Source: Candidatus Avanaerovorax faecigallinarum (GTDB lineage Bacteria > Bacillota > Clostridia > Peptostreptococcales > Anaerovoracaceae). From it: a DNA stretch of 64,000 bases. The stretch covers positions 14,670 through 78,669 of the forward strand of contig DXHZ01000093.1 in assembly GCA_019113145.1 (NCBI GenBank), in the 5' to 3' direction. Positions within the stretch are counted from its first letter, which is position 1. Every line of letters begins with the position of its first letter. The position numbers were made by a program, and so were the translations under genes. Under the pieces are notes generated by a model. It was not told the DNA's origin. It was given only the letters and a program-made list of their open reading frames with translations, and did not search any database. Below, piece by piece: positions 1 to 64,000 of this stretch.

Positions 1-50
1 ATGCGCTCAAAGTCCTGATCGGGCATAGTCTGCCTGTTCTTATCAGTCAT
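1..50 (-). CDS. 5' end of an ORF coupled to the sigma factor gene (possible anti-sigma factor), cut by window edge
   Basis: ATG at 50-48 on the minus strand overlaps the sigma-factor stop (45-43) by 8 nt. It reads MTDKNRQTMPDQDFER. Function is inferred from position only. Confidence 0.3.
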   Translation of the reverse strand, partial: MTDKNRQTMPDQDFER

Positions 51-588
51 CGCCGGTCACCTCCTTAAACTGCTTCTTCAGCTTTTGTTTCAGGCGGTAA
101 AGCCGCCCTTCAACGCTTCTTTCGGACATGCCCAGCTCAGCCGCAATCTGGGAGACGGGCTGCATGTAGTAATATCTTCTGTAGTAGAGAAGCTTTTCCC
201 CGGGCATAAGATTGTTAATGATTTTTTCAAGCCTTTCCTGCTGCTCCCGCCTGAGGACTTCCTCCTCCGGGGTAGGGTCTGCCGCCGGAGAGTTTTCCGT
301 GAGTTCTTCACGGTATTCGCTGCGCCTGAGCTTTGCCGCATGATTCAGGGCGGCATTCCTTGATACGGCTGTGAGCCAGCCTTTGAAGGAGCCGCAGGAG
401 GAATCGTAAAGGCGTATTTTGTCCCAGACTCGCATGACGATGTCGGAAAGGCACTCCTCCACGTCTTCGGGGCTTTTTAAAATCGGGGTGATGACGTACC
501 TTATCAGCGGTTCGTACCGATTTAAAAGCTCCGTCAGGCCCCGTTCATCCTTTGACAGAATCAGCCCGATTATTTCACTGTCCGGCAC
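43..588 (-). CDS. ECF-type sigma-70 family RNA polymerase sigma factor
   Basis: 181 aa. Region 2 (LIRYVITPIL...DIVMRVWDKI) and region 4 HTH (MQPVSQIAAELGMSERSVEGRLYRLKQKLKK) are typical of ECF sigma factors. Confidence 0.85.
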   Translation of the reverse strand: MPDSEIIGLILSKDERGLTELLNRYEPLIRYVITPILKSPEDVEECLSDIVMRVWDKIRLYDSSCGSFKGWLTAVSRNAALNHAAKLRRSEYREELTENSPAADPTPEEEVLRREQQERLEKIINNLMPGEKLLYYRRYYYMQPVSQIAAELGMSERSVEGRLYRLKQKLKKQFKEVTGDD

Positions 589-736
589 ATCTTTCGCCCC
601 CTTTCCCGAAAAAGTCTGTTTACTATATAATACACTAAGCCGACGGGAAAACCCACGGAAAAAACTTCATGGACACGGTATAGAGGTTTTGATATACTCT
701 AAGGACAGGCAATTACAGGAAAGACAGAGGTTGATT

Positions 737-2128
737 ATGGCTAAGAAAGGAAAAACGGTGTTCGTATGTCAGGAATGCGGGTACGAGAGTCCTAAATGGC
801 TGGGGCAGTGTATCTGCGGGGCATGGGGCTCTTTTGTAGAGGAAAAGGTAATCGAGCCTGATGATGCCGGCTCCGGGAGGCGCACAGTTGGAGCGGCGCC
901 GGGAGAGCGAATTAAAGCCACGCCTCTTAAAAAGGTGGGCTCGGCGGACTACAGCCGCATAAAGACGGGCATAGCGGAACTTGACAGGGTGCTTGGCGGA
1001 GGCCTCGTAAAGGGGTCGCTGGTACTCATCTCGGGAGAACCGGGCATAGGAAAATCCACTTTGATAATACAGGCCGCCGCTAATATCGCAAGGGACTGTG
1101 GCAGAGTTCTCTACGTTTCCGGTGAGGAATCGGGAGAGCAGATAAAGATGCGGGCCGACCGGGTATGCGGCGACTTCAGTGAAAGGCTCTTTGTGCTTTC
1201 GGAGACCAATATGGAAAACGTGGAGGCGGTGTGTGATGAAATCGATCCGGAATTCGTCATAATAGATTCCATCCAGACCATGTACACCCGGGAAATGGAT
1301 TCGGCGCCGGGCAGCGTGTCACAGGTCAGAGGCTGCGGCAACCTCCTCATGCGCCTCGGCAAAAAGTGCGGCATTCCGGTGTTCATAGTCGCCCACGTTA
1401 CCAAAAGCGGCGAACTGGCGGGACCGAAGATAGTGGAGCATCTGGTTGACTGCGTGCTCAGTTTTACCGGGGAAAGGGATAACGACCTCAGAATCCTCCG
1501 CGCATATAAGAACCGCTTTGGTACCACCAGCGAGATCGGCGCGTTCAGAATGGAGGAAGAGGGACTCATTGAAATTCCAAATCTTTCCGAGATATTCGTG
1601 GAAGGAACCTGCGGAAAGCCGGAGGGCTCCGTCGTAACTGCGGTCTACGAGGGCAGCAGGCCGGTAATGTTTGAAATACAGGCCTTGACAGCTTCGGCCA
1701 ACGTGGGATTTGCAAGGCGGACTGCGGTGGGCATCGACAGTCAGAGACTTTCCATGCTCCTTGCCGTTCTGGAAAAAAAGGCGGGAATACCCATGATGAA
1801 CAGCGACGTCTATGTGAACGTTGCGGGAGGCGTGCGTCCCGACGGAACGGCGGTGGACCTTGCAGTAGTTCTTGCCATATTTTCATCGTACCGCGGCATA
1901 GCTTCGGACCGCAGACTCATAGCCGTCGGAGAGGTGGGACTTACGGGCGGAATCCGTCCGGTATCCGGTGCGGACAAAATCGCCATCGAAGCAAAGAGGA
2001 TGGGCTACGAGGAGATGATTCTTCCTGCAAGGGATGCGGAAAAACTTAAAGGAGAAAAGCGCCTGACGGGCCTTAAGCTGACGGGGGTAAAAACCGTAAG
2101 CGACGCCATACGCGCATTTAAGGATTAG
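737..2128 (+). CDS. radA: DNA repair protein RadA
   Basis: Starts MAKKGKTVFVCQECGYESPKWLGQC (zinc finger). Walker A is GEPGIGKST, followed by a KNRFG motif and a Lon-like C-terminal domain. The ORF upstream of codon 737 is a non-coding extension. Confidence 0.95.
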   Translation: MAKKGKTVFVCQECGYESPKWLGQCICGAWGSFVEEKVIEPDDAGSGRRTVGAAPGERIKATPLKKVGSADYSRIKTGIAELDRVLGGGLVKGSLVLISGEPGIGKSTLIIQAAANIARDCGRVLYVSGEESGEQIKMRADRVCGDFSERLFVLSETNMENVEAVCDEIDPEFVIIDSIQTMYTREMDSAPGSVSQVRGCGNLLMRLGKKCGIPVFIVAHVTKSGELAGPKIVEHLVDCVLSFTGERDNDLRILRAYKNRFGTTSEIGAFRMEEEGLIEIPNLSEIFVEGTCGKPEGSVVTAVYEGSRPVMFEIQALTASANVGFARRTAVGIDSQRLSMLLAVLEKKAGIPMMNSDVYVNVAGGVRPDGTAVDLAVVLAIFSSYRGIASDRRLIAVGEVGLTGGIRPVSGADKIAIEAKRMGYEEMILPARDAEKLKGEKRLTGLKLTGVKTVSDAIRAFKD

Positions 2129-2132
2129 AAAA

Positions 2133-2633
2133 ATGACGGAAGAAAAAGATTGCAGAATAAGATTTGCCTGCAGGGAGGATCTTCCCCGAATTATGGACAT
2201 ATATGCATACGCACGGGATTTTATGACAAAAAACGGCAACCCGAATCAGTGGACAGGCGGCTGGCCGTGGCGGGAAGTTATAGAAGATGACATAGAAAAG
2301 AAACAGCTTTATGTCATTGAAGGCGAAGGCGGCCTCCACGGAGTATTTGCATTTATAATCGGCGAAGATGAGACGTATGAAGAGATTGACGGAGAGTGGA
2401 TCTCGGAAACCGAGTACGGAACAATTCACAGGATTGCAGGAGATGGGAAAATCCATGGCGTTCTGGCGAAAGCCCTGAAATTCTGCACGGAGGAAATGAG
2501 CCATATCAGAATAGATACTCACCACGACAATAAGATAATGCAGCATCTTCTGGGAAAATACGGGTTCACAAGATGTGGAATCATCAGATGCACTGAGGAC
2601 GGGACACCGAGGATTGCGTATGAAAGGATATAG
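2133..2633 (+). CDS. GNAT family N-acetyltransferase
   Basis: 166 aa with GNAT-like organisation (IRFACREDLPRIMDIY ... GVLAKALKFC ... HHDNKIMQHLLGKYGF). Confidence 0.75.
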   Translation: MTEEKDCRIRFACREDLPRIMDIYAYARDFMTKNGNPNQWTGGWPWREVIEDDIEKKQLYVIEGEGGLHGVFAFIIGEDETYEEIDGEWISETEYGTIHRIAGDGKIHGVLAKALKFCTEEMSHIRIDTHHDNKIMQHLLGKYGFTRCGIIRCTEDGTPRIAYERI

Positions 2634-2639
2634 TATATC

Positions 2640-2900
2640 AAGGGGATTTTGCCGGCCGGCTTTTCGCGATAGGTTTGACAAAAATCCGGTTTAGAATTAA
2701 ACAGGTCAAGGCGAAATTTGACATTCCGCCGGCAGCAAAGAAATAAGGTCAAGGAAATCGGCATTTAGCCTCAGGATATCCTTGACCTTTTCGCATATCA
2801 GTACTCATTTTGTAAAGAAACGCCTTGACCCGGCCGCGCCGTTTTGACGATTTTGTCAAAACCTGCTTCCAAGCCGGCCAAAACCCGCTGCCAAGCCAGC
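2640..2900. repeat. Intergenic hairpin-word array (words GTCAAGG/CCTTGAC and TTTGAC/GTCAAA)
   Basis: Perfect 9-bp inverted repeat AGGTCAAGG (2746-2754) / CCTTGACCT (2780-2788). Perfect 8-bp GTTTTGAC / GTCAAAAC hairpin at 2841-2862. The same words recur about 7 times, flanked by A/T runs. It lies between convergent genes. Confidence 0.6.
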
Positions 2901-2934
2901 TTAAACCCCACTTCCAGACCGGGACCGACCGGAT

Positions 2935-3315
2935 TCAGTCTGTATTCTTCATGCCGGTCATGGCATGCCTTTTTATCGCTTCAAAGCTTTCCGCGCTGAT
3001 TACGTGCTCCATTCTGCACGCGTCCTCCAGGGCGGTCTTTTCGTCGACTCCCAGGAACATGAGCCACTGGGAGATGAGCTGGTGACGCTCGAAAATCATT
3101 TCGGCTATTTCTCTGCCGGAGTCGGTAAGGTAGATGTAGCCCTCCTTCGTGACGGTGATGTGACCGCTTTCTCTCAGCTTCTTCATGGCGACGCTGACGC
3201 TGGACTTCTTAAAGCCCAGTTCCTCGGCCACGTCCACGGAGCGGACCACCGGCTTGATTTTACTGAGAACCAGTATGGTTTCCAGATAGTTTTCCATAGA
3301 TTCAGTGTTATGCAT
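2935..3315 (-). CDS. DtxR/MntR family metal-dependent transcriptional regulator
   Basis: 126 aa. Reads MENYLETILVL ... VRSVDVAEELGFKKSSVSVAMKKLRESGHI, a winged HTH followed by the DtxR dimerisation helix region. Confidence 0.8.
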   Translation of the reverse strand: MHNTESMENYLETILVLSKIKPVVRSVDVAEELGFKKSSVSVAMKKLRESGHITVTKEGYIYLTDSGREIAEMIFERHQLISQWLMFLGVDEKTALEDACRMEHVISAESFEAIKRHAMTGMKNTD

Positions 3316-3454
3316 AGATTACCGCCTCCCACAAATATAGAAATATATTATCACAAAACCTGTCAGACTTCAATGTTATTGCGCTGATAGTATTTGCCGA
3401 ACTGAAGGAAATATAGTATAATAAAACGAAATGTATCTACAAGGAGATAACCCA

Positions 3455-3967
3455 ATGAACGCAGTTGGAAGTATAGGAGAATTCATAATAACATATCAGT
3501 ACGAGATAGAAATCGGGCTTCTGATTCTTCTCGGGCTGATTATTCTGTTTGCGATAATCAGAGCCTTTGCCAGAGCGGTAAAGAGAAAGACGGTTCTGGA
3601 GGAAATCAGCGAGAAGGTCAATGACATAAGTGAAGCTCTGACAGCTATTGCAGATGAATCGGCCGGTGGCGAGAAAGCGGAAAAAGCGGAGAAAGCCGAG
3701 AAAGCCGAGAAAGCCGAAGCTTCTGCAGTGACGGAAAAAGCGGACACGGGGAATGTGCAGGCCGCAGGCGGTAATGAAGAGAAAGATGAGATACCGGAGG
3801 CCCGGGAGATAAAAGCTGCCGGTCCGGAGCCGGAGGTTTGCGAAACAATCGAGGAGCCTGCCGGTGACGCAGGATTTGTGCCTAAGAAGTATTTTTCCAG
3901 AGACTGTTCCACAGATAAAAACGGCAACCATTACACCCTTGAAGAACTGGAAAATCAGATAAGATAA
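3455..3967 (+). CDS. Membrane-anchored hypothetical protein with (AEK)n repeat
   Basis: AGGAG lies 8 nt upstream of the ATG at 3455. It has one N-terminal TM helix (IGLLILLGLIILFAIIRAF) and an acidic tail. No recognisable family. Confidence 0.55.
   Translation: MNAVGSIGEFIITYQYEIEIGLLILLGLIILFAIIRAFARAVKRKTVLEEISEKVNDISEALTAIADESAGGEKAEKAEKAEKAEKAEASAVTEKADTGNVQAAGGNEEKDEIPEAREIKAAGPEPEVCETIEEPAGDAGFVPKKYFSRDCSTDKNGNHYTLEELENQIR
3671..3720 (+). repeat. 9-bp in-frame tandem repeat (GAGAAAGCS)n encoding EKAEKAEKAEKAEKAE
   Basis: About 5.5 consecutive 9-bp units are read directly in the sequence. Confidence 0.8.
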
Positions 3968-3991
3968 AAAATAATCATCCGGGAGGAAAGT

Positions 3992-6100
3992 ATGTATTGC
4001 AAAAAATGCGGTAAAAAACTTGAAGACGGGGACAGATTCTGCAGCAACTGCGGCGCCCCTGTACCGGTGCAGACGCCGGTTCCTGACTTTATGGGATCAT
4101 TTGACGTCGGCAGAAAAGAAGAAAGAGAATCTCAGAGAAAACCATTTCATATGGACGAGATGAAGTGGGATCTTGACGGATTCCCTGCTGAAGAGTCGCC
4201 TGCGACGGATGACATCGACTTCAACTGGTCATCTGTTCTGGAAGAACGAGACAATCACATATACAGAGGATATGAAGAAAAACCGTCTCCGAAAGAGGAT
4301 TACGGGATTTTTGACAAGCCGGAAGAGCCGGCTGAGGATAAAGGGGGCTCCTTTGACTGGAATCTTGGGGCCACTATGAGGATAGAGCGGCCTTCCGATG
4401 TTGTCAGACGGGAACGGGAAGAAGCCCTGAAAGCAGAAGAAAAACCGGAAAAGGCGGAAGAAGTTAAGGATGAGACTTCAGCTGAAGCGGTTTCAGAACC
4501 GGAGATAAAAGACGCACAGGAAGAGGACACCGTGCCTGAGATTGAGGAACTGGTGAGCGAGCAGGCATCGGACAGCAGTCATAAAATCGATAAATTCTAC
4601 ACGTTTAATAAAAAGAACGAAGAGTTTCAGGCGCTGCTGGATCAGGAGTATGAGAGACTCAGACAGAGAATACGCGAGGAGTCCGAAGCCGAGGCTTCGT
4701 TCCAGGAAAAATACGACAGACTCCAGAAAGCAAGAGACGACTGGAACAGGCAGGAAATAAAGAACGCTGTTGCCGAAGAAAAGAGAGCGGCCGGAGCAGG
4801 AGCTGCTGCGGGAGCTGCAGTAGGCGGGGTTATGGCCGCTGTGGACAGGCTGAAAAACAGATCGAGCAAGGCAGATGACGAGGTAGACGGTCTGGACGAT
4901 TATGTGATATCAGACCTTTTCGAAGACAAGGCGGAGACAAAGGCAGAAGAGGAACCGGAAAAAACCGCAGAAGCAGAAGGTGAAAAATCTGCGGAAAGCC
5001 CGGAACCTGAAGAGGATACAGCCGCAGAAGCGGAGACTGAAAAGGCCGATGCAGGCGTACAGGAAGCTGCAGAAGCCGGAGATAAGTCTGATGAGGAAGA
5101 ACCTGAAGCGGATATCGAGTCTGCGGAAGCAGATACGGATAATGCAGAGGGCGAGACAGAGAAAGAAGAGAAAGAAGAGACCGCTGAGGCACATGCTGAG
5201 CCGGAAGAAAGCGTCGGGACTGAAGAGGATAAAGAAGAAAAATCTGAAGACAAGGTTTCCGAAAAAGAAACCGGGACCTGTCCCCCCAGCGATGAAAAGA
5301 AAGAAAAAGGGGACGAGACCGGCGCAGAGGAAAAAGACGACGGAGATAAAGAAGCAGATAAATCCAAAGTGGCTGATACTGCTATCTTTGATGATGGCGA
5401 TGAATTTGACGAAGAAGATGCTCATAAGCACAAAAAAGGCAAAGCACTGAACGTAATCATAGCCATACTTGCCATAATCGTAGTTGTTAATCTTGCAATG
5501 GTGGGAATACTCATGTTTGCAAAGGACAGCACTGCTGCAAAATACATAAACGACGGATATGCCAGAGTAATAGGATTTTTTACGGGTGATAAAGAGGAAC
5601 CTGCGGACGATAATGAACCGGCTCCTGATGAGCCGGCGCTTACCGGAACGGCAGCCCTCATAGAGGCTGAAAAGGATATGGCTCCGAGCATTGGAAAGGT
5701 TGAAGCCTCAGCGGATTTGCTGATTCCTTCCGGAATGGAAGATAAACTTTCAGGTCTTGACGGATCCGAGACCTTTGTGGATATGGCGTGGTATACCGAT
5801 GACGATGGCGAGACGGTCAACTACGGCAATGCTGTCGTAGGTCAGGTTATGTCGTATTACTCCGGACAGGTTGATTCTAAAAATGAAGAATCCGGCGGAG
5901 AGTCCGTTACATACGGCATAAACACCCTGAGAATAGGTGAAATAAGGCAGAACGGAGTGGACTTCTACGTTATGGTTGAAACCGAGGAGGTCACCAGCGA
6001 CAGCAGTGACGTGAAAAAGGGAGAATACGTGGTTCACCTGGTTGCCGAGGATAAGAAAGTGACAGTAAGCGAAGTTGTAGACGTACTGGAGGAAAACTGA
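3992..6100 (+). CDS. Zinc-ribbon domain protein with long acidic low-complexity region, one TM helix and a C-terminal extracytoplasmic domain
   Basis: The N-terminus MYCKKCGKKLEDGDRFCSNCGAP has CxxC...CxxC. About 400 aa are rich in E/D/K. The TM helix is ALNVIIAILAIIVVVNLAMVGILMF. Confidence 0.7.
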   Translation: MYCKKCGKKLEDGDRFCSNCGAPVPVQTPVPDFMGSFDVGRKEERESQRKPFHMDEMKWDLDGFPAEESPATDDIDFNWSSVLEERDNHIYRGYEEKPSPKEDYGIFDKPEEPAEDKGGSFDWNLGATMRIERPSDVVRREREEALKAEEKPEKAEEVKDETSAEAVSEPEIKDAQEEDTVPEIEELVSEQASDSSHKIDKFYTFNKKNEEFQALLDQEYERLRQRIREESEAEASFQEKYDRLQKARDDWNRQEIKNAVAEEKRAAGAGAAAGAAVGGVMAAVDRLKNRSSKADDEVDGLDDYVISDLFEDKAETKAEEEPEKTAEAEGEKSAESPEPEEDTAAEAETEKADAGVQEAAEAGDKSDEEEPEADIESAEADTDNAEGETEKEEKEETAEAHAEPEESVGTEEDKEEKSEDKVSEKETGTCPPSDEKKEKGDETGAEEKDDGDKEADKSKVADTAIFDDGDEFDEEDAHKHKKGKALNVIIAILAIIVVVNLAMVGILMFAKDSTAAKYINDGYARVIGFFTGDKEEPADDNEPAPDEPALTGTAALIEAEKDMAPSIGKVEASADLLIPSGMEDKLSGLDGSETFVDMAWYTDDDGETVNYGNAVVGQVMSYYSGQVDSKNEESGGESVTYGINTLRIGEIRQNGVDFYVMVETEEVTSDSSDVKKGEYVVHLVAEDKKVTVSEVVDVLEEN

Positions 6101-6101
6101 T

Positions 6102-9002
6102 TTGTTTAATAAAAACCGGGAAAAGAAATCAAAGAAGACGAGAAATCCGTCTAAAGCCAGCAGGAATCTGACCATAGTATTTCTTGTACTGGTAATAGTT
6201 GCGGGACTTTTAGTGTCCCTTACCAACTTTATAACCGACTGGATGTGGTTCAGTGAAATGGGCTACGTCAGCGTGTTCTTTACACAGCTGTTCACTCAGC
6301 TCAAGTTCGGAATTCCGCTGTTCATAATAGTGACGGTACTTCTGAACATATACCTGAGACATCTGAAGAAGGGCTACTTCGAAAAAATAGTATCCAGCGA
6401 GAACACCAACATGAAGAGGCTGAACCTGATAACCAACATCATCTCGATTCTGTTTGGCCTCATCGTTGCGTTTTACTGCGTCAGCGGACTGTGGTTCCAG
6501 ATACTTCAGTTCACCAATTCGACAGATTTCAATCTGGATGACCCGCTGTTCGGCTACGACATTTCGTTCTACATCTTTAAATTCGACTTCCTTAAGCAGT
6601 GCAACGATATGCTCATAGGAATAATCGTGCTGTTCCTGGTGGTGACCTTCGTGTATTATCTCATACTTCTCACCATGCACAGCCCTGATATATATGAAGA
6701 GGATGAGGCGAGGCCTTTTGAGGAGGAGCCTGAGTTCAACAATCCTTTCGGCGATGACAACGCTTTCGGAAAGGTGTTCGGGGCTTTCGGCGCAAAGGCT
6801 GCAAAACAGGCGTCAAAGCCGAGAAACGTTTCCGACACCAACGTGAAGCAGCTTCTTTCCATTGCAAGCGGAAAGCTTTCGGTTCTGGGAGTGATATTCT
6901 TCATAATGCTGGGAATACACTTCTATCTGAGACAGTTCGACCTTCTTCACTCCCATACGGGTTCTGTCTACGGCGCAGGATATACTGACGTTACCGTAAC
7001 TCTCTGGGTTTACAGAGCTCTGGTGGTTCTTGCCGTTTTGGGAGCGGTGGCTACGGTAGTGTTCATAAAGAAAAAGGACCTGAAGAAGATACTCATCGTT
7101 CCGGCCGTTATGATTGCGGTGGGAGCCGTAGGCATAGGCGCGGAACTTCTGGTTCAGAACTACATCGTATCTCCTAACGAGATTGCAAAGGAGACCGAAT
7201 ACCTTCAGAGAAACATAGAATACACCCAGCACGCCTATGACCTTGACGACGTGGAGGTTCAGGAGTTTGCCGCCAACAATACTCTGACTACGGAGGATAT
7301 AAACAACAACCAGGATACCATCAGCAACATAAGAATCAACGACTACGATCCGGTTAAGACCTTCTATAACCAGACTCAGAGTATAAGGCAGTACTACACC
7401 TTCAACGACATCGATGTGGACAGATATAACATTAACGGGGACTACACCCAGACGTACCTTTCCGTCCGTGAAATCGATGAAAGTAGAATAAGCGATACGT
7501 GGCTGAACAGGCACCTTAAATACACTCACGGATACGGCCTCACCCTTTCCAGAGTGGATACCATTACTGCCAGCGGTCAGCCTGACGTTCTCATTAAGAA
7601 CATTCCTACCGAATCATCGGTGGAGGAGATAGAGATAACGAGACCTGAGATCTACTTCGGCGAGCTTTCTAACGATTACGTAATCGTCGGAACCGACGAG
7701 GAAGAGTTTGACTACCCTGACGGCAACTCAAACAAGTACACCAGATACGAGGGAGATGCGGGAATAAAGCTGAACTTCTTCAACCGCCTGCTGTTCTCCA
7801 TAAGAGAAGGCAGCATGAAGCTTCTGGTTTCGTCCAACATAGACAGCGATTCCAGGATAATAATCAACAGAAACGTCGTCGATCGCGTAAACAAGATAAT
7901 GCCGTATCTCAATTACGAGGGGGACCCGTATGCCGTAACCGTTGACGGCAGGATATACTGGATGCTGGATGCCTATACGGCAAGCTCCTACTACCCTTAC
8001 TCGGAGCCGTACGACGGCACTGCGGGCGGCATCAATTACATCAGAAATTCCGTAAAGGTAGTAGTGGACGCGTATAACGGCGATGTGGACTTCTACATTG
8101 TAGACGAGGACGATCCTATAGCGCAGACGTATCAGAAGATTTATCCGAAGCTCTTTAAAGACTTTGACGAAATGCCTGAAGGACTTCAGAGCCACATAAG
8201 ATACCCGGATACCATGTTCGGAATCCAAGCCGACATATATGGACGTTACCACATGAACGACGTGAACCTGTTCTACCAGGACGAGGACCGCTGGGCCATA
8301 GCTCACGAGATTTACGGCAAAGACGAGCAGGAGATGATTCCTAACTATTATATCGCAAGACTGCCGGGTGAAAGCCAGCCTGAGTTTATAAGCATTCTGC
8401 CGTATACCGTTAAGTCCAAGCAGAACATGACGGCTCTCATCGTCGCCAGAAACGACGGGGACGCATACGGAAAGCTTGTGGTCTACCAGATGCCGAAGAA
8501 CAAGAACGTATACGGACCTATGCAGATAGAGGCACAGATAGACCAGAATACGGAGATTTCACAGGACTTCTCCCTCTGGAGCCAGGCAGGATCCAAGTAC
8601 AGCCGCGGGAACCTCTTCGTAATTCCTATCGAGGATTCGCTTCTGTACGTAGAGCCTGTATATCTGGAGTCATCCAATTCGGCAATTCCTGAGGTTAAGA
8701 GAATCATCGTAGCCTACGGAGACAAGATTGCCTATGAGCCGACTTTGGAGGAGGCCCTCGTAAGCCTGTTCGGTGAGGACGTAGACGTAGGCCAGGGCGA
8801 GAGCCAGCCGCCTGCGGAAAGCGAAGAGCCTTCGGGAGAGGGTGAAACGACGGATACGCCTTCCATGAGCGTGGAGGATTACATCAGAGCCGCATCCGAT
8901 GCGTATAACAACGCTCAGGACGCGCTTGCCGACGGCGACTGGGCCAAGTACGGACAGTACATGGACGAACTTGAAGCCAGTCTGAACGCTTTGACAGAAT
9001 AA
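6102..9002 (+). CDS. UPF0182 family membrane protein
   Basis: 966 aa. The N-terminal third has multiple TM helices and the rest is a large soluble region. Size, architecture and the DWMWFSEMGY-type N-terminus match my memory of UPF0182. TTG start lies 1 nt after the upstream stop. Confidence 0.8.
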   Translation: MFNKNREKKSKKTRNPSKASRNLTIVFLVLVIVAGLLVSLTNFITDWMWFSEMGYVSVFFTQLFTQLKFGIPLFIIVTVLLNIYLRHLKKGYFEKIVSSENTNMKRLNLITNIISILFGLIVAFYCVSGLWFQILQFTNSTDFNLDDPLFGYDISFYIFKFDFLKQCNDMLIGIIVLFLVVTFVYYLILLTMHSPDIYEEDEARPFEEEPEFNNPFGDDNAFGKVFGAFGAKAAKQASKPRNVSDTNVKQLLSIASGKLSVLGVIFFIMLGIHFYLRQFDLLHSHTGSVYGAGYTDVTVTLWVYRALVVLAVLGAVATVVFIKKKDLKKILIVPAVMIAVGAVGIGAELLVQNYIVSPNEIAKETEYLQRNIEYTQHAYDLDDVEVQEFAANNTLTTEDINNNQDTISNIRINDYDPVKTFYNQTQSIRQYYTFNDIDVDRYNINGDYTQTYLSVREIDESRISDTWLNRHLKYTHGYGLTLSRVDTITASGQPDVLIKNIPTESSVEEIEITRPEIYFGELSNDYVIVGTDEEEFDYPDGNSNKYTRYEGDAGIKLNFFNRLLFSIREGSMKLLVSSNIDSDSRIIINRNVVDRVNKIMPYLNYEGDPYAVTVDGRIYWMLDAYTASSYYPYSEPYDGTAGGINYIRNSVKVVVDAYNGDVDFYIVDEDDPIAQTYQKIYPKLFKDFDEMPEGLQSHIRYPDTMFGIQADIYGRYHMNDVNLFYQDEDRWAIAHEIYGKDEQEMIPNYYIARLPGESQPEFISILPYTVKSKQNMTALIVARNDGDAYGKLVVYQMPKNKNVYGPMQIEAQIDQNTEISQDFSLWSQAGSKYSRGNLFVIPIEDSLLYVEPVYLESSNSAIPEVKRIIVAYGDKIAYEPTLEEALVSLFGEDVDVGQGESQPPAESEEPSGEGETTDTPSMSVEDYIRAASDAYNNAQDALADGDWAKYGQYMDELEASLNALTE

Positions 9003-9094
9003 GTTTAATACTATAGCCGGCAGCAGGGTTTCGACTTTGAAATCCGGCGCCGGCTATGAGTCGTATATAGTGAAGTGAAGAAAGAGAGAAGGAA

Positions 9095-11014
9095 ATGTTG
9101 AACTTTGACATTGACAAAATGCTGTTTACCGTTCCGCCATGCGACCACGCTCCGGACAAAGTGAGAGCCATTCTTGCCGAACATCCGGAGGTTCAGTACG
9201 CATCGCTGGTGGGAATAGACATAGGCGGTCACGATACTGATGAAAAGATACCTGTCAGGCTGTTCTGCGAGGACATGGACGAGCTTCTCACCTCCGGCGT
9301 TCAGACCGATGGCTCCAGCGTAGCCCTTCCCGGAATAGCGAAGCTTGACAACGCGAAAATAGACATCGTGCCGGACCTTTCGGCAAACTGGTATGTGGAC
9401 TATAACTTCAGAAACATCGACCCTAAGCTTGGACTGCCGGTGGGAACCTTAAGAATTCCGTCCTTCCTCATTCACAACGGAAGCTTTGAGTGCGGCTCCA
9501 GAGTAATGTTGAGAGACGCCCTGGACTATTTCAGAAAAGGACTTTTAGAGGCCCTTAAGGCTCATCCTTACGCTTTTAAGTACATAAACGGAATCGACAG
9601 CACAGACGACATAGATGAAATAATCATAACCAGCGCAACGGAGCTGGAATTCTGGGTAAAGACCCCAGACGACAAAGGCGACAGAGAGCAGCTCTTCACC
9701 GCTCAGGTTCTGAAGGAGCAGTACTGGAAGAGGACATACGGAGAGGTAAGAACGGCTCTCGAGGACACCCTTACCCTCCTCGAAAAATACGGCTTCGGCG
9801 TGGAAATGGGACATAAGGAGGTCGGAGGCGTAAAGGCCAAAATGGGTACCACCGGCCACTACGACCACGTTATGGAACAGCTGGAAATAGACTGGAAATA
9901 CGCAGACGCCATGCAGGCGGCCGACAACGAAAACCAGGTCAAGTACGTGGTGAGAGATATATTCACTATGCACGGCCTCGACGTTACATTTATGGCAAAG
10001 CCTTTTGAGGGCGTTGCGGGAAGCGGAGAGCACACCCACCTGGGACTTGCCGCAAAGCTGAAAAACGGCAAAACCGTCAGCCTGTTCGCTCCTTGCGACA
10101 TGACGAAGGACTTTATGAATCCGGTAGGCTACGGAGCCCTCATGGGAATCCTGAAGAACTACGAGGTTATAAATCCGTTCGTAAGCTCCTCCAACGACGC
10201 CATGAACAGGCTGAAGCCGGGATTTGAGGCCCCGGTTTGCATAGTTACGTCTTTGGGCCATTCGGCAAAGGAACCTTCCAGAAACAGAACAGTTCTGGCA
10301 GGACTCATAAGAGACGTGAACAACCCGATGGCTACACGCTTTGAGCTGAGAGCGCCTAACCCTAAGAGCAACACGTACCTGGTAATAGCCGCAGCGTACA
10401 TGGCGGCCCTTGACGGAATCAGAGCGGTTCTTTCCGCGGAGAAAACCCCGGAGGAACTTGAAAAGTCCATGTCCAAGAAGTACGGCGAAGAGGACTTCTA
10501 CCTGGAGAAGGACAGAGAGTACAGAAGCGAAAAGAATATCTTTACCGATTACACCCAGGAGGAAAGGGACAAGCTGTTCGGCAAGGCCCCTGCCACCGTC
10601 TGGGAAAACATATCGGCGTTTGATAAATATCCCGAGAAACTGGAGGTGTTTAAACAGGGCGATGTCATGACCGATATCTCCCTTGCATCCTTCAAGTCTC
10701 AGGTTCTTTCACAGTGGAGGACCGAGGTTCACGACCGCATAATTCCTCAGGATATGGCGGTGCTTCGCGACTGCCGGAAGGCTCATGCGGACGAGGACTT
10801 CTCCGACTACGACATAAAGAACTGGATAGAGATAGATAAAATCCGCCACGAGCTGGGGAAGGACACCATAACGGAAAAGTGTCTCCTGACCCGGTGCAAA
10901 GAGGCTATGGACGGAAGAGATTACGAGACGGCGTCCGATCTTCAGATAGAGATACAGAAGAAGATGAACGTGCTTAAAGATCTGTACGCAAGATATACCA
11001 AGAATATTCTTTAG
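9095..11014 (+). CDS. Glutamine synthetase family protein (large, type III-like)
   Basis: 639 aa. GS catalytic motifs are visible (GHKEVGG..., AGSGEHTHLGL, NRTVLAGLIRD..., TRFELRAPNPKSNTYL). Confidence 0.7.
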   Translation: MLNFDIDKMLFTVPPCDHAPDKVRAILAEHPEVQYASLVGIDIGGHDTDEKIPVRLFCEDMDELLTSGVQTDGSSVALPGIAKLDNAKIDIVPDLSANWYVDYNFRNIDPKLGLPVGTLRIPSFLIHNGSFECGSRVMLRDALDYFRKGLLEALKAHPYAFKYINGIDSTDDIDEIIITSATELEFWVKTPDDKGDREQLFTAQVLKEQYWKRTYGEVRTALEDTLTLLEKYGFGVEMGHKEVGGVKAKMGTTGHYDHVMEQLEIDWKYADAMQAADNENQVKYVVRDIFTMHGLDVTFMAKPFEGVAGSGEHTHLGLAAKLKNGKTVSLFAPCDMTKDFMNPVGYGALMGILKNYEVINPFVSSSNDAMNRLKPGFEAPVCIVTSLGHSAKEPSRNRTVLAGLIRDVNNPMATRFELRAPNPKSNTYLVIAAAYMAALDGIRAVLSAEKTPEELEKSMSKKYGEEDFYLEKDREYRSEKNIFTDYTQEERDKLFGKAPATVWENISAFDKYPEKLEVFKQGDVMTDISLASFKSQVLSQWRTEVHDRIIPQDMAVLRDCRKAHADEDFSDYDIKNWIEIDKIRHELGKDTITEKCLLTRCKEAMDGRDYETASDLQIEIQKKMNVLKDLYARYTKNIL

Positions 11015-11024
11015 ACAACATTAG

Positions 11025-12317
<1,293 letters not shown>

Positions 12318-12335
12318 AAGACAGATAGACGAAGC

Positions 12336-12378
12336 AGGCCCTGCACCCCTTGAAGCGGTGCAGGGCCTTTCTGCTTTT
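12336..12378 (+). terminator. Rho-independent terminator after serS
   Basis: 12-bp perfect stem AGGCCCTGCACC / GGTGCAGGGCCT with a 9-nt loop, followed by TTCTGCTTTT. Confidence 0.75.
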
Positions 12379-12539
12379 GACGCCCGCCGGCGCCCGCCAA
12401 GTGCTCGCCGCCTCCGCCGCCCCGCCTCATCGGCCGACGTGTCCGTCCCCATGCATAGCGCCTCAGTATCATTTCAACACAACTCGCGCTCTACTGCTAC
12501 CATTTCAACCCTTATTGCCGTTTATTTGATTTTGTTTTA

Positions 12540-12690
12540 CCGATTTTATACTTTTTTACGGTGCTTACCGGATTTGGTAGAAGATTTTGCTTCGGGGCAG
12601 GCCGGAAGACGTCTTTGCGAAGGTAAAAAGTAAACCAAATCGAGGCTTACGGAGCGTCTGGTAGAATTTCGTTCTACCAGATCAAGCTTT
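12540..12690. repeat. Intergenic hairpin-word array (words TACCG/GGTAG, CTGGTAGAA/TTCTACCAG)
   Basis: Perfect 9-bp hairpin CTGGTAGAA (12658-12666) / TTCTACCAG (12672-12680). Related words are flanked by A/T runs. Confidence 0.5.
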
Positions 12691-12837
12691 CACTTGAAAA
12701 AAGTTTAACACGTGCTGTGCAACTGATTCGGCAGACTGTTTTTAAAAAGAAATAATACCAATAAAAGATTGATTTATGAAATAAATGGAAGTATAATTTT
12801 ACCAACCGGCTAAAGCGATTGTGGAAATGGGGTATGT

Positions 12838-13632
12838 ATGAACATAAAATCTATTATCAGGCAGGAACTGGAGCGAAATATCGAGGCAAGAGAGGAACTT
12901 GAGCAAAGACTGAACACTTTGCCAGAGGGCAGACTGCGTGCATGTCAAAAAGCGGGAGGCGTATATTACACGTATATCACCGAGACCGGGGAAAGGTATC
13001 TTGGAAAACGCAAACCGGAACTGGTCGGGCAGATTAAAGAGAGAAAATACGCCGAAACCGCGCTTGAGGTGGTTACGACGAACGTGAAATATCTGCGGGC
13101 CCTGTATGAGAACTATCGGCCGTTCGGAACCGGAGAAATTGTCGAGATGCTTCCTGAAACATATCGTATTGAAACGACTGAAACGGGCGTATTCAACGGA
13201 AGGTATACCGATACCAGGGCGTGGGAGAATGCTCCGTATCCAAAGCGGGTGGAATGGGACCCTGAGCGCAAAGCGCCCGGACACGTAACTCTTAAAGGGG
13301 ATTCGGTCCGGAGCAAGTCGGAGCTCAGTATCGCAAATATGCTTTACAGCAAAGGAATTCCATATCGGTACGAGCAGGAGATACAGGTTGACGGAATCTA
13401 TATTTGTCCGGATTTCATCGTTTACGTGAAGACCGAGAATAAGGTGAAGATTCTCGAGCACTGCGGAATGATGTTTGATCGCGGGTATCAGGCAGACTAC
13501 GCGCGAAAGGTTGCAACGTACATTGCGGGCGGATATATGCCTGAACGCGACGTCTTCTTTACCTATGACGACAAAGACGGCAACCTTGACACCCGTCTCA
13601 TAGAAAAAATAATTGAAGAAAACTTCAGGTAA
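12838..13632 (+). CDS. Hypothetical protein with coiled-coil N-terminus and restriction-endonuclease-like (Vsr/DUF559-like) C-terminal domain
   Basis: 264 aa. The C-terminal pattern SKSELSIANMLYSKGIPYRYEQ...ICPDFIVYVKTENKVKILEHCG follows the E...PD...(D/E)xK-like order of REase-fold nucleases. The plus strand was chosen over the mirror ORF because its composition is protein-like. Confidence 0.5.
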   Translation: MNIKSIIRQELERNIEAREELEQRLNTLPEGRLRACQKAGGVYYTYITETGERYLGKRKPELVGQIKERKYAETALEVVTTNVKYLRALYENYRPFGTGEIVEMLPETYRIETTETGVFNGRYTDTRAWENAPYPKRVEWDPERKAPGHVTLKGDSVRSKSELSIANMLYSKGIPYRYEQEIQVDGIYICPDFIVYVKTENKVKILEHCGMMFDRGYQADYARKVATYIAGGYMPERDVFFTYDDKDGNLDTRLIEKIIEENFR

Positions 13633-13674
13633 AGCTGACACAAGGCGATTTTTTTCGGAAAGTCATGCGCCCGC

Positions 13675-14259
13675 CTACTTGCAGAACCCTTTCAGAAACG
13701 GCGGCAGCATCATGGACGAGTACTGACAGAGGGAGTAGTTTCCGTTGCACAGACACCAGTCGTACATGAGACCACGCTCAAAGACGGCGTATGCCTTGGT
13801 GATGTCGTTGATGGAAAGCTCATCTCTGAATATGCCCTTCTGCTGGCCCTCTATGGTTATCTGGCGGAGGAGCTTGTAGTATGTGCGGCTGGGCTCCAGA
13901 AGGTGGCGCTCACCCTTTGTCACGAGCTGCGAGGCGAAGAGCTGAGACAGAAGCGAAACGGAGACGGTGTTTTCTATCATCATAAATAGCTCCTGATTCA
14001 TATACACCAGCTTATCAAGAGGCGAAAGAGCCGGATCCATGGTATCCATGAGCTCCTCGTACTTCTCGTCAAAGAGATATGAAAGGGAAGTTAGAAGGTC
14101 GTCTTTTGAGGTGAAGTAATGGTAGAAGGAGCCTCTGGACGTCCCGGAAGCCTCGACTATCTCGTCTATGGTTGTATCGTCGTAGCCCTGCTGGTAGAAA
14201 AGCTGCCACGCTGCCGATACGATTTTCCCCTTAGTGTTGCGGTCGTTTTTCTTTTTCAT
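13675..14259 (-). CDS. TetR/AcrR family transcriptional regulator
   Basis: Start MKKKNDRNTKGKIV with a GGAGG RBS. The HTH is TTIDEIVEASGTSRGSFYHYFTSKDDLL. Confidence 0.88.
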   Translation of the reverse strand: MKKKNDRNTKGKIVSAAWQLFYQQGYDDTTIDEIVEASGTSRGSFYHYFTSKDDLLTSLSYLFDEKYEELMDTMDPALSPLDKLVYMNQELFMMIENTVSVSLLSQLFASQLVTKGERHLLEPSRTYYKLLRQITIEGQQKGIFRDELSINDITKAYAVFERGLMYDWCLCNGNYSLCQYSSMMLPPFLKGFCK

Positions 14260-14479
14260 TGAGTCCCTCCGACAAAATCTGTAAAGTTTTATTTTTAATA
14301 CAAAATAGTGTATAGAATATAGTATAGTATTAAATCGTTTGAATTTCAAGCAAAAGAAGCATATAATCAGATTATATTACACTGTATTGTACATATTATA
14401 TTCTGTATTTCATTCCTTAAAATCCTGTGATAGAATATGGCAGTAAATCAGAACAGATATCAGAAAGAGGCGATAACCG

Positions 14480-15574
14480 ATGGCTTTTAAATTACCTAAG
14501 TACATAGAACTTGACTTTACTCAGGAGAAATTTGTGAATGCGCCGGAGGCGACGCTTATCGCGTCTCCGAGAGATAAATCCGCACCGGACAACTTCCATG
14601 CGACTTCTATTTTTCCGGAATACTTCAAGATAAACGGTCAGTGGCTCCTCGCCGAGGACACCCGAATGGACTGCGTCGCCGTGTACGAAGACGGAAAGAT
14701 TCACGTGAGGGAATTCAGAAACGTGAAACAGGGCGATATGGTCGTGGTGGGAAGAACGGAGGACTGCGAGGACGGAATCTACGTTCACACAGACTGCTTT
14801 GAATCGGATAAGAAAAAGGAAGCTCAGGCTTTTGCGTTTAGACAGAGCAGAACCAGAGAGACGGCATTCAGCTACGACTACGCCAATCTCATAGAACTTT
14901 TAAAGCACGAGAAGGAGACGGGCGGATATGTAGTATGGGTTATGGGGCCTGCGTGCTCCTTCGACTATACCGCAAGGGAAAATTTCTCGAAGCTCATAGA
15001 AAACGGATATGTAAATGCGCTTCTTGCGGGAAACGCTTTAGCTACTCACGATTTGGAAGGAGCCCTTCTGGGCACCGCATTAGGGCAGGATATAAAGACC
15101 CAGGAACCGCATCCCAACGGTCATTATAACCACCTTGAGGCCATAAATCTCATAAACAGATACGGCTCTATTCCGGAATTCATAAAGCAGGAACATATAG
15201 ACAACGGCATAATTTACAGTTGCGTGAAAAACGACGTGCCTTTTGTCTTAAACGGCTCCATCAGAGACGACGGACCGCTGCCTGAGGTTTACGAGCACAC
15301 CTATGTGGGCCAGGACACCATCAGATCTCACGTCAGAAAGGCCACCACGGTCATAGGTATGGCGACGGTGCTTCACACCATAGCCACCGGAAACATGACC
15401 CCGACCTACAGGGTGCTGGCGGACGGAACCGTAAGGCCGGTGTACTTCTACATGGTGGACACTTCGGACTTTGCGGCCAGCAAGCTGGGAGACAGAGGAA
15501 GCCTCTCGGCAAAAGGCATAGTAACCAACGTACAGGATTTTCTCTCTAACGTTACAAAGGGACTCGGACTTTAA
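14480..15574 (+). CDS. LOR/SDH-conserved-domain (TIGR00300-like, ornithine cyclodeaminase/deoxyhypusine-synthase-fold) family protein
   Basis: 364 aa. Recalled signature GPACSF...LLAGNALATHDLEGALLGTALG...VLNGSIRDDGPLPEV. The family assignment is from memory only. Confidence 0.5.
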   Translation: MAFKLPKYIELDFTQEKFVNAPEATLIASPRDKSAPDNFHATSIFPEYFKINGQWLLAEDTRMDCVAVYEDGKIHVREFRNVKQGDMVVVGRTEDCEDGIYVHTDCFESDKKKEAQAFAFRQSRTRETAFSYDYANLIELLKHEKETGGYVVWVMGPACSFDYTARENFSKLIENGYVNALLAGNALATHDLEGALLGTALGQDIKTQEPHPNGHYNHLEAINLINRYGSIPEFIKQEHIDNGIIYSCVKNDVPFVLNGSIRDDGPLPEVYEHTYVGQDTIRSHVRKATTVIGMATVLHTIATGNMTPTYRVLADGTVRPVYFYMVDTSDFAASKLGDRGSLSAKGIVTNVQDFLSNVTKGLGL

Positions 15575-15595
15575 TCTCCGGGTCCCTTTCGTGTA
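15556..15595 (+). terminator. Hairpin overlapping the stop of the LOR/SDH-like gene
   Basis: AAAGGGAC (15556-15563) pairs with GTCCCTTT (15582-15589). The T-run is weak. Confidence 0.4.
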
Positions 15596-15746
15596 TGATA
15601 TTATTTTTGTTCATTTACAGGTGGATAGCATTATTTATTTGTTTGGACTTTTTTCACGTGGGGAAAATGTTATAATAAAGTAAACATGAAAAGAAAAACA
15701 ACAAGGATAGTGTTACTTCAGAGAAATTAGCAGTGCGGGGTGCATT

Positions 15747-16079
15747 ATGAAAAATTTAATTTCGAAAGTGCTACTTCAGATTATATTAATTACAGTCTTT
15801 TCGACCATCGTCAGCCTGATTATTTGTGTCCTGCTGCCTTTCGAGAAAAGGGCTGTTTTTTTGATTGTATTTTCGCTTCTGCTTGGACCATACCTGATAA
15901 ATCAAAAGTCTTTATCTAAAAAACAAAAGACAATCACTGCGATTATCATACTGTTTTTATGTGAAATGTATCTATATATTTCTTCAGGCATGTGCACGGA
16001 ACTCGCAATCCTGGCTGTAATTTGGATTGTATTTATAGTTGCCAATGCATTTAATTTGTTTTCTTCAAGTTCAAAATAA
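15747..16079 (+). CDS. Small integral membrane protein (hypothetical)
   Basis: 110 aa with 3-4 hydrophobic helices, in a visibly AT-rich segment. No recognisable family. Confidence 0.45.
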   Translation: MKNLISKVLLQIILITVFSTIVSLIICVLLPFEKRAVFLIVFSLLLGPYLINQKSLSKKQKTITAIIILFLCEMYLYISSGMCTELAILAVIWIVFIVANAFNLFSSSSK

Positions 16080-16111
16080 TGTTATCGAATTTATATTGTA
16101 ATATAATCACT

Positions 16112-16153
16112 GACCCGGGAAAGCACACAGAATGATATCCCGGGTCCCTTTTC
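16112..16153 (+). terminator. Rho-independent terminator
   Basis: Perfect 9-bp stem GACCCGGGA / TCCCGGGTC with a 17-nt loop, followed by CCTTTTC. Confidence 0.55.
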
Positions 16154-16226
16154 AAATGGCCCGGCGTGATATATAATGTGTAGTATTCGGTATATATAAG
16201 GCACACACGAGGCGGGGAGCGTATTT

Positions 16227-17072
16227 ATGTCGAAAATCGTCAAGGAAACCATACACGCAAAGGGTATTGACATTGGTATATACACTTCAGATTTTGAAAG
16301 TGAATTCATTTCGCTGACGGATATTGCAAAATATAAAAACGAAGATGATCCGAGGTTTGTAATTCAGAACTGGATGCGAAACAGAAACACGATTGAGTTT
16401 CTGGGTGTCTGGGAAGAACTGCACAATCCTGATTTTAACCGTGTGCAATTCGAGGCGGTTAAAAATGAGGCCGGGCTGAACCGGTTTGTGATGACACCTA
16501 CAAAATGGATTACACAGATGAATTCCATAGGTATAGTATCTAAATCAGGACGCTATGGCGGAACCTATGCCCACAGCGATATTGCAATGGCATTCGCAAC
16601 CTGGATTTCTCCGGAGTTCCAGCTGTACATTATGAAAGATTACAGGAGATTAAAGGCTGATGAGAACAGCCGTCTGTCGCTGAGCTGGAACTTAAACAGA
16701 GAGATTTCAAAGTTAAACTACAGAATACACACCGATGCCATAAAGGAGAACCTGATTCCACCGGAGCTGACACCTTCACAGAAGGCCTATACATATGCGA
16801 GCGAGGCGGATATGCTGAACGTTGTCCTCTTTGGCAAGACATCGAAGCAGTGGAAGGATGAAAATCCCGAAGCTAAAGGAAATATGAGGGACGCAGCGAC
16901 CCTGAATCAATTACTGGTACTTGCGAACCTGGAAAGTTACAATGCCGTTTTAATAAATCAGGGGAAGAACCAGCAGGAGAGAATGGAACTGCTCAGGCAG
17001 TTAGCGGTGCATCAGCTGCGGACATTGGAAACGGTGGGTCTGGCCAACCTGCCTGATTTGGCGAAAAAGTAG
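16227..17072 (+). CDS. KilA-N domain-containing protein
   Basis: Reads FISLTDIAKYKN...RFVIQNWMRNRNTIEFLGVWE...GRYGGTYAHSDIAMAFATWISPEFQLYIMKDY, which matches the KilA-N DNA-binding domain. Confidence 0.8.
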   Translation: MSKIVKETIHAKGIDIGIYTSDFESEFISLTDIAKYKNEDDPRFVIQNWMRNRNTIEFLGVWEELHNPDFNRVQFEAVKNEAGLNRFVMTPTKWITQMNSIGIVSKSGRYGGTYAHSDIAMAFATWISPEFQLYIMKDYRRLKADENSRLSLSWNLNREISKLNYRIHTDAIKENLIPPELTPSQKAYTYASEADMLNVVLFGKTSKQWKDENPEAKGNMRDAATLNQLLVLANLESYNAVLINQGKNQQERMELLRQLAVHQLRTLETVGLANLPDLAKK

Positions 17073-17102
17073 GCGCCGTGAAGCGACAACTAAACGACAG
17101 TA

Positions 17103-18659
17103 ATGACACATGAGGAGAGACATAAATTGAAGACAATCAAAAAAGTATTGGGAACCGTATTCAACCGCTTTTTCATAATGGTGCTGCTCATCATGATACA
17201 GTTCGGCTGGATAGCGGTGAAATTAGTGGAGCTTGCGGACTACTCGCAGGTGATAACCGTCATATTCACGGTGATTTCGGCGATTATGGCGCTTTTTGTC
17301 GTGTACAGAAACGACAACCCGGCGTACAAAATGGGCTGGGTTCTGCTCATATGCCTTCTGCCGGTTCTGGGTGCCACCATGTACCTGTTCTTCGGTAACA
17401 AGCGGCCGTCGAGGACTATAAGAAAGAAGGTATATCCCGTGGAGCATGCCCACCGCGACGACGCAAGGCAGGAGATGCCTTTGATAGAGGAAAAGGACGT
17501 CCGCGTGAGGAAGACCATGGAGTATATCTCAAAGTTCGGCCCGTACCCTGCGTGGAAGAACACGTCGACCCGCTACTATAAATCCGGGGAGGACGCTTTT
17601 GTGGATATGCTGGAGGACCTTGAAAAGGCGGAGCACTTCATTTTCCTTGAATACTTCATCGTCGGCACCGGCAAAATGTGGAACAAAATCTTCAGGATTC
17701 TGAAGAGAAAAGCCGCCGCCGGCGTGGACGTAAGATTCATATATGACGACTTCGGAAGCATACAGAAGGTGCCAATTACCTTTGCGGCCCACCTTGAGAA
17801 AAACGGAATCAAGGTTCTGCCTTTCAACCCGGTAAAGCCCATAGCGTCGCTTGTTTACAACAACAGAGACCACCGCAAGATTCTCGTCGTTGACGGATAC
17901 ATCGGCTATTCCGGAGGCTTCAACCTTGCGGACGAATATATAAACGAAGAGGAAAGATTCGGCTACTGGAAGGACACCGGAGTGCGCCTTGAGGGCGACG
18001 CCGTGTGGAACTACACCTTTATGTTCCTGAACCTCTGGAACGCATACAGAAAGACGGAGGACGACTACAGCATGTTCCGTCCTTACATATACGGCCCGAA
18101 GAAGCAGGAAAGCGATGGAATCGTTCAGCCTTACTCCGACTCCCCTCTTGACGACGAGAACCTGGGCGAAAACGTCTATCTGGAGATTGTAAACCGGGCC
18201 ACGGATTATCTCTACATTTTCACGCCGTACCTTATAGTCGACAGCGAGATGATGACCTGTCTGCAGCTTGCCTCAAAGCGCGGTGTGGACGTGAGAATCG
18301 TGACACCTGCCATTCCGGACAAGAAGATAGTTTTCAGGCTGACCCGCTCCTACTATCGGCCTCTCATCAAAGCCGGCATAAGGATTTATGAGTTCACGCC
18401 CGGCTTCATACACGCCAAAAGCTTCATCTCAGACGACAAAGTCGGCGTAGTCGGCTCCATAAACGTGGACTACCGCAGCCTGTTCCTGCACTTTGAGTGC
18501 GGCACCCTCATGTCCGGGTGCAGCGCTTTGTCCGGTCTGAAGCAGGACTGCCTCGACACCTTCGACGTCTCTAAGGAGATAGGGCTTGAGGATACGAGGA
18601 CGAGCTTTATAGGAATACTTTTCGACAGCGTGCTCAGACTTTTGAGCCCGCTCATGTAG
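17103..18659 (+). CDS. cls: Cardiolipin synthase
   Basis: Two N-terminal TM helices and two HKD motifs (NNRDHRKILVVDG and IHAKSFISDDKVGVVGSINVD). Confidence 0.92.
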   Translation: MTHEERHKLKTIKKVLGTVFNRFFIMVLLIMIQFGWIAVKLVELADYSQVITVIFTVISAIMALFVVYRNDNPAYKMGWVLLICLLPVLGATMYLFFGNKRPSRTIRKKVYPVEHAHRDDARQEMPLIEEKDVRVRKTMEYISKFGPYPAWKNTSTRYYKSGEDAFVDMLEDLEKAEHFIFLEYFIVGTGKMWNKIFRILKRKAAAGVDVRFIYDDFGSIQKVPITFAAHLEKNGIKVLPFNPVKPIASLVYNNRDHRKILVVDGYIGYSGGFNLADEYINEEERFGYWKDTGVRLEGDAVWNYTFMFLNLWNAYRKTEDDYSMFRPYIYGPKKQESDGIVQPYSDSPLDDENLGENVYLEIVNRATDYLYIFTPYLIVDSEMMTCLQLASKRGVDVRIVTPAIPDKKIVFRLTRSYYRPLIKAGIRIYEFTPGFIHAKSFISDDKVGVVGSINVDYRSLFLHFECGTLMSGCSALSGLKQDCLDTFDVSKEIGLEDTRTSFIGILFDSVLRLLSPLM

Positions 18660-18671
18660 GGAGGACAAAAG

Positions 18672-20177
18672 GTGAACACGAGAGAGACCCTTACGGCTTT
18701 TCTGGAGGAGCACCGGAAAGAGAACCCGGTTTCCTTTCATATGCCGGGCCACAAAGGCCGCAGGTTTTACGAGAAATACGCGCCGGAGGCCGCAGCGCTT
18801 TTTGACAGATCGCCCGATTACGATATAACTGAAATTCCGGGCGCCGACAACCTTTTCCAGCCGGAAACCGTAATACGCCGGGTTATGGACAGGTACCGCA
18901 GCCTCTACGAAAGCCGGGAGACCTATCTTCTGGTAAACGGCAGCAGCGCGGGGCTCATGGCGGCGATTCTTACGGCCGTTCCCCAGGGCGGAAAGCTCAT
19001 TATGGCGCGAAACTGTCATAAGTCTGTGTTCAACGGCGCAAGGCTCGGAGGAATAACGCCGGTGTACGCGTGGCCGGAGATAATAGAGGAGTACGGAATC
19101 TGCGGCGAGGTAACGGCGGAAGAAGTGGAAAGAGCCGTTTCGGAGGCTCCGGAGGCGTCGGCTGTTCTCGTAACCAGCCCCAACTACTACGGAATTTGCA
19201 GCGACATAGAGACCATCGCCCGTGTCGCCCACAGCCACGGAATGGTTCTCATAGTGGATCAGGCCCACGGAGCGCATCTGCCGTTTATGAACAAAAAACT
19301 TGCGGCGGAAGCGGGCGGCGCTGACATCGTCATAGACAGCACCCACAAGACTCTCGCGTCCTTCACCCAGACCGCCATAGCCAACATCTGCTCGGACAGA
19401 GTCGACCCTGACGTTTTTCAGGACAGACTTCAGATGCTGGAAAGCACCAGCCCTTCATATATCCTCATGGCGAGCCTGGATTTAAACGCTCAGATTCTGG
19501 AAAGCCGCGGCGCGGAGCTGATGGAGCAGTGGCGGGAGAACCTCACGTACTTCTACCGCAGGTACAAAGAAATCCACGGACTTTCCCTGATGACCCACCC
19601 GGCTCTTGACCCAACGAAGCTGAATCTGGATATGAGCGCCCTCGGACTTACGGGAGCGGACCTTGAGGACGAGCTCATAAAGCGCGGAATATATACGGAG
19701 CTTACGACGGGCAATATCGCCATGGCCATGACGGGAATCGGAAACGACAAAACCGACTACGACAGGCTCCTTGCCGCCCTTGCCGAAATCTCCGAAAACG
19801 CAGCGGCGACGGCCACGGCGGCATCAGGCGCAGCGGAGGGCGCATCTGCAACAGGCGACGCGGCGGCAGCCGTTTCATGCGAATCGCTTAATCACGATAT
19901 GAACGGAGTCTGCGGCCTGAGCTGCATAAAACGGCAGGCATACAGCCATAAACCCGAGACGGCCAGCGTCCCCGACAAAACTGAGCCGGTTCACTACACA
20001 GAGGCCGCAGGCCGTATAAGCGCAGGACTTATCATTCCGTATCCGCCGGGAATACCTCTGGTGTGTCCCGGTGAAGTTATGGAGGAAAGTGTTCTTCGCT
20101 ACGCATTTGAACTGAGAAGGCAGGGAGAAAAGGTCATAGGAATGACGGCTGACGGCTTTGTCAGAGCAGGGTTATAA
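18672..20177 (+). CDS. Orn/Lys/Arg decarboxylase family PLP-dependent enzyme
   Basis: GTG start. Motifs are FHMPGHKG and DSTHKTL (PLP lysine), plus the C-terminal decarboxylase domain (PYPPGIPLVCPGE). An Ala-rich insert sits near residue 380. Confidence 0.85.
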   Translation: MNTRETLTAFLEEHRKENPVSFHMPGHKGRRFYEKYAPEAAALFDRSPDYDITEIPGADNLFQPETVIRRVMDRYRSLYESRETYLLVNGSSAGLMAAILTAVPQGGKLIMARNCHKSVFNGARLGGITPVYAWPEIIEEYGICGEVTAEEVERAVSEAPEASAVLVTSPNYYGICSDIETIARVAHSHGMVLIVDQAHGAHLPFMNKKLAAEAGGADIVIDSTHKTLASFTQTAIANICSDRVDPDVFQDRLQMLESTSPSYILMASLDLNAQILESRGAELMEQWRENLTYFYRRYKEIHGLSLMTHPALDPTKLNLDMSALGLTGADLEDELIKRGIYTELTTGNIAMAMTGIGNDKTDYDRLLAALAEISENAAATATAASGAAEGASATGDAAAAVSCESLNHDMNGVCGLSCIKRQAYSHKPETASVPDKTEPVHYTEAAGRISAGLIIPYPPGIPLVCPGEVMEESVLRYAFELRRQGEKVIGMTADGFVRAGL

Positions 20178-20223
20178 GCCCCAAACCGCCAAAGCTTTTT
20201 TTAAAATGTTATACGATTCGGGC

Positions 20224-20251
20224 TTTACATTACGGATTTATATGGTATAAT
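20224..20251 (+). promoter_or_regulatory. Sigma-A-type promoter upstream of hbd
   Basis: TTTACA (20224-20229), 16-nt spacer, TATAAT (20246-20251). Confidence 0.5.
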
Positions 20252-20330
20252 TAGAGTGATGGGAAAAGTTAATTTTTTAACAAAATAAATGCTTAAAAAA
20301 TGCTTTGAATTATTTAGGAGGTAGATTACC

Positions 20331-21179
20331 ATGAAAAAAGTTGGCGTATTAGGAACCGGCACAATGGGTGCAGGCATCATTCAGGTTCTTGCTCAGAACG
20401 GTTATGAGGTAGTTCTCAGAGCCAGAAGACAGACTTCTGTAGACAAGGGAATTGCTACAGTAGAAAAGGGTCTGGACAGACTCATTAAGAAAGAGAAGAT
20501 TACCGAAGCTGACAAGGCTGAAATCATGGGCAGAATCCACGGTTCCACAGACATCAGCATCGTTAAGGACGCTGATCTTATCATCGAGGCAGCTACTGAG
20601 GATATGGAAGCTAAGAAGGCGCTCTTTGCAGAGCTGGATCAGCTGGTAGGCCCTGACACCATTCTCGCTACCAACACTTCTTCCCTTTCCATCACTGAGA
20701 TAGCAGCAGCTACCGGCAGACCTGACAAAGTTGTTGGAATGCACTTCTTCAACCCTGTTCCTGCAATGAAGCTGGTAGAGATCATCAAGGGACTTGCTAC
20801 CTCCGAAGAAACTAAGAACGCAGTAGTTGAACTGGCTGAGAAGCTTGGAAAGACACCTGTAGAGGTTGCTGAGGCTCCTGGATTTGTAGTAAACAGAATC
20901 CTCATCCCTATGATTAACGAAGGAATCGGAATCCTTGCTGACGGCGTTGCAGACGCCAAGGGCATTGATACCGCTATGAAGCTTGGCGCTAACCACCCGA
21001 TGGGACCTCTGGAACTCGGAGACCTTATCGGACTTGACGTAGTACTTGCCATCATGGACGTTCTTTACACCGAGTACGGCGATCCTAAGTACAGAGCTCA
21101 CGTACTCCTGAGAAAGATGGTAAGAGCAGGCAAGCTGGGAAGAAAAACCGGCGTAGGCTTCTACGACTACACGAAATAA
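20331..21179 (+). CDS. hbd: 3-hydroxybutyryl-CoA dehydrogenase
   Basis: [16 protein letters not shown] Rossmann start. The whole 282 aa matches clostridial Hbd ([30 protein letters not shown]). Confidence 0.93.
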
Positions 21180-21197
21180 GTATATTTGCTCGATGCA

Positions 21198-21235
21198 CAG
21201 GCAGAGTCTTTTGGCTCTGCCTGTTTTGGTTTTTT
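21198..21235 (+). terminator. Rho-independent terminator after hbd
   Basis: CAGGCAGAG / CTCTGCCTG 9-bp stem with an 8-nt loop, followed by TTTTGGTTTTTT. Confidence 0.8.
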
Positions 21236-21289
21236 GGTAATCTTTCCCGCGCCGCTTGCGCCTGTCACCCGGCCTTTTTCTCCATACCA

Positions 21290-21480
21290 TTTTTAAGAAA
21301 TAGTTCGACAAAAACTTCATTTTGCTGCGTTGAGGTCGAACGGTTTTTCGACAAAAAACGAAGATTCGGGGTCTTAGGTCGAACTTTTTGGCCATCGACC
21401 CGCTGAAAACTGCAAAAAAGTTCGACTTAAAAGCCGTTTTCAGGCTTTGAGGTCGAAAAACCGTTCGACTTTTTTTCAAA
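21290..21480. repeat. Intergenic hairpin-word array (word GTTCGAC/GTCGAAC)
   Basis: GTTCGAC (21303-21309) pairs with GTCGAAC (21335-21341). GTCGAACT (21378-21385) pairs with AGTTCGAC (21419-21426). GTCGAA (21452-21457) pairs with TTCGAC (21465-21470). Each is next to an A- or T-run. Confidence 0.6.
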
Positions 21481-21517
21481 TTGGAATTTAACTATCCAAT
21501 CCTCAAAAACCATTGAT

Positions 21518-21529
21518 TTTTCAAGGCTT
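21518..21529 (+). repeat. Candidate attL core (TTTTCAAGGCTT)
   Basis: An exact 12-bp match to 27937-27948, located 76 bp beyond the integrase stop. Confidence 0.45.
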
Positions 21530-21560
21530 CATGCCTGTTTTTCATTCAAACCTTATCTGT

Positions 21561-21600
21561 TTGCCCTTGTTTTTGCCCTTACCAGCCGAAACAAGGGCAA
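21561..21600. repeat. TTGCCCTT repeats (two direct, one inverted) at the integrase-proximal end; candidate arm-type sites
   Basis: TTGCCCTT at 21561-21568 and 21573-21580, and AAGGGCAA at 21593-21600. The same pair with the same 12-bp period recurs at 27839-27858. Confidence 0.4.
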
Positions 21601-21604
21601 CTTT

Positions 21605-22903
21605 TTATTCTCCGCCGACCACCTTATCCAGCAGCCTTGCGGAAGTACGCTTCGCTTCCCTTGTAGAGTGAGCGTAGATGTTCATTGTGGTACTGACATC
21701 GGAGTGTCCGAGAAGTTCCTGCACATCTTTCGGTTTTGCGCCGCCGGAAAGCAGATTGCTTGTGTAGGTGTGGCGGAGCGTGTGGAAATGGAAATCCTCA
21801 AGCCCTTTCACTTTCTTCTTTGCCGCCCTACACATAATCCCTACCGTACTCGGCGCTTCATACGCCCCGTCTGCTCTCAGGCAGACAAAGGAGATTTCCT
21901 TGTAATCCTCCGGGATTTCCTCTGTCCTTTGCAGACTGTAAACCTCATAATAGGTGCGCCCTTTTTCCTTTACTTCTTTGTAGTAGTTCAGGTGATAAAG
22001 CTCCCCGTAGCGAAAACGATTTTTGCGCTGTTCTGTTCTCGCCGCCCGTAGGATTGCCGCCAGCGTGTCGCAGAAATCAACGGTGCGGATTTTGCTCCGC
22101 TTTGTCGTTCCCACTTCGGTTGTGTGCCTTGTTCCGTTATAGCGCATACTGCGGCGTACTGTAAGATATTGTTCCTCAAGGTTAATATCCTGCCAAGTCA
22201 AGCCACATACCTCCCCGATACGAAGCCCCGTATAGTAGGCTATCTGCACAGGCAGCAAAGCGGGATTATCCTTTGCCTTGAGAAATTCCTCCAGCTTTTG
22301 GAACTGCTCATGCGTGATAGTAGGAATACTGGAAGTATCTTCCTCACTATCCGAGAAAATATCCGTTTCCTGCTTCCTGCCCCTCAGCTTCACATACTGC
22401 ATAGGGTTAAAGGTAATCAGTTTTTTCGGGAATACCGCAAAGCGGAAGGTATTTTGCAGCACCGCCGAGAACAGGAGCATATATCCTTTGCTCATGGGCT
22501 TTGAAGTTGTCCCGTCCGGGTTTGTCCCACCGTAGCTCAGAAAATCAATGAACGCCTGCAAATGGTCGGCGGTCACTGTTTTCAGCTTGCGTTTGCCAAT
22601 GGGATATTGCTTGATACGGTTGACTGTTCCCTGATAGGACATGACCGTCCCGTTGCTTAAGTTTCCGGGTTTCAGTTCTTCCTCTACCCACATATCCAGC
22701 ATATCGCCTACCGTGATGTTTTCCGCTTTCCCGACAAACTGCTTTTCCTCGTAGTCCGCTATCGCTTTGCGGAGCATGGCTTCTGTTTCCGCCTTGCTAT
22801 CTGTGCCTGCAAACTCTTTCTGCACTTTTCTGCCGCTTTCATCTTCAATGTAAAAGCGTCCGTACCACTTTTTGCCTTTCTTTCTTACAGAACCTTTTGC
22901 CAT
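21605..22903 (-). CDS. int: Tyrosine-type site-specific recombinase/integrase
   Basis: Start MAKGSVRKKGKKWYGRFY (arm-binding AP2-like N-terminus). The catalytic C-terminus reads FHTLRHTYTSNLL...LLGHSDVSTTMNIYAH. Confidence 0.9.
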   Translation of the reverse strand: MAKGSVRKKGKKWYGRFYIEDESGRKVQKEFAGTDSKAETEAMLRKAIADYEEKQFVGKAENITVGDMLDMWVEEELKPGNLSNGTVMSYQGTVNRIKQYPIGKRKLKTVTADHLQAFIDFLSYGGTNPDGTTSKPMSKGYMLLFSAVLQNTFRFAVFPKKLITFNPMQYVKLRGRKQETDIFSDSEEDTSSIPTITHEQFQKLEEFLKAKDNPALLPVQIAYYTGLRIGEVCGLTWQDINLEEQYLTVRRSMRYNGTRHTTEVGTTKRSKIRTVDFCDTLAAILRAARTEQRKNRFRYGELYHLNYYKEVKEKGRTYYEVYSLQRTEEIPEDYKEISFVCLRADGAYEAPSTVGIMCRAAKKKVKGLEDFHFHTLRHTYTSNLLSGGAKPKDVQELLGHSDVSTTMNIYAHSTREAKRTSARLLDKVVGGE

Positions 22904-23010
22904 AGATAAAAAACTCCTTTCTATCCGTGGCAATCGGGACTGTGACATATGGTGTGCGTAAAGTAATTGTGTCACTTCTGCCAGTGGAAGTCAACTGGCG
23001 TCTTTACTTG

Positions 23011-23676
23011 TCAAGGTGCCACGGAATTTTCTTTTTCGGAAAGCCTTTCTTCGGCTTCCTCCACTATCCCGAAAAGTGCGCCCATCGACATTCTTGTGCG
23101 CCCCTCATCGTGGATATGTAAAATCCCGTCTAAAAACCGTTTCATATCCTCAATCGGTACTTCCATCTTCTTACGGTATACCTGCTCCATGATAGCACCG
23201 GACTCTATGGCGTACCGCCCAAGAGACTCTTTCAGCCCTTTGTCCTCCGCCACACGGTCAACTTCCTCCATAGCGTCAGCAAAGTAGTAGGTCATAACCG
23301 TATACAGGTCAACCATCTTGCCGAGAAATGTCGTGAGAAGTTGCTGGTGCGGCTCGCCCTTTACCGTATGGGAAACTGTGTCCAGATACTTCTTGATGTG
23401 TTCCTCAATATCCCGCTGGCAGAGAGTATAGGTGTCATATTCCTTATCATCGGAAAGACCTGTCAGCCATTCGGGAGTTGTGAGCAACGCTTCCGCAAGA
23501 CCGTTGATAACCATTGTGCGCTTCGGATCAACTCCGTCCGCTTCGTACCGCTGAATGGTGGATTTGTTCACGCCTACACGCCTGCCGAGTTCCGGCATGG
23601 TAATGTTTAACTCTGTGCGGCGTTCCTTAATCCGTCCACCGACCTGTTTTGCGGTGAATGTGGTTTCTTTTTTCAA
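23011..23676 (-). CDS. XRE-family HTH transcriptional regulator (element repressor candidate)
   Basis: HTH is GGRIKERRTELNITMPELGRRVGVNKSTIQRYEADG. I prefer the TTG start at 23676, which lies 8 nt after AGGAGG. The GTG at 23685 abuts the SD. Confidence 0.78.
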   Translation of the reverse strand: MKKETTFTAKQVGGRIKERRTELNITMPELGRRVGVNKSTIQRYEADGVDPKRTMVINGLAEALLTTPEWLTGLSDDKEYDTYTLCQRDIEEHIKKYLDTVSHTVKGEPHQQLLTTFLGKMVDLYTVMTYYFADAMEEVDRVAEDKGLKESLGRYAIESGAIMEQVYRKKMEVPIEDMKRFLDGILHIHDEGRTRMSMGALFGIVEEAEERLSEKENSVAP

Positions 23677-23780
23677 GGTGTTCACCTCCTGACTGGTATC
23701 AGTATAACACGCTAATACTTATTTTGCAACTGCTATTTCAATAAAAGTAGTAAATAAACTATGAACGGTTGCAAAATAGG

Positions 23781-23809
23781 TTGACAAGAGATGGCAGAAC
23801 AAGTATAAT
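23781..23809 (+). promoter_or_regulatory. Consensus sigma-A promoter driving xis/mob
   Basis: TTGACA (23781-23786), 17-nt spacer, TATAAT (23804-23809). GTTGCAAAAT motifs flank it at 23768-23777 and 23822-23831. Confidence 0.7.
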
Positions 23810-23858
23810 GATAAAACAGTAGTTGCAAAATGAGTATTCTAAAAAGGAGGTTGATAGA

Positions 23859-24074
23859 ATGAGTGCAGTCAAAATAGGACTTACCATAGAGGAAGCCGCA
23901 GAATGTACGGGTATCGGCAGGAACACCATGCGGAAGCTGGTGGAATGGGGAAAGCTACCCGTCCTCAAAGTGGGGCGCAAGACCATTATCCGCAGGGACA
24001 CGCTGGAACGGTTTCTGACAGTCAATCAGGGAAGAAATCTTCTGAAGCCCGATGATGTCCGCAGAGTGGAATGA
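23859..24074 (+). CDS. xis: Excisionase-family (MerR-like HTH) DNA-binding protein
   Basis: MSAVKIGLTIEEAAECTGIGRNTMRKLVEWGKLPVLKVGRKTIIRRDTLERFL. AGGAGG lies upstream of the ATG at 23859. Confidence 0.8.
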   Translation: MSAVKIGLTIEEAAECTGIGRNTMRKLVEWGKLPVLKVGRKTIIRRDTLERFLTVNQGRNLLKPDDVRRVE

Positions 24075-24119
24075 CCATCCATTCTCTTTTCGGAAAGTAA
24101 CCCTAAGCCCTCGGCGTTT

Positions 24120-24270
24120 GAGAGCGAAATACACCCCTCGCACAAATCTTCGATTTGTACTCCGGGTATTTCGCCCTTGCAGGGGGCTTCCGTATCAACG
24201 CCTGCGGCGTCTGATACGGGGCTGTCACCGCTGCCGCAGCGACAGCCGCAACCGTCGTAAACGGTTGCAA
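24120..24270 (+). other. Candidate oriT: five consecutive inverted repeats upstream of the relaxase gene
   Basis: GCGAAATAC/GTATTTCGC (24124-24174) with nested ACAAATC/GATTTGT. CCGTATCA/TGATACGG (24190-24219) with nested ACGCC/GGCGT. GCTGTC/GACAGC (24221-24246). GCAACCGT/ACGGTTGC (24248-24268). Confidence 0.45.
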
Positions 24271-24309
24271 AAAAGGACGCACCTTGACAACAGAAAACGG
24301 AGATGATGT

Positions 24310-25746
24310 ATGCCGAGACACAGTTTTATCCAGATGTCGAAGCTGCCCAATGTCAAAGGGAGAATATCGTATATCACGAGCCATGCAAGGCAGGAAAATC
24401 TCTATGCCACCTACCGCACCGCTGATAATCAATTTTGGAGCAACCTTGCAAGGGAAAGCCAGCAGGAGTTTCAGCGCAGCGGCACAGAGGGCAAATGTAT
24501 TGAAGCAAGGGAACTGATTATCGCCTTGCCCGAAGTCTATACGCAATACGAGCCGCAGCAGGTACTCACGGACTTTACAGAGGAGTTCCGCAGGCGGTAC
24601 GGTGTGGAGTGCGTGTCCGCCCTCCACCACAACAAGCGCAAGACAAATTATCATATCCATCTGATTTTCAGCGAGAGGAGACTGCTCCCCGAACCCGATG
24701 TGAAGATTGCTTCCCGCAGCGTGTTCTTTGACGAGACTGGAAAGCGTGTCCGCACCAAAAAGGAAATCACGGGGGAGGACAGGCAGATACGGAAAGGCTG
24801 TACCGTCATCAAAAAAGGCGAGGTATACGAAAGCCATCTGTTTACTACCAAAGACACACGTTTTAAGGGAGAGCCGTTTCTCCGGGAGATAAAGGAAGTG
24901 TATACGGAACTTATTAACCGCCATATCTCTGATCCTGAGCAGCACTTAAAGGTATTTGATAAAAACAGCGTTTATCTTCCCACCAAGAAAATCGGCAAGA
25001 ACAATCCCAAAGAGGATGAAATCAAAGCCGACAATGCCGCAAGGCAGGAATGGAACAGGACAGCGGATATGGCGTTGTTATCAGGTATTTCCGAAGCAAA
25101 GATTTTAGAAGTCAAGCAGACAGAGATACACGAAAAGGCGAGCCAGTCTATCAAAAGCAAGGGCTGGCTTCCCAATCTGTTCCGCAGTATCGTAACCAAG
25201 GCAAAGGACTTCCTGCAAAGCCTAATCCGTGAACACGATATGCCGCCGAAGCCTGTCCTTGAGATAGATATGGCAGAGTTCCATACCATGCAAAAGCTGA
25301 TGATAAAGGCGCAGGATAAGGCGAAAGAAATCCGGCATTTGCAGGACACGGTACTTCCGAAGCTGAAACAGCAGCTTGCCGACACAAAAGGGATTTTTAA
25401 AGGTAAGGAGCGCAAGGCGCTCACAGAGCAGATACAGCGGACAGAAAAGGAAATCGCTGAAAAGCTGGATAAACTGCCCGATGTTCTGAAAGAGGACGGT
25501 TATCCCGATGTGCAGGCATTCATGGCAACCTACCGCAAGGCGGAGGCTGTCGTGGAGCAGTACAATCGTGACCTTGCCGCATGGGAGCGGCAGGTCAGGG
25601 AAAAACAGAAACCCGCCCAAAAAGAGCAGGCAAAGCCGCCTGAACGGGAGAGCGTACTGAAACGCCTGCGCCAGCTTCAAGCGGAGGGCAAGCAAAGAAA
25701 CCAGCCGAGACAGAGAAAGAAATCCTTTGACAGAGACAGCCGATAA
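24310..25746 (+). CDS. Mobilisation relaxase-like protein (HUH-type, MobA/MobL- or Pre-like)
   Basis: The N-terminal domain has SALHHNKRKTNYHIHLIFSER (H-x-H metal motif). The C-terminal half is a long charged coiled coil. It sits between the oriT-like hairpins and the cargo genes. Confidence 0.6.
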   Translation: MPRHSFIQMSKLPNVKGRISYITSHARQENLYATYRTADNQFWSNLARESQQEFQRSGTEGKCIEARELIIALPEVYTQYEPQQVLTDFTEEFRRRYGVECVSALHHNKRKTNYHIHLIFSERRLLPEPDVKIASRSVFFDETGKRVRTKKEITGEDRQIRKGCTVIKKGEVYESHLFTTKDTRFKGEPFLREIKEVYTELINRHISDPEQHLKVFDKNSVYLPTKKIGKNNPKEDEIKADNAARQEWNRTADMALLSGISEAKILEVKQTEIHEKASQSIKSKGWLPNLFRSIVTKAKDFLQSLIREHDMPPKPVLEIDMAEFHTMQKLMIKAQDKAKEIRHLQDTVLPKLKQQLADTKGIFKGKERKALTEQIQRTEKEIAEKLDKLPDVLKEDGYPDVQAFMATYRKAEAVVEQYNRDLAAWERQVREKQKPAQKEQAKPPERESVLKRLRQLQAEGKQRNQPRQRKKSFDRDSR

Positions 25747-25798
25747 AGGAAACACCGCCAGCGTGTGACTGCTGGCGGTGTTATACATTTGAGTAATC

Positions 25799-26320
25799 TT
25801 ATTCATCCCATGCAGGATAATATATTCCAGCCCTTTTATTGCGGCTTCCCGGATCAAAATTTTCCGTATTATCCTTGATTTCTAATGTTACCATTTTAAC
25901 AGAATATAAGCCTTCCTTTTCTGGATCAATGGTGTTGCTTTCCCAATCATTAAAATAGAGAAAATATGTTTCTTCTGATGTTGTTATCTCATATTCACAA
26001 TCAATTTCTCTGGCATGTTTTCCCGATTCATAATGGGTGTTACTTGAGTATCTTGTCCTTTTAATAGACTCAACCGTTCCGTGGTATTCTGAAAAAAGAT
26101 AATCACATCCCTCGCTGAAATCGCTTGTTTCATAAAGAGCTGTTTCTGAAAAAAGTCCTTTTAATGCATCGGCGTCGTGATTTTCTATCGCCATTATTAT
26201 TTGCTGGCATTTTTCATCATTTTTCTCTTCTTCAGTTTTGAATATGTTGTTTATATTACAGCCCGTCATACAAACAACAATTCCAAATAGAAGTAGAATA
26301 CACAGTATGTTTCTTTTCAT
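25799..26320 (-). CDS. Lipoprotein (DUF5104-like), IME cargo
   Basis: MKRNILCILLLFGIVVCMTGC lipobox. AT-rich coding sequence. Confidence 0.72.
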   Translation of the reverse strand: MKRNILCILLLFGIVVCMTGCNINNIFKTEEEKNDEKCQQIIMAIENHDADALKGLFSETALYETSDFSEGCDYLFSEYHGTVESIKRTRYSSNTHYESGKHAREIDCEYEITTSEETYFLYFNDWESNTIDPEKEGLYSVKMVTLEIKDNTENFDPGSRNKRAGIYYPAWDE

Positions 26321-26494
26321 GGCGGTTACTCCCATATATTTCAACCTTTTATCTTTGTTTGCCCTCTCCTGACATTTCCTACCCTAATTATAATGAAGTG
26401 TAATACTTCATGCAATGAGACGGTTTGAAAAACATATCAACTCATAGGGAAAGCAAAAAGTCAACCGAAACAGAGGAAGAAATTCTTTATATAA

Positions 26495-27181
26495 TTATTC
26501 TTGAATCCTTTTATAACATGTGTCCAGTCGTTGCTCAATCTCTTGCTGAGCCAAGTTTGCATCATCAAAAGAAAAAATCGCATTAGAAGCATTCTTACCT
26601 GCTTCACATCGGCACAAAAGCATTCCCCAGTTTGGGTAGGTATAATAATTTACTTCACCAGTTGAAAATCCTTGTTCTTCCGGCAATTTTACCTTTGGAA
26701 CATTTACAGAATTTAATATTTCTGAAATGGCGGCAGCGTATTCTGATATTGTGTTTTCCTCATCAGTTTCTAATCCTACCGTTTCGTTTTCGTCATCATA
26801 TCTTAAACGAAGATGATATTTTTCTGCAATTTCAGTAATGCGCTCGATATATCCTTGTTCTTCAAGCAACGTTTTCAAATAATCATCTCTGCAACCAAAA
26901 TGATAAGTATTATTATAGATGATATTTGATACACTAAATTTCACTCCGTTTTCATCGGAATATACCCCGCAACCTTCGTCTTTATCAAAAGGTGTAACGA
27001 TATTAAAAGTATGTTCAGGGTAAGTTTGCTGGAGACACATTATAATGCGTTCATCTGTATTTTTTCCGCTTAAAGGATTATCAGGATTATTAACATCCCG
27101 CACTAATTTACCTATTTCAGAACAGCCGGAAAAAGCCGTACATAATAATAGGATCATCAAAATCATTCCTATTTTTTTCAA
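26495..27181 (-). CDS. Lipoprotein of unknown function, IME cargo
   Basis: MKKIGMILMILLLCTAFSGC lipobox. No recognisable domain. Confidence 0.72.
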   Translation of the reverse strand: MKKIGMILMILLLCTAFSGCSEIGKLVRDVNNPDNPLSGKNTDERIIMCLQQTYPEHTFNIVTPFDKDEGCGVYSDENGVKFSVSNIIYNNTYHFGCRDDYLKTLLEEQGYIERITEIAEKYHLRLRYDDENETVGLETDEENTISEYAAAISEILNSVNVPKVKLPEEQGFSTGEVNYYTYPNWGMLLCRCEAGKNASNAIFSFDDANLAQQEIEQRLDTCYKRIQE

Positions 27182-27344
27182 AACATATCCCCCTCAAATC
27201 ATGGAACTTCGGTACGGTTTACCTATTGTTATTATACGATAAAACCTAACCATATTCAATCTTAGTGATCGCAGACATTTATCTGAACATTAGAAAATAT
27301 TGGATTTTTCATCTAAATCAAAAATAGACGCAATAGATAATATC

Positions 27345-27371
27345 AGCGGCAGGGATTTCTCCCCACCGCTC
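27345..27371 (-). terminator. Possible terminator hairpin after tnpV
   Basis: On the minus-strand RNA an 11-bp stem forms if two G-U pairs are allowed (AGCGGUGGGGA/UCCCUGCCGCU). The U-rich tract is delayed. Confidence 0.3.
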
Positions 27372-27374
27372 TCC

Positions 27375-27752
27375 TTATGCAAAGATGATTTCTTTTTCTA
27401 CAATCTCCTTTGCACACGCTCGTATGTTATTCATTCTCTGTGTCCATTCTAAAGCGTTTTCCACCTTTAACTGCTCTGTGATACCATGCGCCTGTTTCAT
27501 CTGCTCTGTAAGTCTTTCCATACGCTCCTGTGCTTGCTTATCTATATCGGCAAGGTAAGTATTCAGCCTGCCGCTTGTAAGTAGCGTTGTATATATATTT
27601 CTGTGGTATTCTTTCAGATACCGCAAGTGCCGCTGTCCCCACAAACCGATAGGCTGTTCTTTTTCGGCTGGTAAGATAAGACAAGGAATATAATAATCTC
27701 CTTGCAGTTCATACCATAGACCATTTTTATCATCGTAAATATACTTGTCCAT
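27375..27752 (-). CDS. tnpV: TnpV family protein
   Basis: MDKYIYDDKNGLWYELQGDYYIPCL...GLWGQRHLRYLKEYHRNIYTTLLTSGRLNTYLADIDKQAQERMERL...EWTQRMNNIRACAKEIV matches the Tn4451-type TnpV pattern. GGAGG lies 8 nt upstream. Confidence 0.85.
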   Translation of the reverse strand: MDKYIYDDKNGLWYELQGDYYIPCLILPAEKEQPIGLWGQRHLRYLKEYHRNIYTTLLTSGRLNTYLADIDKQAQERMERLTEQMKQAHGITEQLKVENALEWTQRMNNIRACAKEIVEKEIIFA

Positions 27753-27838
27753 TGAAAAATCCTCCGTTATAATATATTCGCACATACATCACAGTTCTCC
27801 GATTGCCACACTCTGTTATATCTTGTTATGAGATTTTG

Positions 27839-27858
27839 TTGCCCTTGCATTTGCCCTT
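27839..27858 (+). repeat. TTGCCCTT x2 at the integrase-distal end of the IME
   Basis: TTGCCCTT at 27839-27846 and 27851-27858, in the same orientation and with the same 12-bp period as 21561-21580. Confidence 0.4.
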
Positions 27859-27936
27859 ATGAGCAAGGAGGGAAAGAGTAAACTTGTGTGTAACCGTATA
27901 AAGAGATAAGGAGAACACATTGCGATAAATCCTTTA

Positions 27937-27948
27937 TTTTCAAGGCTT
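27937..27948 (+). repeat. Candidate attR core (TTTTCAAGGCTT)
   Basis: An exact 12-bp match to 21518-21529. Confidence 0.45.
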
Positions 27949-28080
27949 TTGGAGGATTTTATTAAAACACTGTAACCTCTGTTGAGAGGTCATAATTTAC
28001 TGATATTCAAATTTCGCTTTAAAAGTCGAACTCGCCCGTGTGAACCCGCCAGCTCGAACCCACGCGAGCAACTCACACGC

Positions 28081-28135
28081 AAAAACTCCCTTGAAAAAGT
28101 TGCAGTTTTCCCAAAAAACTCCCTTGAAAAAGTTG
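28081..28135 (+). repeat. 22-bp direct repeat AAAAACTCCCTTGAAAAAGTTG x2 (33-bp period) in the rho upstream region
   Basis: Copies at 28081-28102 and 28114-28135, enclosed by AACTCACA / TGTGAGTT. Confidence 0.7.
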
Positions 28136-28159
28136 TGAGTTCCGGTGATACTCTTTCGA

Positions 28160-28188
28160 TTGTCGAAAGGCGGCGCAGATGGTATAAT
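28160..28188 (+). promoter_or_regulatory. Sigma-A-type promoter for rho
   Basis: TTGTCG (28160-28165), 17-nt spacer, TATAAT (28183-28188), with TG 1 nt upstream (TGGTATAAT). Confidence 0.5.
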
Positions 28189-28375
28189 GAAACGGTAGCA
28201 TGTCGGTTACAGATGCTGCAGAGGAATGAACGCATATTTTTACGGCGGGATTGGAAAAATCCCGATTTTGTAATATATCTTGTTTTTTATAACTGTGTCT
28301 TAAAATGTTTTGTCCCGGTAGATTTGAAGTCATCAGCGAAATCAAAAACCTGCGATAAACGAGAAACGCGAGGAT

Positions 28376-29764
28376 ATGGAGAATATGGAGAAAAAGGAAA
28401 AGACAAAGACCGCAAAGGCGTGCGATGCGCCGGAAGAGACGGAAAGCGCAAAGGCGCGCGAAATGCAGGAGGCAGCGATGCCGGAGGCCGGGGCCGCGGG
28501 CAAAGCCGGCAGGGCCGAAGCGTCAGAGAACTGCGGCAGAGCCGAAGCGTCAGATGATGTCGGCGAGGTCGAGGCCGCAGAAAACGCCGGTGATGAGCAG
28601 GCTTTGGAGCGGCATGAGCACAGGGAGAGAAAGCGTGACGAGAGGGAGCGCCCCGAGGTAGAGGGAATCCTCGATATGGCCGACGGGGGATTTGGGTTCC
28701 TCAGGTTCAACAACTTCCTGACGAGCAAGGAGGACGTGTACGTTTCGCCTACTCAGATACGAAGGTTCAATTTAAAGACCGGAGACAAGATAAAGGGTAT
28801 ATCCAGGCTGCCTAACGAAGGGGAGAAATTCGGGGCTTTGCTCTACGTGCTCACCGTAAACGACGACGAACCGGGAGTGGCCATGAGAAGGCCTGATTTT
28901 GACAAGCTTACGCCGATATTCCCTAACGAGAGAATAACTCTGGAAAATTCGCCACAGGACCTTTCTACCAGGCTCATCGATCTGATAGCGCCTATCGGAA
29001 AGGGCCAGCGCGGACTCATAGTAGCGCCGCCAAAGGCCGGAAAAACCACCCTTCTGAAGAATATTGCCAACAGCATCGAGAAAAATCACCCGGAGCTTGA
29101 GATAATAGTTCTTCTGGTGGACGAGAGACCGGAAGAGGTAACGGATATGAAGAGATCCCTCCACGGAGGAGAGGTCATATACTCGACATTTGACGAAATG
29201 CCGTCTCATCACGTGAAAGTGGCGGAGATGGTTCTTGCGAGAGCGCAGAGACTGGCCGAGCATGGCAGAGACGTGGTAATTCTCCTGGACAGCATTACCC
29301 GCCTTGCAAGAGCATACAATCTGGTGGTTCCTGCGTCGGGGAGGACCCTTTCCGGCGGGCTTGACCCGGGAGCTCTCCATAAGCCGAAGAAGTTCTTCGG
29401 CGCGGCGAGAAATCTGGAGGAAGGCGGAAGTGTGACCATCCTCGCAACGGCTCTCGTCGAGACGGGAAGCCGCATGGACGACGTTATATTTGAGGAGTTC
29501 AAGGGTACGGGTAATATGGAGCTTCACCTTGACAGAAGGCTTTCCGAAAAGAGAATCTTCCCTGCCATCGACCTCAACAAGTCCGGCACGAGAAGAGAAG
29601 ATCTCCTGATGAATCAGGACGAGATGGAAGCAATCTGGCTCATGAGAAAGGCTCTCTCAGGATCGTCCAATCAGGACGCTGCTGAAGCTATCATAGACAA
29701 TCTGGCTCACACCAGAACAAACAGAGATTTCATAGAGATTATAAAGAAAGTGTTTAAGAACTAA
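28376..29764 (+). CDS. rho: Transcription termination factor Rho with atypical Ala/Glu-rich N-terminal extension
   Basis: GGFGFLR..., RNP-like OB domain, Walker [11 protein letters not shown], and the Q and R loops are all recognisable. The first ~95 aa are low-complexity. Confidence 0.93.
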
Positions 29765-30774
29765 TGGATTTCAGCAAAATATTTTTGAAGGACGCCTGCC
29801 CTACATCCATCGGAGGGCAGGCGGTTCTGGACGGTGTCATGATGAAGGGGCCGGACAGGCTTGCGGTGACCATAAGACGGCCTGACGGCAGACTTCACAT
29901 AAGAACCACGCCTCTTAAGAAATCGAATAAACTGAGGAAGATACCCATTCTGAGAGGAGTCTTCGTGTTCTTTGATTCCCTTGTAACCGGTATGTCCACT
30001 ATTATGTACTCCGCCGACGTTATTGCGGATGCGGACGACGAGGAAGAAGAAAAGGGAAAGTTTGAGCTCTGGATGGAGGAAAAGTTCGGAGAGAAGGCCG
30101 TATGGAATTTCTTCATGTACGTCGCCGTCGTGGTGGCGCTCATAGTGAGCATAGGCATGTTTATCCTGCTTCCTACTGCGGCCGTCAGCCTGCTCGGAGC
30201 AATTACTGATAATCACATCGTTCTGAATCTGGCGGAGGGAATCTTCCGTATGCTCCTCTTTGTCCTTTACATCTGGGCAATCAGCAGGATGGATGACATA
30301 AAAGTCACGTTCCAGTACCACGGAGCCGAGCATAAGACCATACACTGCTTTGAAAAGGGACTTGAACTCACTCCGGAAAACGCCCGGCAGTTCTACACCC
30401 TCCACCCGAGATGCGGAACCAGCTTTCTGATGTTTGTAATGGTTATCAGCCTGATACTGTTTTCTCTTCTCGGATGGCCGAATCTGGCGGTGCGCCTTTT
30501 GTCGAGGATTCTTCTGATTCCCGTAGTGGCGGGACTTTCCTATGAGCTTTTAAGGTGGGCGGGAAGAAGCGACAGCTGGCTGGTGAGAATTTTGAGCGTG
30601 CCGGGGCTCTGGCTTCAGAAGATAACCACAAACGAGCCTACCGACGAACAGCTGGAGGTTGCCATTGCATCCATGAAAGCGGTCCTGGTGGACGAAGACG
30701 CTCCCTTCATCGAAGGAATCTGCGATCTCAACGCAAATTTAATAGAAGAACATATCGTAGGAGACAGAAAATGA
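29764..30774 (+). CDS. DUF1385 domain-containing membrane protein
   Basis: IGGQAVLDGVMMKG...YHGAEHKTIHCFE. It occupies the usual position upstream of prmC. TAATG overlap with rho. Confidence 0.85.
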   Translation: MDFSKIFLKDACPTSIGGQAVLDGVMMKGPDRLAVTIRRPDGRLHIRTTPLKKSNKLRKIPILRGVFVFFDSLVTGMSTIMYSADVIADADDEEEEKGKFELWMEEKFGEKAVWNFFMYVAVVVALIVSIGMFILLPTAAVSLLGAITDNHIVLNLAEGIFRMLLFVLYIWAISRMDDIKVTFQYHGAEHKTIHCFEKGLELTPENARQFYTLHPRCGTSFLMFVMVISLILFSLLGWPNLAVRLLSRILLIPVVAGLSYELLRWAGRSDSWLVRILSVPGLWLQKITTNEPTDEQLEVAIASMKAVLVDEDAPFIEGICDLNANLIEEHIVGDRK

Positions 30775-31682
30775 GTCTTTCAGTTAAAGAAATTCTTAAT
30801 ATCGGACAAAGGCGACTGCAGGATGCAGGAGTTTCGGATGCTGCCCTGGACAGCAAGCTTCTGTACTGTTTTATGACCGGAATCACCACAGGCCGGCTCT
30901 TCATCATGTATCAGAATATATTACAGGACGGTCAGTGCGACGAATACTTCCGTCTCATCGACGAGCGGGCGTCGGGAAAGCCGCTTCAGTACATAACCGG
31001 AACTCAGGAGTTCATGGGGCTGGAGTTTGACGTGAACGAAAGCGTGCTCATACCCCGTCAGGACACGGAGACCATGGTTGAGGACGTTATCTCGGTAATA
31101 AAGGACGGAGCTTTGAGAGGCGAAAGTCTCGAGGGGACGGGCCGCCGGGAGTGGGACATACTGGATCTGTGCGCGGGAAGCGGGGCCATAGGCGTATCTC
31201 TCGCAAAGCTTCTCGACGGGGTAAAGGTGAACGTGACCTGCTCCGATGTGAGCAAAGCCGCCCTTGAGGTGGCGCGCAAAAACGCCGAAAAGCTGGGTGT
31301 CTCAAAGAGCGTAAAGTTTGCCGAAGGCGATATGTTTGCGCCTTTTGACGGCAGATTTAAAAAGAAGAAATTCGACCTGATAGTTTCCAATCCGCCTTAC
31401 ATAGAATCGGGCGTAATCCCTACCCTTCAGACGGAGGTCAAAGACCACGAACCCATGTCTGCTCTCGACGGCGGCGAGGACGGTCTCGACTTTTACAGGA
31501 TAATCGCCCGGGAAGCCGGAGAATTCATGAAAAAGCGGGGCATTCTTTTCCTCGAGATCGGATGCGACCAGGGGAGCGCGGTCAGGGAACTTCTGACTGA
31601 AGCGGGAGGCTATTCCGACATAAGATGCCTTAAGGACCTTGCGGGGCGCGACCGGATAATATACGCCGTGAAGGCGGAATAA
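30771..31682 (+). CDS. prmC: Peptide chain release factor N5-glutamine methyltransferase
   Basis: ATGA overlap with the upstream gene. Motifs PLQYITGTQEFMGLEF, DLCAGSGAIG, VSNPPYI. Confidence 0.9.
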   Translation: MSLSVKEILNIGQRRLQDAGVSDAALDSKLLYCFMTGITTGRLFIMYQNILQDGQCDEYFRLIDERASGKPLQYITGTQEFMGLEFDVNESVLIPRQDTETMVEDVISVIKDGALRGESLEGTGRREWDILDLCAGSGAIGVSLAKLLDGVKVNVTCSDVSKAALEVARKNAEKLGVSKSVKFAEGDMFAPFDGRFKKKKFDLIVSNPPYIESGVIPTLQTEVKDHEPMSALDGGEDGLDFYRIIAREAGEFMKKRGILFLEIGCDQGSAVRELLTEAGGYSDIRCLKDLAGRDRIIYAVKAE

Positions 31683-31785
31683 TGCTTGAAATCACGCCGT
31701 TTAATTGGTAAACTGTATAAAGCGTCCGTAAGTTTCCGGTTGGAAGTTTTACCGGCGCAGAGAAAATAAAACGAGGAGGAAAAAG

Positions 31786-33180
31786 ATGAAAGACGTACAG
31801 CTCAGAGAGCTACACAGGAACACCGGCGCATATGCAGATGCGGAAATAACAGTGAGAGGCTGGGTCAGAACTAATAGAAATTCCAACAAGTTCGGGTTCA
31901 TAGAGCTGAATGACGGCAGCTTTTTCAAATCCGTTCAGGTAGTTTACGAAGCAGATAAAATAGATAACTTCGACGTGGTCTCAAAGGCGCCCATTTCGGC
32001 AGCTCTTTGTGTAAAGGGAAAGGTGGAGCTTACTCCGGAGGCAAAGCAGCCTTTTGAGATAAAGGCAAGCGAAGTGACCATCGAGGCCGGCGCAGACGCC
32101 GACTACCCACTCCAGAAGAAGAGGCACTCCATGGAGTTTCTCAGAGAGATAGCGCATCTGAGACCGAGAAGCAACACCTTCTCCGCAGTGTTCAGAGTCC
32201 GCTCTCTGGTAGCCTATGCTATACATAAATTCTTTCAGGAAAAGCACTTTGTTTACGTGCACACCCCGCTTATCACTGGAAGCGACTGCGAAGGCGCAGG
32301 GGAGATGTTCAGGGTAACCACCCTCGACATGGAAAATCCGCCAAAGACTGAAGACGGAAAGATAGATTACGCCGAGGACTTCTTCGGAAAAGAAACCAGC
32401 CTTACCGTAAGCGGACAGCTGGAGGGCGAGGCCTTTGCCATGGCGTTCAGAAACATATACACTTTCGGCCCTACATTCCGCGCCGAAAATTCCAACACCG
32501 CAAGACACGCGTCCGAGTTCTGGATGATAGAGCCGGAAATAGCCTTTGCGGACCTTGAGGACAACATGGAGCTGGCCGAGGAAATGGTGAAGTACATCAT
32601 CACCTACGTGAGAGAAAACGCCCCTGAAGAGATGGCGTTCTTCAACAGTTTCATAGACAAGGGACTTCTGGAGAGACTGGATCACATCGTAAACTCCGAC
32701 TTCGGAAGAGTCACCTACACCGAGGCAGTTGAGCTCCTGAAAAAGTCCGGCAAGGAATTCCAGTATCCCGTTGAGTGGGGAATCGACCTTCAGACGGAGC
32801 ACGAAAGGTACCTTACAGAGGAGATATTCAAAAAGCCTCTCTTCGTAACCGATTATCCTAAGGACATAAAGGCCTTCTACATGAGGCTCAACGACGACGG
32901 AAAGACCGTTGCAGCCTGCGACCTCCTGGTTCCGGGAGTCGGCGAGATCATCGGCGGAAGCCAGAGAGAGGAGCGCCTCGATATTCTGGAAAGCCGTATG
33001 GACGAGATGGGTCTTGACAAAGAAATGTACGGATGGTATCTGGACCTTCGCCGCTACGGCGGAGTGAAGCACGCAGGTTACGGACTGGGCTTTGAGCGCA
33101 TGATCATGTATCTGACGGGCATGAGCAATATCCGCGACGTGCTTCCGTTCCCGAGAACGCCGAAGAACGCAGAGTTCTAA
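31786..33180 (+). CDS. asnS: Asparagine--tRNA ligase
   Basis: 464 aa. It has an OB anticodon domain and class IIb core motifs ([37 protein letters not shown]). Confidence 0.95.
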
Positions 33181-33231
33181 ACAGAGCCGACAAAATCTGC
33201 GCCGCGCGAAGGGCTGGGCTAATGGAATAAT

Positions 33232-33448
33232 AAGATTTTAAGGAAGTCTTCGACAATGAGACGGGTTTCCCGGCAAGTTGTCGAAGGCTTTTTCGACATT
33301 TTTGGTTGGAAAACGGAATCTGCCGAAAAATATAAGGGGCTATGCAGGTTTTGATCGGTGAATCTTCGGCAAAACCTGAAAAAACGGCCTCCTAAGCCGA
33401 AAAAGCTTCGACATAACCGCCGAAAACAGAGGCCTTTGTCGAAGCTGA
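33232..33448 (+). repeat. Dispersed ~215-bp intergenic repeat, copy A (bidirectional terminator-like cassette)
   Basis: It aligns over most of its length with 57787-58004. Internal perfect 9-bp hairpins are CTTCGACAA (33248-33256)/TTGTCGAAG (33278-33286) followed by GCTTTTT, and GCTTCGACA (33405-33413)/TGTCGAAGC (33437-33445) preceded by AAAAA. Confidence 0.75.
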
Positions 33449-33493
33449 CATTACCATTATTATTTACGATAAATCGTTGTCCGCGACTCCCGC

Positions 33494-34132
33494 CTACCTT
33501 GGAATGAAGTTGGTCATCGCGCCCGTTTCCGTAGCAGGATAAGGGACGCCCGCCTGCTTTCCCGCTTCGAAGCAGCGCATCATCCAGATCATATTCTTTG
33601 CCAGGTTTCTCATGGTCTGCATGCCCTCCTCGTCCTTCGGGGCGTCGTTTGCTCTCAGGCCGTGAACCATATTCCAGTAGGTGGAGCCGGCTACGGGCAT
33701 CTGGGAAATGCCGAAGTATTTGTTTATGCCGTCAAAGGCTGCGGAGGTGCCTCCACGGCGGGCAACGGCGATTGCTGCGCCCGGTTTGAACCTGAACGCG
33801 GCCGAGCCGTCGGCGCAGCTGCTGGAAAAGAACACTCTGTCGAGGAATGAGTAGAGCCTGCCGCTGGGGTGTGCGTAGTACACGGGCGAGGCGAAGACGA
33901 AGCCGTCGGCGTCTGCGGCCTTTTCGACAAACTCGTTTACCTCGTCATCGAAGACGCATCTGCCGTTTTTGACGCAGTAGTTGCACTGAAGGCAGTCGGG
34001 TATAGGCTTGCTTCCGAGCTGAATCACTTCGGTTTCAACGCCCTCCTCGTCAAATACCTTTATCATCTCGTTGATGGCGACCATTGTGGTGCCGTTTTCG
34101 TGGCTGCTGCCGTTTACAATCATTACTTTCAT
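33494..34132 (-). CDS. Flavodoxin-fold NAD(P)H-dependent FMN reductase / iron-sulfur flavoprotein-like protein
   Basis: MKVMIVNGSSHENGTT...CLQCNYC...ADGFVFASPVYYAHPSG. Confidence 0.8.
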   Translation of the reverse strand: MKVMIVNGSSHENGTTMVAINEMIKVFDEEGVETEVIQLGSKPIPDCLQCNYCVKNGRCVFDDEVNEFVEKAADADGFVFASPVYYAHPSGRLYSFLDRVFFSSSCADGSAAFRFKPGAAIAVARRGGTSAAFDGINKYFGISQMPVAGSTYWNMVHGLRANDAPKDEEGMQTMRNLAKNMIWMMRCFEAGKQAGVPYPATETGAMTNFIPR

Positions 34133-34144
34133 AATTCATTTCTC

Positions 34145-34735
34145 CTATAAAATTCCCTTGATGAAAATTTCGATACCTATAATAATCAGTATACATCCGC
34201 CGAAGATGTGGGCCATGTAGGAAAGGCCGGTTCCGAATCTGCGGCCGATGAGAAGTCCGGCAAAACAAATGAAGAATGTGACCACGCCTATGATTGCAGC
34301 TGATGCAAGGGCTGTCAGAACTTCGTAGCCGGAGATTGTGAAACCTACGGACAGGGCGTCTATAGATGTGGCGATGCCCTGAAGTATGAGGAGGGAAAAG
34401 CTCACCGCCTCGACTTCTGCGTCCTCAGGCTCACGTTTACATTTTATACCCTCCCGAATCATATTTCCACCGATAAGCGCGAGAAGTATGAGGGAAATCC
34501 ACGGGATCAGATTCTGGAGGAAGGCGAAATAGTCGGCGGCCGTTTTGACGCAGAACCAGCCTGTCATAGGCATGAGAAACTGGAATACCGCAAAAACGCC
34601 GGCAATGAGGCTCATACGCCCGCCCTTCATGCGGGGCTCGTTCAGGCCGTTGGCAAGGGACACTGAAAATGCGTCCATGGCAAGGCCTACGCCTAAGGAA
34701 ATGCTGGTGAAGATAAAAGTAAAGTCAAAGCTCAT
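34145..34735 (-). CDS. mntP: Manganese efflux pump MntP
   Basis: Start MSFDFTFIFTSISLGVGLAMDAFSVS. The duplicated DUF204-type halves are visible. It lies downstream of a Mn riboswitch. Confidence 0.88.
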   Translation of the reverse strand: MSFDFTFIFTSISLGVGLAMDAFSVSLANGLNEPRMKGGRMSLIAGVFAVFQFLMPMTGWFCVKTAADYFAFLQNLIPWISLILLALIGGNMIREGIKCKREPEDAEVEAVSFSLLILQGIATSIDALSVGFTISGYEVLTALASAAIIGVVTFFICFAGLLIGRRFGTGLSYMAHIFGGCILIIIGIEIFIKGIL

Positions 34736-34820
34736 AGGGTTCTCCCGTTCCGCCCTGGGAAAATGCAGGCTTTGTCCGCCAAAGCGGGCAGCCCCTGCCT
34801 GAGTCCGGGCATTTATTACT

Positions 34821-34965
34821 AAAAAAATAGAGACTTCACGTACAGCCTTTGCCGTACATGAGTCTCGCAATTTAAAACAAGCCAGGCTGCGCAAAGAACG
34901 CAGAGCCAGTATGTTGACTTGCTACGCCGCCGTCTGCGGCGCTTGCTACTCCCTCACAGGAACAA
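34821..34965 (-). promoter_or_regulatory. yybP-ykoY (manganese) riboswitch with intrinsic terminator expression platform
   Basis: The minus strand reads ...GAGGGAGUAGCAAGC...GUAGCAAGUCAACAUAC...GGCUUGUUU...GAGACUCAUGUACGGCAAAGGCUGUACGUGAAGUCUCUAUUUUUUU. The conserved GGGAGUAGC and CAACAUAC boxes are present, and it sits directly 5' of mntP. Confidence 0.75.
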
Positions 34966-35345
34966 GATAGATTATATCCCTTTCAGGGATCCTCTGTCAA
35001 CGGGAAATGGGTTAGCCGCGTAGAACTTGCGCCTGGCCGGGCAGAGTGGGAAATAGGTTAGGCGCGTAAAACCCGCCCTTGAAAATTGTTTTTTCATACT
35101 GTGTGAAAACAATGTCAAGGGTTTGGGGTAGAGTAAAAAAGTCTGATTTTCGAGACTTTCCGGGGACTGTGGAATAAAATAAAAAACACTTATCGCAGGT
35201 TTGTGCTTTTTATGTTCTTTTTCGGGGATAGGGGTTTTAATATATGGGCGGTTATGTATAATAGGAAATGGCCGGTCTACGGCAGAAAGCTTAAGGACGA
35301 CCGGATAAAGCCTGCGGGCGAAATATTTTAGGAGGCAAAATAACG

Positions 35346-36185
35346 ATGAAAGAGATAAGTGCAGAGGATATAACTTCTGTTATCAGAAGACTTTGCATGG
35401 AAGCTAATTCGTATCTGCCTGATGATATCAAAGGAAAAATAGCGACTTGCCGAATGACGGAAACGTGGGACCTGGCGAAGAATATCCTCGGAGTTATCGA
35501 GGAAAATTTTTCAGTTGCCGAAAACGATTTTGTTCCAATCTGTCAGGATACGGGAGTCGCTTGTGTTTTTTTGGAGATAGGTCAGGACGTACACATTAAT
35601 GGCAATCTGAGAGAGGCCGTTGACGAGGGAGTAAGGCAGGGATACACTGACGGATACCTGAGAAAATCCGTGGTAAGGGATCCTCTCGACAGAGTGAACA
35701 CGGGAGACAACACGCCTGCAATGCTCTACACCGAAATAGTTCCGGGAGACGAGCTTAAGATTACGGTGGCGCCTAAGGGATTCGGAAGCGAAAACATGAG
35801 CGCCATAAAGATGCTGAAGCCGTCCGACGGAATAGAGGGAGTGAAGAAATTCATTCTTGAAACCGTGGAAAACGCAGGACCTAATCCGTGCCCGCCTGTA
35901 GTCGTGGGCGTGGGAATCGGCGGAACCTTTGACAAGGCGGCTCTTCTGGCGAAGAAGGCCCTTATGAGAAGCACCGACGTCAGAAACGGGGATAAGCTTT
36001 ACGCCGACCTTGAAGAGGAAATGCTTGAAAAGATAAACGCGCTGGGAATCGGACCTCAGGGAGTGGGGGGAGCTACTACGGCTCTTGCGGTAAACATCGA
36101 GAAGATGCCAACCCACATCGCAGGACTTCCGGTTGCCGTAAACATAAACTGTCACGTTGCAAGACACCGCTCGGCGGTACTGTAG
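35346..36185 (+). CDS. Fe-S class I hydro-lyase alpha subunit (fumarate hydratase/tartrate dehydratase family; mesaconase candidate by context)
   Basis: [27 protein letters not shown] and [12 protein letters not shown] motifs of the class I fumarase N-terminal domain. Confidence 0.88.
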
Positions 36186-36198
36186 GAGGGAGGATAAG

Positions 36199-36759
36199 AT
36201 GGAAAAGAGAATAACTACGCCTCTTACTGCAGAAAAAGTCAGGGAGCTGAGAACGGGAGACACTGTGCTCCTGTCCGGAGTCATCTACACGGCGAGAGAC
36301 GCCGCTCATAAGAGACTTTGCGAGCTTCTGGAAAAGGGAGAGAAGCTGCCTTTTGACCCGAAGGATCAGGTCATATACTACGTGGGCCCGGCTCCCGCAA
36401 AACCGGGAAAGGCCATAGGCTCGGCAGGCCCTACCACCAGCTACCGCATGGACGCTTACGCTCCGGCCCTGATAAGGGAAGGCCTTAAGGGAATGATCGG
36501 AAAGGGCAAGCGCTCGGACGAGGTGAGAGAGACCATGAAGGAGTGCACGGCGGTTTACTTCGGAGCCATCGGAGGAGCCGGAGCCGTTCTGGCAAACTCC
36601 ATAAAGAAGGCCGAGGTCATAGCCTACGAGGACCTTGGCGCCGAGGCCATACGCAGACTGGAAGTGGAGGATATGCCGCTCTTCGTAATAATGGACTGCT
36701 ACGGCGGAAACCTCTATGAGTCCGGAAGGAAGGAATACCTGGAATCGGTTAAAAAATAA
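36199..36759 (+). CDS. Fe-S class I hydro-lyase beta subunit (mesaconase candidate by context)
   Basis: Start MEKRITTPL with a GGAGGGAGG RBS. GVIYTARDAAHKRL...GPTTSYRMD...GKG matches the fumarase C-terminal domain. Confidence 0.88.
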   Translation: MEKRITTPLTAEKVRELRTGDTVLLSGVIYTARDAAHKRLCELLEKGEKLPFDPKDQVIYYVGPAPAKPGKAIGSAGPTTSYRMDAYAPALIREGLKGMIGKGKRSDEVRETMKECTAVYFGAIGGAGAVLANSIKKAEVIAYEDLGAEAIRRLEVEDMPLFVIMDCYGGNLYESGRKEYLESVKK

Positions 36760-36800
36760 CTTTAACATAGACAGCTATACGAAAGGAAAAACTTAAAGCA

Positions 36801-37250
36801 ATGGAAAAAGAAAAGAAAAGAGTAATTCTGGGAGTAATCGGCGCAGACGTTCACGCCGTTGGAAACACCATTCTGAACAGAGCTCTCCAGGATGCAGGCT
36901 TTGAGGTGACCAACCTGGGGGTAATGGTTCCTCAGGAGGAAATGATCAGAGCCGCAGTTGAGGACGGAGCCGACGCAATTCTCGTTTCATCTCTCTACGG
37001 TCAGGGCGAGATCGACTGCACCGGAATGAGAGAAAAGTGCGAGGAGGCGGGCCTTAAGGATATACTCCTGTACGCAGGCGGAAACCTGGTAGTAGGAAAG
37101 GTTCCCGAAAAGGAGATTCAGGAAAGATACAAGGCTCTGGGATTTGACAGGGCATTCGGACCGGGAACGGACCCTTCCGTTACCATAGCGGCTCTGAAGA
37201 AGGACCTTGCAAAAGGCAGACTTCATCATCACCGGGGCTCCGAAGAGTAG
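36801..37250 (+). CDS. glmS: Glutamate mutase sigma (B12-binding) subunit
   Basis: [18 protein letters not shown] (DxHxxG cobalamin-binding motif), about 140 aa, adjacent to glmL and glmE. Confidence 0.9.
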
Positions 37251-37271
37251 GGATTCCGGAGGCGATATAAA

Positions 37272-38666
37272 ATGAAAGCTGTTTTACTTATAGATTTCGG
37301 CAGCACTTACACGAAGATTACGGCAGTTGACATCGAAAAGGAAGAAATCTTAGGTACGGCCCAGAGCTTCACAACCATAGAAACCGATATCAACGACGGC
37401 CTTAAAAACGCCCTTAAGATTCTCGAGGAGAAAACGGGGCCTCTGGAGTTCAGCGAAAAGTACGCTTGCTCCAGCGCAGCGGGCGGTCTCAGAATGGTGG
37501 CCATAGGACTTGTTCCAGAGCTTACGGCGCAGGCGGCAAAGCAGGCGTCCCTGGGCGCGGGAGCAAAGGTTGTAAAGACATACTCATACGAGCTGACCGA
37601 CGGCGACGTAGAGGAGATAGACGGAATAAATCCCGACATACTCCTTCTCACAGGCGGCACCGACGGAGGGAACAAGGACAACATAATCCACAACGCCCAC
37701 CAGCTTGCAAAGCTTAAGAGCAGAAGCTTTCCGATAATAATTGCGGGAAACAGAAGCTGTACCGACCGGGTTGCCGAAATACTTGAAGACTTTGAGACAT
37801 TCAAGTGCGAAAACGTAATGCCGAAGCTTAATATCCCCAACGTGGAGCCGGTTCAGGAGCTTATCAGGAGCATATTCCTGAAGAAGATAGTTCTCGCCAA
37901 GGGACTGAGCCAGGCGGAGGAGCTGATAAAGGGAATACTCATGCCGACGCCGGCGGCCATGCTTGAGGCTATGAAGCTTCTCGCAAAGGGAACAGAAACG
38001 GAAGAAGGAATCGGCGACCTGGTGGGAGTCGACCTCGGAGGAGCCACCACGGACGTGTACTCCATGTCGTACGGACTTCCTCAGACGGGAGCCGCAGTGC
38101 TCAAAGGCCTCAGAGAGGACTACGCGAAGAGAACCGTTGAAGGCGACATCGGAATGCGCTACAGCATAAAGGGCATCGTGGCGGCGTCCGATATAATGAG
38201 GATTTCGGACCTTTCCGGACTTTCCGAGAGAAAGTGCGAGGAAATGATAGATTATCTCTCCGTTCACACCGACAAGGTTCCGGGAGACGATGAACCGGAT
38301 TTCATCGCTTTGGACTACGCCCTGGCATCGATGGCTGTAGAGGCTGCCGTGACGAGGCACGCCGGAAAGCTGGAGCCTTTCTACACGCCTACGGGCATAA
38401 GCTACATGCAGACGGGAAAGGACCTTACAGGCGTTAAAACCGTAGTTGCTACGGGAGGCGCTCTCATACACACGAAGCGGACGGGAGACATTCTGAAGCA
38501 CACTTTGTCGAAGCCGGAAGACGCGTTTTCCCTTAAACCGAAGGAAGCGGAATTCCTGGTTGACAGAAAGTACATACTGGCGGCGATGGGTCTGCTCAGT
38601 ACGGAGTACCCGGACGCGGCCTTACGAATAATGAAAAAGGAGTTAGAAAAAAATGGAGTTTCTTGA
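37272..38666 (+). CDS. glmL: Glutamate mutase accessory protein GlmL/MutL
   Basis: [21 protein letters not shown]-type start. 464 aa, located between the S and E subunits as in characterised clostridial operons. Confidence 0.85.
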
Positions 38667-40131
38667 TATAAAGAATAAAAAACTCACCGACGACGAGTTT
38701 AACAGTATCCGTGAAGAGGTCCTTAAGACCTGGGAAACAGGCGAGGGCGTAAGAGACATAAAGAAGGGCATCGACTATCAGAAGTCTCTTCCTGAAACGA
38801 AGAACTTCTCCGTCAAGCTGAAGAAGGCAAAGGAAGAAAAGGTGACTCTTGTTCAGCCGAGAGCAGGCGTAGGCCTTGTGGAAAACCACATCGAACTTCT
38901 TCAGTACCTGGAAAACGAAGGCGAAGCCGATTTGCTTCCTTCCACCATCGACTCATACACCAGACAGAACCAGTATGAAAACTGCGCGGAAGGTATAAGG
39001 AGAGAGAAGGAGAGCATGGTAGACGGCATGTTCCACCCTTACCTTAATGGATTCCCTGCAGTAAACCACGGCGTTGAAGGATGCAGAAGAGTCATCGAGG
39101 CGACAAAATCCCCTGTACAGGTAAGACACGGCACTCCTGACGCAAGACTTCTGGCCGAGATAACCTACGCAGGCGGATTCACCTCCTACGAAGGCGGCGG
39201 AATCTCCTACAATATCCCTTACGCCAAGAACATTCCTATCGAAAGAACCATAAGAGACTGGCAGTACATAGACAGACTTACGGGAATATACGAGGAAGCG
39301 GGAGCTCACATCAACAGAGAGCCTTACGGACCTCTTACAGGAACTCTGGTTCCGCCTTGTATTTCCCACTCCGTAGCCATCATTGAAGCTCTCCTTGCGG
39401 CGGAGCAGGGCGTAAAGAACATCACCGTAGGTTACGGCCAGCTCGGTAACCAGGTTCAGGACGTTGCAGCCATAAGAACCCTTGAGGAGCTGACCGAGGA
39501 ATACCTCATCAAGTACGGCTACGAGGACGTTACAGTAACCACCGTATTCCACCAGTGGATGGGAGGCTTCCCTGCCGACGAGGCAAAGGCTTTCGGTATG
39601 ATTGCATGGGGAGCAGCCTGCGCCGCGCTTTCCAGCGCTACAAAGGTAATCGTAAAGACTCCTCACGAGGCCGCCGGCGTTCCGACAAAGGAAGCAAACG
39701 GTCAGGGTCTGCGCTGCACAAAGCAGGTTACAAATATGCTGAAGGATCAGACTCTCCAGGGCTCCAGAGTTGAAGCCGAAAAGGAAATCATCAAGGAAGA
39801 GACCAGAAGCATCGTCGACAAGTGCATCGAGCTTGGGTACGGAGACATCGCAGCAGGCGCAGTTGCCGGAATTAACGCTGGTATAATCGATATTCCGTTC
39901 GGACCTGCAAAGTGCAACGCCGGAATTATGCTCCCTGCAAGAGACAACAGCGGAGCGGTAAGAATACTCGAGGTCGGAAACCTGCCGTTCTCCGAGGAAC
40001 TTAAGAACTTCCACAAGGAGAAGCTCGAAGAGAGAGCAAAGGTTGAAAACAGAACAGTATCCTTCCAGATGGTAATCGACGACGTTTACGCAATCAGCAA
40101 GGGCCACCTTGTAGGAAGACCGAGATACTAA
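38653..40131 (+). CDS. glmE: Glutamate mutase epsilon (catalytic) subunit
   Basis: 492 aa. The TIM-barrel subunit pattern is QPRAGVG...[13 protein letters not shown]...[11 protein letters not shown]. Confidence 0.9.
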
Positions 40132-40181
40132 TATAAAACAGATAAGACTAAGGACGAAGAACTTTCAGGAGGTAACTTAAA

Positions 40182-41429
40182 ATGAAAATAGAAAAGGTAG
40201 TGTGCTCCGCAGGACGCACGGGATTCTTCTTTGACGATCAGGAGGCGATCAAAGCCGGCGCAAAGGCTGACGGAGCCGCATACGTGGGACAGGCAATGAC
40301 TCCGGGATTTGAGAAGATAAGACAGGCCGGAGAGTCAATCTCCGTAATGCTCATCTTAGAGGACGGCCAGGTGGCGTACGGCGACTGCGCGGCAGTTCAG
40401 TACTCCGGAGCAGGCGGAAGAGATCCGCTCTTCCTCGCTTCCAACTTCATTCCGGTAATAGAAAAGTATGTTGCGCCTGTTCTTGAGGGCAGAGAGGCTG
40501 ACAACTTCAAGGCTCTCGCCGAAGAGGTGGAGAAAGTTGAGGTTGACGGAAAGAGACTTCACACCGCAATCCGCTACGGAGTTTCCCAGGCAATCCTGGA
40601 CGCCGTTGCAAAGGCTACTAAGAGACTTATGTGCGAGGTTGTTGCAGACGAATACGGAACTAGCGTTTCCGAAAAGCAGATTCCTATCTTCACCCAGTCC
40701 GGCGACAACAGATATGAAAACGCCGACAAGATGATTTTAAAGGGCGCGGCAATCCTGCCTCACGCTCTCATCAACAACGTTGAGACAAAGCTGGGAAGAG
40801 ACGGCTCCATTCTGAGAGAGTACGTTGAGTGGCTGAGAGACAGAATCATAGCTTTAAGACCGACTGAGGACTACGCGCCTGTTATGCACATAGACGTATA
40901 CGGAACCATCGGTCAAGCCTTCGGTAACGAAAACTTCAAGGCTATGGCAGACTACATCGCAACCCTGGAGGAAGCGGCAAAGCCTTTCAAGCTGAGAATC
41001 GAAGGACCTATGGACGCAGGCGAAAGAGAAAAGCAGATGCTCTGCCTGAAGGGTCTGAGAGAGGAAATAGACAGACGCGGAATTAACGTGGAGCTGGTAG
41101 CCGACGAGTGGTGCAACACCCTGGAGGACGTTATCTACTTCTGTGACAACAAGGCGGGACACATGGCTCAGATCAAGACTCCTGACCTTGGAGGAATAAA
41201 CAACACTATCGAGGCGGTTCTCTACTGCAAGAAGAACGGTTTCGGCGCATACCAGGGCGGAACCTGCAACGAAACAGACAGCTCCGCACAGGTCTGCGTA
41301 AACTGCGCAATGGCAACCCAGCCTGACCAGATTCTCGCAAAGCCGGGAATGGGTGTAGATGAAGGCTTCATGATAGTGTATAATGAAATGAACAGAATCA
41401 TAGCACTCCGCGAGGCTAAGAGAAGCTAA
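40182..41429 (+). CDS. mal: Methylaspartate ammonia-lyase
   Basis: 415 aa, enolase-superfamily. MKIEKVVCSAGRTGFFFDDQ... and KTPDLGG... are typical of methylaspartase. Confidence 0.9.
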   Translation: MKIEKVVCSAGRTGFFFDDQEAIKAGAKADGAAYVGQAMTPGFEKIRQAGESISVMLILEDGQVAYGDCAAVQYSGAGGRDPLFLASNFIPVIEKYVAPVLEGREADNFKALAEEVEKVEVDGKRLHTAIRYGVSQAILDAVAKATKRLMCEVVADEYGTSVSEKQIPIFTQSGDNRYENADKMILKGAAILPHALINNVETKLGRDGSILREYVEWLRDRIIALRPTEDYAPVMHIDVYGTIGQAFGNENFKAMADYIATLEEAAKPFKLRIEGPMDAGEREKQMLCLKGLREEIDRRGINVELVADEWCNTLEDVIYFCDNKAGHMAQIKTPDLGGINNTIEAVLYCKKNGFGAYQGGTCNETDSSAQVCVNCAMATQPDQILAKPGMGVDEGFMIVYNEMNRIIALREAKRS

Positions 41430-41514
41430 GAAAGAAATATATGCCATGCATACGGGGCGCGCCGGAGTTTAAAACGGCGTGCCTCTTATGGCATCTGCGG
41501 AACAGGAGAAATAT

Positions 41515-42489
41515 ATGTCATACATAAGAAATCTGTACAGCATCTATTTTGCGCCGAGAGGCAACGTGAGAATGGGCGAGCTGGGAATGCAGATAGCCCA
41601 GCAGTACTTAAGACCTATGGACAATCTCATCGGCATAGTGGGAGAGGCCGGCTCGGGAAAGAGCATGATGGTGAAGGGAATGTTTCCGGGTCTTGAGCTT
41701 ACCAACGACGACGAGGGAGTGAACATAAGGCCGCTGCCCCTTCTGGAGCTGGTGGACGATCCCCTTGCCATGATAAAGAAGAGCGGAATGTCACTCTTTG
41801 CGACCCCTCACACCTATCACATCGACATAAGGTTCGAGCAGGGCTTCACACCTCTGCCAAAGCTTGCGGAGGCCATAACCACGGCCCTGGACAAGGGCAA
41901 GAGAGTGGTGGTAGAGCACTTTGACCTCGTATATCCTTTCCTTAAAACGCCCCAGAGCGAGAACCGCCCTATCAATGCGGATCTTATCATAGGAATAGGT
42001 GAAGAGGTTATCGTAACCAGACCTGACCTCTTTGGCCCCGTGCCTCAGGACATATACAACATAGTGAGCAAGTCCATAAAGTACAGAAAGATGGTTCACT
42101 CCGCCGAGGACATAACGTGCTACTTCCTGTCCCACGGACTGCCTAAGAACTACGAGCACGCCGACATCAAGCACGGGTTCCTCCTCTGCTTCAAGGAAAA
42201 GCCTATGGTTTCTCTGGAGATGCTGGAGAAGAAGGTAAATGCGGTTATCGAGGAAAACCTTCCTATATCCTTCTACGACGACGACCACATAACCATCGGC
42301 GACAACATCGTTACCTGCGCGGCTCCGAGAAACCACGTGAAGAGCACCGGGGAAATCGAGGATTTCAAGCTTATAAAGGAGATACCTTACGATCCGGTGA
42401 GAAAGTGCTATCTGGTCGTAGGCATGGTAGGACAGAAGGAAGCGCCTAAAATCGGCGAGGATATAGATAAGATAGAGAGAGTATATTAG
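41515..42489 (+). CDS. Uncharacterised P-loop NTPase/kinase-like protein embedded in the glutamate fermentation cluster
   Basis: AGGAG lies 7 nt upstream of the ATG at 41515. Walker A is IGIVGEAGSGKS. The Walker B candidate is RVVVEHFD. I cannot assign a family. Confidence 0.6.
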   Translation: MSYIRNLYSIYFAPRGNVRMGELGMQIAQQYLRPMDNLIGIVGEAGSGKSMMVKGMFPGLELTNDDEGVNIRPLPLLELVDDPLAMIKKSGMSLFATPHTYHIDIRFEQGFTPLPKLAEAITTALDKGKRVVVEHFDLVYPFLKTPQSENRPINADLIIGIGEEVIVTRPDLFGPVPQDIYNIVSKSIKYRKMVHSAEDITCYFLSHGLPKNYEHADIKHGFLLCFKEKPMVSLEMLEKKVNAVIEENLPISFYDDDHITIGDNIVTCAAPRNHVKSTGEIEDFKLIKEIPYDPVRKCYLVVGMVGQKEAPKIGEDIDKIERVY

Positions 42490-42510
42490 TATAAACAGGA
42501 GGCGTCAAAA

Positions 42511-42777
42511 ATGGAAATTAAAAAGACTGCCACTGCGGGAACGCTGGAATCCAGCGACGCTTACGTGGTGGCTGAGCCTTTTGACACGCTTGAGGTGGAT
42601 CTTACCTCGGTGGTATACGAACAGTTTAAGGACGAGATTATAAGTCAGGTGAAGGCCGTGACAGATGCCCTGGGGGTATCAAAGGCCAAAATCACCATAA
42701 ACGACAGAGGAGCCGTTGACTGCGTCATAAGAGCGAGAGTCGAGACGGCCCTTAAGAGAGCGGGAGGTGAAATGTAA
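42511..42777 (+). CDS. citD: Citrate/citramalate lyase acyl carrier protein (gamma subunit)
   Basis: 88 aa. AGTLESSD carries the prosthetic-group serine context. Confidence 0.85.
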   Translation: MEIKKTATAGTLESSDAYVVAEPFDTLEVDLTSVVYEQFKDEIISQVKAVTDALGVSKAKITINDRGAVDCVIRARVETALKRAGGEM

Positions 42778-43652
42778 TGAGAAGGACTATGCTTTTTGTT
42801 CCGGGAAATTCGCCTAACCTGCTCATGAACTTTGACATACTGGGAGCCGACAGCGTCATACTGGACCTTGAGGACGCCGTATCCCCTGCCGAAAAGGACT
42901 CCGCAAGGATTCTCGTGAGAAGCATGCTGGAAACCATGGGAGATACGGGCTGCGAGGTCATCGTGAGAATAAATCCGGTGGACACCGACTTCTGGAAGGA
43001 GGACCTGAGAGAAGTCGTTAAGTGCCGTCCGTCCATGATTATGCCGACAAAGGTGGGCGGACCGGAAACCGTAAAGCAGGTGGCGGATTACATCGGCGAC
43101 CTTGAAAAGGAATACGGAATTCCCGAGGGAACGGTGGGAATCATTCCTCTCATAGAGACCGCCCTCGGCGTTGAAAACGCCTTTGCCATAGCGGGAGCGG
43201 ACAAGAGAGTGAGAGCCATGCTTTTAGGCGGCGAGGACCTTACTGCCGACCTGAGATGCAAGCGCACGAAGGAAGGGAACGAGATATTCTACGCTCGCAG
43301 CAGAATGGTCTGCGCGGCGAGAGCCTGCGGAATAGACGTGTACGACACGCCGTTTACCGACGTAAACGATATGGAGGGACTGAGAAAGGACGCAGAGCTT
43401 GCGAAGAGCCTTGGCTTTTCCGGAAAGTCCTCGATTTCTCCGGGACACGTTGCCGCTATAAACGAGATATTCAGCCCTACTCAGGAGGAGATAGACTACG
43501 CCCACGAGGTTATGGACACCATCGAGGAGGCCAAGCGCCAGGGCAAAGGTGTAGTCGCTCTCAGGGGCAAGATGATAGACGCGCCTATAGTTAACAGGGC
43601 AAAACAGGTAATTGAAATGGAAGAAGCAATGTTTGGAGGCGTAAGACAGTGA
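42777..43652 (+). CDS. citE: Citrate/citramalate lyase beta subunit (citryl-CoA lyase family)
   Basis: RRTMLFVPGNSP...DSVILDLEDAV...IETALGVENA matches the HpcH/CitE family. Confidence 0.9.
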   Translation: MRRTMLFVPGNSPNLLMNFDILGADSVILDLEDAVSPAEKDSARILVRSMLETMGDTGCEVIVRINPVDTDFWKEDLREVVKCRPSMIMPTKVGGPETVKQVADYIGDLEKEYGIPEGTVGIIPLIETALGVENAFAIAGADKRVRAMLLGGEDLTADLRCKRTKEGNEIFYARSRMVCAARACGIDVYDTPFTDVNDMEGLRKDAELAKSLGFSGKSSISPGHVAAINEIFSPTQEEIDYAHEVMDTIEEAKRQGKGVVALRGKMIDAPIVNRAKQVIEMEEAMFGGVRQ

Positions 43653-45067
43653 GCAAGTTGATTTCATCTATAAAAGAGGCCGTCGAGCTTTGCGGGATCA
43701 AAGACGGCATGACCGTGTCCTTTCATCATCACATGAGAAACGGCGACAAAGTCCTCAACATGGTGATGGAGGTCATCGCAGAAAAAGGAATTAAGAATAT
43801 AACCGTAAACGCCAGCTCCATATTCGACTGCCACGAGCCCCTCATCGGCTACATGAAGGACGGCGTCGTTACGGGCATAGAGTGCGGATACATGGGCGCC
43901 AAAGTGGGCAGAGCCGTTTCAAGGGGAATGCTTAAGAACCCTGCGGTTTTCAGAACTCACGGCGGCAGAGCTTCCGACATGATAAAGGGAACGTCCCACG
44001 TTGACGTGGCCTTTGTGGCGGCTCCTTCCGCAGACTGCATGGGAAACTGCACGGGAAAGTACGGAAAATCCGCCTGCGGCTCCATGGGTTACGCCTTTGC
44101 CGATGCCCAGACCGCAGACAAGGTAGTGGTAATAACGGACAACCTCAGACCTTACCCTCTTCCGGGATTCTCCATTCCGGAGGTCTATGTGGACTACGTG
44201 GTAGAGGTTGACGAAATAGGCGACCCTAAGGGAATCGTTTCGGGAACCACCCAGATAACAAGAGACCCGGTAGGCCTGAGAATCGCCCAGTATGCAGCCG
44301 AGGTAATAGAGGCCTCAGGACTTCTTAAAGACGGATTCTCCTTCCAGACGGGAGCAGGCGGCGCGACTCTTGCGGCGGCAAAGTACGTAAAGGAAAAGAT
44401 GCTGGCAGGCGGAATCAAAGGCAGCTTCGGCATGGGCGGAATCACCGGATACATGGTCGACATGCTGAACGAAGGCTGCTTTGAGTCCCTTATAGACGTT
44501 CAGTGCTTTGACCTTAAGGCCATAGATTCCATAAACAACGATCCTCGCCACATGGAGGTCAGCGCAGAGCAGTACGCAGGCGTAAGCGGAAGAAGCGCCG
44601 CTGTTGACAGTCTGGACGTGGTTCTTCTCGGCGCGACCCAGGTGGACACTGACTTCAACGTAAACGTTCACACCGATTCTAACGGCTACATCATGGGAGG
44701 CTCAGGAGGTCACAGCGATACGGCTGCAGGGGCAAAGCTTGCAATAATCCTTGCGCCGCTGGTAAGGGCAAGACTTCCGCTTATAACGGACAGATGCCAC
44801 TGCATATCCACGCCGGGAAGCACCGTCGACGTGGTGGTAACCCAGAGAGGGATCGCAGTGAATACTTCCATAGAGAAAAACCGTCAGCTGGAGGAGGCTC
44901 TCAAGGCTAAAGGACTTCCTGTAGTCGACATTAAAGAACTCAAGGCCATCGGTGAGAAAATAACTGGCGTGCCTAAGCCGATAAAGCAGGGAGACAAGGT
45001 CATCGCAAAGGTTCTCTACAGGGACGGAACACTTCTCGATGAGATTCATCAGGTAGCGGGAGAATAG
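43649..45067 (+). CDS. citF: Citrate/citramalate lyase alpha subunit (CoA transferase)
   Basis: GTG start overlapping the citE stop. 472 aa with the CitF-type pattern (SFHHHMRNGD..., FQTGAGGATLA, GGHSDTAAGAK). Confidence 0.86.
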   Translation: MSKLISSIKEAVELCGIKDGMTVSFHHHMRNGDKVLNMVMEVIAEKGIKNITVNASSIFDCHEPLIGYMKDGVVTGIECGYMGAKVGRAVSRGMLKNPAVFRTHGGRASDMIKGTSHVDVAFVAAPSADCMGNCTGKYGKSACGSMGYAFADAQTADKVVVITDNLRPYPLPGFSIPEVYVDYVVEVDEIGDPKGIVSGTTQITRDPVGLRIAQYAAEVIEASGLLKDGFSFQTGAGGATLAAAKYVKEKMLAGGIKGSFGMGGITGYMVDMLNEGCFESLIDVQCFDLKAIDSINNDPRHMEVSAEQYAGVSGRSAAVDSLDVVLLGATQVDTDFNVNVHTDSNGYIMGGSGGHSDTAAGAKLAIILAPLVRARLPLITDRCHCISTPGSTVDVVVTQRGIAVNTSIEKNRQLEEALKAKGLPVVDIKELKAIGEKITGVPKPIKQGDKVIAKVLYRDGTLLDEIHQVAGE

Positions 45068-45069
45068 GA

Positions 45070-46095
45070 ATGGCTTACGGACAGCTTTACGAGGAGACAG
45101 GCGCTCCTTTTAAAGGACGTAAAAGAGAAAAACTGGTATCCTTTCTTTCGGATTCCGGCCTCGATTACGACGACACCGTGGATTATTCCGTCATGCTCTG
45201 CGAGGACGACGGAACCCCTGCGGCTGCGGGCTCCCTTTCGGGAAAGGTGATAAAATGCATTGCCGTGGCCCAAAGCCACCGGGGCGAAAACCTGACGGCG
45301 AGGGTCATATCGCTTATTACCGATGAAGCCGTCCGCCGGGGAATAACCCACCTGTTTCTCTACACGAAGCCGGAAAACATCGCCCAGTTTTCGGGTGTGT
45401 CCTTTTACCCCGTACTTCGGACAAAGGACGTGCTCTTCATGGAAAACAAAAAAGGCGGCATCGCCGGGTTCGTGGAGAATTTAAAGACCGAAACTGCGGA
45501 GAAGTTTTCGGAGTTTCAGGCGGCGAAGAGAACCGGAGCAATAGTCGCCAACTGCAACCCCTTCACCCTCGGACACAGGTACCTTATAGAAAAAGCGGCG
45601 GCGGAATGCGACATTCTTCACGTTTTTGTGGTATCCGAAGATGCAAGCCTTTTCACCAGCGAGGAAAGATATGTGACGGTGAAAGCCGGAGTTTCCGACA
45701 TTGAGAACGTCATCGTGCACAGGTCAGGGGACTACATGATTTCCCGGGCGGTTTTCCCGACGTATTTTCTAAAAGACAAAACCCGCGCGGACGATATCAG
45801 CTGCGAGCTGGATCTTCGGATATTCGGCGAGTATCTGGCGGGGCCTCTGGGAATAGACGTGCGGTTCGTGGGAACGGAGCCCTTTTCTCCTGTGACCGCC
45901 GCATACAACGAGGCCATGAAGAGGATTCTGCCTGAATACGGAGTGAAGGTTACCGAGCTTGAAAGAGTAACGGACGGCGACGGCAAGGCCATAAGCGCGT
46001 CGAGAGTGCGCCGGCTTCTTGCTTCGGGAAAAACCGGCGAGGCTCTTGCTCTTGTTCCGGACGTGACAAAATCTTTGATAAAGGAAAAGTTTTAA
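45070..46095 (+). CDS. citC: [Citrate (pro-3S)-lyase] ligase family protein
   Basis: N-terminal GNAT-like domain plus a nucleotidyltransferase domain (IVANCNPFTLGHRYLIE). Confidence 0.86.
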   Translation: MAYGQLYEETGAPFKGRKREKLVSFLSDSGLDYDDTVDYSVMLCEDDGTPAAAGSLSGKVIKCIAVAQSHRGENLTARVISLITDEAVRRGITHLFLYTKPENIAQFSGVSFYPVLRTKDVLFMENKKGGIAGFVENLKTETAEKFSEFQAAKRTGAIVANCNPFTLGHRYLIEKAAAECDILHVFVVSEDASLFTSEERYVTVKAGVSDIENVIVHRSGDYMISRAVFPTYFLKDKTRADDISCELDLRIFGEYLAGPLGIDVRFVGTEPFSPVTAAYNEAMKRILPEYGVKVTELERVTDGDGKAISASRVRRLLASGKTGEALALVPDVTKSLIKEKF

Positions 46096-47643
46096 ATGAG
46101 AGAAAAGGCTTTAAAGGCGCTGACAAAGGCCGCAGCGGACGGGATAGGAAAAATGTACGACGAAGGCAGATGCGCCGCTCTTTCCGAAATACTGGACGCC
46201 AGAGAAGCGAGAGCCGAGAGGCAGCAGGCTTTCATCGAGTCGGAGCGGCGGCAGTCCACAGCGTTGCAGCAGTTAGATGAGTCGCAGCAGTCCGGAAGTT
46301 GGCGGCAGTTTAGCGGCCCGCAGCAGTCCGGCAGCCTGCGGCAGTTTGCAGGCTCGCAAAAGCCGGAAGCGTTTTCACTCATCAGCTTTACATTAAACAT
46401 CGCGGGAGCAGTCAAAAGCTGCTCCCTGTTTTCGTGGGCATTTGACAGGGGCGTTGAGGTAATTGCCGAATCCCTTGCGGCAGCCGGAATTGAAACCGGA
46501 AAAGTAGAAATTACGGAGGGAATTGCAGGCTGCGAGTACACGGCGATTGCGTATGCAGAACCCGAAAGAGTAAAGCTCATAACCGCCGAAACAGAGGAGC
46601 TTCACCCGCTTGGGAGGATTTTCGATATAGATGTGATAAGACCTGACGGCGCAAAAGTCTCGAGAACGGATTTGGGCGCGACCGGCCGCACATGCATACT
46701 TTGCGGTAAACCAGTGTTTATATGCGGGCGGAGCAGAGCCCATTCCACCGAAGAGGTGCTCGAAAAGCAGATAGAGATAATGGCATCGGCCCGGGCAGAT
46801 GAGACGGCGCGCCGGATTTCCGGGCAGGCGGTAGATTCTCTTCTTGCGGAAGTCCACGTCGGCCCGAAGCCGGGCCTCGTGGACAGGTTCAACTCGGGAG
46901 CCCACAGGGATATGGACGAAAGCACTTTCATAAAGAGCGCCGAGTCGCTCCGCGGCTACTTCACGGACTGCGCATATGCGGGAATATATCTGGGCCTGAC
47001 GGGAGATGAAAGCATAACGGACAGCCTTGTCAGCCTCGGCAAAGAGGCTGAAAAGACCATGTTCGCCGCAACGGGCGGAATAAACACCCACAAAGGCGCT
47101 ATTTTCTCCATGGGCATTTTCGCCTGCGCCGCCGGAATGAGCGAGGCCGCAGAGGTGAGCCGGGGTGCTGAGTCGAGTAATACCCCGGGGAGCAGTTTCA
47201 GAGAAAACGTTTTGCATCTCGGTAAAATTCTGTCCGCCAAAACCGTCAGCACGCATACTGCCGGAAGCCGCGTAAAGAACGAATACGGAATCAGCGGCAT
47301 CAGAGGCGAAGCGGCGGCAGGTTATTCGACGGTTTTTGATACGGGTCTGGTCGTTTTAAAGGCGGAGCTTGCAGCAGGCGACGCGGAAGCCGCCGCGCTG
47401 AAGGCTTTGGCCGCAATAATCGCCGAAGCGGAAGACACCAACGTCATCGCCCGGGGCGGCACTGAGGCGGCAAAGTGGCTTAAATCCGAAGCTGCCGGCA
47501 TTTTGAAAAAATCCGGGGCTGCAGGCTTTGACGTAAGAGAGGCCCTTGCAGACCTCGACAAAGGGTGCATAGAGAAAAACATAAGCCCGGGCGGCAGCGC
47601 AGACCTTCTCGGACTGTGCCTGTTTGCGTCAGGGCGTGGCTGA
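46096..47643 (+). CDS. citG: Fused CitX (holo-ACP synthase) / CitG (triphosphoribosyl-dephospho-CoA synthase)
   Basis: The N-terminal half matches CitX (HPLGRIFDIDVI...CILCG). The C-terminal half matches CitG (KPGLVDRFNSGAHRDMD..., GINTHKGAIFS, ISPGGSADLL). Confidence 0.83.
   Translation: MREKALKALTKAAADGIGKMYDEGRCAALSEILDAREARAERQQAFIESERRQSTALQQLDESQQSGSWRQFSGPQQSGSLRQFAGSQKPEAFSLISFTLNIAGAVKSCSLFSWAFDRGVEVIAESLAAAGIETGKVEITEGIAGCEYTAIAYAEPERVKLITAETEELHPLGRIFDIDVIRPDGAKVSRTDLGATGRTCILCGKPVFICGRSRAHSTEEVLEKQIEIMASARADETARRISGQAVDSLLAEVHVGPKPGLVDRFNSGAHRDMDESTFIKSAESLRGYFTDCAYAGIYLGLTGDESITDSLVSLGKEAEKTMFAATGGINTHKGAIFSMGIFACAAGMSEAAEVSRGAESSNTPGSSFRENVLHLGKILSAKTVSTHTAGSRVKNEYGISGIRGEAAAGYSTVFDTGLVVLKAELAAGDAEAAALKALAAIIAEAEDTNVIARGGTEAAKWLKSEAAGILKKSGAAGFDVREALADLDKGCIEKNISPGGSADLLGLCLFASGRG
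46283..46353 (+). repeat. 36-bp in-frame tandem duplication inside the CitX half
   Basis: CGCAGCAGTCCGGAAGTTGGCGGCAGTTTAGCGGC (46283-46317) and CGCAGCAGTCCGGCAGCCTGCGGCAGTTTGCAGGC (46319-46353), encoding QQSGSWRQFSGP / QQSGSLRQFAGS. Confidence 0.8.
47588..47624 (+). repeat. 37-bp direct repeat, left copy (functional 3' end of citXG)
   Basis: CGGGCGGCAGCGCAGACCTTCTCGGACTGTGCCTGTT matches 50515-50551 at 36 of 37 positions. Confidence 0.9.
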
Positions 47644-47960
47644 GTTCATTGAGTTTGCCAAAAAGCGTTTTTCTAAAACCCTCTGGCAAAAAAGTTTGCC
47701 AAAAATCATGATGCGCTTAGGTTTGTAGGCAAACTTTTCATGAAGAGAACCCCAAAATCTTCGATATACAGGCTGCTGACTGTAGACTAAGGCCGAAATT
47801 AAACGAGAAATTACATATCGCAGTGGTTTTTAAGGCGTATAACGGCTAAAAGTTTGCCACAGAAGCTGTGGTAAGCAGTGAAATGGCAAACTCAGTTTTC
47901 CATAGAAGCTGTGCAGGCATGTAAATGGCAAACCCTGTTTGCCGAGGCATGAGTATAAGC
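47644..47960. repeat. Intergenic hairpin-word array (word GTTTGCC/GGCAAAC)
   Basis: AAGTTTGCC (47692-47700) pairs with GGCAAACTT (47728-47736). AGTTTGCCA (47851-47859) pairs with TGGCAAACT (47884-47892). GGCAAAC pairs with GTTTGCC (47927-47943). A/T runs are adjacent. Confidence 0.6.
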
Positions 47961-48045
47961 TGCACTCGAGGATAACTCCTCCTGCAATGCTTACATAATT
48001 TCAAATAGCCAATCCCATATCCAATTACGCCATGTATAGGAATAA

Positions 48046-48651
48046 TTAAATATATGATAAATCACTCATTCGCTTCATAAAACGTTTGCCATTTTCGTTC
48101 TCAGACATGAAAGATACTCCTCCGGGGCGGCCTGACATATCTATAGAATTCAGCGCTTCAACAGTCAATTTAAGAAACATCGCATTGAAAACACCTAATA
48201 AATCGCCATGTGATACAATAATTATTTTTTCATCTTTATTCATCATAATTTCATTAAAGAACGGAAACAGCCTATTCCATTCATCTCTTCGGCTTTCAGC
48301 ATCGGAAAACATTCTATCATCTATAGTATTTTCTTGAACTTCAATATGGTCACGAAGCCATTGAACCGATTTACCAACACATTTTCCTAAATTTCTTTCT
48401 CGTAATTCTGTCCGCAGAATTGGATCAATTCCCAAATAACTTCCAACAATTTCTGCCGTATGTTTTGCTCTTAATAAGTCGGAAGAATACATCACGAAAT
48501 TTTTACCTTTCAGTTCTTTTGATAAGTTCCGGCCTATATTACTTGCTTGCTTAATCCCAAAGCCTGATAAATCCCAATCCGTCCATGAGCCAACCATACC
48601 ATTAGTGTGATGAACAGACTGTGTGTGCTGAATAGTAATTATATTTTTCAT
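48046..48651 (-). CDS. Histidine phosphatase (phosphoglycerate mutase-like) family protein
   Basis: ITIQHTQSVHHTNG... (an RHG-like start with Q-H), YSSDLLRAKHTAEIV, and IVSHGDLL near the C-terminus. Confidence 0.75.
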   Translation of the reverse strand: MKNIITIQHTQSVHHTNGMVGSWTDWDLSGFGIKQASNIGRNLSKELKGKNFVMYSSDLLRAKHTAEIVGSYLGIDPILRTELRERNLGKCVGKSVQWLRDHIEVQENTIDDRMFSDAESRRDEWNRLFPFFNEIMMNKDEKIIIVSHGDLLGVFNAMFLKLTVEALNSIDMSGRPGGVSFMSENENGKRFMKRMSDLSYI

Positions 48652-48731
48652 AACACCTCTCCTTCAAATATCTGCCTTCTTGCAGGGCAGATTTGAGTGA
48701 TACCACAGCTTCATAACTGCATTAATTAATA

Positions 48732-48929
48732 TTATCTTCTTTCCCCGTTTTTATCAAAAGTCTTTCTCAAGGCTATTTCTGTCGGAAAAATAGATCCGAT
48801 TAGAAGTATAAGCTGCACGCCTAAGATAATTAAGCCTCCAATGCCGACACAGTTTATATTCCTGTTGATTACCAAAAGCATGAGTATGATTGTGAGTGGA
48901 AGCGTAATCACTCCGCAGGTATACCACAC
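48732..48929 (-). CDS. Small hydrophobic ORF (possible membrane peptide or gene remnant)
   Basis: 65 aa with two hydrophobic segments. No clear RBS was inspected. Confidence 0.25.
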   Translation of the reverse strand: MWYTCGVITLPLTIILMLLVINRNINCVGIGGLIILGVQLILLIGSIFPTEIALRKTFDKNGERR

Positions 48930-49011
48930 CTTATCGCACTATTCAAGCCAATTATAACACATAAAGAAAACCGCTTCCATCTTCGGGCTGCGGATTGAAA
49001 TTGAACTTACC

Positions 49012-49119
49012 TTGCGCACTGCTGAACGTTTTAGAAAAAATCATATTGCGCATCGTTGGCGTTTTTTGAAAATTTATCTTGCGCACTGTTTATATTTTTG
49101 ATAGAATATAAATTGCGTA
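49012..49119 (+). promoter_or_regulatory. Four phased TTGCGCA sites plus the promoter of the ATPase gene
   Basis: TTGCGCA at 49012, 49046 and 49079, and TTGCGTA at 49113, with spacing of 34, 33 and 34 bp. The third site doubles as a -35 (TTGCGC), 17 nt before TAGAAT (49102-49107). Confidence 0.5.
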
Positions 49120-49142
49120 TTAGCGGAAAGGGTGAGATTTCA

Positions 49143-50501
49143 ATGATTATAAAACGTAAAGTATATGACAAGCTTCTTAGCTGGAAAAATACGCACAAGG
49201 GAAAGAAGGCTGTTCTGATAGAGGGAGCCAGACGCATCGGAAAGTCGACGATAGCTGAAGAATTTGCACGTAATGAATATAGATCCTACATTCTGGTAGA
49301 CTTCAATCTCGCTTCAAAGAACGTGCGGAATCTGTTCGACGATCTCACCAATCTTGACATTTTCTTTCAGGCTTTGTCGCTGGAATATAATACGCGTCTT
49401 TACCGGAGAGAGAGCCTGATTATATTCGACGAAATCCAGAAGTTTCCCAAGGCACGTGAGGCGGTAAAGTACCTCGTGGCAGACGGACGCTACGACTACC
49501 TGGAAACAGGTTCGCTCATATCTATCCGGGAGAGCGTGGAGAACATCACTATTCCATCGGAGGAGCGGAAATTGAAGATGTATCCGCTGGACTTCGAGGA
49601 GTTTGCGGAATTCATGGGAGAAGAGATTCTGCTGGAGCATATAAGAGACTGCTGGGAGAAAAAAGTGCCCCTCGAAAGACCGATTCACGGCAGGGCGATG
49701 CGCCTTTTCAAGGAGTATATGCTCGTGGGCGGAATGCCTCAGGCTGTACTGGCGTATAAGGAAAACGACAGAGATTTTGCGGCGGCCGATATTGAGAAGA
49801 GAGACATTCTGGAACTGTACCGCGACGATATAAAAAAGTCGGCGAAGAGATATAGCTCCAAAGTATCGGCGGTATTTGAAAACATACCGGGATACCTGTC
49901 AAAGCATGAAAAAAAGATTGTGCTCAGCGAAATAGACAAAAACGGAACCTTCGATAAATATGACGAGCCGCTCTTCTGGCTGGATGATTCCATGATATGC
50001 AATCTCTGCTACAGGTGCAGTGATCCGAACGTAGGATTCGCACTTAACATGGAAAATTCATCCGTAAAATGCTACATGGGCGATACCGGACTTCTCGTAA
50101 GTCTTGCCTTTGGAGAAAACGAACTTGCAGAAAACAATCTGTATAAACAGATTATGGAGGGAAGACTTTCCATAAATCAGGGCATGCTTTACGAAAACGC
50201 CATAGCTCAGATGATTATTGCTAAAGGGAAGAAATTGTACTTTTACACCAGATACAACCGGGATAAGCACAGAAACGACATCGAAATAGACTTTCTTCTT
50301 TCCAATGACAGCAAAGTCAACTTCAAGATTATGCCGCTTGAGGTGAAATCATCGACCAATTACTCGGCATCGTCACTCGGCGAGTTCAGCAAGATGTACA
50401 AGAGGAGGATAAGCGAATCATACATTATTCACCCGAAAAACCTGTCAGTGACGGTAGAGGTTACCAAGATACCTCCATATATGTTTTTTGCGGCATTTTA
50501 A
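49143..50501 (+). CDS. AAA-family ATPase with DUF4143-type C-terminal domain
   Basis: MIIKRKVYDKLLSWK...AVLIEGARRIGKSTI (Walker A), IIFDEIQ (Walker B). The C-terminal region is typical of the AAA_14/DUF4143 architecture. Confidence 0.85.
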   Translation: MIIKRKVYDKLLSWKNTHKGKKAVLIEGARRIGKSTIAEEFARNEYRSYILVDFNLASKNVRNLFDDLTNLDIFFQALSLEYNTRLYRRESLIIFDEIQKFPKAREAVKYLVADGRYDYLETGSLISIRESVENITIPSEERKLKMYPLDFEEFAEFMGEEILLEHIRDCWEKKVPLERPIHGRAMRLFKEYMLVGGMPQAVLAYKENDRDFAAADIEKRDILELYRDDIKKSAKRYSSKVSAVFENIPGYLSKHEKKIVLSEIDKNGTFDKYDEPLFWLDDSMICNLCYRCSDPNVGFALNMENSSVKCYMGDTGLLVSLAFGENELAENNLYKQIMEGRLSINQGMLYENAIAQMIIAKGKKLYFYTRYNRDKHRNDIEIDFLLSNDSKVNFKIMPLEVKSSTNYSASSLGEFSKMYKRRISESYIIHPKNLSVTVEVTKIPPYMFFAAF

Positions 50502-50514
50502 AAGACGGGTGAGA

Positions 50515-50551
50515 CGGGCGGCAGCGCAGACCTTCTGGGACTGTGCCTGTT
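50515..50551 (+). repeat. 37-bp direct repeat, right copy (orphan citG 3' fragment)
   Basis: In frame it reads GGSADLLGLCLFSAAALRKLNVNLTESG-stop. The terminator at 50646-50671 follows it. Confidence 0.9.
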
Positions 50552-50645
50552 CTCGGCTGCGGCTTTACGAAAACTTAACGTAAATTTAACCGAATCGGGA
50601 TAGACAGTTTTCTGAATACATATGAATATTGTAGATAAACAGAAT

Positions 50646-50671
50646 AAAAGCGGGGATGACCCCGCTTTTTC
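50646..50671 (+). terminator. Rho-independent terminator (probably the ancestral citXG terminator)
   Basis: AAAAGCGGGG / CCCCGCTTTT with loop ATGA and a T-run. Confidence 0.7.
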
Positions 50672-50686
50672 TGTAATTCTTACGTA
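50659..50686 (+). promoter_or_regulatory. Sigma-I-type promoter candidate upstream of sigI-rsgI
   Basis: ACCCCG (50659-50664), N18, CGTA (50683-50686), followed by TTCTATA. It has the same bipartite motif and spacing as 52292-52319. Reported sigma-I promoters have a C-rich -35 and a CGWA -10. Confidence 0.45.
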
Positions 50687-50713
50687 TTCTATAGTAAAGA
50701 GGAGACCGTCGCC

Positions 50714-51439
50714 ATGAAGGACGAACACAGAATAGTCGAGCAGGTGAATGCTGCCAGAAAAGACAGAGCAGCTGCGGACAGTCTTATAAGAGAATATATG
50801 CCCTTTATAAAATCCGAAACGGCGCGATTCATGGGCAGACCTCCTGTGGAAGGAGAAGACGATGAGCTGAGCATAGCCATGATTGCCTTTCATGAGGCGA
50901 TAGTGTCATATTCTGCAGACAGAGGAGCTTTCCTGAAATTTGCGGCAATGATTATAAAAAGCAGGCTTATAGATTTTAGCAGAAAAGAGCAGAGGCATAA
51001 AACCGTAATATCACTGGATACTCCTTCTGACGACGAAGGAGGCACCATTGGAGAAACAATTGCCGACGAACGGGACTATCAGGACGAAGTGGTGACGAGA
51101 GAGGCGACTCGAAAAGAAATAGAGGAACTTACGGCTGAGATGGCAAAGTTCGGCGTAAGCCTTACCGATGTTGCGGAAAACTGCCCGAAGCAGGACAGAA
51201 CTCTTAACGCCTGTAAAAGGGCCCTTAAGTACGCCATAGATAATCATGAAATCATGAAGGATTTTCTCGCTTCGAGGAAGCTGCCCATAAGCAGTCTGGC
51301 GGCAGGGAGCGGCGTTGAGAAAAAAACTCTTGAAAGACACAGAAAGTATATGGTGGCCCTCATGCTGATTTATACTAACGGATTTGAGATAATAAGAGGT
51401 CATCTGAGACATATGGCTGAGGGGGTGAGTGCAAAATGA
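50714..51439 (+). CDS. sigI: RNA polymerase sigma-I factor
   Basis: The pattern DDELSIAMIAFHEAIVSYS...FAAMIIKSRLIDFSRKE...FGVSLTDVAENCPKQDRTLNA...KLPISSLAAGSGVEKKTLERHRKYMVALMLI parallels B. subtilis SigI. Confidence 0.82.
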   Translation: MKDEHRIVEQVNAARKDRAAADSLIREYMPFIKSETARFMGRPPVEGEDDELSIAMIAFHEAIVSYSADRGAFLKFAAMIIKSRLIDFSRKEQRHKTVISLDTPSDDEGGTIGETIADERDYQDEVVTREATRKEIEELTAEMAKFGVSLTDVAENCPKQDRTLNACKRALKYAIDNHEIMKDFLASRKLPISSLAAGSGVEKKTLERHRKYMVALMLIYTNGFEIIRGHLRHMAEGVSAK

Positions 51440-52278
51440 AATATCTGGTAATGGAGTGCCGCCCTGGCTGCGCGGTTCTGCTGGATGAAGAGGGACGCTT
51501 CCTGAAGGCTGTAAATCCCGGATATCAGGTGGGACAAAGGGTGAATAATCCACGACTTATGGAAGATAAGATTCGCAGGAAGACAGGGAAGTGGATTATA
51601 AGCGGTGCAGCAGCCGTAGCAGCCTGCTTTATAGCGGTATTCGGTATAAATTACTATAACGACTACATGAGCACGTACTCTACCATATATATGAACATAA
51701 ACCCGTCCGTCAGCATAGACCTTAACCACAGTGGGAATGTGGTAGGTCTGGACGGCGAAAATGAAGACGGAGATATCCTCATAGAAGGTTACGATTACCG
51801 CGGGAAAGAAAAAACCGAAGTAGCCGACGATCTGGTGGACAAGGCGATAGACATGGGATTTCTGTCTGAAGGGGGAACAGTGTCATTCTCTATAGATGCT
51901 CCGGAAGAAGCTTTGTTCAGAGAATATGGAACCGAGATGAGAAACGAGGTCAGCCACCATCTGGAAAATGTGATTACAGTAAATATAGAGGTTGTAAAAT
52001 ATTCAGATGTGGAGAAACAGGATTCGGAACCTGAGACTGAACCTGAGACTCAGCGGAAGGAACCGCAGCCTCAGCCTCAGTCACAGTCGCAGCCGCAGAC
52101 CCAGACGAAGCCTCAGACTCAGACGAAGCCGACAACACCGGTGACTCCTAAGCCGTCGGGAGATTCGGGATATGGCAATTCCGGATACACCTCTCAAGGA
52201 AACAGCGGATATGATGATGACTCGAGAAACAGTGATTATGATGACTCGGAAAATAGCGGGTACGATAACGATGACTAA
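51436..52278 (+). CDS. rsgI: Anti-sigma-I factor RsgI-like protein with Asn-Pro juxtamembrane domain and Q/P linker plus SGY(D/N)-rich tail
   Basis: ATGA overlap with sigI. The RsgI_N-like start is MKYLVMECRPGCAVLLDEEGRFLKAV. It has one TM helix. Extracytoplasmic segment is IYMNINPSVSIDL... The tail is GDSGYGNSGYTSQGNSGYDDDSRNSDYDDSENSGYDNDD. Confidence 0.75.
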   Translation: MKYLVMECRPGCAVLLDEEGRFLKAVNPGYQVGQRVNNPRLMEDKIRRKTGKWIISGAAAVAACFIAVFGINYYNDYMSTYSTIYMNINPSVSIDLNHSGNVVGLDGENEDGDILIEGYDYRGKEKTEVADDLVDKAIDMGFLSEGGTVSFSIDAPEEALFREYGTEMRNEVSHHLENVITVNIEVVKYSDVEKQDSEPETEPETQRKEPQPQPQSQSQPQTQTKPQTQTKPTTPVTPKPSGDSGYGNSGYTSQGNSGYDDDSRNSDYDDSENSGYDNDD

Positions 52279-52291
52279 AAAAACAACGGCA

Positions 52292-52319
52292 ACCCCGTTT
52301 TTCGAAAGAGCTTTACGTA
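52292..52319 (+). promoter_or_regulatory. Sigma-I-type promoter candidate upstream of the lipoprotein-VTC-DUF4956-CotH genes
   Basis: ACCCCG (52292-52297), N18, CGTA (52316-52319), followed by ATCTATA. The -35 again lies in the descending arm of a small hairpin (AACGG/CCGTT). Confidence 0.45.
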
Positions 52320-52371
52320 ATCTATATGTACAAGGCAAAACTACAGAAAAAAACAGAAAGGAACCCTGATC

Positions 52372-53463
52372 ATGAAAACGAGAAAAAAACTATTAACAGC
52401 GGTATCTTCCCTGGCTATAGCGGCTATGGTTCTTCTGACAGGATGCGGCGGAACTGCACAGAGCGAAGTGCCTGAAGTAAACGAAACGGGAGTTATCACA
52501 TTAAGCGTAAATCCTGAAATTAAAATTGAATATGACAAAGACGGACTGGTTACAGGAATAACTGGAGCGAATGACGATGGAAAGGCTATAGTAGAGGCAT
52601 ATCCGGACTACATAGGGAAAGAATGCAGAACCGTTCTGGCCGAACTGATTGCGGAGATTAACGAGGCCGGATATTTTGTAGACGATATCGATGGACACGA
52701 GAAGAACATAGTCATCCAGCTGGAGCCGGGTTCGATTATGCCGAGCGAGGATTTTCTCACAGTGATAAGTGACAGCACCAGGGAAGCCGTGAAGAATCTC
52801 AAGCTCGGATCAGGAATAGTAACTATCGACGATGACGATTACGATCAGTCTTATGCAAAAGAGGGGCAGCCTTCGAGATATATCACTCTTGCCAAGGCGC
52901 AGGAAATAGCCCTTGCTCAGGCAGGTGTAAGCGCTAAAGACGCAGTTTTCGAAGATAAGGAATTTGATCATGACGATGGAACCCCTGTGTTTGAGCTTGA
53001 GTTCAAGGCAGGAGGGGTGGAGTACGAATATGATGTACATGCGGTGACCGGAAAGGTTATAAAGGCGCAGCATGAAAAGATTAAGACCCCTTCATCTTCA
53101 GCAGGATCAGCCGCTTCTTCATCTTCCGCTCAGAAACCGGCAACATCGGGAGGAACGGGCGGAGCCGCGTATCAGGATACGGATTATGGCCCGGGAAATG
53201 ATGGCGTAACCGACTACAATAACACCGATTACGGCCCGAATAACGATGGCGTAACCGACTACCACTACACCGACTATAACAGCGGTAATTCTGCATCCGG
53301 CGGAGTCAGCTCCAATCATGGCGGAGGCGACTCCGGATATGACAACGGAGATTCCGGATACAATAATTCCGGCTACGGCAACACAGGCTATGACGACGGC
53401 AACACCGGTTATGACGATGGCGACTCCGGATACGACAACGGAGATTCCGGATATGACAACTAA
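52372..53463 (+). CDS. Lipoprotein with RsgI-like Asn-Pro domain, PepSY domain and Tyr/Asp/Gly-rich repeat tail
   Basis: LLTGC lipobox. VITLSVNPEIKIEYDKDGLVTGITGANDDGKAIVEAY aligns with the RsgI ectodomain. The PepSY-like segment is ITLAKAQEIALAQAGVSAKDAVFEDKEFDHDDGTPVFELEF...VHAVTGKVIK. The tail has TDYGPxNDGVTDY x2 and (DSGYDNG)n. Confidence 0.8.
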   Translation: MKTRKKLLTAVSSLAIAAMVLLTGCGGTAQSEVPEVNETGVITLSVNPEIKIEYDKDGLVTGITGANDDGKAIVEAYPDYIGKECRTVLAELIAEINEAGYFVDDIDGHEKNIVIQLEPGSIMPSEDFLTVISDSTREAVKNLKLGSGIVTIDDDDYDQSYAKEGQPSRYITLAKAQEIALAQAGVSAKDAVFEDKEFDHDDGTPVFELEFKAGGVEYEYDVHAVTGKVIKAQHEKIKTPSSSAGSAASSSSAQKPATSGGTGGAAYQDTDYGPGNDGVTDYNNTDYGPNNDGVTDYHYTDYNSGNSASGGVSSNHGGGDSGYDNGDSGYNNSGYGNTGYDDGNTGYDDGDSGYDNGDSGYDN

Positions 53464-54151
53464 CAATAATAACAGCACGAAACTGAGACATGAACTTAAG
53501 CACCGGATCAACCTGAGGGAAGATCTGGTGCTTTCCCAAAGGTTGAGAAAACTCTTTGAAAGAGACAGCCATTGCGGAACGGACGGCAGTTACCGTGTTA
53601 CCAGTCTGTATTTTGACACACCCTACGACGATGCGCTCCGGGATAAGCTAAGCGGAATCAGCAGAAGAGAGAAGTTCAGAATCAGGTACTATGGGGACAA
53701 TCCGACGTTTATAAAACTGGAAAAGAAATCGAAGATAAACGGGCTTTCGGAAAAGCTGAGCGTTGTCCTTAGACCGGATGAAGCGGAGAGAATACTGTCA
53801 GGAGATATAAGCTTCATGCTTGACAGCGGAAAGCATCTTCTGGAAGAACTCTACTCGAAGATGAACGGTGAAGGACTGGCGCCAAAGACGGTTGTCTCAT
53901 ACAGCCGGGAGGCTTTTGTATATGCGCCGGGGAACGTGAGAATCACGCTGGACAGAGATGTGAGAACAAGTCTGGGCTCGACGGACTTTCTGAATCCAGA
54001 CGTATTCAGAATGCCGGTGATGGATGGTATAACGGTGCTGGAAGTGAAATATGACAGATTTCTTCCGGAAATAGCAGCAATGGCGGTTCAGGTTCCGGGA
54101 AGAAGAGCATCTGCATGTTCGAAGTACGCCCTTTGCAGGCGGTTTGATTAA
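53453..54151 (+). CDS. VTC domain-containing protein (polyphosphate polymerase-like, CYTH/triphosphate tunnel fold)
   Basis: LRHELKHRINLREDLVLSQRLRKLF...GSYRVTSLYFDTPYDDALRDK...FRIRYY...LEKKSK is the bacterial VTC-domain pattern. Its ATG overlaps the lipoprotein gene by 11 nt. Confidence 0.85.
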   Translation: MTTNNNNSTKLRHELKHRINLREDLVLSQRLRKLFERDSHCGTDGSYRVTSLYFDTPYDDALRDKLSGISRREKFRIRYYGDNPTFIKLEKKSKINGLSEKLSVVLRPDEAERILSGDISFMLDSGKHLLEELYSKMNGEGLAPKTVVSYSREAFVYAPGNVRITLDRDVRTSLGSTDFLNPDVFRMPVMDGITVLEVKYDRFLPEIAAMAVQVPGRRASACSKYALCRRFD

Positions 54152-54172
54152 AAATTAAGGAGGAGGGCCGGT

Positions 54173-54844
54173 ATGACCTTTCGCGACATATTTAAATCGG
54201 GATTTATGGAGAATATGACTGCCGTATTGATGCTTGATATGGTAACGGCGCTTGCCCTGGCATTTCTTCTGGGTCTTTACATTTTCTTTATCTACAGGAA
54301 AACATACAGCGGCGTAATGTATTCTCCAGGATTTGGCGTGACGCTGATAGGACTTGCTCTCATAACGACCATGCTTATTATGACTGTAGCAAGTAATGTG
54401 GTTCTGTCCCTCGGTATGGTTGGAGCTCTTTCCATAGTGAGGTTTCGCGCTGCAATAAAAGAACCGGTGGACATACTGTTTCTCTTCTGGAGCATAGCGG
54501 TGGGAATAGTGCTGGCTGCAGGGCTCATCCCCCTTGCGGTTTTTGGAAGCATTTTCATAGGAATCGTGCTGCTTTTGTTCGCATCGAAAAAAACCCCGGA
54601 CACCCCGTACATTCTCATAATCCACTGTGAGGACGAGAGAAGGGAGACGGAGACCAAAGAATATGTAAAAAAACGGGTGAAGAAGATGAACCTGAAGAGC
54701 AAAAGCGTGTCTGACGGAATCATAGAGCTTAACTATGAGGTCAGGCTGATTGACGACGACAGCTCCTTCGTGAATAAGCTTCAGAAAACAGACGGAGTAT
54801 CACGGGTGGTTCTGGTGTCGTACAACGGAGATTACATGGTTTAA
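54173..54844 (+). CDS. DUF4956 domain-containing membrane protein
   Basis: It has 4-5 TM helices with GALSIVRFRAAIKEPVDILFLFW and a soluble ~75-aa C-terminal domain. It is a usual partner of VTC and CotH genes. Confidence 0.85.
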   Translation: MTFRDIFKSGFMENMTAVLMLDMVTALALAFLLGLYIFFIYRKTYSGVMYSPGFGVTLIGLALITTMLIMTVASNVVLSLGMVGALSIVRFRAAIKEPVDILFLFWSIAVGIVLAAGLIPLAVFGSIFIGIVLLLFASKKTPDTPYILIIHCEDERRETETKEYVKKRVKKMNLKSKSVSDGIIELNYEVRLIDDDSSFVNKLQKTDGVSRVVLVSYNGDYMV

Positions 54845-54872
54845 CGACTTCTGCAGGCGCAGGTGATGTAAA

Positions 54873-56294
54873 TTGATAAAACACAGACACATCGACAAAA
54901 TCTGCATATGTGCGGCGGCAGCGGCAGTTCTGATAACGGTTGTCCTTTATTTCGGGGAAGACATGGGAATCCAGCGGGCGTCAGAAAATCCGGGATACTC
55001 CTACAGGCTTTTTGACGACAGCAGGGTTCACACCGTAAACATTCTCTGCGACGATTGGGAAGAATTTCTCAAAGAGGCTCCGGAGGAGGAATATATAAGC
55101 TGCGCCGTTGAAATAGACGGGGAAAGGTTCGAGAATGTGGGACTCAGAGCCAAGGGCAATAATTCTCTAAGTCTTACGGAGGAATACGGCCTCTCGAGAT
55201 ACAGCCTGAAACTGGAGTTCGACCATTTTACGGACGGAGGAAATTACTACGGACTGGACAAATTCTCTCTGGATGCTTCGTTTCAGGACAACAGCTACCT
55301 TAAGACATACATGGCCTACGATATGATGGATTTCATGGGCGTGGCCTCGCCTCTCTGCAGCTTCACAGACGTTTTCGTAAACGGGGAACCGTGGGGGCTG
55401 TTTCTCGCTGTGGAGGAGCCTGAGGAGGCCTTTGTCCGGAGAAATTTCGGAAGAAATCACGGACAGCTGTACAAGCCTGACTACAGGTCTTTGGAAGATG
55501 AAAACGGAGATATAGCCTTAAAATATCTTGGAGCCGATGAGAAGCTGTATCCGGGCATATTCGAAAACGCAAAGTTCAAAACAGATAAGGGCGACAGAAT
55601 GAGAGTCATCAAGGCTCTTGAGATCCTCGATTCCGGTGAGAATATCGAAAGAGCCGTGGATACAGAACAGACACTGCGGTATTTCGTTGTATCGGTATTT
55701 GTCATGAACTGGGACAGCTATGCGGGGCATACGGGTCACAACTATTTTCTCTATGAAAAAGACGGAATTCTGACCATTCTGCCGTGGGACTACAATCTGG
55801 CTTTCGGAACCTATGCCTTCGGAATGTCCGAACCGATAAGGGACACGGAGGTTCTCATAAACTGGCCCGTGGACACGCCTGCTGAAGGTGATGTGATGCT
55901 TAACAGACCGCTCTACCACAACCTGATGAAGAACGATAAATATTTTCGGCGATACCACGAGCTGTTCAGACGGTTCCTATCAGAATACTTTTTCAGCGGC
56001 GAGTTCGAGAAGACTTTACAGGATGCGGAATCCCTGATAGCCCCTCACGTGGAAAGTGATCCTACAGCCTTCTGTTCCCGCGAAGATTTTCGCCTTGCGG
56101 CAGACACCCTCTATGAAGTGTGCATGCTGCGGGCCGAGAGCATAGAAAAACAGCTTTCGGGAGAACTGCCTTCAACGATTAAAGAGCAAGAGGGTTTCAC
56201 GGGAGAATATGTGGACTGTTCTGCCGTGGACATACGCGATCTGGGAGATTTCGGAGATTTGGAGACTGCCGCGGCGAGGACTGCAGGCAGGTAA
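54873..56294 (+). CDS. CotH kinase family protein with N-terminal signal anchor
   Basis: TTG start. TM anchor is ICICAAAAAVLITVVLYF. CotH-like core is GLRAKGNNSL...YSLKLEFDHF...LDKFSLDASFQDNSYLKTYMAYD...FVNGEPWGLFLAVEEPE...NYFLY. Confidence 0.86.
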   Translation: MIKHRHIDKICICAAAAAVLITVVLYFGEDMGIQRASENPGYSYRLFDDSRVHTVNILCDDWEEFLKEAPEEEYISCAVEIDGERFENVGLRAKGNNSLSLTEEYGLSRYSLKLEFDHFTDGGNYYGLDKFSLDASFQDNSYLKTYMAYDMMDFMGVASPLCSFTDVFVNGEPWGLFLAVEEPEEAFVRRNFGRNHGQLYKPDYRSLEDENGDIALKYLGADEKLYPGIFENAKFKTDKGDRMRVIKALEILDSGENIERAVDTEQTLRYFVVSVFVMNWDSYAGHTGHNYFLYEKDGILTILPWDYNLAFGTYAFGMSEPIRDTEVLINWPVDTPAEGDVMLNRPLYHNLMKNDKYFRRYHELFRRFLSEYFFSGEFEKTLQDAESLIAPHVESDPTAFCSREDFRLAADTLYEVCMLRAESIEKQLSGELPSTIKEQEGFTGEYVDCSAVDIRDLGDFGDLETAAARTAGR

Positions 56295-56389
56295 TCTAAA
56301 GACGTTAAGTTGTATACACAGAATTAACTGGACTATAGTCTAATAAACTTAAATTTCTTAAAAATTTGTGAATAGACGTGCCTAACCTG

Positions 56390-56419
56390 TTGACCCGCGC
56401 CGCAAGACGGGAGTAGAAT
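56390..56419 (+). promoter_or_regulatory. Sigma-A-type promoter candidate for the MFS transporter gene
   Basis: TTGACC (56390-56395), 18-nt spacer, TAGAAT (56414-56419). Confidence 0.4.
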
Positions 56420-56471
56420 TACTCTCGGAGGGGCGTTTTTGGGATCAGCAAGGAAAGGAGAGCAGTCGGAA

Positions 56472-57719
56472 ATGAAAAATATTGACTCTGAAGGCGCTTA
56501 CCGCGTCTATTCCTATCGATGGGTAGTCCTTGCGATATACGGGCTGTCCACCGCTGTGATTCAGCTTATGTGGACCACATTCTTTTCAATTACCACTCAG
56601 GCATGGCAGTATTACGGCTTTACAGATGCGCAGGAAGGGGAAAATGCCATCAGCCTTTTGTCCATCATATTTATGGCGGGAATGATAGTCCTGTCCATAC
56701 CCGTAATGGCAGCCTTTGAGAAATACGGATTCAAAAAAGCCGTAGGCTTCGGCGTGGTGCTTACGGGAATATGCGCCATCGTCCGCGGAGTATTCGGAGA
56801 CAGTTACACGGCAGTTCTCGTCGCGACGGTGGGATTTGCGGTGGCTCAGCCGTTCCTGCTCAATTCGCCGGGCCTGGTTGCGGGCAAATGGTTCCCTGAA
56901 AACGAGAGAGCCACGGCCAACAGCGTGGGACTTCTCTGCAGCTACGTGGGCATGTGCCTGGGACTTTTGCTGACTCTGGTGATGCTGGACGCGGGAATGA
57001 CAATAAAGGGTATGCTTACCGCTTACGGCGTTCTGGGCATCGTTACCGCAGTGCTGTTCGTGGCTTTTGTTAAGGAGAAACCGCCTACGCCGCCATGCGC
57101 GGAGGAAGACGCCGTCCGCGACGACTTCAAGAGCGGCATCAAAGGGGCCATGAAGAAGAAGGATTTTGTTCTGGCTCTCATAGTGTTCTTCTGTATGTTC
57201 GGAGTGTTCAATACGTTCTTCACCATGATAGAGCCGATTTTAAGGGAGCTCAGCGGCGACGCCGTCGATTCCACCCAGGTCGGAATTCTGGGAGTTGTAA
57301 TTCTCGTCTCAGGAATAATCGGAAGCGTCATAATATCCATGGTTTCCGACAAAGACAGACTCCAGCGCCGTCTGCCGTACGCTATCGGCGCCAACGTTAT
57401 AGGAACCGTGGGCCTCGTTATATTCATCTTTGCGGGCAACTTCACAATGATGCTCATAGCGTCACTGCTCTACGGAATATTTATCGTGGGAGCCGCCCCG
57501 CTTACGCTGACATTTGCAGCCGAGGCATCTTTCCCGACTTCGGAGGGAACGTCCGAGGGACTTCTCATGTGGGCCGGAAACGTTGCAGGCGTGATATTCT
57601 TAGGCGCGGCCAGCCTCTTCGGCAGCAACAAAGCCGTCATGATTGCGCTGGTTGCCGTTACGGTACTCTACCTGATACCGATGTTCATGGCAAAGGAAAC
57701 AAAACTTCAGAAGAAATAA
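56472..57719 (+). CDS. MFS transporter
   Basis: About 12 predicted TM helices. AGGAG lies upstream of the ATG at 56472. Confidence 0.85.
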   Translation: MKNIDSEGAYRVYSYRWVVLAIYGLSTAVIQLMWTTFFSITTQAWQYYGFTDAQEGENAISLLSIIFMAGMIVLSIPVMAAFEKYGFKKAVGFGVVLTGICAIVRGVFGDSYTAVLVATVGFAVAQPFLLNSPGLVAGKWFPENERATANSVGLLCSYVGMCLGLLLTLVMLDAGMTIKGMLTAYGVLGIVTAVLFVAFVKEKPPTPPCAEEDAVRDDFKSGIKGAMKKKDFVLALIVFFCMFGVFNTFFTMIEPILRELSGDAVDSTQVGILGVVILVSGIIGSVIISMVSDKDRLQRRLPYAIGANVIGTVGLVIFIFAGNFTMMLIASLLYGIFIVGAAPLTLTFAAEASFPTSEGTSEGLLMWAGNVAGVIFLGAASLFGSNKAVMIALVAVTVLYLIPMFMAKETKLQKK

Positions 57720-57724
57720 CTGGA

Positions 57725-57766
57725 AGAGCCCGCGCGCAGATGGTCTGCATGCGGGCTCTGTTTTAT
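57725..57766 (+). terminator. Rho-independent terminator after the MFS gene
   Basis: AGAGCCCGC / GCGGGCTCT 9-bp stem with an inner GCAGA/TCTGC pair, followed by GTTTTATCTT. Confidence 0.75.
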
Positions 57767-57786
57767 CTTCAAAAACGTTACAGGGC

Positions 57787-58004
57787 AAGATTTAAGGAAG
57801 TCTTCGACAATGAAACGGGTTTTCCGGGAAAATGTCGAAGGCTTTTTCGACATTTTTGACGAGAAAAGGAAATCTGCCGAAAAATCAAGCGAGTCATGCA
57901 GGTTTTTAACGTTGAAACTTCGGCAGAACTTGTAAATACAGCCTTAAAAGCCGAAAAAGCTTCGACAAAACCGCCGAAAACAGACGTCTTTGTCGAAGCG
58001 AAGC
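57787..58004 (+). repeat. Dispersed ~215-bp intergenic repeat, copy B
   Basis: It aligns with 33232-33448 (AAGGAAGTCTTCGACAATGA...GGCTTTTTCGACATTTTT...ATCTGCCGAAAAAT...AAGCCGAAAAAGCTTCGACA...CCGCCGAAAACAGA...CTTTGTCGAAGC). It is also located between convergent genes. Confidence 0.75.
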
Positions 58005-58044
58005 TGAAAACCCGATGGCTTATGATTATATGCCTTTATTTTCC

Positions 58045-58839
58045 CTACAGCATAAACATTCTTGCGGTCATCATATCCTGTATGTCCTTGCCGGTGTAAG
58101 TCACGGTGCGTGGGTCAAGCTGCTTTGCGCCCGGATAGAAGGAGCCGCGAAGGGCTTTCACCGGATCCTTGAAGCTTATTTCCATCTCGAATTTGTCAGG
58201 TGACTTTATTTTGCAGGCGTCGGTGTTTTTAAGGGCAGATGCGACGCCTTCCTTTATCAGGCGGCAGGCTTTGTTCAGGTTCATGCTGAACGTGGCCTCG
58301 CCTACGCCTTTCTTCACGCCTACCGCAGTAATCTCCGGAACCAGTTCCTTTGCGTGTTCGCACAGTTCTTCATCGCCGCTTACGAATACAACGGGAACAT
58401 CGTAGTATGCGGCGGTGTATGCGTTAAGGTCAAATTCCGCCGCCGGACGGCCGTTGATTTTCACGTAGTTGTTCTGTGTGTTCATGGTATGGGCCAGAGG
58501 GTTTCCGTCAAAGCCTGCGCCGCTGTGGTAGCCTATGAAAACGGCCGCGTTAAATGTCTCGTCGATGCCGGCAACCATGGACTCGGGGGTGCAGGTCCAG
58601 CCGCGGATGAGCGTTGCCTCTTCCGGAAAAGCGTACGGTATGAGGTTAAGTGCGCTGTCGTGAGCGTCTTTGATGACGATTTCCGTTGCGCCGGCCGCAA
58701 TAGCGCCTTCGCAGGCGGCAACTACCTCGTTGGTCATAATCTTGCGGCCCTGAGCGTACTCCTCCTCCCCCTGTTCCGTTTCTTTCCAGTCGGTGATGAA
58801 CGTGCATCCTTCGATGTCTGCGCTGATGTAAACTTTCAT
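58045..58839 (-). CDS. M55 family metallopeptidase (D-aminopeptidase DppA-like)
   Basis: MKVYISADIEGCTFI...IVIKDAHDS...GYHSGAG. Confidence 0.88.
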   Translation of the reverse strand: MKVYISADIEGCTFITDWKETEQGEEEYAQGRKIMTNEVVAACEGAIAAGATEIVIKDAHDSALNLIPYAFPEEATLIRGWTCTPESMVAGIDETFNAAVFIGYHSGAGFDGNPLAHTMNTQNNYVKINGRPAAEFDLNAYTAAYYDVPVVFVSGDEELCEHAKELVPEITAVGVKKGVGEATFSMNLNKACRLIKEGVASALKNTDACKIKSPDKFEMEISFKDPVKALRGSFYPGAKQLDPRTVTYTGKDIQDMMTARMFML

Positions 58840-58886
58840 TCTTATAAGTCCTCCTTTGATGAATGTAAAAATGACAATATATTTAA

Positions 58887-59528
58887 TTACCCGAAATTAT
58901 ACGTAAAATGTTCCGTGTCCTCAGGGAGTATGAGATGCTTCATGGAATCCGCCTCCGTTATCCTGCGTACGGGTCTGCAGGGGTTTCCGTAGGCCAGATA
59001 TCCCGAAGGTATGTCCTTTGTCACCACGCTTCCCGCTCCTATGACTACATCGTCTCCAATGGTAACGCCGCCTATTACTACGGCGTTGCAGGCAATCCAC
59101 ACGTTGTTTCCGATGTGAATCTCTTCGGCGTATTCGGCCATGGTGGTCTTCCCTTCATCATCAAGGCCCATTCGTTCCTGAGCTATGAGGGGGTGAGAGG
59201 TGGCCATAAGGGAGACGTTTGGGCCGAAGCATACGTTGTCGCCTATGTAAATTCTGGCATCGTCCATTACGGTCAGATTGAAGTTGGCAAAGAAGTTTTC
59301 GCCTATGAAAGTGTGGCAGCCGTAGTTTATCTGAACCGGCCCCTGAAAGTAGTAGACGCTTCCCTTGCCGCCCAGAATGTCTCCGATGACCCGGCTTCTT
59401 TCCGGGTCGTACTCGTCCATGGAGTTAAAACGGCGGCATGCTTCATGAGCCCGGTGCTTTATGTCCTTAAGCTCCTGCTTTCTGGGATCGAACATGTAAC
59501 CTGCGAATATTTTGTCTTCTTCTCTCAT
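58887..59528 (-). CDS. maa: Sugar O-acetyltransferase (maltose/galactoside acetyltransferase family, left-handed beta-helix)
   Basis: The Mac-type N-terminus is AGYMFDPRKQELKDIKHRAHEACRRFN. Hexapeptide repeats follow (IGNNVWIACNAVVIGGVTIGDDVVIGAGSVV). Confidence 0.85.
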   Translation of the reverse strand: MREEDKIFAGYMFDPRKQELKDIKHRAHEACRRFNSMDEYDPERSRVIGDILGGKGSVYYFQGPVQINYGCHTFIGENFFANFNLTVMDDARIYIGDNVCFGPNVSLMATSHPLIAQERMGLDDEGKTTMAEYAEEIHIGNNVWIACNAVVIGGVTIGDDVVIGAGSVVTKDIPSGYLAYGNPCRPVRRITEADSMKHLILPEDTEHFTYNFG

Positions 59529-59533
59529 AACGA

Positions 59534-62500
59534 TTACTCCTGAATATCCTTCTTTCCGAGAATGTCATACATTACCGGAATAACAATAAGTGTCATAAAC
59601 GTTCCGTATATGAGTCCGCCGATGCAGACTATGGCTACGGGCTTTATCATCTCGGCGCCCTGTCCCATACCGATGGCCATAGGGAAAAGGCCGAGAATGG
59701 TGGTAATGGCTGTCATGAGAACCGGCCGCATTCTTACGGCTCCGGCGCTGATGATGGCCTCCCGCTTAGGAACGCCTTCGGCACGGCGCTGGTTTATGTA
59801 GTCTATGAGAACTATGGCGTTGTTTACGATTACGCCCATGAGCATGATTATTCCGACCATGGCTACCACGCTGACCGTGTTTCCCGTAATGAGAAGGGCC
59901 GCCATGGCTCCTGTCACCGCAAGAGGCACGGTGAACATCACGATAAACGGCGAAAGCAGGGACTGGAACTGAGCCACCATAACCAGATATATGAGTGCGA
60001 CAGCCAGAATCAGCATGAGCAGGAGCTGCTGCAGAGCGTCCATGATCTGCTCGTTTTCGCCTGCAAATTCAACCTGAACTCCGTCAGGAAGCTCCAGAGC
60101 GTCTACGGCGTCCTGAGCCAGAGAAGTCTGCTTTGTCACGTTGTAGCCGTCGTCTACGGCGGCGCTGACGGTAAGGGTTCTGTTCTGGTTGAGCCGCGAT
60201 ATGGTATCGAGAGTTCTGGACCTTTCGACAGACGCTATGTCCGAAAGCTTCACGGAATCACCGGAGCTCTGTGCGGAGTCTATGGCAAGGTCTGAAAGGG
60301 TGTCCGCTGTAAGGGCTTCATCTTTTGCGGTAACCGTTACGTCCGTATCCTTTCCGTTATAGGTGATTGACGTTGCGGCCGCTCCGTCTGAAAGCTTCTC
60401 GCTTATGGCAGAGTACACCTGAGCCACCGTAAGTCCCGAGGCCATGGCTTTGTCGCGGTTCACGGTCACGATAATCTGATCCGTGGAATCTTCGTTTACG
60501 TCGGAGATATCGGAGAGACCCTCTATGGTCGAAAGCTCGTCCTGAATGGAGACGGCTGCGTCTCTCAGGTCGTCAAGGTCGTCTGCCGTCACGTTTATGG
60601 TGATGCCCGACGAGCCCATGAGCTGGTTCATATCCATGGTAGATGAGGCCGTGCTCTCCGCTCCTTCTTCTTCACAAAGGGTGCCGATTATCTCTTCAAC
60701 CTCTTTTCCGTTGTCCAGTTTGTCCTCGTCCATGAGTATGTAGAACATGGCGGAGGTGTAGTCGGAGCCCGATGAGGAACCGGTACCCATAAGGGACATG
60801 GACGATGATAGCATCGCCGCTACTGTGTTCACGCCGTCAACTTCGGAAACGGCTGATGCAATCTCGTCGTAGAATTCGAAAGCGTCCTTTCTGTCGGTTT
60901 TTTCGTCAAGCTCTACGGTGGCGGAAATCTGCGGAAGAGCCATTGCAGGCATATACTCGAACCCGCGGCTCAATGCTCCCGCGCAGGTGGCTGCGAGAAG
61001 AATCAGGGTAACCCCGATGACTGCGGCCTTTCTGTGAAGAACCTTCTCCATGAAGCGTTTGTATCCGGCTATGAATCTGCTGTTTTCACCCAGCAGGGAG
61101 TTTTCGCGTATATTTCTCAAAGTCAGCTGACCCAGGGCCGGAACCACCGTAAGGGCCACAAGAAGGCTTGCGACCAGAGAATATGTCACGGTTAAGGCCA
61201 TGTCCTTGAATATGATTTTTGTAAGGCCTTCCACGAACACGATAGGCGCAAACACGCAAATAGTCGTAAGGGTGGAGGCGGTGATGGCCGCCGAAACGCC
61301 TGCGGCTCCTTTGATGGCGGCTTCTTTCCTGGAGCAGCCGTGGCTCCTCAATCTGTATATGTTTTCTATTACGACGATGGAGTTGTCCACCAGCATACCG
61401 ATGCCCACCGAAAGACCGGCAAGGGATATGATGTTAAGCTGTATTCCCGAGAAGTACATCAAAACTATGGCAAAGGTTATGCTTATAGGAATGCTGACCG
61501 CCGTTATAAGGGTCGGCTTCATATCCCTGAGGAATATGAAGAGCACGATGATTGCGAGGATTCCTCCTGTAACGAGGCTGTTTAAAACCGACGAAATGGC
61601 CATGTCGATGTAGTCGCCCTGATCGGAGAGCACGGAAAAGGACAGCCCGTCGTATTCTTTTTCAAGCTCGTCAAAACGGGCCTTTATGTTCTCCGAAACC
61701 TCCGCCGTGGCGTAGTCAGACTGTTTGCTGAAAACCAGCATGATGCCGTCCTCGTCGTTTATTTTGGCGTAGTTGTCGGTACCCGTCGTTATGTATTCTA
61801 TGTCGGCAACGTCGGAAAGTTTCACCGGATCCACTCCGTCTATGCCCATGTTGAGTATGACCAGATTTTCAAGGGCGTCCACCGAGTCAAGCTTATCGCC
61901 TACGGTGACCAGCACGTCCTTTCCGTCATCGGAGACGTAGCCCGCCGGCATCTGGAAATTCTGAGCAGTGATGAGCTGGGAAATTCCGGAGACGGTAAGG
62001 TAGGACGATACCGAAGAGGCGCTTTCCGCCGCCGAAGCGCCCTGAGAACCGAGCTGGGCAAGGGAGCTTTCAAGCTGCATGTTTGCAGCCTTCAGAAGGG
62101 CCTCGCTTCCCGCCGCCTCAGCCATGGCGTTGTTGAGACTGTTCTCCTGCTTCTGAAGGGAGACATTTAAGGTTTCTTCAGCCTTTGTCACGCCGTCAAG
62201 AGTTCCCAGCGTGGTTACGTCTATTCCAAGGCCCTCAAAGACTGAGCTCATGGGCTTTACCTGATCGAGTACGGCTGATATTGCGCTTTCGGCCTTTGCG
62301 ATGGAAGCGGCGTTTTCGGCATAGGTTTCGTTTTTCATAGCTGCCGCCTCTATGGCCTCCTCGGAAGCCCCGGGCATTGCCGCCGCTATTGAATCGTAGA
62401 TTGCGCTGTTTGCGGCCTCAAGGCCTTCTTTAGAGGTGGTGAGGGTTTTCAGAGAGGTGAGAAGCCCGGTGATGCTCTCTTTGTTTTCGGCCAGCGTATC

Positions 62501-63217
62501 CTGAGAATTCTTTATCTGCTCCTTGCCCGCCTCCAACGCCGCAAGGCTCTTTTCCGCGTCGGCAAGCTGCTTGTTTATGGTGCCTTCGGCATCGGCAAGG
62601 CTTCCCGAAACGGCGCCAGTTATCTTCCCGTTTACGGCGTTTACCTTTTCATCTGAAACGGTGATTCTCACGGAGTTTTCTATCATGCCCGCCGAAGTTA
62701 CCGAAGCGACTCCGTCGGTGCCTTCAAGCTTTCTGAGAATCTCTTCGTCGAGGAGCCGCGAGGTTTCGCTGATGTCGCTGCCTTTGACGGAAACCGCCGA
62801 CACGTTCACTGGAATCATGGACGGATTTATCTTCATTATAACCGGGCTCGATATGGCCTCATCCCACGAGCCAGATACGAGAGCCGCCTTGTCCCTTATG
62901 TCCACGGATACGGTGTCAAGCTCCGTGTTCTGCTCGAATTCGAGGAAAATCAGAGACGAGCTCCCCGATGACGTGGAAGTTACGGATTTAAGATTTTCAA
63001 GGGTGGAAAGCTGCTGTTCCAAAGGCGCCGTGACCTCGCTTTCAACGGTCTGAGGCGACGCGCCCGGGTATGTGGTTATTACGGCCACATAGGGAAGCTC
63101 GATTTTAGGAAAAAGGTCCGGAACCATCCGGGTAAAGGACACGACTCCGAACATGATTACGATGATTACCGCAACAAATACGGTATAGGGTTTTCTGACG
63201 CTGAATTTAGGTAACAT
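59534..63217 (-). CDS. RND family efflux transporter permease with ~200-aa coiled-coil insertion in the first extracytoplasmic loop
   Basis: AcrB-like N-terminus (FSVRKPYTVFVAVIIVIMFG...YPGASPQTVESEVTAPLE) with 12 TM helices in two halves. It is 1227 aa, against my recollection of about 1030-1050 aa for typical RND pumps. Confidence 0.9.
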   Translation of the reverse strand: MLPKFSVRKPYTVFVAVIIVIMFGVVSFTRMVPDLFPKIELPYVAVITTYPGASPQTVESEVTAPLEQQLSTLENLKSVTSTSSGSSSLIFLEFEQNTELDTVSVDIRDKAALVSGSWDEAISSPVIMKINPSMIPVNVSAVSVKGSDISETSRLLDEEILRKLEGTDGVASVTSAGMIENSVRITVSDEKVNAVNGKITGAVSGSLADAEGTINKQLADAEKSLAALEAGKEQIKNSQDTLAENKESITGLLTSLKTLTTSKEGLEAANSAIYDSIAAAMPGASEEAIEAAAMKNETYAENAASIAKAESAISAVLDQVKPMSSVFEGLGIDVTTLGTLDGVTKAEETLNVSLQKQENSLNNAMAEAAGSEALLKAANMQLESSLAQLGSQGASAAESASSVSSYLTVSGISQLITAQNFQMPAGYVSDDGKDVLVTVGDKLDSVDALENLVILNMGIDGVDPVKLSDVADIEYITTGTDNYAKINDEDGIMLVFSKQSDYATAEVSENIKARFDELEKEYDGLSFSVLSDQGDYIDMAISSVLNSLVTGGILAIIVLFIFLRDMKPTLITAVSIPISITFAIVLMYFSGIQLNIISLAGLSVGIGMLVDNSIVVIENIYRLRSHGCSRKEAAIKGAAGVSAAITASTLTTICVFAPIVFVEGLTKIIFKDMALTVTYSLVASLLVALTVVPALGQLTLRNIRENSLLGENSRFIAGYKRFMEKVLHRKAAVIGVTLILLAATCAGALSRGFEYMPAMALPQISATVELDEKTDRKDAFEFYDEIASAVSEVDGVNTVAAMLSSSMSLMGTGSSSGSDYTSAMFYILMDEDKLDNGKEVEEIIGTLCEEEGAESTASSTMDMNQLMGSSGITINVTADDLDDLRDAAVSIQDELSTIEGLSDISDVNEDSTDQIIVTVNRDKAMASGLTVAQVYSAISEKLSDGAAATSITYNGKDTDVTVTAKDEALTADTLSDLAIDSAQSSGDSVKLSDIASVERSRTLDTISRLNQNRTLTVSAAVDDGYNVTKQTSLAQDAVDALELPDGVQVEFAGENEQIMDALQQLLLMLILAVALIYLVMVAQFQSLLSPFIVMFTVPLAVTGAMAALLITGNTVSVVAMVGIIMLMGVIVNNAIVLIDYINQRRAEGVPKREAIISAGAVRMRPVLMTAITTILGLFPMAIGMGQGAEMIKPVAIVCIGGLIYGTFMTLIVIPVMYDILGKKDIQE

Positions 63218-63429
63218 TTAGTCTTACACTCCGGTCGATATTAAATAAGAAATACTTTAAAGATGCAAGGAAATTATATCATTGGCAGGGGTGAAAAACA
63301 ATATGCCTTGAGTTTAGGAGTACGACGTATCATTTATGTACTCTTATCTACTCCCGCGGAGTTGTATATTATAGGGAATACAATTACCAACATCGATAGC
63401 AATTATTGAAAGTATACTTATAATAATTG

Positions 63430-63458
63430 TTGACAAAGATGAAGGTTAATGCTACTAT
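63430..63458 (+). promoter_or_regulatory. Sigma-A-type promoter candidate for the second ATPase gene
   Basis: TTGACA (63430-63435), 17-nt spacer, TACTAT (63453-63458). AGGAGG RBS precedes the ATG at 63480. Confidence 0.4.
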
Positions 63459-63479
63459 ATGGTAAAAGGAGGTGGTCGT

Positions 63480-64000
63480 ATGGCTATAATCAGCAAGGAA
63501 GGCTTGTTGAAAGTACTGGTTTCCTATAACCCCTGGTGGAAAACAGGAGTCGTAAATCCCAAACTGTCCAAAAACTATAAGCGGTTTGCCTTTTACGAGG
63601 CAATGAAGCGTTTGAATCAGACGGACATCAGGCGCACAGTCGTCTTAACCGGTACAAGGCGCGTGGGAAAGACCACCATACAGTACCAGATGATCGAGGC
63701 TCTGCTCCAAAACGGCGTACCGCCTCAGAAGATTGTCTTTATCTCCATGGATCATCCCATGCTGAAACTGAGCGCTATGAATGAGATCCTGGAGTGCTAT
63801 CACGAAAACATCTATCCGGAGCAGGATGTCTACTACTTTTTTGACGAGATTCAGTACGCGCAGGATTGGGACAAATGGCTGAAGGCGATCTACGACATGC
63901 AGCCAGACACCAAGGTGGTGGCTACCGGATCGGCCAGCCCGGTTTTGGTCAAGGGGAGCCAGGAGAGCGGCGCCGGGCGGTGGTCGGCTATCCAGGTTCC
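63480..64000 (+). CDS. AAA-family ATPase (AAA_14/DUF4143 type), 5' part, runs off the window
   Basis: Not in the ORF track because it is open-ended. It reads MAIISKEGLLKVLVSYNPWWKTG...VVLTGTRRVGKTTI (Walker A)...YYFFDEIQ (Walker B). Confidence 0.8.
   Translation, partial: MAIISKEGLLKVLVSYNPWWKTGVVNPKLSKNYKRFAFYEAMKRLNQTDIRRTVVLTGTRRVGKTTIQYQMIEALLQNGVPPQKIVFISMDHPMLKLSAMNEILECYHENIYPEQDVYYFFDEIQYAQDWDKWLKAIYDMQPDTKVVATGSASPVLVKGSQESGAGRWSAIQV

Follow-up and report, generated by a model that had tools for sequence, protein, structure and literature searches.

Described counterparts of the locus reported here are the sigma-I factors and RsgI anti-sigma factors of Bacillus subtilis and Clostridium thermocellum. 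Published sigma-I promoters are of the form CCCYYAAA-N13-14-CGWA, with a Bacillales consensus of ACCCCC--AA-N15-CGAA (PMC4711584), and the SEAL domain has a described Asn-Pro cleavage site (PMC10328401). One sigma-I-dependent CotH gene, cseP of C. thermocellum, is already known, and the co-occurrence of VTC, DUF4956 and CotH has been published for accessory genes of Pel operons (PMC7112168). In the window, the 64-kb stretch of DNA that we analysed, we identified what is probably a sigma-I/RsgI signalling cassette of gut Clostridia, whose predicted regulon comprises its own genes and an adjacent envelope operon (Table 1). The gene names of the original prediction hold, as judged by matches to NCBIfam SigI and to Pfam RsgI_M, PepSY, VTC, DUF4956 and CotH, and the genes 3′ of the second promoter, namely those for the lipoprotein, VTC, DUF4956 and CotH proteins, are tightly packed or overlapping. 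The shared sigma-I-type promoter offers a first regulatory handle on this uncharacterised gene set in uncultured gut Clostridia.

Table 1. Coordinates of the features of the locus, numbered from the first position of the window
Feature	Position	Strand	Description
GC hairpin	50646..50669	.	strong; AAAAGCGGGG-ATGA-CCCCGCTTTT, terminator-like on both strands
PsigI	50659..50693	+	sigma-I-type promoter: ACCCCG 50659-50664, T-tract 50666-50670, CGTA 50683-50686, then TTCTATA
sigI	50714..51439	+	sigma-I family sigma factor, 241 aa
rsgI	51436..52278	+	anti-sigma-I factor, 280 aa
rsgI repeat	52199-52266		DNA tandem repeat
Plipo	52292..52326	+	second sigma-I-type promoter: ACCCCG 52292-52297, T-tract 52298-52302, CGTA 52316-52319, then ATCTATA
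Leader element	52332-52341		AAGGCAAAAC, conserved, 3′ of Plipo
Lipoprotein gene	52372..53463	+	363 aa
Tail repeats	53182..53457	+	within lipoprotein gene (tandem-repeat finder)
Tail unit 1	53182-53273	+	45-nt unit x2, TDYGPNNDGVTDYNN
Tail unit 2	53375-53457	+	21-nt unit x4, DGDSGYD
VTC gene	53453..54151	+	VTC-domain protein, 232 aa
DUF4956 gene	54173..54844	+	membrane protein, 223 aa
CotH gene	54873..56294	+	CotH-family kinase, 473 aa; TTG start, AGGTGA ribosome-binding site

The core motif ACCCCG-N18-CGTA has two matches in the window (50659-50686 and 52292-52319, + strand), which are the sole ones on either strand; dinucleotide-preserving shuffles gave a mean of 0.06 matches per 64 kb, and two matches were reached in none of 100. 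Relaxing the search to N17-19 and CG[TGA]A yielded nothing further in the 64 kb beyond one unrelated coding-sequence match at 24749. The original prediction of two identically spaced copies with no third in the window is thereby borne out, as is the (T/A)TCTATA extension that it had placed directly 3′ of both cores. The full bipartite motif common to the two sites reads gACCCCG-(N)TTTT-N12-CGTA-(T/A)TCT. Between the first core and the sigI ATG are 27 nt, in agreement with the short sigI leaders on record, and between the second and the lipoprotein ATG 52 nt; the geometry of PsigI likewise agrees with that of experimentally defined sigma-I promoters (PMC4711584). In contrast, the promoters here feature a T-tract where the published ones have an A-tract, and the A-tract-contact motif, PKHRDS in C. 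thermocellum SigI, is PKQ[DEQ]RT in the SigI proteins of this clade; hence, the details of recognition may differ. The window shows no convincing terminator separating rsgI from the lipoprotein gene, and read-through from PsigI could add to expression of the operon.

At least 14 divergent gut Clostridia possess the six-gene block, in which SigI identity is as low as 50%. The order sigI-rsgI-lipoprotein-VTC-DUF4956-CotH is seen in nine species representatives (SigI identity 50-99%), and also at each of the SigI, DUF4956 and lipoprotein homologs that we looked up, with different flanking genes each time. The PsigI motif, with N18, lies upstream of sigI in loci L004-L008, L010, L027, L029 and L031-L033. 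The sole locus without it, L009, has a recombinase-like reading frame directly upstream of sigI, indicating that autoregulation is not obligatory. The Plipo motif precedes the lipoprotein gene in 13 of the 13 sigI-rsgI-bearing loci checked for the motif, the minor variants being N19 in L027, ACCCCT in L031, CGGA in L008 and GCCCCG in L007. Both sites are conserved with N18 spacing (N19 at the L027 Plipo) while the flanking intergenic DNA has diverged. A Lachnoclostridium isolate has the motif at both positions, as do L031 and L032, two loci held out of the model; a weight matrix from 18 sites, run over related sequence totalling 357 kb, detected no other copies at ≥12 bits. When metagenomes were scanned blindly, the matches clustered at the sigI and lipoprotein genes (80 of 91): 57 lay just 5′ of a SEAL-lipoprotein homolog, 16 just 5′ of a SigI homolog, and 7 at contig ends with sigI-rsgI immediately upstream. 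Comparative genomics, in the form of the conserved sites, the 357-kb scan and the metagenomes, therefore lends strong support to the proposal of a putative SigI/RsgI-autoregulated module with the downstream operon as its output.

It is highly improbable that the motif serves instead as operator for a different regulator or as promoter for another alternative sigma factor, or that it is a terminator hairpin followed by a chance CGTA. Such a reading can draw on the absence of the canonical His of the A-tract contact from the SigI of this clade, and on the position of the -35-like ACCCCG of PsigI in the 3′ arm of the terminator-like stem at 50646-50669. This stem is stable (-19.4 kcal/mol, z = -6.2 on folding), is also flagged by a terminator scan, and probably marks the end of the upstream AAA_14/DUF4143 gene. 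Against this, ACCCCG, the spacing and CGTA are conserved and the hairpins are not, 80 of the 91 blind matches fall at sigI or lipoprotein genes, the geometry is that of the defined sigma-I promoters, and the motif is lost together with sigI-rsgI in Gallibacter (L011), where the four-gene operon is present. The original prediction had placed a hairpin at both -35 elements: the stem at the first is indeed strong, but that at the second is weak (-3.9 kcal/mol, a value equalled or bettered by 44 of 200 shuffles) and neither is kept in the orthologous promoters, the first being retained by the close relative L004 alone and missing in L005-L008 and L010. With the stems not conserved and the second insignificant, we rejected hairpins as a promoter feature.

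SigI matches the NCBIfam SigI models (E = 4e-54, with a score under the equivalog cut-offs) and Pfam Sigma70_r2, and can be aligned from end to end, SigI-specific C-terminal domain included, with C. thermocellum SigI1 (8I23, E = 5e-22) and SigI6 (8I24). The rsgI start overlaps the sigI stop (ATGA), and the two are predicted to be co-translated. RsgI displays an N-terminal RsgI_N-like domain (a weak match of 18.2 bits, under the Pfam cut-off), a TM helix (53-71), a SEAL domain (RsgI_M, 73.5 bits), a Pro/Gln/Thr linker and a tail of Asp/Tyr/Ser/Gly repeats. The SEAL domain carries an Asn89-Pro90 autocleavage motif, and 8HER_B (PDB molecule name 'Anti-sigma factor') begins at the Pro that aligns with residue 90. 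The predicted architecture is accordingly that of a full SEAL-type anti-sigma factor, with a sigma-binding N-terminus, a TM helix, an autocleaving SEAL domain and a C-terminal tail.

What the original prediction had missed is that the lipoprotein and the RsgI ectodomain are paralogues, the former likewise having a predicted autocleaving SEAL domain and an Asp/Tyr repeat tail like that of RsgI; this mimic is probably the most informative component of the system. Its signal peptide (lipobox LLTGC, Cys25) is followed by SEAL (~40-170, Asn47-Pro48 motif; Pfam RsgI_M), PepSY (171-231) and a disordered tail of Asp/Tyr/Asn/Gly repeats (243-363). The AF2 model has pLDDT ~90 for residues 36-242 and <50 for the tail, and Foldseek ranks the SEAL domain of B. 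subtilis RsgI first among its matches (8T9N, E = 2e-6). All orthologs read retain a VNPE motif, which varies little or not at all across a 35-sequence alignment; in that alignment the 15-aa tail unit is the family consensus. The tail repeat matches no Pfam family and recovers only 55 cluster representatives among 1.84 billion, 18 of 20 checked carrying a SEAL domain; it is thus nearly restricted to SEAL proteins. The RsgI and lipoprotein tails co-vary, with more k-mer sharing within than between genomes (permutation p ~1e-4); in Lachnoclostridium sp. An131 both bear near-identical TDYGPNNDGVTDYND arrays of 5-6 copies each.

Among the remaining products, the VTC protein (Pfam VTC, E = 1.9e-34) has no TM segment by hydropathy, and a profile built from its orthologs (16 sequences) hits the catalytic domain of Vtc4 (3G3Q, E = 6e-8). 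Its R12/K16, R76/R78 and E197 align with Vtc4 R196/K200, R264/R266 and E426; the R264A/R266A/E426N substitutions inactivate Vtc4 (PMC9911596). It is hence predicted to be a cytoplasmic protein resembling the triphosphate-tunnel polyphosphate polymerases, with intact catalytic residues. The DUF4956 protein (Pfam DUF4956, E = 2e-10; NCBIfam MgtC/SapB, E = 1.7e-6) combines 4-5 hydrophobic helices by hydropathy with a C-terminal ACT-like beta-alpha-beta-beta-alpha-beta domain. In its AF2 model the latter domain has pLDDT ~80 and the membrane part is of low confidence; Foldseek returned 2LQJ, the C-terminal domain of MgtC, as the best match, such that both profile and C-terminal fold liken the protein to MgtC/SapB. 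CotH (Pfam CotH, E = 2.6e-56) matches B. cereus CotH (5JD9, E = 1e-10), retains the N-x-D, HNY and PWDY[DN] motifs, and has a single N-terminal TM anchor (10-28), which all orthologs share. The anchor has its positive charge on the N side, from which we predict an outward-facing kinase domain. The topology originally proposed for the three proteins thus stands.

This topology, the kept Vtc4 catalytic residues and the lack of an obvious ATP supply for an ecto-kinase on a Gram-positive surface would favour a bacterial analogue of the VTC synthase/translocase, in which polyphosphate or another phosphodonor is synthesised by VTC, carried across the membrane by DUF4956 and consumed by extracytoplasmic CotH. 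So would the adjacency of VTC-DUF4956-CotH beside Pel operons and in all four distant loci examined (L012, L014, L015, L017), which have GGDEF and deacetylase contexts. However, a key element of the likeness to eukaryotic VTC is missing: DUF4956, with its ACT-like cytoplasmic domain, resembles MgtC/SapB, and we detected no similarity to the Vtc1/Vtc4 channel, in a structural comparison that is weak given the low-confidence membrane model. Moreover, cassettes of the form sigI-rsgI-lipoprotein-CotH (L033, L035 and L036, Lachnoclostridium-type) lack VTC and DUF4956, such that CotH needs neither encoded alongside. We also know of no CotH that uses polyphosphate as a donor. A study in S. intermedius judged that polyphosphate probably stays cytoplasmic. 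The case for export to CotH is thus weakened, and we consider it quite unlikely. A somewhat less doubtful, if still unlikely, alternative is that VTC and DUF4956 form an intracellular, membrane-tethered, MgtC-like buffer of polyphosphate, phosphate/Mg2+ or ATP induced by envelope stress, and that the surface roles of CotH and the lipoprotein are separate from it, the common promoter serving different pathways. The resemblance of DUF4956 to MgtC, the separability of VTC/DUF4956 from CotH in the variant cassettes and the view of the authors of bioRxiv 2024.04.20.589940 point this way. Nevertheless, the strongly conserved adjacency of the three genes across contexts as different as GGDEF, deacetylase and Pel argues for a functional link, and the 11-nt overlap of the VTC start with the lipoprotein stop suggests stoichiometric co-production.

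Returning to the sigma-I/RsgI cassette as the preferred reading, by analogy with B. subtilis and C. thermocellum RsgI we propose that pulling or engagement of the RsgI tail would separate the pre-cleaved SEAL halves, whereupon a site-2 protease encoded elsewhere would cut RsgI and free SigI, allowing SigI-RNA polymerase to fire PsigI (positive autoregulation) and Plipo (output). The lipoprotein, as a lipid-anchored copy of the RsgI ectodomain, would most likely meet the extracellular partner of the sensor, as a feedback element or decoy. VTC and the MgtC-like DUF4956 may constitute a membrane-associated module of this response, concerned with phosphate or polyphosphate and often present yet dispensable. 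We read the whole as a probable envelope-surveillance response through which components of the cell surface would be remodelled or phosphorylated. The lipoprotein may also be a working substrate or partner of the outward-facing CotH kinase. The tail cannot be a universal CotH substrate, since no tail-bearing protein was found at the distant VTC-DUF4956-CotH loci. Across the variant cassettes surveyed close to the clade, no output gene but CotH remains beside that of the lipoprotein; farther away, the genes after the lipoprotein vary, being MBOAT and GDSL or coding for small proteins.

Our comparison of gene order and promoter sequences points to what is very probably a positively autoregulated SigI/RsgI cassette that has its own output operon directly beside it, coding for a lipoprotein, a VTC-domain protein, a DUF4956 protein and a CotH kinase. 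The original prediction had proposed this arrangement, and as a predicted architecture it is well supported by the conservation of a shared promoter motif, by natural controls and by a blind scan of metagenomes.

Features of the cassette and its surroundings, in window positions
Feature	Position	Basis or remark
PsigI, predicted promoter before sigI	50659-50693	ACCCCGCTTTTTCTGTAATTCTTACGTATTCTATA; read in the window sequence
sigI	50714-51439	Pfam/NCBIfam
SigI contact-motif region, CPKQDR	51178-51195	residues about 156-161
rsgI	51436-52278	start overlaps sigI stop; Pfam/NCBIfam
Plipo, predicted promoter before the lipoprotein gene	52292-52326	ACCCCGTTTTTCGAAAGAGCTTTACGTAATCTATA; read in the window sequence
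Lipoprotein gene	52372-53463	Pfam/NCBIfam
VTC-domain gene	53453-54151	overlaps lipoprotein stop by 11 nt
DUF4956 gene	54173-54844	Pfam/NCBIfam
CotH gene	54873-56294	Pfam/NCBIfam
Sigma-70-like promoter	56390-56419	before downstream MFS transporter gene; good -35/-10 pair

The motif, ACCCCG-N18-CGTA, was recovered by a pattern search of both strands of the window at just these two sites, in agreement with the earlier claim that there is no third copy; 0.06 sites are expected in the shuffled window, and none of 100 shuffles reached two. A loosened pattern (N17-19, CG[TGA]A) added a single unrelated match within a coding sequence. A sigma-70 identity was rejected for the two sites, as a promoter scan found no acceptable -35/-10 pair at either. 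The MFS gene downstream has its own sigma-70-like promoter and, hence, the unit ends at CotH. The proposal that hairpins around the -35 elements are a feature of these promoters did not survive: neither hairpin belongs to the element. The first (a strong stem of -19.4 kcal/mol, terminator-like on both strands) looks like one that ends transcription of the upstream gene; the second folds no better than shuffled sequence, and most orthologous promoters lack them. Rfam yielded nothing relevant in the leaders (window 49000-58000). A conserved leader element, (GTGT)AAGGCAAAAC, is seen at window 52332-52341 and in the leaders of five further loci from other genomes or metagenome contigs (L005, L027, L029, L031 and L033), about 10-15 nt past CGTAATCT in the lipoprotein promoters. 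Rfam has no family for it, and it could be a transcript start region or a regulatory site.

With the VTC protein as query, a search of species-representative genomes recovered 18 loci. Nine of them (L002-L010), from uncultured Clostridia, Candidatus Merdivicinus among them, have a SigI that shares 50-99% identity with that of the window and keep the order sigI-rsgI-lipoprotein-VTC-DUF4956-CotH. DUF4956, SigI and lipoprotein homologs from a large protein collection (P0035, P0045, P0220, P0150, P0066, P0083 and P0256) all fall within the same six-gene block; the flanking genes differ at each locus, so the block holds together as one unit. In upstream regions aligned on the motif, ACCCCG, the ensuing T-run, CGTA and (T/A)TCT are nearly invariant, with N18 spacing throughout; the sequence that separates and surrounds them varies freely. 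Some 12-17 nt 5' of the motif there is an A/T-rich tract. A weight matrix trained on 18 sites (leave-one-out scores of 10 to 40 bits) and scanned over both strands of the window and the 18 loci, 357 kb in all, returned at 12 bits or more the training sites, one site with 19-nt spacing and nothing else. Three loci left out of the matrix (L031, L032 and L033) carry the motif at both positions. Nature also supplies controls: Gallibacter intestinalis (L011) has lipoprotein-VTC-DUF4956-CotH with neither sigI-rsgI nor the motif, and L009 has lost PsigI and kept Plipo. Immediately 5' of sigI in that locus is a reading frame (L009:6900-7343) that, from its sequence, resembles a serine recombinase; its end is about 190 nt from sigI.

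The blind metagenome scan with ACCCCGNTTTN14CGTAWTCT gave 91 matches in 80 loci, of which 57 lie directly before a SEAL-lipoprotein homolog (SEAL being the autocleaving RsgI_M domain), 16 directly before a SigI homolog and seven at contig ends with sigI-rsgI immediately upstream; the remaining 11 comprise about six before other secreted proteins or a sigma factor and about five that look like chance. With most of its matches at lipoprotein and SigI genes, the motif shows no general spread over intergenic DNA, which is a check that the original prediction had itself proposed.

Some occurrences depart from the usual placement. In L039, L088, L113, L062 and L042 the motif, with typical flanks, precedes other genes, whose products are an acidic secreted protein rich in Pro, Glu and Ala, a small PepSY lipoprotein with a DWDDRYDD tail, an ECF-like sigma factor and a protein of 705 aa that carries dockerin-like repeats. 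Such genes may extend the set of sigma-I targets in other organisms. Elsewhere it stands in tandem after rsgI, with three copies 105-115 nt apart in L046:6404-6655 and two copies 81 nt apart in L085:1163-1275 and L097:1889-2002.

The sigma factor combines a sigma-2 region (the only Pfam match is Sigma70_r2) with a SigI-specific C-terminal domain and has no sigma-4; NCBIfam SigI models match it at E = 4e-54, yet below their equivalog cut-offs, and it aligns over its full length to SigI1 (8I23, E = 5e-22) and SigI6 (8I24). The published sigma-I consensus is ACCCCC--AA-N15-CGAA in Bacillales and CCCYYAAA-N13-14-CGWA for sigma-I3 of C. thermocellum (PMC4711584). Both window sites can be read as CCC-GN-TTT-N14-CGTA, with a geometry equal to that consensus; thus, a C-rich -35, a tract, CGWA and a copy before sigI itself are all present in the two predicted sigma-I promoters. 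They differ in having a T-tract where sigma-I promoters have an A-tract, the sigI promoter of L010 (AAAAA) being the exception. In the alignment this SigI clade likewise has an invariant PKQ[DEQ]RT versus PKHRDS in C. thermocellum SigI1 and SigI6, and does not retain the A-tract minor-groove contact residues of those proteins (K-H-R-x-S). Within PKHRDS lies the His that is inserted into the minor groove of the A-tract (PMC10575876), and Gln is absent from the substitutions tested at these contact residues in published work. The T-tract and PKQ[DEQ]RT are a correlated deviation.

RsgI has the makings of an anti-sigma-I factor, with RsgI_M at 73.5 bits, RsgI_N at 18.2 bits against a cut-off of 25, and a single TM helix (residues 53-71, by hydropathy). 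Its N89-P90 belongs to an Asn-Pro motif kept in the orthologs read, and PDB chain 8HER_B, named 'Anti-sigma factor', begins at the Pro aligned with residue 90; the mechanism of autocleavage at Asn-Pro has been described (PMC10328401, PMC10556640). The lipoprotein, which has a signal peptide (MKTRKK...LLTG-C25) with lipobox LLTGC, its G24 and C25 invariant among 35 homologs, displays a SEAL domain (RsgI_M E = 2e-14 in Pfam), a PepSY domain and a repeat tail. Its AF2 model has pLDDT of about 90 over residues 36-242 and places N47-P48, at pLDDT above 90, between beta1 (40-45) and beta2 (49-54); the best PDB match by Foldseek is the B. subtilis RsgI SEAL domain 8T9N (E = 2e-6, TM-score 0.76), further best matches being C. 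thermocellum RsgI periplasmic domains. All orthologs read have the VNPE sequence, which varies little or not at all across the alignment of 35 sequences. The modelled placement of Asn-Pro fits the predicted catalytic hairpin, suggesting that this SEAL domain, too, may autocleave. SEAL-PepSY fusions of this order, with no anti-sigma domain and the catalytic hairpin residues kept, were noted by Brogan et al. 2023, who described them without a disordered region and drew no link to SigI control or CotH (PMC10556640). The family reported here has features absent from that description: a long repeat tail matching that of the cognate RsgI, lipid anchoring, predicted SigI control and a place beside CotH.

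The tails of RsgI and the lipoprotein are both acidic, Tyr-rich repeats, the family consensus of the lipoprotein tail being the 15-residue unit TDYGPNNDGVTDYND, with GYD/NYD variants. Pfam provides no identity for the repeat, even at E up to 10. The two tails share 3- and 4-mers far more within a genome than between genomes (permutation p about 1e-4, only indicative because the loci are phylogenetically related), and in Lachnoclostridium sp. An131 (GCA_002160825.1, contig NFLI01000025), whose cassette is the short form with no VTC or DUF4956, both proteins bear near-identical arrays in which the 15-residue unit stands 5 or 6 times. Run through a full HMMER search against 1.84 billion cluster representatives, the tail from the window gave only 55 matches, and 18 of the 20 checked are SEAL proteins of the lipoprotein or RsgI type.

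For the VTC gene, most orthologous gene calls give the 53453 start and a 232-aa form, and the longer ORF at 53318-54151 was rejected. A profile made from 16 orthologs finds the catalytic domain of Vtc4 (3G3Q, E = 6e-8), and the invariant K16, R76, R78 and E197 align with Vtc4 K200, R264, R266 and E426, of which R264, R266 and E426 are those changed in the inactive Vtc4 mutant (PMC9911596); the protein is thus a predicted triphosphate-tunnel polyphosphate polymerase. DUF4956, filed under that name by Pfam, has 4-5 hydrophobic helices and a confidently modelled, ACT-like C-terminal domain (AF2). It shows a weak MgtC/SapB match (NCBIfam PRK09977, E = 1.7e-6, far below cut-off); Foldseek returned only ACT-like matches, headed by the MgtC C-terminal domain 2LQJ (E = 1.4e-3, over the C-terminal domain alone). 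CotH scores 191.9 bits with Pfam CotH and, aligned to B. cereus CotH 5JD9, keeps NWD, HNY and PWDYN, motifs that we assign to catalytic residues (in B. subtilis CotH, D228 and D251), as expected of a CotH kinase. It has a single N-terminal anchor and, as the positive charge is on the N side, the kinase domain should face outward. Hydropathy thus bears out the topology originally predicted, with no TM segment in VTC (or SigI), several helices in DUF4956 and an anchored CotH.

The likeness to the eukaryotic synthase/translocase, also part of the original prediction, fared less well. The Vtc4/Vtc3/Vtc1 complex (PMC9911596) does share with the window the homologous tunnel domain with its key Arg, Lys and Glu and an association with a membrane protein; however, in Pfam and hydropathy analyses the window VTC has no SPX domain and no fused or Vtc1-type TM channel, and its predicted membrane partner appears MgtC-like. 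DUF4956 as a VTC-type channel was set aside, since Foldseek places MgtC on top and gave no VTC chain, a weak structural test given the unreliable model of the membrane part (pLDDT 62).

The composition of the output varies. In L033, L035 and L036 sigI-rsgI-lipoprotein-CotH occurs with both promoters and without VTC and DUF4956; in some metagenome loci the lipoprotein gene is followed by MBOAT and GDSL genes or by small unknown genes. In one other lineage (L047:7019-9388, also L092 and L096) a PepSY lipoprotein, predicted to be SigI-controlled, precedes, in place of VTC-DUF4956-CotH, MBOAT and GDSL/SGNH genes, a pairing typical of O-acylation of wall polymers. Hence, the broadly conserved pairing is that of SigI/RsgI with the SEAL lipoprotein, and in this clade CotH appears to be the constant effector, with VTC/DUF4956 a frequent add-on. 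A precedent for SigI-driven CotH is the sigma-I6-dependent cseP of C. thermocellum, an extracellular CotH-dockerin protein. In more distant Clostridia (L012, L014, L015 and L017) VTC-DUF4956-CotH are again adjacent, among GGDEF, polysaccharide-deacetylase and large unknown genes, with no sigI and no tail-bearing proteins, which is the Pel-type context of Whitfield et al. (PMC7112168). In the Gram-positive Pel operons (Whitfield 2020, PMC7112168; bioRxiv 2024.04.20.589940) cotH, polyphosphate-polymerase and DUF4956 (and DUF4832) genes lie together as accessory genes; as in the window, CotH is secreted or outward-facing with catalytic residues kept, VTC is cytoplasmic, and DUF4956 has about four TM helices and an ACT-like domain. 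Unlike those loci, the window has no pel, GGDEF or deacetylase genes, is predicted to be under SigI/RsgI control and has an extra SEAL-PepSY-repeat lipoprotein translationally coupled to VTC.

The regulatory half parallels two characterized systems. B. subtilis SigI-RsgI envelope surveillance (Brunet 2022, PMC9732909; Brogan 2023, PMC10556640) shares the sigI-rsgI bicistron, an RsgI with TM helix, autocleaving SEAL and C-terminal disordered tail, a small envelope-gene regulon and promoters with a C-rich -35 and CG(A/T)A -10. However, its targets are lytE, mreBH and bcrC rather than the SEAL lipoprotein, VTC, DUF4956 and CotH predicted here, its disordered regions are aromatic-depleted and tolerate scrambling where the window tail is a defined Tyr-rich acidic repeat, and only in the predicted window regulon does one gene copy the ectodomain of the sensor itself. 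The biomass-sensing SigI1-8/RsgI systems of C. thermocellum (PMC4711584, PMC6056542, PMC10575876, PMC10328401) resemble the window in autoregulated sigI-rsgI, in target promoters found through likeness to the sigI promoter and in Asn-Pro autocleavage. They differ in that the window RsgI lacks a carbohydrate-binding module and its output lies outside the cellulosome, with apparently one cassette (one within the 64 kb) instead of a paralogue family. As we found no paper linking SigI/RsgI to VTC, DUF4956 or a SEAL-PepSY-tail lipoprotein, we count the cassette as a new form of a known regulatory system.

By analogy with characterized homologs, SEAL autocleavage would be followed by force-dependent separation of the halves and then site-2 proteolysis. 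We favour an envelope or surface modification response as the output, in which the lipoprotein would mimic the sensor and probably work with CotH, and VTC/DUF4956 would serve as an accessory module for phosphate or polyphosphate. The original prediction instead had polyphosphate exported to feed CotH, drawing on the topology of the three proteins; it is weakened by the cassettes without VTC and the apparent MgtC-like nature of DUF4956. A bolder version of the surface-modification response, which we consider improbable, is that CotH phosphorylates the TDYGPNNDGVTDYND-type tails of RsgI and the lipoprotein, with feedback on intramembrane proteolysis. If so, the Asp/Tyr tail would be a dedicated extracellular phospho-acceptor or ligand module, whose phosphorylation, possibly supplied via VTC/DUF4956, would alter its wall or matrix interaction and thereby the force separating the SEAL halves, creating an extracellular phosphorylation loop over regulated intramembrane proteolysis with the lipoprotein as a releasable decoy. 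The tail as a universal CotH substrate was rejected, because the distant VTC-DUF4956-CotH loci encode no tail-bearing protein.

To our knowledge, VTC-DUF4956-CotH is a widespread Firmicutes gene set, found in streptococcal and clostridial Pel biofilm loci, with no assigned function, and we know of no substrates or phosphate donor of extracellular CotH kinases. In abundant human- and chicken-gut Clostridia this set is now placed under a predictable switch, a putative SigI/RsgI pair with a recognizable promoter, and the SEAL-PepSY lipoprotein, its tail copying that of the sensor, is a concrete candidate partner or substrate of CotH; the cassette thereby makes the function of the set testable. 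It also extends the mechanotransduction model of RsgI: the 'disordered' tail of the sensor is here a conserved repeat and not disorder alone, and the regulon would express a mimic of its own sensor.

Some rearrangements and neighbours deserve mention. A long-read metagenome contig (L034:6362-7001) has a sigI that is cut short at about 140 codons and followed at once by the lipoprotein gene; rsgI and Plipo are deleted and PsigI remains before the sigI remnant, an arrangement due either to a natural deletion or to misassembly. An AAA_14/DUF4143 ATPase gene, upstream of the cassette in the window (49056-50501) and downstream in Gallibacter L011 (13065-14291), is probably a coincidence or a mobile neighbour. 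Further upstream, the window has a CitX/CitG fusion (46096-47643) with a citrate lyase ligase gene before it; these belong to ordinary metabolism and have no bearing on the cassette. In L102, L103, L108 and L109 the gene order is lipoprotein-sigI-rsgI with the motif before the lipoprotein gene, such that the autoregulated operon would open with the sensor mimic.

Follow-up and report, generated by a model that had tools for sequence, protein, structure and literature searches.

The window analysed here, a stretch of 64,000 nucleotides from Candidatus Avanaerovorax faecigallinarum, contains a six-gene cluster encoding a sigma-I factor, the anti-sigma-I factor RsgI, a lipoprotein with SEAL and PepSY domains, a VTC-domain protein, a DUF4956 membrane protein and a CotH-family protein (Table 1). 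This gene order is kept in most of 23 genome loci. The NCBIfam SigI models match the sigI product below their equivalog cut-offs despite the E-value reached, and rsgI lies directly downstream, its start (51436) and the sigI stop (51439) overlapping by 4 nt. Likewise, the VTC gene starts within the last codons of the lipoprotein gene, and orthologues use an equivalent overlapping start. A longer, 277-aa ORF at 53318-54151 was rejected because it owes its first 45 residues to out-of-frame reading of the repeat region; the VTC domain begins at its residue 57, and the ATG at 53453 is the start used in orthologues.

Table 1 Genes, promoters and protein features of the sigI–cotH locus (positions in the window; residues numbered within each protein)
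Feature	Position	Strand	Remarks
Promoter 1, sigma-I-type	50659..50691	+	Upstream of sigI; ACCCCG, T-tract, then CGTATTCTA
sigI, sigma-I factor	50714..51439	+	NCBIfam SigI models E=4e-54; Pfam Sigma70_r2
rsgI, anti-sigma-I factor	51436..52278	+	Pfam RsgI_M 73.5 bits
RsgI domain order			Predicted anti-sigma-I domain 1-40 (cytoplasmic), transmembrane helix 55-77, SEAL 81-196, linker 197-240 (P/Q/T/K), tail 241-280
RsgI Asn89-Pro90	51700..51705	+	Predicted autocleavage site
RsgI tail	52156..52275	+	Five S-x-Y units, D/N/G/S-rich, predicted disordered
Promoter 2, sigma-I-type	52292..52324	+	Upstream of lipoprotein operon; ACCCCG, T-tract, then CGTAATCTA
SEAL-PepSY lipoprotein	52372..53463	+	Pfam RsgI_M 54.6 bits, PepSY 41.4 bits
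Lipoprotein domain order			Signal peptide and lipobox LTGC (Cys25), SEAL 41-169, PepSY 171-231, Ser-rich linker, then repeats (two TDYGPxNDGVTDY units followed by SGY/TGY units)
Lipoprotein Asn47-Pro48	52510..52515	+	Predicted autocleavage site
Lipoprotein 15-residue repeats DTDYGPxNDGVTDYN	53173..53280	+	Two copies and a TDY remnant; Tandem Repeats Finder
Lipoprotein terminal [S/T]-G-Y-[D/N/G] units	53320..53460	+	Segment with pLDDT <50 (AF2)
VTC-domain protein	53453..54151	+	Polyphosphate-polymerase-like tunnel enzyme; Pfam VTC 1.9e-34
DUF4956 membrane protein	54173..54844	+	Pfam DUF4956; kept in cluster
Predicted CotH-family kinase with N-terminal signal-anchor	54873..56294	+	Pfam CotH (PF08757) 191.9 bits

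The product of the third gene was assigned as a lipoprotein by its signal peptide and lipobox, in which MKTRKK and a hydrophobic stretch are followed by LLTG-C25, with G24 and C25 invariant in 56 homologues; its lipidation is predicted. The product of the sixth gene is a predicted CotH kinase that keeps its catalytic/metal-binding Asp residues. In an alignment to Bacillus cereus CotH (5jd9), the Asp of its N-W-D and P-W-D-Y motifs is retained opposite the Asp of N-F-D and P-W-D-Y, and from their spacing the two residues would correspond to D228 and D251 of B. subtilis CotH. In 23/23 CotH orthologues, K/R residues stand in front of a transmembrane helix, a conserved signal-anchor indicating that the kinase domain faces outward. 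Together, the lipobox and the signal-anchor bear out the suggestion of an earlier first-pass annotation that the C-terminal tails described below share one compartment with the CotH domain.

Sigma-I-type promoters

The pattern ACCCCN{17,21}CGTAWTCTA matches twice in the window against 0.01 matches expected, both times at the expected sites upstream of sigI and of the lipoprotein gene; in 21 loci it matches only those two expected sites, and the motif is kept at equivalent positions in related loci. The layout (ACCCCG, 18 nt, CGTA) fits the geometry of the Bacillales sigma-I consensus ACCCCC--AA-15N-CGAA, in which 19 nt separate ACCCCC from CGAA and the -10 motif is CGWA (PMC4711584; PMC10575876). 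In both promoters, the -10 (CGWA) and the C-rich -35 are thus spaced as in published sigma-I promoters. However, the A-tract (AA/AAA) found just downstream of the -35 core in clostridial sigma-I promoters, including those of Clostridium thermocellum, is absent from both, and a conserved T-tract follows the Bacillales-like -35 instead. Because a T-tract takes the place of the A-tract, we regard as predicted the sigma-I dependence of the two promoters, which precede sigI–rsgI and the lipoprotein–VTC–DUF4956–cotH operon.

Promoter 2, which the first-pass annotation had missed as the lipoprotein operon's own promoter, overlaps a weak hairpin at 52285-52299, and upstream of sigI the ACCCCG and T-run form the 3' arm of a hairpin in the window. 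A mere terminator was rejected as the explanation of these elements, since elsewhere the pairing partner has moved or is absent while the motif stays fixed: across other loci, ACCCCG and CCGTAWTCTAT are fixed though the hairpin partner varies.

SEAL domains of RsgI and the lipoprotein

RsgI and the lipoprotein both exceed the cut-off (25.3 bits) of Pfam RsgI_M (PF23750), the SEAL domain. Their ectodomains, whose likeness had previously been noted by eye, align in BLASTP with 34% identity over 61 residues (E=1e-8), and profile–profile comparison of the two SEAL domains with hhalign gives a probability of 99.8% (E=3e-28, 97 columns). The Asn-Pro codons singled out in both genes encode residues that are invariant in homologues, together with a nearby N-x-D-G: N89-P90, N109, D111 and G112 among 60 RsgI homologues, and N47-P48, N67, D69 and G70 among 56 lipoprotein homologues.

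The predicted structures, which the first-pass annotation had proposed comparing with the SEA-like fold of RsgI, agree with this relationship. With the SEAL fold defined as a beta-sheet packed on two helices, the AlphaFold2 (AF2) SEAL cores of both proteins have a pLDDT of ~90 and a matching strand–helix order, and both Asn-Pro sites sit in the beta1-beta2 turn. For both models, the best PDB match in Foldseek is the B. subtilis RsgI SEAL domain 8t9n (probability 1.00; target-normalised TM 0.76 for the lipoprotein and 0.77 for RsgI). In the C. thermocellum RsgI structures 8her and 8hep, both of cleaved protein, chain B has as its residue 1 the counterpart of P90. The N-terminal region of RsgI is matched weakly by Pfam RsgI_N (18.2 bits, cut-off 25); its residues 1-40 have an AF2 pLDDT >90 and match the RsgI1 N-terminal domain 6ivs in Foldseek (probability 1.00, E=0.022). 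A single transmembrane helix in the model then leads into the juxtamembrane SEAL domain. By sequence and predicted fold, the SEAL domain of the lipoprotein is a true paralogue of that of RsgI, as had been surmised, and the lipoprotein may serve RsgI as a decoy, partner or co-sensor.

Autoproteolysis of RsgI at Asn-Pro, which the first-pass annotation gave as established, is indeed so (PMC10328401, PMC10556640), and by inference RsgI would cleave itself between N89 and P90. The lipoprotein is probably autocleaved as well, and sheddable. In C. thermocellum RsgI1-9, the Asn-Pro similarly lies between beta1 and beta2, with a conserved N-x-D nearby (Asn117 and Asp119 of RsgI2); those proteins carry C-terminal carbohydrate-binding sensors, whereas RsgI here has no folded sensor and ends in a repeat tail.

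SEAL-PepSY proteins lacking an anti-sigma domain or transmembrane segment have already been described (Brogan et al. 2023, PMC10556640), a precedent that the first-pass annotation did not mention. The lipoprotein has that architecture: no anti-sigma domain, conserved catalytic hairpin residues, and a PepSY domain (PF03413) scoring 41.4 bits against a cut-off of 24, modelled confidently by AF2. It differs from the described fusions in its predicted disordered repeat tail of ~110 residues. More than 1250 homologues share this architecture, and the family is abundant in gut Clostridia. The literature search returned no paper reporting the pairing of a SEAL-PepSY lipoprotein with RsgI, its own sigma-I-type promoter or its linkage to cotH.

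Tail repeats and their association with cotH

Disorder is predicted for the C-terminal tails of both RsgI and the lipoprotein, which are composed of [S/T]-x-Y-[D/G] units; aligned with each other, they show 63% identity. Ser or Thr stands two residues before Tyr at 5/5 tyrosines of the RsgI tail (shuffle P=3.5e-4) and at 12/13 of the lipoprotein tail (shuffle P<1e-5), so that in both the order of residues is non-random given their composition. The low-complexity tails reported in the first-pass annotation are therefore upheld for both proteins, with one adjustment: within the RsgI interval it gave, 52048-52278, SGY units occupy only ~52156-52275, the remainder being a Pro/Gln/Thr/Lys-rich linker. 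TDYGPxNDGVTDY does occur twice in the lipoprotein, where Tandem Repeats Finder places a 45-nt repeat at 53182-53273.

Lipoprotein tails in relatives are made up of a 15-residue repeat that hardly varies, DTDYGPNNDGVTDYN. A logo drawn from 629 repeat units of homologues is almost invariant, with S/T at position -2 for 95% of terminal tyrosines. A conserved-repeat tail of ~110 residues, predicted disordered, is found in 115/120 close lipoprotein homologues, and a search for such tails in other RsgI homologues, as had been suggested, found at least three motifs within the last 120 residues in 113/120. The tail is thus part of a large, sharply defined repeat family that the first-pass annotation had overlooked. 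A chance or compositional origin of the tail similarity was rejected given the shuffle tests, the position-specific logo and a very narrow distribution (see below).

Asp makes up ~29-30% of the tails, and Lys+Arg only 0.7% (lipoprotein) or 1.6% (RsgI homologues). Within the 15-residue unit, the stretch N-x-D-G-x-x-D-x-x-D is reminiscent of calcium loops of the thrombospondin or EF-hand-like type. Both features would suit cation- or wall-binding modules, in which D-x-D...N-x-D-G-x-x-D-x-x-D loops chelate Ca2+ or attach to a cationic polymer of the wall or matrix; RsgI would then sense pull through its attachment, the lipoprotein would be anchored likewise, and CotH would merely be co-regulated. 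The CotH-VTC-DUF4956 set also accompanies Pel exopolysaccharide operons in other Gram-positives, and Pel is a cationic polysaccharide. However, when three tails were scanned against Pfam with hits allowed up to E=10, no family matched, TSP_3 included, and the curated calcium-repeat models (TSP type 3, EF-hand-like, dockerin) gave no match at that threshold. The near-invariant Tyr and the S/T at -2 would also go unexplained. We consider binding modules of this kind rather unlikely. With this Pfam scan empty, nothing relevant to the tails in NCBIfam and no paper in the literature searched containing the tail motif string, assignment to a known repeat family was rejected.

The two tails in the window share DNA stretches of 16 nt or less, so their similarity lies in a peptide motif rather than a recent copy, which argues for selection on the peptide; recent duplication or gene conversion was rejected as the sole cause on the same ground. 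Sequence exchange between the two tail genes is evident at one locus (L011), where the RsgI and lipoprotein tails are 83% identical at the DNA level over 227 nt. Across genomes, tails are closer within a genome than between genomes (0.105 vs 0.041 shared 5-mers, permutation P<5e-5), and paired tails keep matching flavours in each genome, such as the SGY, TNY or GPGSDG variants. Such matching would be expected of mutual binding partners, and the [G/S]-Y-[G/S/D]-type units, embedded in disordered sequence rich in G/S/N/D, are similar to the Tyr-based low-complexity domains of eukaryotes. The tails could accordingly be imagined as tyrosine "stickers" through which RsgI and the lipoprotein co-assemble into a surface layer or condensate, with the amount or state of the lipoprotein directly holding or pulling the RsgI ectodomain and CotH tuning the assembly. 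This seems very doubtful: chains with so strong a net negative charge should not readily self-associate unless cations link them, and a common reader (CotH) or gene conversion explains the within-genome matching equally well.

Among 1.84 billion (1.84e9) representative proteins, a search with the tail gave only 54 matches, 41 of them with a detectable SEAL and/or PepSY domain, 9 short tail-only or frameshifted fragments (one of 242 aa) and 4 unrelated low-complexity proteins; the tail thus occurs almost only on SEAL proteins. Within the window and 23 loci, the motif is confined to the rsgI and lipoprotein genes. At motif-tail loci, cotH is in the operon in 26/26 evaluable cases, with or without VTC and DUF4956, and these include distant PepSY-less lipoproteins and one ECF-type anti-sigma fusion. 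At loci without the motif, cotH is found in 0/5; these five occupy at least three separate places in a simple NJ tree, and both their RsgI and their lipoprotein are without the motif. Motif and cotH are therefore jointly present or jointly absent at 31/31 evaluable loci, which are not phylogenetically independent, giving strong comparative support to the tail–CotH link raised by the first-pass annotation. Among related gut Clostridia, the tail module is specific to SEAL proteins encoded beside cotH, with the gene for the predicted outward-facing kinase lying downstream.

Three loci with motif-less RsgI homologues but with cotH present (P0232, P0194 and P0184) were examined as a prospective test of this link and rejected as counter-examples, because their gene calls are frameshifted and a TDYG-type tail lies in the other frame just downstream. 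At a further locus with cotH (L005), the RsgI tail is poly-Asp without the motif and the lipoprotein carries 14 motifs, indicating that the RsgI copy of the tail is not obligatory. Poly-Asp RsgI tails also remain at loci without cotH, which argues for a CotH-independent role of acidity and so favours cation or wall binding; the [S/T]xY motif, unlike acidity, vanishes from both proteins whenever cotH is absent, which speaks against it.

The sigI–rsgI–SEAL-lipoprotein trio also occurs without tails or cotH. This, and the DNA-level exchange at L011, would be consistent with a lipoprotein that mainly inhibits or chaperones a secreted enzyme, as a PepSY-type protein would, its SEAL domain an ancestral module shared with RsgI and the tails products of neutral drift or gene conversion without a common function. 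We regard this as highly improbable: many tailed SEAL lipoproteins beside cotH have no PepSY domain, the repeat is kept position by position over the 629 units, the tails in the window share a peptide motif without DNA identity, and neutral drift would not follow the presence of cotH so consistently.

A candidate cell-surface signalling circuit

The shared tail and its CotH linkage point to an undescribed cell-surface signalling circuit. We give about an even chance to a sigma-I/RsgI regulated-proteolysis circuit in which the sensor tail copies that of a co-regulated lipoprotein and both tails are probably CotH targets. RsgI would behave as a standard SEAL-type anti-sigma factor whose cleaved halves stay together through their common beta-sheet; loss of the outer half would permit intramembrane cleavage and release of sigma-I, which would then read the promoters of sigI–rsgI and of the lipoprotein–VTC–DUF4956–cotH operon. 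The lipoprotein, once self-cleaved at N47-P48, would be held at the membrane only via a 23-residue lipidated beta-strand and so could be shed. Outward-facing CotH would recognise the tail module and probably phosphorylate its Ser/Thr, by analogy with CotB/CotG. Since RsgI copies the tail of a protein under its own regulation, sigma-I activity would depend on whether that tail is modified, bound or pulled, and the abundant lipoprotein, as co-substrate or competitor, may close a feedback loop.

The analogy with CotB/CotG draws on the finding that CotH polyphosphorylates repeat regions of proteins from its own gene cluster (PMC7821199); the tails are likewise repeat-rich, Ser/Thr-containing low-complexity regions encoded in a cotH cluster, much as the CotH-family kinase of the B. 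subtilis cotB/cotH/cotG cluster lies beside genes for long repeats of this type. There, the repeats are kinase targets whose phosphorylation takes place in the mother-cell cytoplasm and serves spore-coat assembly, whereas the kinase here is predicted to act outside the membrane in a system wired to an anti-sigma factor. Neither tail has the basic Ser/Lys/Arg-rich composition (SKR repeats) of CotB and CotG; both are acidic, Tyr-rich and almost without Lys/Arg, so they were not classed as CotB/CotG homologues and only the kinase-beside-substrate logic is compared. That the known substrates are basic Ser/Lys-rich repeats counts against CotH targeting the tails. We also know of no ATP source outside the membrane, which weighs against the proposed role of CotH. 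The co-occurrence fits equally well with tails that sense a CotH product instead of being its substrate. In a more specific version, CotH would phosphorylate the lipoprotein tails, the phosphorylation or occupancy of this surface layer would control RsgI SEAL dissociation and hence sigma-I, and VTC–DUF4956 would export polyphosphate; serving as phosphate donor or as partner of the phosphorylated tails, polyphosphate would solve the lack of outside ATP. RsgI would in this version be a substrate-mimicking sensor for a kinase acting outside the cell. The version appears clearly unlikely.

The regulated-proteolysis circuit can be set against better-known systems. B. subtilis RsgI has the same plan of a cytoplasmic anti-sigma-I domain (predicted in the window protein), one transmembrane helix, an Asn-Pro SEAL domain and a disordered C-terminal region, and its intrinsically disordered region (IDR) is its sensor (PMC9732909). 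Unlike in B. subtilis, the disordered region here ends in a defined acidic [S/T]xY repeat, which a further SEAL protein, co-regulated with RsgI, also bears and which occurs together with cotH; the predicted regulon comprises an operon for a kinase, a polyphosphate-polymerase-like enzyme and a lipoprotein, as opposed to wall-synthesis genes. Sigma-I factors of C. thermocellum also use CGWA -10 promoters, and one regulon there holds a CotH-domain protein, the CotH-dockerin gene cseP being sigma-I6-dependent.

SEAL-type anti-sigma factors are thought to be mechanotransducers, responding to a partner that pulls or binds the sensor. The present system supplies a short, defined and conserved sensor motif for such a factor, a second SEAL protein bearing the motif and predicted to answer to the same sigma factor, and a co-varying candidate enzyme, CotH. 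What is new here comprises the specificity of the tail, its co-variation with cotH, the within-genome likeness of tails, the two promoters and the signal-anchor topology of CotH. The same cotH/polyphosphate polymerase/DUF4956 module is widespread in Gram-positives, where it is attached to Pel biofilm operons; here it stands without pel genes, and its place downstream of a SEAL lipoprotein and a sigma-I-type promoter gives it, for the first time, candidate substrates as well as a candidate regulator.

Mucins of the MUC1 type offer a looser parallel, in that a membrane-proximal, autocleaving SEA or SEA-like domain non-covalently holds a releasable fragment. In MUC1, that fragment bears a long tandem-repeat region subject to modification. 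The relationship between the folds is one of analogy only, and the repeats are N-terminal in mucins but C-terminal to the domain here; here the lipoprotein is anchored by a predicted lipid and RsgI by a signal-anchor helix, and the modification expected would be phosphorylation, as against glycosylation in mucins.

The sigI-cotH gene cluster and its putative promoters

Six genes are arranged head to tail within the window, encoding SigI, RsgI, a lipoprotein, a VTC-domain protein, a DUF4956 membrane protein and CotH. The cluster is flanked by unrelated genes: on its upstream side, those for citrate lyase, a histidine phosphatase and an AAA_14/DUF4143 ATPase; on its downstream side, MFS, M55 peptidase, acetyltransferase and RND genes.

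Coordinates of the clustered genes and their promoters in the window
Feature	Position	Strand	Remark
Promoter	50659-50691		upstream of sigI
sigI	50714-51439	+
rsgI	51436-52278	+	4 nt overlap with sigI
Promoter	52292-52324		upstream of the lipoprotein gene
Lipoprotein gene	52372-53463	+	RsgI_M and PepSY domains
VTC-domain gene	start ATG 53453	+
DUF4956 membrane-protein gene	54173-54844	+
cotH	54873-56294	+

Position 53318, the start of a 277-aa ORF (53318-54151), was rejected as the beginning of the VTC gene: its first ~45 residues come from translating the tail repeats in a different frame, the VTC domain starts at residue 57, and the orthologues use the ATG at 53453. The lipoprotein gene closes with an SGYD unit (53440-53463; GGA GAT TCC GGA TAT GAC AAC TAA) that holds both a GGAGA Shine-Dalgarno-like sequence and the VTC ATG; the two genes overlap by 11 nt and are probably translationally coupled. 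The same overlap is found in four related loci (L001, L003, L006 and L018) and may add constraint on the terminal Y-D-(D/N) of the lipoprotein.

The promoter motif consists of ACCCCG, a T-run and CGTA(A/T)TCTA located 18 nt after ACCCCG. It matches twice in 64 kb, compared with 0.01 matches expected; counted from the end of the matched pattern, the sites lie 23 nt ahead of the start codon of sigI and 48 nt ahead of that of the lipoprotein gene. In related loci, it is retained at exactly those two positions and occurs nowhere else within them. Published sigma-I promoters include the Bacillales consensus, ACCCCC--AA, 15 N, CGAA (PMC4711584), and a general CGWA -10 motif (PMC10575876); the motif agrees with both, except for a T-tract in place of the A-tract. 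From these sequences, we infer that sigma-I drives its own operon and the lipoprotein-VTC-DUF4956-cotH operon. In C. thermocellum, the CotH-domain gene cseP is sigma-I-dependent.

A strong terminator-like hairpin with a 10-bp stem and a T-run, listed on the minus strand, occupies 50646-50669 (plus strand: AAAAGCGGGG-atga-CCCCGCTTTT). The ACCCCG that forms the -35 element of the sigI promoter doubles as its 3' arm, and the same bases would serve both in terminating transcription of the upstream gene and in promoter recognition. Directly upstream of sigI lies a low-GC stretch (0.41; 48000-50500) with the histidine phosphatase and the ATPase. As L002 has the ATPase but nothing matches it within 8 kb upstream in L001 (95-99% identical strains), this segment looks strain-variable. 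A second low-GC patch (0.36) spans 26001-28000. The fused CitX-CitG protein (515 aa; 46096-47643) carries, ahead of its CitX domain, an N-terminal region of ~90 residues with a short internal repeat (QQSGSWRQFSGPQQSGSLRQFAGSQ).

Paralogous SEAL domains and a shared tail repeat

The first-pass annotation had proposed that the RsgI ectodomain and the N-terminal domain of the lipoprotein are paralogous and share an Asn-Pro dipeptide. The dipeptides were found as assigned, at N89-P90 in RsgI and N47-P48 in the lipoprotein, and the ectodomains align by BLASTP (34% identity over 61 residues, E=1e-8). Paralogy is upheld by Pfam, in which both domains score above the gathering threshold for RsgI_M (PF23750), the juxtamembrane SEAL domain; the lipoprotein additionally contains a PepSY domain. 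Profile-profile comparison of the two families, built from alignments of 56 lipoprotein and 60 RsgI homologues, gave a probability of 99.8% (E=3e-28). In all of these homologues, the Asn-Pro and a downstream N-x-D-G are invariant, corresponding to the cleavage site and conserved neighboring residues of C. thermocellum RsgI2, and chain B of the cleaved RsgI structures 8her and 8hep starts at the position equivalent to RsgI P90. AlphaFold2 predicted confident SEAL cores with identical strand and helix order in both proteins, with the Asn-Pro in the beta1-beta2 turn; for both, the best PDB match was the SEAL domain of B. subtilis RsgI, 8t9n (target-normalised TM 0.76-0.77). RsgI belongs to the SEAL-type anti-sigma-I family and the lipoprotein to the SEAL-PepSY class. 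Brogan et al. described this class as having no anti-sigma domain or transmembrane segment and as lacking a disordered region (PMC10556640); the lipoprotein reported here contradicts the last point.

The C-terminal tails of both proteins have pLDDT values below 50 and, as had been noticed by eye, are similar (63% identity by BLASTP). The RsgI tail had been drawn too long: its SGY units begin near 52156, and the preceding part of the interval is a Pro/Gln/Thr/Lys linker. Ser or Thr stands two residues before all five tyrosines of the RsgI tail (shuffle P=3.5e-4) and before 12 of the 13 in the lipoprotein tail (P<1e-5); residue order is therefore not a product of composition. More than 1250 lipoprotein homologues share the RsgI_M and PepSY architecture, chiefly in Lachnospiraceae-like gut metagenome genomes. 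Where the window has a short TDYGPxNDGVTDY pair, homologues have an expanded array, reaching 10 or more copies, of a 15-residue repeat, DTDYGPNNDGVTDYN, in which nearly all positions are 97-100% conserved (629 units); GDSGYDNGDSGYDN is a further example of a tail peptide. C-terminal to the repeat lie [S/T]-[N/D/G]-Y-[D/G]-D units, and most tails end in YDD or DDD. The motif is present in 115/120 lipoprotein homologues and, as the search of other RsgI proteins revealed, in 113/120 RsgI homologues, 67 of which contain at least one full TDYGPxxDGxTDY unit. No Pfam model matched the tail.

The two tails also vary together. RsgI and lipoprotein tails had more 5-mers in common within genomes than between genomes (0.105 versus 0.041, permutation P<5e-5), and tails of one genome tend toward a common variant (SGY, TNY/SNY or GPGSDG). 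In locus L011, the tails are 83% identical in DNA over 227 nt, compared with at most 16 nt of shared DNA in the window, indicating that sequence exchange and selection on the peptide both occur.

Distribution of the tail and its linkage to cotH

Searched with HMMER, 1.84 billion representative proteins yielded only 54 matches to the 98-residue lipoprotein tail. A SEAL and/or PepSY domain is recognisable in 41 of them; another nine are fragments, either tail-only or frameshifted (eight of 61-165 aa, one of 242 aa), several with adaptor-derived residues, and the last four are unrelated low-complexity proteins. The SEAL-bearing matches include PepSY-less lipoproteins, RsgI proteins and one ECF-type anti-sigma factor with a SEAL-PepSY-tail arrangement. 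Across the window and 23 genome loci, rsgI and the lipoprotein gene were the sole ORFs with the motif.

Several observations concern assembly quality. In five of the 23 loci (L009, L010, L014, L015 and L017), the contig ends inside the lipoprotein tail; adaptor-like peptides (VSYTHL, CLLYTS, DVYKRQ) stand beside repeats in several database proteins (P0246, P0271-P0273, P0276, P0287); and three rsgI genes (L034-L036) are frameshifted shortly ahead of the tail, although the L036 frameshift may be real given its recurrence on 8 contigs. The tail repeats damage assemblies, and tails will be under-counted in metagenome genomes. One 217-aa database protein, P0283, combines an N-terminal piece of M50 (site-2 protease-like) sequence with the last portion of a SEAL domain plus a TDY tail. 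It is probably a chimeric assembly; if real, it would be of interest because intramembrane cleavage of RsgI is the work of M50 proteases.

VTC-DUF4956-cotH follows sigI-rsgI-lipoprotein in most of the 23 loci. Among distant tail-bearing SEAL proteins, cotH comes directly after the lipoprotein gene in L005, L024 and L028, and is preceded by VTC and DUF4956 in L029, L030 and the ECF-type variant L026/L027. In five loci (L020, L021, L031-L033), sigI-rsgI is kept upstream, the SEAL-PepSY lipoprotein lacks the [S/T]xY motif and has additional PepSY domains, RsgI ends in poly-Asp or has no tail (0 motifs), and cotH, VTC and DUF4956 are absent. Across evaluable loci, cotH is present in 26/26 with motif tails versus 0/5 without (nominal exact probability ~1e-5, the loci being non-independent). 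The five motif-less loci are nested among tail-bearing ones, at no fewer than three separate places, in a neighbour-joining tree built from the SEAL domains of the lipoproteins, which indicates that motif and cotH were lost together repeatedly. One exception is L005, where the RsgI tail is motif-free poly-Asp though the lipoprotein is motif-rich and cotH adjoins. Three cotH-linked RsgI homologues that seemed motif-less were dismissed as counter-examples: their gene calls are frameshifted, and the tail is readable in another frame.

In L026/L027 (7435-12117), an ECF-type sigma factor (Sigma70_r2 and r4_2) precedes an anti-sigma protein with SEAL, PepSY and TDY tail, followed by VTC-DUF4956-cotH and, past cotH, a GSP_synth-like gene; with no separate lipoprotein, one protein unites the RsgI and lipoprotein roles. 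L029 carries, besides its operon-end cotH, a second, shorter cotH (408 aa; 1770-2996) just upstream of sigI.

The SEAL domain, Asn-Pro cleavage, SEAL-PepSY proteins, CotH kinases and the cotH-VTC-DUF4956 module are already known singly. Absent from the literature searched are the motif itself and any account of the conserved tail repeat, of its confinement to SEAL proteins, of its shared and co-evolving presence on an anti-sigma factor and a lipoprotein co-regulated with it, or of its association with cotH under sigma-I-type promoters.

Topology and proposed function of the tails

The tails and the CotH domain had been placed in one compartment, and the membrane anchors agree. The lipobox Cys is invariant in 56 lipoprotein homologues, and RsgI has one transmembrane helix ahead of its SEAL domain in the AlphaFold2 model. 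CotH and 22/22 orthologues examined begin with 2-4 Lys/Arg followed by a strongly hydrophobic helix, which puts the kinase domain on the outer side of the membrane. Compared with B. cereus CotH, the Asp of N-W-D and that of P-W-D-Y are retained.

Kinase recognition of the tails by CotH is the best-supported candidate function, given the strict and recurrent co-variation of the [S/T]xY motif of both proteins with cotH, the shared compartment, and the precedent of CotH phosphorylating repeat regions of neighboring gene products (PMC7821199). The [S/T]-x-x-D spacing would be compatible with a Ser/Thr kinase of the acidophilic type. Alternatively, the tails could bind cations or the cell wall, as also suggested initially, or associate with each other, or the role of the lipoprotein could center on PepSY; each is less likely as the sole explanation, since none accounts for why the motif, rather than acidity, tracks cotH.

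A feedback or competition arrangement between RsgI and the lipoprotein, of either sign, is likely, because RsgI shares its tail with the protein it would regulate. By analogy with established RsgI biology, both proteins would be expected to self-cleave at Asn-Pro with their halves staying assembled. The bulk of the cleaved lipoprotein would then be held only by a 23-residue lipidated strand, and could thus be released.
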